Source: Gemmatimonadota bacterium (lineage in GTDB: Bacteria > Latescibacterota > UBA2968 > UBA8231). From it: DNA of 15,629 nt. Location of the stretch: the NCBI GenBank assembly GCA_038128265.1, contig JAYPJE010000063.1, forward strand, positions 1 to 15,629. The letters are read 5' to 3'. How positions within the stretch are numbered: the stretch's first letter is position 1; each line of letters opens with the position of its first letter. The translations under genes and the position numbers were made by a program. A model generated the notes under the pieces. It had not been told where the DNA came from. It ran no database searches and worked only from the letters and a program-made list of their open reading frames with translations. Of this stretch, positions 1 to 15,629 are shown piece after piece.

Positions 1-41
1 GATCCGTAGTCAGGTGCTCTATCCAATTGAGCTATGGGTGC
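1..41 (-). tRNA. tRNA-Arg(ACG), 5' half only (runs off the left edge)
   Basis: Reverse complement reads GCACCCA-TA-GCTC-AATTGGATA-GAGC-A-CCTGA-CTACGGA-TC: acceptor 5' strand, T8A9, D-arm with GG, anticodon stem and loop CT-ACG-GA (anticodon at 5-7). Confidence 0.95.
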
Positions 42-59
42 GCTCAAATTCAGGGGTAA

Positions 60-88
60 AAAATAAGGGCGATCTGTGCCTTCGTCAA
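60..88 (-). promoter_or_regulatory. sigma70-type promoter for the tRNA-Arg gene
   Basis: Minus strand TTGACG (88-83), 17-nt spacer, TATTTT (65-60), ending 18 nt upstream of the mature tRNA 5' end. Confidence 0.75.
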
Positions 89-103
89 GAGTGCCGGTAT
101 CCG

Positions 104-1819
104 CTACTCATCGAGCACGGCCCGCACTTTTTCGGCCAGCGCATCCAGCGAAAAGGGCTTCTGCAAAAAGTTCATGCCTGGCTCCAATACGTACGTCGTC
201 AAAACGACATTGTCCGTGTAACCCGACATGTAGAGCACTTTGGACTCGGGCATAATCGGCTCCAACAGCTCGACCATTTCCGGACCGCTCATCTTGGGCA
301 TGACGACATCGCTGAGAATCAGGTGGATGTCGCCTGTATACTGTTCGCACACCCGCATGGCATCCATCGGGTCTTCGCCTTCCAACACGGTATAGCCGCA
401 CTGCTCCAACGAGTGTTTGCACAGCTTGCGCACGGACTCGTCGTCCTCGACCAACAGGATCGTTTCGTCGCCGCCGGTGTGCATCTGCGCGCGCGGCAGC
501 TCTTCCACGCGAATTTCCGAATCGGCGTGCGGCAGGTAGAACTTAAACACCGTGCCCTTGCCCAGCTCGCTGTAGACCCAAATATATCCACCGCTCTGCT
601 TTATAATCCCGTATACCGTCGACAGGCCCAACCCGGTCCCCTTGCCGCGCGCTTTGGTGGTAAAAAACGGGTCGAAGATGCGCTGCTGCGTGGCGGCATC
701 CATACCCGTCCCCGTATCGGTAACGGCAACCATCGTATATGGACCGTAGGCGCCGGCTTTTACCACATCGTGCTGCATGGAATAGCTCTCGTCCATGGTG
801 ACGTTTTGCGTTTCCACAATAAACTTGCCGCCGTCTGGCATGGCGTCGCGCGCGTTGACGGCGAGATTCATTATGACCTGTTCGATTTGGCCCGGGTCGG
901 CTTTTACCTGACCGGCCTGCGGATCGAACGATGTTTGCAGCTCGATATCCTCGCCAATCAGCCGCCCGAGCATTTTTTCCAGCCGCCCGATAATCTCGTT
1001 GAGATTAATCACCTGCGTTTGCAGCACCTGGCGCCGACTGAAAGCCAGTAATTGACGCGTGAGCGAGACGGCTCCGTCGCTGGCCTGTTCAATTTCCCGG
1101 AGATTTTCCTGCACCGCATGGTCGGACGGCAGCAGACTCATAGCCAGCGAGTTATTGCCCGTAATGAGCATGAGCAGATTGTTGAAGTCGTGCGCCACGC
1201 CACCGGCGAGCACGCCGATCGCTTCCATTTTCTGCGACTGCTGAAGCTGCTCCTCCAGACCCGCGCGTTCATCTTCCGTTTTTCGCAGTTCTTCGCTCTG
1301 CTCGACGAGCTCGCGCGTGCGCGACTGCACCTGTTCGGCCAGTTCGCCGTTGAGCTTTTCTAGCTGATCGAGCATGTAGTTGATCGACAGGGCCAGACGG
1401 CCGATTTCGCCTTCTGGATTGCCCACCGGCGTGCGCTCACTCAAATCGCCGCGGGCAATACGCTCAGTGGCATTGATCACCGTTTTCAGCGGCCGAGTGA
1501 CAATACTGCTTATGAGATAAACGGCCAACAAACCCGCGATGAAAGTAACTACGCAGATGAAAACGAGGGCATCTCCAACGCGGGCAGCTCTTTCACTAGC
1601 TACGGCGACGGCCTCTTCGACTGCAGCGTCCCCATCGCCCACTCGACCCTGCGCCTCTAGTACGAGTGCCTGCCGCTCGCGCGCCTCGTACCACATGGGA
1701 TAGAATATCGCCGTGGAAGCGGCTATCAGGGCAAGAGCCAGACCACTCAGCAGCGTGAGCCGCACGCGGAGAGAGTACCGAGATAGGGGCGAAGCTGTAT
1801 TTGATTCGCTATTGCTCAT
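104..1819 (-). CDS. Membrane-bound hybrid sensor histidine kinase/response regulator (2 TM, HAMP, HisKA, HATPase_c, REC; CckA-like)
   Basis: Two hydrophobic segments; HAMP (ITRPL...IARGDL...EIGRLA); H-box AGGVAHDFNNLL; N-box NLAVNARDAM; G1 DTGTGM; F-box IFDPFFTTK; G2 GTGLGL; receiver LLVEDD...LSDVVMPKMSG...FLQKPF. Confidence 0.93.
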   Translation of the reverse strand: MSNSESNTASPLSRYSLRVRLTLLSGLALALIAASTAIFYPMWYEARERQALVLEAQGRVGDGDAAVEEAVAVASERAARVGDALVFICVVTFIAGLLAVYLISSIVTRPLKTVINATERIARGDLSERTPVGNPEGEIGRLALSINYMLDQLEKLNGELAEQVQSRTRELVEQSEELRKTEDERAGLEEQLQQSQKMEAIGVLAGGVAHDFNNLLMLITGNNSLAMSLLPSDHAVQENLREIEQASDGAVSLTRQLLAFSRRQVLQTQVINLNEIIGRLEKMLGRLIGEDIELQTSFDPQAGQVKADPGQIEQVIMNLAVNARDAMPDGGKFIVETQNVTMDESYSMQHDVVKAGAYGPYTMVAVTDTGTGMDAATQQRIFDPFFTTKARGKGTGLGLSTVYGIIKQSGGYIWVYSELGKGTVFKFYLPHADSEIRVEELPRAQMHTGGDETILLVEDDESVRKLCKHSLEQCGYTVLEGEDPMDAMRVCEQYTGDIHLILSDVVMPKMSGPEMVELLEPIMPESKVLYMSGYTDNVVLTTYVLEPGMNFLQKPFSLDALAEKVRAVLDE

Positions 1820-1921
1820 GATACCTAAACTACTGCGTTAGCATTGGTAACAGACGCTGCGGACAGCATATCGACTAATATAGCGATTTACCCAAAGGCT
1901 GCACCAAACGACGGCGCGGTA

Positions 1922-3082
1922 TCAGGCCAGCGCTTCGAGGTATTTATAACCGCTGCCCGTATTGAACAGCACGATGCGCTCATCGCCAGCAACCCAACCG
2001 CGCTCTTTCAGCTCCAGGAGTGCAGCCAGCGTGGCACCACCCTCGGGTGCGGGGAAAATACCCGTATGTGCTGCGATGCGATGGGAATGCTCGACGAGAG
2101 CGCGATCGCTAACGGCGATGGCCGTGCCGCCGCTGTCGCGCAGCGCGCGCAGCATGAGAAAGTCGCCGACGGCCGCTGGGACGCGCAGCCCCGAAGCGAC
2201 GGTGTGTGCATCCGTCCACATTTCAGCCGATTCCTCGCCCCTCTCAAAGGCGCGCACAATGGGCGCACAGCCCTCGGCCTGCACCGACACCATGCGCGGC
2301 CGCTCGCTGCCGATCAGGCCCATGCACTCCATTTCAGCAAAGGCCTTCCACATGCCAATAAGTCCGGTGCCACCCCCTGTCGGATAAATTATGACGTCGG
2401 GAAGCTGCCAGTCGAACTGCTCGGCCAACTCGTAGCCCATAGTCTTCTTGCCCTCCACGCGGTAGGGCTCTTTAAGCGTCGAGACATCAAACCACCCTTC
2501 ACCCTCTTTGCGCGCAGCGACGATCTTACCGCAATCGCTTATAAGGCCGTCGACCATTTCTACGGTCGCCCCGCTCGAACGGCATTCGATGGCAAAGGCC
2601 GACGGCGTGTCGCGCGGCATAAATACAAAAGCCGGCAAACCGCAGGCGGCCGCGTACGCCGCAAGGGCCCCACCGGCGTTACCCGCCGTGGGAATGGCCA
2701 AGGCCCGGGCACCGCGCGCGCGCGCCGCACTCACTGCGGCAGAAAGACCGCGCGCCTTAAACGAGCCCGTGGGATTGAGCGACTCATCCTTGATATAGAG
2801 ATCGGAAAAACCGGCCCACGCCCCCAACCGCTCAGCTCGATGCAGCGGCGTAAACCCCTCGCCAAGCGAAACGATTTCATCGGCAGAGCGTATGGGCATT
2901 ACTTCGCGATAGCGCCACATGGTAGGAGCGCGCTCTTTGAGCACTTCCGGTCGCAGCGTAGCAGCGGCCTTTTCTAGGTCGTAGCGCGCCAGCAGGGGCG
3001 CACCGAGCACAGAGAGATTGTGCAGCCCATCGGCGTCGTAGGTGCTCCCATCGCGGGCGCATTCCAGATGCGTCATGTACAT
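1922..3082 (-). CDS. thrC: Threonine synthase (PLP-dependent, fold type II)
   Basis: SLGEGFTPL, PLP-lysine motif NPTGSFKARG, TAGNAG, PYRVEGKKTMGYEL, YPTGGG, C-terminal FNTGSGYK. An alternative start at 3076 would give an ATGA overlap with the nadD stop. Confidence 0.85.
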   Translation of the reverse strand: MYMTHLECARDGSTYDADGLHNLSVLGAPLLARYDLEKAAATLRPEVLKERAPTMWRYREVMPIRSADEIVSLGEGFTPLHRAERLGAWAGFSDLYIKDESLNPTGSFKARGLSAAVSAARARGARALAIPTAGNAGGALAAYAAACGLPAFVFMPRDTPSAFAIECRSSGATVEMVDGLISDCGKIVAARKEGEGWFDVSTLKEPYRVEGKKTMGYELAEQFDWQLPDVIIYPTGGGTGLIGMWKAFAEMECMGLIGSERPRMVSVQAEGCAPIVRAFERGEESAEMWTDAHTVASGLRVPAAVGDFLMLRALRDSGGTAIAVSDRALVEHSHRIAAHTGIFPAPEGGATLAALLELKERGWVAGDERIVLFNTGSGYKYLEALA

Positions 3083-3657
3083 AGGGTGTAGAGTCCTTTT
3101 TCGCGAATGTAGTGTTCGACGGCGTCGGGCACCATGGCCCGCACCGGCAACCCGCTGTGCAGGCGCTGGCGAATTTGCGTCGATGACAATTCGATTAGCG
3201 GCGTGTCGATAAAGTGCATGTGCCGCACCAGTTCGGGATCAACCTCGGCCTCTTCGGCTAGGCGCTGGCCGGCGACAACAGTACAAAGGGACAAGATACC
3301 GTGCGGGTCGTGCCAGGTCGACATATGCCCCACATTGTCGCTGCCGATCACCAGAAAAAACGCGCTGTCGGGATAGAGCAGGTGCAGCTGACGCAGCGTG
3401 TCCACCGTATACGATTTACCCGGTCGATCTAACTCGATGCGCGAAGCTGAGCACGACTCAAGGCCGGCAATAGCCAGCTCAACCATGGCAAGGCGGTCGC
3501 CCGAATCGGCGTGCGTGCTGTCTTTATGGGGGGGATCTGCAGCGGGAATAAAAACAATCTCATCGAGGTCCAAAGCCTCGCAGGCAAACAGCGCCAGCAG
3601 CACGTGTCCGTTGTGAATGGGATCGAACGTGCCGCCAATCAATCCGATGCGCCGCAC
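3073..3657 (-). CDS. nadD: Nicotinate-nucleotide adenylyltransferase
   Basis: GGTFDPIHNGH (HxGH), PPHK, SYTVDTL, IGSD, W..P..I, LSSTQIR, VPDAVEHYI..KGLY; GTG start 4 nt after the bamD stop. Confidence 0.95.
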   Translation of the reverse strand: MRRIGLIGGTFDPIHNGHVLLALFACEALDLDEIVFIPAADPPHKDSTHADSGDRLAMVELAIAGLESCSASRIELDRPGKSYTVDTLRQLHLLYPDSAFFLVIGSDNVGHMSTWHDPHGILSLCTVVAGQRLAEEAEVDPELVRHMHFIDTPLIELSSTQIRQRLHSGLPVRAMVPDAVEHYIREKGLYTLCT

Positions 3658-3661
3658 CGAA

Positions 3662-4408
3662 CTACCCCGCTGAGGCGTTTAGCTGCGAGAGCGCGTCCTG
3701 GACTTCTTTCTTCAGCTCGGCGTCTTCGCTGTCGCGCAGCACCTCTTCCCAGTACTGCACGGCGCCATCGAGGTTGTCTTCTGCGCGGTCCAACTCGCCC
3801 AGGCGAAAAAGCGTGTAGTAGTACCACGACGTATCGGGATAGTCGCGCAGCACATCCTGAAAGGAGATGCGCGCGGCCTCCAAATAGCCCTGTCTCTGAT
3901 AGAGGTAGGCGCTGCGATAAATCTTTTCGGCCAGATTGGCGCGGCAGGTAACAATGCGCGCACGCGCCGTCTCCACCCGCGGCGAAGACGGGTTGTCCTC
4001 TATGAAATTGCGAAATGCCAGCAGCGCATCGAAGGTCTCTTTCTGATCCAGTTCGGGGCGGCGCATCTGCTTAAAGTAGGACTCTCCTATTTTGAACTGC
4101 GCTTCTTCGGCCCACTCGCTAGCCGGATAGATATCGATCAGACGCTGGTACTCAAAAGAGGCATTTACGTAGTCTTCACTGCAAAAAAAGGCTTCGGCCA
4201 GCATATACTGCGACTCGGCAACGTACTGTGAACCGGGAAAGTTACTGACCAGGCGCTGGAAGTGTTCAGATGCTTCAACACAGCGCCCTTTCTCAAGGGC
4301 TTTTTGCCCTTCGTCGTAGTAATAATCAGCGCCTTGCAGCTTTTCCGGCGTGCTCGCACAGGCCATTAAGTAGCAAGCAGCGGCGATAAGGGCGATATAA
4401 ATTTGCAT
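3662..4408 (-). CDS. bamD: Outer membrane protein assembly lipoprotein BamD
   Basis: Lipobox-like LMA-C; TPR helices with FPGSQY, YPASEW, RPELDQKET..A...F..FIEDNPSS and LAEKIY..A..Y, all typical of BamD/YfiO. Confidence 0.88.
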   Translation of the reverse strand: MQIYIALIAAACYLMACASTPEKLQGADYYYDEGQKALEKGRCVEASEHFQRLVSNFPGSQYVAESQYMLAEAFFCSEDYVNASFEYQRLIDIYPASEWAEEAQFKIGESYFKQMRRPELDQKETFDALLAFRNFIEDNPSSPRVETARARIVTCRANLAEKIYRSAYLYQRQGYLEAARISFQDVLRDYPDTSWYYYTLFRLGELDRAEDNLDGAVQYWEEVLRDSEDAELKKEVQDALSQLNASAG

Positions 4409-4415
4409 AGGTAGA

Positions 4416-5054
4416 TTAGCGATTGGAAAAGAATAAGTAGATCAGCCCACCTAGAACGGTTGAGACGACCATGGGTTCGACGAACTTACTCCAACTTTGT
4501 TCCTCCAACTCAGTCTGCGCGAATTTGTAGGTGGAGTGCTGGAGGATCTCAAGCTGGTTTTTGGGAATGCGATCGGCCCGCAAGCGCGTGACTTCGTCCT
4601 GCCAGTAGACGATGTGATCGCTTTCGCGGTTGAGGCGCAGGGCCAGCGATGCCCGGCTCTGCCGATCGGCATGTGCTCCCCTCAGCCCCGACTGCGCGGT
4701 AATCCCCATGTCGAGTATGCGAAAGGAAAAGCGCATGCTCTCGGGCCCGGCGTTGGTCGAATCTGCCACGATGGAAAATCCGCGATCAAGCAGGCGCTGC
4801 GCCAGCACGTGCTCAACCAACCAGTTGGCGTCGTGGCGACCTTGTGCCGCTATAAAAAGAGGTGCTGCTGCCGCTTCGGCAGGCACCTCAAGCCCGGCCA
4901 GTGACTCGTCAATGGCGTCTTCCACGGCGACCACTAGCGCATCCATATTGCTCGGGTAGGGGGCGATTGCAGCAGCGGAAAATGGACCTATGAGCAACAG
5001 GGCAATAAGTCGCCCAAGACCGCTGCGCAGCAACCGGAAAAATGCATGACCCAT
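4416..5054 (-). CDS. Hypothetical exported protein with a C-terminal hydrophobic segment (212 aa)
   Basis: Start moved to the ATG at 5054, which forms a TAATG overlap with the upstream stop. The ORF-track start (5180) would overlap the upstream gene by about 126 nt. N-terminal signal-like stretch (RLIALLLIGPFSAAA); C-terminal VEPMVVSTVLGGLIYLFFSNR. Confidence 0.75.
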   Translation of the reverse strand: MGHAFFRLLRSGLGRLIALLLIGPFSAAAIAPYPSNMDALVVAVEDAIDESLAGLEVPAEAAAAPLFIAAQGRHDANWLVEHVLAQRLLDRGFSIVADSTNAGPESMRFSFRILDMGITAQSGLRGAHADRQSRASLALRLNRESDHIVYWQDEVTRLRADRIPKNQLEILQHSTYKFAQTELEEQSWSKFVEPMVVSTVLGGLIYLFFSNR

Positions 5055-5752
5055 TACAGGCCACCGAGGTATTTTAGCTCTTTGCGAGCGGTAGCGGCGT
5101 ATTCGCTTTCGGCAAACTCGGCCAGCAGCTTGCGAAAGGCTGCGATGGCCTGGTTGCGATCGCCGAGCGCCAGATAGCAACGCCCCACTTTGAGCTGCGC
5201 ATCGTCAGCCTTTTCCGTTTTGGAAAAAGCGAAGACCTTGGTAAACTCGGCTAGGGCCTGGCGAAACCGTCCCAGCCCGTAGTAGCACTCACCCTTCCAA
5301 TACTGCGCGTTGTCAGCCCACTCGCCGTAGGGCGCTGCCGCCAAAACGCGATCGAATTCCACCACGGCCTGCTCGTATTGCTTCTGGTTATAAATGGCCA
5401 GTGCATTCTGATAGAGCGAAAGCGCATCGTCATCCCTACTGCGGCTGGCGCTGGGCGGACGCAGTGGGCGCGTATGCAGCGAGTCCAAGCGCGCGCGTAG
5501 ACTCTGCGTCTCGTTGCGCAGCGCACTCAGCTGCTGGCGCATCTCGGCGGCACTCTCCTCTGCCTGGCGCAGGCGATCTGCCATGGCGCGCTCGCGGTCA
5601 TACGACGACTCTACGGCGCGCTTGAGCGCCTCGACGTCTTCGCGCTGCGCGTCCTGCCAGCTGTCCAAACGCTGGTCTACCTGACCCGGCGTTGCGCAGG
5701 CGCCCCACCCCAAGAGGAAGGCGCATAGAGGTATTTTGGCGTGCTTAAACAT
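5054..5752 (-). CDS. cpoB: CpoB/YbgF-like coiled-coil + TPR protein, probable lipoprotein
   Basis: Lipobox-like WGA-C, N-terminal coiled coil, then YQNAL..YNQKQYEQA, ADNAQYWKGECYY, KADDAQLKVG, matching the YbgF/CpoB TPR pattern. No tolB/pal in this window, so orthology is uncertain. Confidence 0.7.
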   Translation of the reverse strand: MFKHAKIPLCAFLLGWGACATPGQVDQRLDSWQDAQREDVEALKRAVESSYDRERAMADRLRQAEESAAEMRQQLSALRNETQSLRARLDSLHTRPLRPPSASRSRDDDALSLYQNALAIYNQKQYEQAVVEFDRVLAAAPYGEWADNAQYWKGECYYGLGRFRQALAEFTKVFAFSKTEKADDAQLKVGRCYLALGDRNQAIAAFRKLLAEFAESEYAATARKELKYLGGL

Positions 5753-5812
5753 GCTAAAAATATAAGGCCTCTTGAGATCGTAGACCAGATATCGACGGCG
5801 CTGCGCGGCCCT

Positions 5813-8599
5813 TTATTTGCTATCTGCGCGGAACACCAAATCTTCGGGCGGATTAATTGCAAACTCCTCGCAGCGATCGGCGTAGAGCGCAGACGGTCCG
5901 TCGTCCGGTTCGATTTTTAGCGCCTCTTCAAAAAGCGCGCGCGCCTCGTTGAATTCGTACTTCCAGTAGGCTTCCATACCGCTGTTGTACAGCGCCAGCA
6001 CCTGCATCATTTCTTCGCTCAATTCGCCCTTGCGCTCTAGCACCTCGTAGGCGACGACCGGCTCCTCTTTGCCGACCACCTGAATCAGGTCGAGCTGGCG
6101 CGCCTCAACCAAATCCTTTACCTGCTCATAGATCTGGTCGTTCACCATAATATTTGTCCCGTAGATTTTCTGACCGCTCTCAAAGCGCGCGGCCAGGTTC
6201 ACGGTATCGCCCATCATGGTGTAGTCGGTGCGGCTGCGCGATCCCATATTACCGACGATCATTGGACCCGCCGTAATGCCGATACGCACCTGTGCAAAGG
6301 TGCGCCCCTGGCCCTGCCAGCGGTCGCGCAGTTCTTCGAGACGCGGCGGGATAGCACCCGGTTCGTTCCAGCGCTTGCGCAGTTCGACGAGCATATTCTG
6401 CTGGTCTATGCAGGCCATCACCGCCCGCGTCGCGTGGTCGTCGTAGTAGAGCGGTGCGCCGAAGAAGGCGACGATGGCATCGCCTTCAAATTTGTCGATG
6501 GTGCCGCCGTAGCGCTCGATGATATCGCACATCTCGGTGAGATAGCCATTGATAAAATCGACGAGCTCAGCCGGCGTCAAACACTCGGAGATGGTCGAGA
6601 AACTGGCGATATCCGAAAAGAACGCCGTCATAATGCGCTCTTCGCCGCCAAGCTGGTTGACCATATCCGGATTTTCCATAATCTGCTCAACGACAGCGGG
6701 CGACAGGTAGTGACCAAAGGCCCCCTGGACGAACTCTTTTTCCTTTTCCTTAATGATGTAACCGTAAATTGTCAGCGCTAAATAGCCCACTACGATGGTT
6801 AGCATGGGGCCTATAAACTCCAGCCAAACGCCCTGCGTAAAGGAGTATATGACGAGGACGGAGTAGACCGTTCCCAACCCGAAGATGAGCAGGGCGCCCT
6901 GCAGCACCTTCAGGCGCGGCACGGCCAGCGACATCGCCAGACCCAGCAGTAGGATAAGAGCCACGCGGGCCCACACCGGCGTGCGGCTTATGAAGGCATC
7001 GTTTAATATGGTGTTGAGCACGTTGGAATAGATACCAACCATCGGGTAATTACCCTGAAAGGGAATTACGCTAAGGTCGGTGCTACCCGTCGACGTCTGT
7101 CCGTAAAACAGAATTTTGCCCTGCAGTTCATCCGGCGTGATAAGGCGTCCCTGTGCGCTGCGATAGGGATAGAAGTAGAGGGGACGCGCCAGGTCTTCGA
7201 CCTTACCTTCAACCAGATGCTGACGGACAAAGTAGAGGCTCTGCTGGAGATCCTCGCCGTCTTCTTGCGGCATTGCAGCCTGTAGTCCGGCCAGATCAAT
7301 GTCGGGATTCTCCTCCAAGAGCGTGGCTACGCGGTTGTTACGGCGTATTTGATTGTACATCAGCAGCTGAGCTTCCTGGGGCTCTTTGACGCCCTTCGAT
7401 GCCCAGAACGCGCTGGCTTCTTGGTCGGGCTGTTTGCGCACGACGGCCTCGATGCCACCGGCCTGCATCCACGTGACCAGCGCACCGCGCACGGCGCGTT
7501 GATCGTCGTAGCCCTGCGCAGCCATCAGCCCGGGCAGGGGGCGCGGGTTGCGTCGCAGCGCCGGATCGGCAACGACCAACTCCTTTATTTTATCGAGCAG
7601 CTTTTCGCGATCTTCGCGCTGGGCAGCCCTACGCAGAGCGATGTGCGGATAGCGCACAAAGGTTTCCTCCCAGCGGCCGGCCCAGTTTACGTTCATCGTG
7701 CCGTGCTCATCAATGGGAATCTTTATGTCCTTGACTGTTCCATCGGCAAAACGCGCATTGGGTAGGAGCACGTGATCGCCGGGCCACACCTTTACCTCAG
7801 ACAGCGGCACCTGCAGGTGATCGCAGGCGATGTTCAGCGCAATCGATGGGAATAGGATGTCCTTATACTGAAACACGACCGGATAGCGCCGGCGCGCACC
7901 GTCAAAGTCCTCTGTCGTCTGTGCATAGGAATAGCCGCGCGCGGCCTCGCGCAAAACGGCAATAGGCGGCTCAAAATTGGTGGCCTTGCTAAGACCGCTC
8001 TCTTCGGCGGGAACCATCAGGCGCGGCGAATTGGCTCGTATGAGTTCCAGCACGCCCTGCTTCTCCTCGTCGAGGGGTGGATACGTTAATTCTCCCTCTT
8101 CCTCCTCCTCTTCTTCCTTCACGTTGAGGTACTGGGCCAAATACACGTTGTCGGCCTTTTCAATGGCGCGACCAAAGCGCGCGTCGTAGTCGGCCTCGGA
8201 GAGCAGTTTCTCAATCCCCTGTTTGTCAATAGACGACAGGCCTCGAATCTGCTTTTCCGTCAGCAGCCTAGTAATGGGTTCGGGATAGTAGATGTCAAAT
8301 CCGATCCGCTCAGCGCCGTACTCGCCCATGATGCGCACGACGTCGATATACTCAACGCGCGTCCAATTCTGCCAGCGGCCTTCAACTTCCAACGTTTGGT
8401 CATCGATTTCTATCGTGCCGAGATTCGGATTCATCGGCGGGAGGCCGAAGATGGAGTTGCGGATATTAAAGCGCCAATCATAGCTTACCAACTCCGCGCG
8501 CTCGTAGGCTTTCGTCAGGGCGAAGAGCAGCACGAGCAAACCGACAATGGGTCCCAGATAAAGCTGTAAGCGAGGGTCGTCTTTCTTTGCATCCGCCAT
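5813..8599 (-). CDS. CHASE2-domain class III adenylate cyclase with a C-terminal TPR-like helix pair
   Basis: N-terminal TM; CHASE2 motifs (ELVSYDWRF, IEIDDQTL...W..W.R, IGFDIYY.EP, DFDGARRRYP, QGKILFYG); 3 TM helices; AFGHYLSPAVVEQI. Catalytic residues: FFSDIASFS (metal Asp), IDKFEGDA (ATP-specifying Lys plus metal Asp), GNMGS..RTDYTMMGDTVNLAARFE (adenine-specifying Asp, transition-state Asn/Arg), VVGKEEPV. Confidence 0.92.
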   Translation of the reverse strand: MADAKKDDPRLQLYLGPIVGLLVLLFALTKAYERAELVSYDWRFNIRNSIFGLPPMNPNLGTIEIDDQTLEVEGRWQNWTRVEYIDVVRIMGEYGAERIGFDIYYPEPITRLLTEKQIRGLSSIDKQGIEKLLSEADYDARFGRAIEKADNVYLAQYLNVKEEEEEEEGELTYPPLDEEKQGVLELIRANSPRLMVPAEESGLSKATNFEPPIAVLREAARGYSYAQTTEDFDGARRRYPVVFQYKDILFPSIALNIACDHLQVPLSEVKVWPGDHVLLPNARFADGTVKDIKIPIDEHGTMNVNWAGRWEETFVRYPHIALRRAAQREDREKLLDKIKELVVADPALRRNPRPLPGLMAAQGYDDQRAVRGALVTWMQAGGIEAVVRKQPDQEASAFWASKGVKEPQEAQLLMYNQIRRNNRVATLLEENPDIDLAGLQAAMPQEDGEDLQQSLYFVRQHLVEGKVEDLARPLYFYPYRSAQGRLITPDELQGKILFYGQTSTGSTDLSVIPFQGNYPMVGIYSNVLNTILNDAFISRTPVWARVALILLLGLAMSLAVPRLKVLQGALLIFGLGTVYSVLVIYSFTQGVWLEFIGPMLTIVVGYLALTIYGYIIKEKEKEFVQGAFGHYLSPAVVEQIMENPDMVNQLGGEERIMTAFFSDIASFSTISECLTPAELVDFINGYLTEMCDIIERYGGTIDKFEGDAIVAFFGAPLYYDDHATRAVMACIDQQNMLVELRKRWNEPGAIPPRLEELRDRWQGQGRTFAQVRIGITAGPMIVGNMGSRSRTDYTMMGDTVNLAARFESGQKIYGTNIMVNDQIYEQVKDLVEARQLDLIQVVGKEEPVVAYEVLERKGELSEEMMQVLALYNSGMEAYWKYEFNEARALFEEALKIEPDDGPSALYADRCEEFAINPPEDLVFRADSK

Positions 8600-8605
8600 G
8601 TGGAG

Positions 8606-8612
8606 ACCTCCC
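8606..8612 (-). promoter_or_regulatory. Shine-Dalgarno site of the cyclase gene
   Basis: GGGAGGT 6 nt upstream of the ATG at 8599. Confidence 0.7.
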
Positions 8613-8639
8613 GTGAGGTGAGCGTTGATTACTTAGTAT

Positions 8640-8674
8640 AATAAAAAATGGAAGGCCCGAGGACCTTCCATTTT
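8640..8674 (-). terminator. Rho-independent terminator after the small TPR gene
   Basis: Minus strand AAAATGGAAGGTC-CTCG-GGCCTTCCATTTTTTATT: perfect 11-bp inverted repeat (8645-8655/8664-8674) running into a U-tract, starting 20 nt after the stop at 8695. Confidence 0.8.
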
Positions 8675-8694
8675 CACTAAGCTTTTTCGGCTGT

Positions 8695-9207
8695 CTATTC
8701 GACGCTCATCTGGCTTATTTTGTTTTGCGCCTTCGCCGCGTAGGGCGACTGCGGGAACTCTTTGGCAACCTGCGAGTAGTAGTCGCGCGCCTGCGCCGGC
8801 TTGCCGAGTTTTTCGTAGCACTGAGCGACGAAAAACTTCTGCTTGGGTGCATTGGCCGATTTGGGATCCTTGCTCAAGGCATCTTGCAGCGTCTTGATAG
8901 CCTTCAGCAGCTTGTCTTGCGAAGGAGCGCGCTTGCCGCCTTTGTAGTAGAGCTTGGCGAGAATATTGTCTTCGGCCTCGGCGCCGCGCACACCGGCCAC
9001 AGTGACCGTTTCCTGCAGTTTGAACTCTTCTTCCTTGACCATATCGTCGACCTGAGTCCAAACCGTATTGAGCCAATCCTCATCGCCTTCGGCACCCGCT
9101 GCATCAGCGGCTTCGGCGGGTTGAGCTTCGGCTTCGCCCTCCTGGGCGGCAACGGGCACCGCACCCAACAGGGCTATGAGCAAATAAAAAAACTTGGCAT
9201 TCTTCAT
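8695..9207 (-). CDS. Small secreted TPR protein with TVAGVRG motif (170 aa)
   Basis: Start placed at ATG 9207 (MKNAKFFYLLIALLGAVPVAA-QE signal peptide) because AAGGAGGT lies 8 nt upstream. Acidic Ala/Glu linker, ETVTVAGVRGAEAED, LYYKG, C-terminal TPR (FFVAQCYEKLGKPAQARDYY..VAKEFPQSPYA). Confidence 0.85.
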   Translation of the reverse strand: MKNAKFFYLLIALLGAVPVAAQEGEAEAQPAEAADAAGAEGDEDWLNTVWTQVDDMVKEEEFKLQETVTVAGVRGAEAEDNILAKLYYKGGKRAPSQDKLLKAIKTLQDALSKDPKSANAPKQKFFVAQCYEKLGKPAQARDYYSQVAKEFPQSPYAAKAQNKISQMSVE

Positions 9208-9215
9208 CAGATTGC

Positions 9216-9223
9216 ACCTCCTT
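9216..9223 (-). promoter_or_regulatory. Strong Shine-Dalgarno site
   Basis: AAGGAGGT, a full anti-SD complement, 8 nt before ATG 9207. Confidence 0.8.
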
Positions 9224-9272
9224 TTCAAGGTGACGGGCTTTATTTCTAAATATCGGCGCATGAGCGCAATGA

Positions 9273-9294
9273 ATACATGATCTACATCACATTA
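9273..9294. promoter_or_regulatory. CRP/FNR-family (cAMP-CRP-like) binding site
   Basis: Plus strand ATACATGATCTACATCACATTA versus E. coli CRP consensus AAATGTGATCTAGATCACATTT: 17/22 identical, one perfect TCACA half-site, 6-bp spacer; lies in the 145-bp intergenic gap. Confidence 0.65.
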
Positions 9295-9352
9295 GAGGAT
9301 TTTTTTCTATCCACGTTATAGACTGCTGTCTATGTGGCGAAGTTCCGCTCTC

Positions 9353-10372
9353 CTATTCCTCTTCGTCCAGGAAGTTCAAAAATCCCTGGTAGCGGTCATC
9401 GGATTCGACAACCTGGCGGTAGATTACCTGCGCCTCGTTGCGCCTTCCCTGCAAATAGCGCACGATCGCCATATTGAGCATCACGCCGGGATGCGAGGGC
9501 ATCAACCGTTCGGCCTCTTCCAGCAGCGCGTAGGCTTCGTCATACTGACCGCTATGCGAAAGGACCACGGCCTTGGCGTTGTAGGCGTCGCCCATTTGCG
9601 GATCGGCAGCGATTGCCTTGTCGAGGCGCTCCAGCGCGCGACCGTATTCTTCCTGCTGCATATAGGCCGACGCAATGCGATAGAGCTCTTCGGCCGATTC
9701 GACCTCGGCGAGAAAGTCGAGCAGGCCGCCATAGGCGTCGTCTTCGTTAATAATCTGCTGGTAGAGCGCGTCGGCGCGATCGCGATCGCCCTTCAAATAG
9801 TAGATCAGCGCAATATTGAGGCGGAAACCCGTCTGGCTCGGATCGATTGAAGCCGCCTTCTCATAGAGCGCCTGGGCCTCGTCGTACTGGCCTTTATGCG
9901 TGAAGACTACGCCCTTGGCGTTGTAGGCATCGGCGTATTGCTCGTCGGCGTTAATGGCCTCTTCGAACTGCGCCAGCGCCAGGTCAAAGCGGTTCTGGCG
10001 CAGGTAGGCCGTGCCGATATCGTAGGATTCCTGCGCGTTGCCCACTTCGGCCAGAAAGTCGAAGAGTTCCATATAGGAACCGTCGCGTGCAACGACTTCC
10101 TGAAAGAGCCGGTCGTAGGTCTCGCGCTCGCCCTTCAGGTAGTAGGTGAGGGCGATGTTCATGCGCACGCCGGTATTGTCGTCAAACTGCAGTGCGCGAC
10201 GATAGTACTCGAGCGACTCGTCGTACTGGCCCTTGTGGGTGAGAATGACGCCCAGCGCGTTGAGCGCATCGAAATTCTCGGGCTGCATGGCGAGGACGCG
10301 CTCAAACATCGAAAAGGCTTTTTCCAGATGGTTGACGCGCAGATAGGCGGCGCCGGCATCGTAGAGCCCCTC
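9353..10372 (-). repeat. Three tandem ~113-aa protein super-repeats (3 TPRs + capping helix each)
   Basis: Units 10372-10034 (113 aa), 10033-9692 (114 aa) and 9691-9356 (112 aa) share DAxNAxxVxxxHxGQYDE, NxAxxxYLxGxR and DxxYxxxxxFLxE. Confidence 0.85.
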
Positions 10373-12403
10373 GGGCGTATCGAGCGATACCGATGAGCCT
10401 AGCGCAATCTGATCGACGCGCTGGTCAAAGAAGGCGATATCGCGATTGAGTAGACTGTCCATCAGCGCCGATTCGGGTAGCGAAACGGTGCGCGGTGGCA
10501 GCGTAGCCGGCTTGTAGGTCTGGAACAGCTGCTGCACGTAAAGCTCGTCAATCAGCTTGCGCGGCTTGAGGCGCTTGTATTCGGCGGCGCCGTTGCGCCA
10601 GGCATCGGCGAACGTGAAGCCGTACATGGTAGTTTCGACCGGAATCCACACGCGCCCCTGCCAGACCACATACTCGGCTGAAGACAGAAAGTGGTCTTCG
10701 GCGCGGTCGGGCGAAATGCCGCTGTCAAACATCATGTAGATGTGGCCCTTGCCCGGATCGTTGGCTTCGAGAAAAGCCGTGTCGATACTGAGGTTTTCTA
10801 GCAGCGAAGCAAAGAGCACCGTCAGGTCATCGCAGTCACCAATCTTCGTCTCGACGCCTTCGGGCTTTTCCAACAGCTCGCTGGGATACTGAACCGTATC
10901 AAAAATCGTCTTGTCGTCGGAAACGCTGGCAAAGGGCGTCTTTTGGTCGGCCTGGTAGCGAATGCGATAGGAGCCCAGCGCATTAAAGAGAATGGTCGCT
11001 TTGCCGATATTGGAGCGGTTGAACTTCTCGGCCAGCAGGTCGTTATAGCGCTGCACGAGACCGCGCGCCAGGCTAGCCACGGACATGTCTTCTGGAGTGA
11101 CAAAAGCGGCAGCCATGCCCTTTACGTTCCAACTCAGCTTGCCCTTGCCGGCTACGTAGATGCGCTCGAGCTGCTTTTCGGCGAACTGATCCTGGCGATT
11201 GCGCTGGTAGTCGACGCGCACGATCGGCGTCACAAAATTGTCGTAGTAGGCCTCATCCCGATTGAACAGGTCGGTATCGAACGTCACCTTAAAGGTGTAT
11301 TTCTCGTTGCTCTGCGGCGGCAGCGTAACCTGTTCGCGGTGCGGCACGCTCATCACTTTGGGCAAGAACAGCGAGACGCTCGCCTCGATGGCCTCGGTCG
11401 CCGAGTTGGAAATTACGACATCGAAAAAATCGTTTTCCTGATAGTGAGGGTAGAGCGAGCGAAAGACCGGATTGGGACGAATCAGCGCGTCTTTGATATT
11501 GATCACGCGCGGGTTGTACGCCAATGCAATCGAAGTGTAGTGCGTCGGCGCCAGCACGGGATGGCGCTCGTAAGCGTAGTCGATCTGTGCAAAGCGATAC
11601 TTGAGACCGAGACCAAAGGTGGTCGTCGTCGCGTCGGCAAAGGACTCGGGCGTGTCGCGCTCGGTTGCCACGCCGGCGCGCAGGGCCAGTAAGCCGCGCA
11701 GCCAGTACTCGGCACCCAAGTGAAACGAATCGTCTATATCGGCACCGATGGTCAGTCCTTCAACCGGTCGATGGGCGAGGCCAAAGCGGTAGCGCGTTTC
11801 GTAGACCGGCTCGGATACGCCGCTCTCGTACTGCAGATCGGTGCCGCCCAGATCCTGCGCAACAAAGGCGAGGCGAAGGCCAAAGGGCAGCGGAGCGAGC
11901 AGACCCACATCAAAGCCCCAGCCCGATGCGCTGCCCAAATTGTTGCCGTCGAGATCGACGCTAAACGAGCGGTACTTGCCGCTTACGCCAATAGCCGTGT
12001 TGCCGATGAGGGGACGCAGGCGCTGAATGCCGTTGCGATAGCCGTAGGCGAAAGCCAGCTTGTTCTGGCCAGTATTAAGTTCGGAATCGTCAAAGCCCGA
12101 GTAGAGCCAGTCGACGCCAATGGCGTGCTGGTCGCCAACCGGCAGCACGTAGTTCAGGTAGGAGTGATTGAGGCCCAAGCCATAGCGATCGGCGTAGGCC
12201 AACCCGATTTCCTGTCGCTGCAGCGACGCCAGCGCGGCCGGATTCCAGTGGGCAGCGCTCGCATCGGAGGCTACTGCACTGAAGGCCCCGCCCATGCCAA
12301 TGGCGCGCACGCCCACCATCTCCTGACGCGGTGCAGCCAACGTCGACTGGGCGGCTATCAGCGCGATGCCCAAGATCGCAGCTAGTACGCTCCGGTAATT
12401 CAC
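9353..12403 (-). CDS. Fusion protein: PorV/PorQ-like outer-membrane beta-barrel + Ig-like domain + transglutaminase-like cysteine-protease core + 9 TPRs
   Basis: Signal peptide; GVRAIGMGGAFSAVASDASAAHWNPAAL (PorV/FadL-like N-terminal motif) and amphipathic strands ending IDYAY...THYTSIALAY (about aa 296); GDCDD (Cys524), GHIY (His554), WIPVETT (Glu590); C-terminal TPRs. GTG start overlaps the upstream stop (GTGA). Confidence 0.82.
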   Translation of the reverse strand: MNYRSVLAAILGIALIAAQSTLAAPRQEMVGVRAIGMGGAFSAVASDASAAHWNPAALASLQRQEIGLAYADRYGLGLNHSYLNYVLPVGDQHAIGVDWLYSGFDDSELNTGQNKLAFAYGYRNGIQRLRPLIGNTAIGVSGKYRSFSVDLDGNNLGSASGWGFDVGLLAPLPFGLRLAFVAQDLGGTDLQYESGVSEPVYETRYRFGLAHRPVEGLTIGADIDDSFHLGAEYWLRGLLALRAGVATERDTPESFADATTTTFGLGLKYRFAQIDYAYERHPVLAPTHYTSIALAYNPRVINIKDALIRPNPVFRSLYPHYQENDFFDVVISNSATEAIEASVSLFLPKVMSVPHREQVTLPPQSNEKYTFKVTFDTDLFNRDEAYYDNFVTPIVRVDYQRNRQDQFAEKQLERIYVAGKGKLSWNVKGMAAAFVTPEDMSVASLARGLVQRYNDLLAEKFNRSNIGKATILFNALGSYRIRYQADQKTPFASVSDDKTIFDTVQYPSELLEKPEGVETKIGDCDDLTVLFASLLENLSIDTAFLEANDPGKGHIYMMFDSGISPDRAEDHFLSSAEYVVWQGRVWIPVETTMYGFTFADAWRNGAAEYKRLKPRKLIDELYVQQLFQTYKPATLPPRTVSLPESALMDSLLNRDIAFFDQRVDQIALGSSVSLDTPEGLYDAGAAYLRVNHLEKAFSMFERVLAMQPENFDALNALGVILTHKGQYDESLEYYRRALQFDDNTGVRMNIALTYYLKGERETYDRLFQEVVARDGSYMELFDFLAEVGNAQESYDIGTAYLRQNRFDLALAQFEEAINADEQYADAYNAKGVVFTHKGQYDEAQALYEKAASIDPSQTGFRLNIALIYYLKGDRDRADALYQQIINEDDAYGGLLDFLAEVESAEELYRIASAYMQQEEYGRALERLDKAIAADPQMGDAYNAKAVVLSHSGQYDEAYALLEEAERLMPSHPGVMLNMAIVRYLQGRRNEAQVIYRQVVESDDRYQGFLNFLDEEE

Positions 12404-13860
12404 GGTTCCACCACCGTTTCCTGGTCACCTCCCTGTAATCCGGTGAGGCTTATGGAGGAAGCTGAGCCGGGAAAGCGCACTTCGAGGCGGTATTCCGAAC
12501 CTCCCAGCACGCCAAATGAAAGGCCCGCAGCATCGGTGACGTAGCGGAAACCCACAAGTCGATCGCCGGAATCGAAGAGGCTTACGCTAGCGCCTAAGCA
12601 GGTTGCGTTGGCCCCGCCCAGCTGACCGCCCTTGCCCAGCACCTGCACCTTGATAAAGCTGCTGCCCGGCGTCTCGTTCTGGAAGAGCAGGTTGCCGCTG
12701 CCAAAGCCATCCGTCATATAAAGGTCGGGCGCACCGTTGCCGTCGTAATCGCCCCAGCGCGCGGCAAAGTGAACGCTGCCGCCCGTGGGCAAATTGGCAA
12801 ACGCCGTAACATTGTCAAAAGTGCCGTCGTTATTATTGGCGTAGAGAATATCGCGCTGAAACTGTCGATCACTGCCGGTGGCCAAGTAGAGGTCGAGAAA
12901 GCCGTCGCCGTCGTAGTCGGCCCAGTCGGCCATGGATGTGAACCAACCGGCGTTGTCTATGCGCACGCCGGCCAGGTCAGCCACTTCGACAAAGGCGGAA
13001 CCCCCGTCGTTTTCGTAGAGCGCATTGGCGCCGATATTGGCCAAATAGAGATCGAGATCGCCGTCGTTATCGTAATCACCCCACGCGCCGTTGAGACCGA
13101 TTTCATTGTTGGCCACGCCGAGCGCAGCCGACACTTCGGAAAAGGAACCGTCGGAACTCAAATCATTGCGATAAAACTGGTTTTCTTGCTCGCGATTGAC
13201 TGTGTATAGATCGGGGTCGCCGTCGCCGTCGTAATCGGCCCACAGCACGGCGTTGGTGTCACGGCCATCGCCCACATCGAGGTCGGTCACCGGGGTAAAC
13301 GTGCCGTCCCCGTTGTTGTTATACAGTTCGTTGGCGAAGTAAAACTTACCCAAATAAAAGTCGACGTGACCGTCGCCGTTGTAATCGCCCCAGCCCACGG
13401 AAGTGACGTTGCCGCGGCGCTCCAAGTTGACCAGACCGCGACTGCGTCCCACCTCGCTAAAGGTGCCGTCGCCCTGATTCTGATAGAGAAAATCCTGAGC
13501 GTAAAAATCGGCAATGTAGAGGTCGAGGTCGCCGTCGTTATCGTAGTCGGCAAAGGCCGCCGCTACGCTATTGCCGTTATTGTCGACCCCAGCTACGGCG
13601 GCCGCGTCGACAAAAGACCCGTCGCCCTGGTTCTCGAAGAGTGCGTTGATCGGGTTAGTAACCGCCGTGCCCCAGTTGGTCGTGTAGAGGTCGAGATCGC
13701 CGTCCCCATCGTAGTCGCCCCAGGCCAGGTTGGTGCTGAACAGTCCTGCATTGAGCGTGCCGCTAGCCCCCGACAGGTTCTGGAAGGTCTGCGCAGCAAC
13801 AGAGCTGCTCAGGAAGGTTGAGGTCAGCGCGGCGCTGAGTATGTAGTTTCGCAAGCGCAT
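12400..13860 (-). CDS. Secreted FG-GAP/VCBS repeat beta-propeller protein (CRTAC1/ASPIC-UnbV-like)
   Basis: Signal peptide (SSVAA-QTF); seven W/F-G/A-DY(D/N)xDGxxD(L/F)Y Ca-binding repeats, mostly followed by LYxNxxDGTF-type motifs; degenerate ASPIC/UnbV-like tail (FIKVQVLG...NATCLGASV...SFG...EVRFPG). Confidence 0.88.
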   Translation of the reverse strand: MRLRNYILSAALTSTFLSSSVAAQTFQNLSGASGTLNAGLFSTNLAWGDYDGDGDLDLYTTNWGTAVTNPINALFENQGDGSFVDAAAVAGVDNNGNSVAAAFADYDNDGDLDLYIADFYAQDFLYQNQGDGTFSEVGRSRGLVNLERRGNVTSVGWGDYNGDGHVDFYLGKFYFANELYNNNGDGTFTPVTDLDVGDGRDTNAVLWADYDGDGDPDLYTVNREQENQFYRNDLSSDGSFSEVSAALGVANNEIGLNGAWGDYDNDGDLDLYLANIGANALYENDGGSAFVEVADLAGVRIDNAGWFTSMADWADYDGDGFLDLYLATGSDRQFQRDILYANNNDGTFDNVTAFANLPTGGSVHFAARWGDYDGNGAPDLYMTDGFGSGNLLFQNETPGSSFIKVQVLGKGGQLGGANATCLGASVSLFDSGDRLVGFRYVTDAAGLSFGVLGGSEYRLEVRFPGSASSISLTGLQGGDQETVVEP

Positions 13861-13861
13861 A

Positions 13862-15629
13862 TTACCTCACCACAGCGACGGTTTTCTCGCGGCGCACATC
13901 GCCGGCATTGACAACCACGATATAAAGGCCACTGGACACGGCCCGACGATCCTCGTCCAGTCCGTTCCACTTGAGCGATATGCGACCCGGTGCCATCGGC
14001 TCGTCGCGCACGACGACGCGCTCCAACTTGCCAGCGCTGTTGTACACGCGCACCGTCACATCGGCCGGACCAGTCAAATCAAACGAAATATCCGTTTCGC
14101 CGCGCAGCGTGGCGCTACCGGGCGCAAAGGCGCGCGGCTGGCAGTCGAGGTCGCGAATAGCTAGATCGCCAACGCCCGTCGACAGGTCTTCGAAAATGGC
14201 GAAGGTGCCCAATTGATCGACGGACGTGCGCACCACTTTGGCCTGCGGATCGACGCTGCCGCCAATGCGCGACCACTGACCGCTGTCATCGGCGCGAAAA
14301 ATAGCCAAGTGCGTAGGATCGCGATCGCCCAGCTCTTCGGCGCTGTAGTGCATCGTCAGCGTAGCGCGCTTGGACAGCGCGCCGACCTGTGCCCGCACCG
14401 AATAGGCCGCCGTTATCTGCGTCGTCTCCTGGGCGAGCTTGCCCGCTCCTGCAGCGAGCCTGCGAATGGCAATCTCGCTGCTGCCGGCCGGTAAGGCGTT
14501 GGGCGGAAAGTAGAGCTCGAGCGTGCCGCTGGCATTCTTCACATTGCCACCCTGGCGCGCATCGGCCAGGCTGGTTGCCGTGCGAAAGCTCCAGCTGTAG
14601 CCCTCGGTGGCCAGTTCGCCGAGCACCTGTGCATCCATCGAGATCGTGTATTCGGTGAACGGCTTCAGCCCGCCGGCGATCGAGAAGCTGATTACCGTGC
14701 CCGTTGAATCGGCACCAAACCCCGTCAACGTCACCACCTCAGACGCGGCATCTGCATCGGCTAGCGAACGGGCCGAAATCTGGAAGTCGCGCGCCAGCTG
14801 GCGTGCAACGGGCGCCGAAAAGGCGATCTGCACGTTGGACGACGCCAATCCAATGCCTTCTTCGCCGTTGGCCGGCGTCGTTCTGACAACGCTGGGCACT
14901 TCGGTCGTAAAAGACCAGTTGAGATCTTCAAGCCCGATGGCCGCTGCCAATGGACCGCTGGCCAGGGCCTGCGCGCTGGCGCTATACGCGGCACCGGAAC
15001 GCAGCACCACGCTGGGAAAGCTGACAGTAAACGTCTGCGAATCGTAGGAAAACTCGTCGCTGGCCAGCGGGATGAGTGCCCCCCCACGGCGCAGGCGGAA
15101 GTTCTGGTTGTTGATCAGGGCCGGATCGAGCGGGCCAGAAAAAACAACCTGCAAGCGCTGGGCGCCCGGCGGCACGGTCGCTTCTGCGGCGGGTCTGGTC
15201 GCCACTGGGCTGGGCACGCGCGTGGCGAAATCCCAATTATAGGCCGCACCGTCTCCCTGGAGCGGACCGCCTACATCCGAGGATACGCGCACTGAATAAG
15301 CGCTGCCCGGCTGCAGGCCTTCGCTGGCATTAAAGCTCAGTACGTTGCTGCCCGGATCAAAGGCCGGAGTCGTGATGGGGATGGCAATGCCGCCCTGTAG
15401 CAGGGTTACAGCCCCCTCGCCGCGCAGAGCTTCTTCGTCGATAGAGCCATTAAACTGTGCGCTAATGGCCGTGCCCATATCGATCACAGCCGTATCGCCC
15501 GATGCCGGCGCGGTCGACGTCAGCTCCGGCACAGCCGAGCTAAAGCTGATGGTCTGCACCTGCCCCGAACCCAGCGGACCGCTCACGCTGGGCGCAATCT
15601 GCAGCTCGTAGCGCGTGCCTACGCGCCAG
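13862..15629 (-). CDS. Large Ig-repeat (Big_5/SbsA-like) surface protein with ZU5-like domain and FlgD-Ig/T9SS-type C-terminal domain; 5' end lies outside the window
   Basis: The frame stays open past the ORF-track start to the window edge (WRVGTRYELQIAPSVSGPL...). Three full repeats of P.v..t.Pa......F...l/v...L.pg..Y....W.F.T; then GG..........FPPNAL...LAIFR....QW..IGG.VD; then PRAFAP...ISFDL...VTVRVYNSAGKL...WNGLDEDRRAVSSGLYIV...VAVVR-stop. Confidence 0.85.
   Translation of the reverse strand, partial: WRVGTRYELQIAPSVSGPLGSGQVQTISFSSAVPELTSTAPASGDTAVIDMGTAISAQFNGSIDEEALRGEGAVTLLQGGIAIPITTPAFDPGSNVLSFNASEGLQPGSAYSVRVSSDVGGPLQGDGAAYNWDFATRVPSPVATRPAAEATVPPGAQRLQVVFSGPLDPALINNQNFRLRRGGALIPLASDEFSYDSQTFTVSFPSVVLRSGAAYSASAQALASGPLAAAIGLEDLNWSFTTEVPSVVRTTPANGEEGIGLASSNVQIAFSAPVARQLARDFQISARSLADADAASEVVTLTGFGADSTGTVISFSIAGGLKPFTEYTISMDAQVLGELATEGYSWSFRTATSLADARQGGNVKNASGTLELYFPPNALPAGSSEIAIRRLAAGAGKLAQETTQITAAYSVRAQVGALSKRATLTMHYSAEELGDRDPTHLAIFRADDSGQWSRIGGSVDPQAKVVRTSVDQLGTFAIFEDLSTGVGDLAIRDLDCQPRAFAPGSATLRGETDISFDLTGPADVTVRVYNSAGKLERVVVRDEPMAPGRISLKWNGLDEDRRAVSSGLYIVVVNAGDVRREKTVAVVR

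Follow-up and report, generated by a model that had tools for sequence, protein, structure and literature searches.

Do five neighbouring genes on one strand of a bacterial contig form a single signalling system? The first-pass annotation of this locus proposed that they do: the state of a surface protein would control a barrel-tethered cysteine protease, which acts through a small periplasmic partner on a CHASE2 adenylate cyclase, with feedback by CRP. The window, i.e. the whole stretch of 15,629 nucleotides that was analysed, covers the first 15.6 kb of a 21.6-kb contig and has an assembly gap before it. The host is an uncultured marine-type bacterium, and close homologues of the module proteins are labelled Latescibacterota.

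The five open reading frames were located as annotated, all on the minus strand (Table 1), the first of them open and the fourth initially read as 8695-9261. The 1-nt gap and the GTGA overlap among the first three genes are also correct. Gene 1 had been described as an Ig protein of 574-588 aa. This was wrong. The complete ORF of 2249 aa carries a signal peptide, two FG-GAP regions (a double propeller), FN3, Big_5 repeats and a FlgD-Ig/T9SS-like C-terminal domain (CTD). The CTD scores 33.7 bits with FlgD_ig (cut-off 27) and 16.9 bits with TIGR04183, which is below the cut-off of 23, and it has about 40 paralogues within the genome. The partner most likely starts at 9207 rather than 9261, since AGGAGG precedes this start, a signal peptide follows it and the 170-aa form is found in the database.

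Table 1. Positions of the features of the locus, numbered from the first letter of the window.
Feature	Position	Strand	Basis or remark
Giant surface protein, C-terminal part in window	13862..15629	-	whole gene G000:C63:13862-20611, 2249 aa
Secreted FG-GAP propeller, 486 aa, accessory	12400..13860	-	Pfam domains, neighbourhood counts
PorV-family barrel with Ig domain, transglutaminase-like core and TPRs, 1016 aa	9353..12403	-	profile, model, fold matches
Candidate catalytic residues C524 (10832-10834), H554 (10742-10744), E590 (10634-10636)	10634..10834	-	conservation
CRP box TGTGA-N6-TCATG, 2 mismatches	9276..9291	-	conservation in relatives
-10-like hexamer GATATT	9249..9254	-	29.5 nt from box centre; conserved CGAt..T in 33 aligned spacers
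Periplasmic partner, 170 aa	8695..9207	-	signal peptide, then a helix, VAGVRG-AEAED in an extended stretch and a pair of TPRs
VAGVRG motif, residues 70-75; proposed as cut site and as ligand of CHASE2	8983..9000	-	conservation
Intrinsic-terminator-like hairpin and T run after partner	8643..8674	-	44/52 loci; 24 on opposite strand
Adenylate cyclase, 928 aa	5813..8599	-	TM, CHASE2 with helical insert, 3 TM, class III catalytic domain, C-terminal TPR

Co-occurrence was evaluated on relatives of the partner, using the complete set of 60 non-self matches (E no higher than 1.2e-16) in 168 genomes of the phylum. The transglutaminase-like (TG) arm lies upstream of the partner in 51 of the 56 loci with enough DNA, and CHASE2 lies downstream in 51 of 57, together with the catalytic domain in 45 of these 51. 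Exceptions to the gene order comprise four extra partner copies with the full module elsewhere in the genome, one insertion, one truncated barrel gene and two decayed loci. The same order was seen at four loci from other families and classes (L092-L095). FG-GAP domains are found upstream of the partner in 48/52 loci, a count to which the giant protein's own FG-GAP matches can contribute. The separate small FG-GAP gene is present at the locus as annotated, but is only accessory, being absent from L092-L095 and from the Marinimicrobia loci.

An Ig-TG profile was used for more distant relatives. Among the best 80 of 454 GTDB matches 29 were examined, 26 of them being more distant (KSB1, Marinimicrobia, unnamed, and two Latescibacterota). 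The partner follows the barrel gene in all 24 distant loci with enough DNA and always carries AGVRG. The CHASE2 cyclase lies downstream in 7 distant loci, and in 12 it precedes the giant gene. KSB1 and Marinimicrobia carry the module with the cyclase moved upstream. Absence of co-occurrence in other genomes had been named as a refutation of the proposal, and the genes were found together in Latescibacterota, KSB1 and Marinimicrobia, even where they had been rearranged.

In 75 other genomes of the family the genes are mostly present or absent together: 35 have the partner, TG, CHASE2 and an unlinked CRP orthologue, and 35 have none of them. The other five are two decayed genomes (G103 and G104), G114 with weak TG paralogues (73% complete), G148 with CRP only (78% complete) and G154 with another CHASE2. 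SprA, unlike the module, is found in 74 of the 75. In 5/5 module-less genomes, from five genera, rfaE adjoins cpoB, i.e. the block has been cleanly deleted. A midpoint-rooted tree of CpoB, a 254-aa protein and BamD was made for 36 genomes, including 7 of the 40 genomes lacking the full module. At least five losses were counted, in five lineages whose sister groups are in every case module-bearing or decayed genomes (support 97-100%). Class III cyclases were found in 0 of the 4 loss genomes tested, so the co-loss with CRP may partly be a wholesale loss of cAMP signalling. Judged by these patterns of linkage and loss, the five genes and the unlinked CRP very probably form one functional system.

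The two decayed genomes are sisters, assembled in 1 and 10 contigs and 92-93% complete. They keep the giant protein, the propeller, the barrel protein and the partner, and no CHASE2, class III cyclase or CRP orthologue was found in them. Theirs are the only TG cores out of 54 with His554 replaced (H554R) and the only partners out of 61 without Arg74-Gly75 (AGVRG to AGVPP), and the CRP box is gone. Their partner is 39% identical to that of the window, compared with 57-72% in 24 others. The barrel and TG parts fall slightly under the identity range, and the propellers, CTD, TPRs and flanking genes are within it. This co-decay represents one event. Protease His, partner motif, cyclase, CRP and CRP box having decayed together, the claim of a linked function gains support, and as far as conservation can tell the decay ties the catalytic His and the partner motif to cAMP signalling. 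The surface genes are normal in genomes without the catalytic His, which argues that surface display is independent of the enzyme.

The 1016-aa protein is composed of a barrel (residues 30-293), an Ig domain (299-420), the TG core (about 425-665) and TPRs. The annotated PorV-like barrel was recovered by NF033709 with 92 bits (cut-off 90) over model positions 11-323 of 326. In the predicted model (pLDDT 92.9) the core of the protein has a fold of the transglutaminase-like superfamily. The fold matches, with Z values that are middling, were 3kd4 (Z 9.6, rmsd 3.1, 137 aligned), TG2 (Z 9.0, rmsd 4.2, 179 aligned), TglA (Z 9.0) and LapG (4fgo; Z 8.5, rmsd 3.5, 145 aligned), and the top rows from Foldseek were TG2/TG3. 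Profile searches of the PDB with the Ig-TG arm gave nothing, and matches in the ESM Atlas were only unnamed or TPR/transglutaminase-labelled clusters. The annotated Cys-His-Glu core was found at C524, H554 and E590 and is a candidate catalytic triad, with the Cys kept in 54/54 sequences, the His in 52/54 and the Glu in 53/54, the remaining one being truncated. The enzyme is probably periplasmic, because of the barrel topology and because homologues are placed after a membrane helix.

In the partner, R74 and G75 are kept in 59 of 61 sequences, and the residues flanking the proposed cut (AEAED, LYY) are conserved as well; AGVRG is present in 24/24 further partners. Four distant loci read VA(V)AARR instead, and Gly75 is therefore not universal. 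The residue after the motif Gly is Ala, and the partner has no Thr/Ser nucleophile and no FecR fold match. This means that any cut of the partner would have to come in trans, from the neighbouring enzyme. When the aligned partners served as a search profile, TPR proteins overwhelmed the result.

The CRP-like box annotated before the partner is not above chance within the window (6 matches, 3.8 expected). It is nevertheless conserved: boxes with at most 2 mismatches occur in 35 of 49 barrel-to-partner spacers, where 3.4 are expected in random stretches. On the control side, downstream of the partner, the count is 4/48. The box is absent at L068 and L072. Class II activation, known from E. coli CRP, has the box centre at -41.5 from the transcript start. 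Based on the spacing of the box and the -10-like hexamer, the partner transcript is predicted to start at about 9242. In RNA libraries of close relatives, contigs stop at 9240 and at 9245, one of them covering 8687-9240, which is a weak hint, and another contig spans the CRP box. The two RNA runs may be one campaign, and they hold only small shares of the region as contigs, with no level or strand readable.

A generic scan for promoters and terminators gave nothing above chance. The conserved terminator-like hairpin lies between the partner and the cyclase, so co-orientation does not mean a single transcript, and by these predicted signals the partner is its own transcription unit and not in one operon with its neighbours. 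Given a conserved putative class II promoter and a terminator-like hairpin, cAMP-CRP most likely raises the partner alone. The annotated CRP feedback on the partner is thus supported by the conservation of the box and by its class II geometry. A genome scan, based on a rough gene model, found 15 intergenic CRP boxes; those preceding genes lie mostly before secreted proteins without Pfam names.

The CHASE2 and class III cyclase domains of the last gene pass the Pfam cut-offs, and the ATP-type catalytic set is intact as annotated. D663, K703, D707, T794 and N801 are kept in 47/47 aligned cyclases and R805 in 46, i.e. the class III adenylate cyclase hallmarks (two Asp, the Lys/Thr specificity pair, Asn/Arg) are all present. 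Four membrane helices are predicted. The model of the CHASE2 domain (pLDDT 85.9) has no clear PDB match (best Z 4.7), and PDB profile searches with CHASE2 returned nothing meaningful. Complex prediction for the periplasmic part of CHASE2 and the partner gave a score of 0.00 and a mark of 0.32, which counts neither for nor against binding.

The genome has one CRP, on contig C50 and unlinked to the module, with a GE...RS motif that we take to be for cAMP binding and a RETVSR motif that we take to be the helix motif. A SprA/Sov translocon (2163-aa ORF on contig C26) and two PorU-like C25 peptidases above the cut-off were also found. GldN/GldM models had no match in 5 genomes, and control genomes also failed to pass. 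The FecR domain PF04773 had no match in the genome. A link to type IV pili was considered and rejected, as PilM matches do not track the module and this genome has none.

The partner motif has a parallel beside other CHASE2 cyclases. The S. meliloti gene upstream of cyaK, which is taken to be nsrA, encodes a FecR and TPR protein of 1197 aa with TPAAAAAIRG-TDW in its FecR domain. The partner reads ETVTVAGVRG-AEAED, and AGVRG matches the presumed Gly-Thr self-cleavage strand of the NsrA FecR domain, FecR being described in PMC12036975 as self-cleaving at Gly-Thr. We inspected 30 FecR loci in the phylum. Nine are of the xLG-T/xTG-T type, mostly before TonB-receptor genes, and none of these is by CHASE2. 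Six of the RG-T type are by CHASE2, and the others lack CHASE2 within 1.5 kb. No CHASE2 lies within that distance of 8 RG-type FecR proteins belonging to a single family.

Next to other CHASE2 cyclases stand SH3-M48 proteins with AAIKG, TPR-CHAT proteins accompanied by a small protein (AGNVRS or LGAVRD), or a caspase and HGMARN. A relaxed motif is found in the adjacent ORF at 16 of 23 other CHASE2-cyclase loci, against a background of 0.07 per 250 aa; it was set after seeing the data, represents about four protein families and is missing from 7 of the 23 loci. We offer only tentatively, as doubtful on present evidence, the general reading that CHASE2 domains act as receptors of a basic peptide end (…[AG][VI]R or …RG) that proteolysis lays bare. 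This end would be made by FecR self-cleavage (NsrA), CHAT/caspase, M48 or, here, a TG enzyme on a T9SS shuttle barrel, through which a surface protein's state would be coupled to cAMP.

In the LapA-LapG-LapD system of Pseudomonas, soluble LapG is held by LapD and an inside-out signal releases a type I-secreted adhesin. The locus resembles it in having a periplasmic transglutaminase-fold cysteine enzyme, a giant surface protein and an inner-membrane cyclic-nucleotide protein. The present enzyme is instead part of a barrel protein, its gene has no GGDEF/EAL neighbour, and the receptor linked to it produces cAMP. Another similar system is NsrA with CyaK/CyaD1/CyaD2 and Clr of S. meliloti, where PMC13001267, PMC7529298 and PMC5498481 describe an outer-membrane barrel with TPRs upstream of a CHASE2 cyclase, a CRP-family output and a CRP target beside the cyclase (SMc02177). 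The upstream components also have an [AG][VI]RG strand in common. The motif of NsrA is in its own FecR domain, whereas here it is on a separate small protein in a genome without FecR, and the PorV-type barrel bears a TG-fold enzyme and goes with T9SS-like cargo.

T9SS cargo with cognate shuttle barrels (PorV, PorP/SprF) is described in PMC12618676. The locus likewise links a CTD cargo gene to its own PorV-family barrel in a genome with SprA and PorU-like peptidases, but the known shuttles are barrel-only. In PorA-PorXY the T9SS state also feeds an inner-membrane sensor; there the PorA CTD binds a histidine kinase, with neither a fused enzyme nor a small partner described (PMC12152298). FecR cell-surface signalling (PMC12036975) also uses a periplasmic relay protein cut at a conserved Gly, xxLG-T there and xxRG-A here, where a cut is presumed. 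FecR is self-cleaving and is an anti-sigma factor, unlike the partner with neither nucleophile nor FecR fold match. Functionally the locus resembles NsrA-CyaK-Clr, and its enzyme has a fold in common with LapG, but it belongs to neither system. No paper on the module or on an RG-motif ligand of CHASE2 was found in a search that did not reach most subscription papers; the original NsrA paper (PMC5952392), outside that search, may contain a remark on the NsrA FecR site.

The best explanation of these data is, with a probability of about 0.5, a protease-gated trans-envelope cAMP relay. The giant CTD protein would exit via the SprA translocon and dock on its own PorV-type barrel. Barrel occupancy or strain, or a propeller ligand, would then gate the fused periplasmic TG-fold enzyme, which would cut the partner at or beside Arg74-Gly75; the chance that the partner is cleaved at the motif is about even. 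The exposed basic end would act on CHASE2 and switch the cyclase, somewhat more probably on than off. cAMP-CRP would activate the stand-alone class II promoter and restock the partner, giving amplification if the cut partner activates and adaptation if the intact partner inhibits. Cleavage of the partner by the enzyme, binding of the partner to CHASE2, the sign of the switch and the cue sensed by the surface protein are readings of ours.

According to PMC7529298, CyaK cannot be activated without NsrA and sensitivity rises with the amount of NsrA, which speaks for an activating ligand. Removal of CHASE2 makes CyaD1 constitutive according to PMC5498481, so the sensor restrains the enzyme at rest. 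The same source describes the S. meliloti FecR protein SMc02177, a Clr target, as dispensable for signal perception, and this counts against the relay. So do Ig-TG-TPR arms with intact Cys and His and no adjacent partner or CHASE2 (L096-L099, L106, L111), and two genomes (G009/G010) that have TG arms and a related CHASE2 cyclase and in which no partner was found. The relay as first proposed is partly supported, by co-occurrence, by co-decay and, for the CRP feedback on the partner, by the conserved box; its small FG-GAP gene proved accessory and its TG arm is also found elsewhere, fused to Reg_prop or STAND domains and beside other cargo.

An unlikely alternative, which all co-occurrence and co-decay data fit too, is that nothing is cut: the partner would shuttle between the barrel protein and CHASE2 as an adaptor, the Cys-His site would bind or cross-link the motif (transamidation), and the signal would be sequestration and release. 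True transglutaminases share the fold, and conservation on both sides of the proposed cut suits this alternative. On the other hand, Cys and His are strictly conserved and the His is lost exactly with signalling, which points to catalysis, and other CHASE2 loci carry unrelated proteases.

It is also improbable that the enzyme acts on the surface cargo, by LapG-like release or PorU-like CTD processing or anchoring, with the partner regulating the enzyme and the cyclase reporting or controlling the step. Type II barrel-TG genes stand beside CTD cargo genes with neither partner nor CHASE2, additional barrel-TG copies that keep Cys and His have no downstream partner (L124), LapG is among the fold matches, and a CTD in the periplasm can serve as a sensor ligand in its own right, as PMC12152298 describes for PorA-PorY. 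Against this, the giant protein, propeller and barrel of the decayed genomes are conserved normally without the catalytic His, and the genome already holds its two C25 peptidases. That a surface display operon merely neighbours an unrelated cyclase and partner is largely refuted already and highly improbable: the transcription units are separate and kin share gene order, but the linkage survives rearrangement in Marinimicrobia, the module is deleted as a block and the surface module's His was lost together with the cyclase.

The protease-gated relay bears on a larger question. CHASE2 sensors are widespread, and PMC5192318 states that their signal is not known; the locus hints at what these little-understood sensors detect. 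C524, H554, R74 and G75 are named residues for a direct test, and the shared motif turns the AIRG-T site of S. meliloti NsrA into a prediction for a tractable system. If the general reading of CHASE2 is true, protease-gated trans-envelope signalling would be a class so far unrecognised, and the locus its T9SS-linked form. If the relay is true, PorV-type shuttle barrels outside Bacteroidota would have a sensing role, with an enzyme of their own.

Downstream of the module, the window carries a run of a cpoB-like gene, a 254-aa lipoprotein-like gene, bamD, nadD, thrC and then a HAMP hybrid histidine kinase gene. The order from cpoB to thrC is conserved across the family and is kept where the module is deleted. 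The 254-aa ORF, which gave no matches in Pfam or NCBIfam, is invariably flanked by cpoB and bamD in the family.

Coordinates of features in the window and in the source genome, G000 (Cn, contig n)
Feature	Location	Position
Gene run, cpoB-like to histidine kinase	window	107-5752
254-aa ORF	window	4416-5180
254-aa ORF, probable real start	window	near 5049
Paralogue of 254-aa ORF	G000:C4	68200-69981
Good CRP box	G000:C5	113925
Good CRP box	G000:C58	19703
Good CRP box	G000:C25	2187
Good CRP box	G000:C47	29798

The genes behind the four CRP boxes form a candidate CRP regulon, encoding two similar secreted low-complexity proteins, one secreted protein whose gene lies upstream of an M4 peptidase, and one 1468-aa protein with a T9SS-like C-terminal domain (CTD).

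Additional copies of the partner, with the motif TAGGVRG or TAAGVRG, were found in four loci (L070, L073, L079, L089), all distant from CHASE2 genes. Two are followed by a DegT-type aminotransferase gene, and one lies two genes upstream of a type II barrel-TG (transglutaminase-like) gene.

Beside CHASE2 cyclases, a convergent ORF of ~640-690 aa follows the cyclase in two families (L074-L077, L081-L087); the only one scanned, in L076, is an S41/PDZ C-terminal protease. A domain scan of L069 identified a CdaA-type diadenylate cyclase gene after the CHASE2 cyclase, and a similar ORF is placed likewise in L088. Five genomes, all from another family, keep a set of an unnamed 370-aa lipoprotein-like gene, an SH3-AAIKG-M48 peptidase and a CHASE2 cyclase (L199-L203).

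Second giant-propeller-barrel-TG copies with Cys and His intact occur in G131 and G120 (L124, L131), L124 having neither partner nor cyclase downstream. A second type of PorV-barrel-Ig-TG-TPR gene (L096-L099, L106, L111) lies beside the gene for a CTD cargo protein with Reg_prop propellers, and has neither the partner nor CHASE2 as a neighbour. The Ig-TG-TPR arm is a mobile extracytoplasmic enzyme module: L102-L105, L107, L109 and L110 join it either with Reg_prop/Y_Y_Y propellers or, with a membrane helix ahead of the arm, with an nSTAND2 NTPase.
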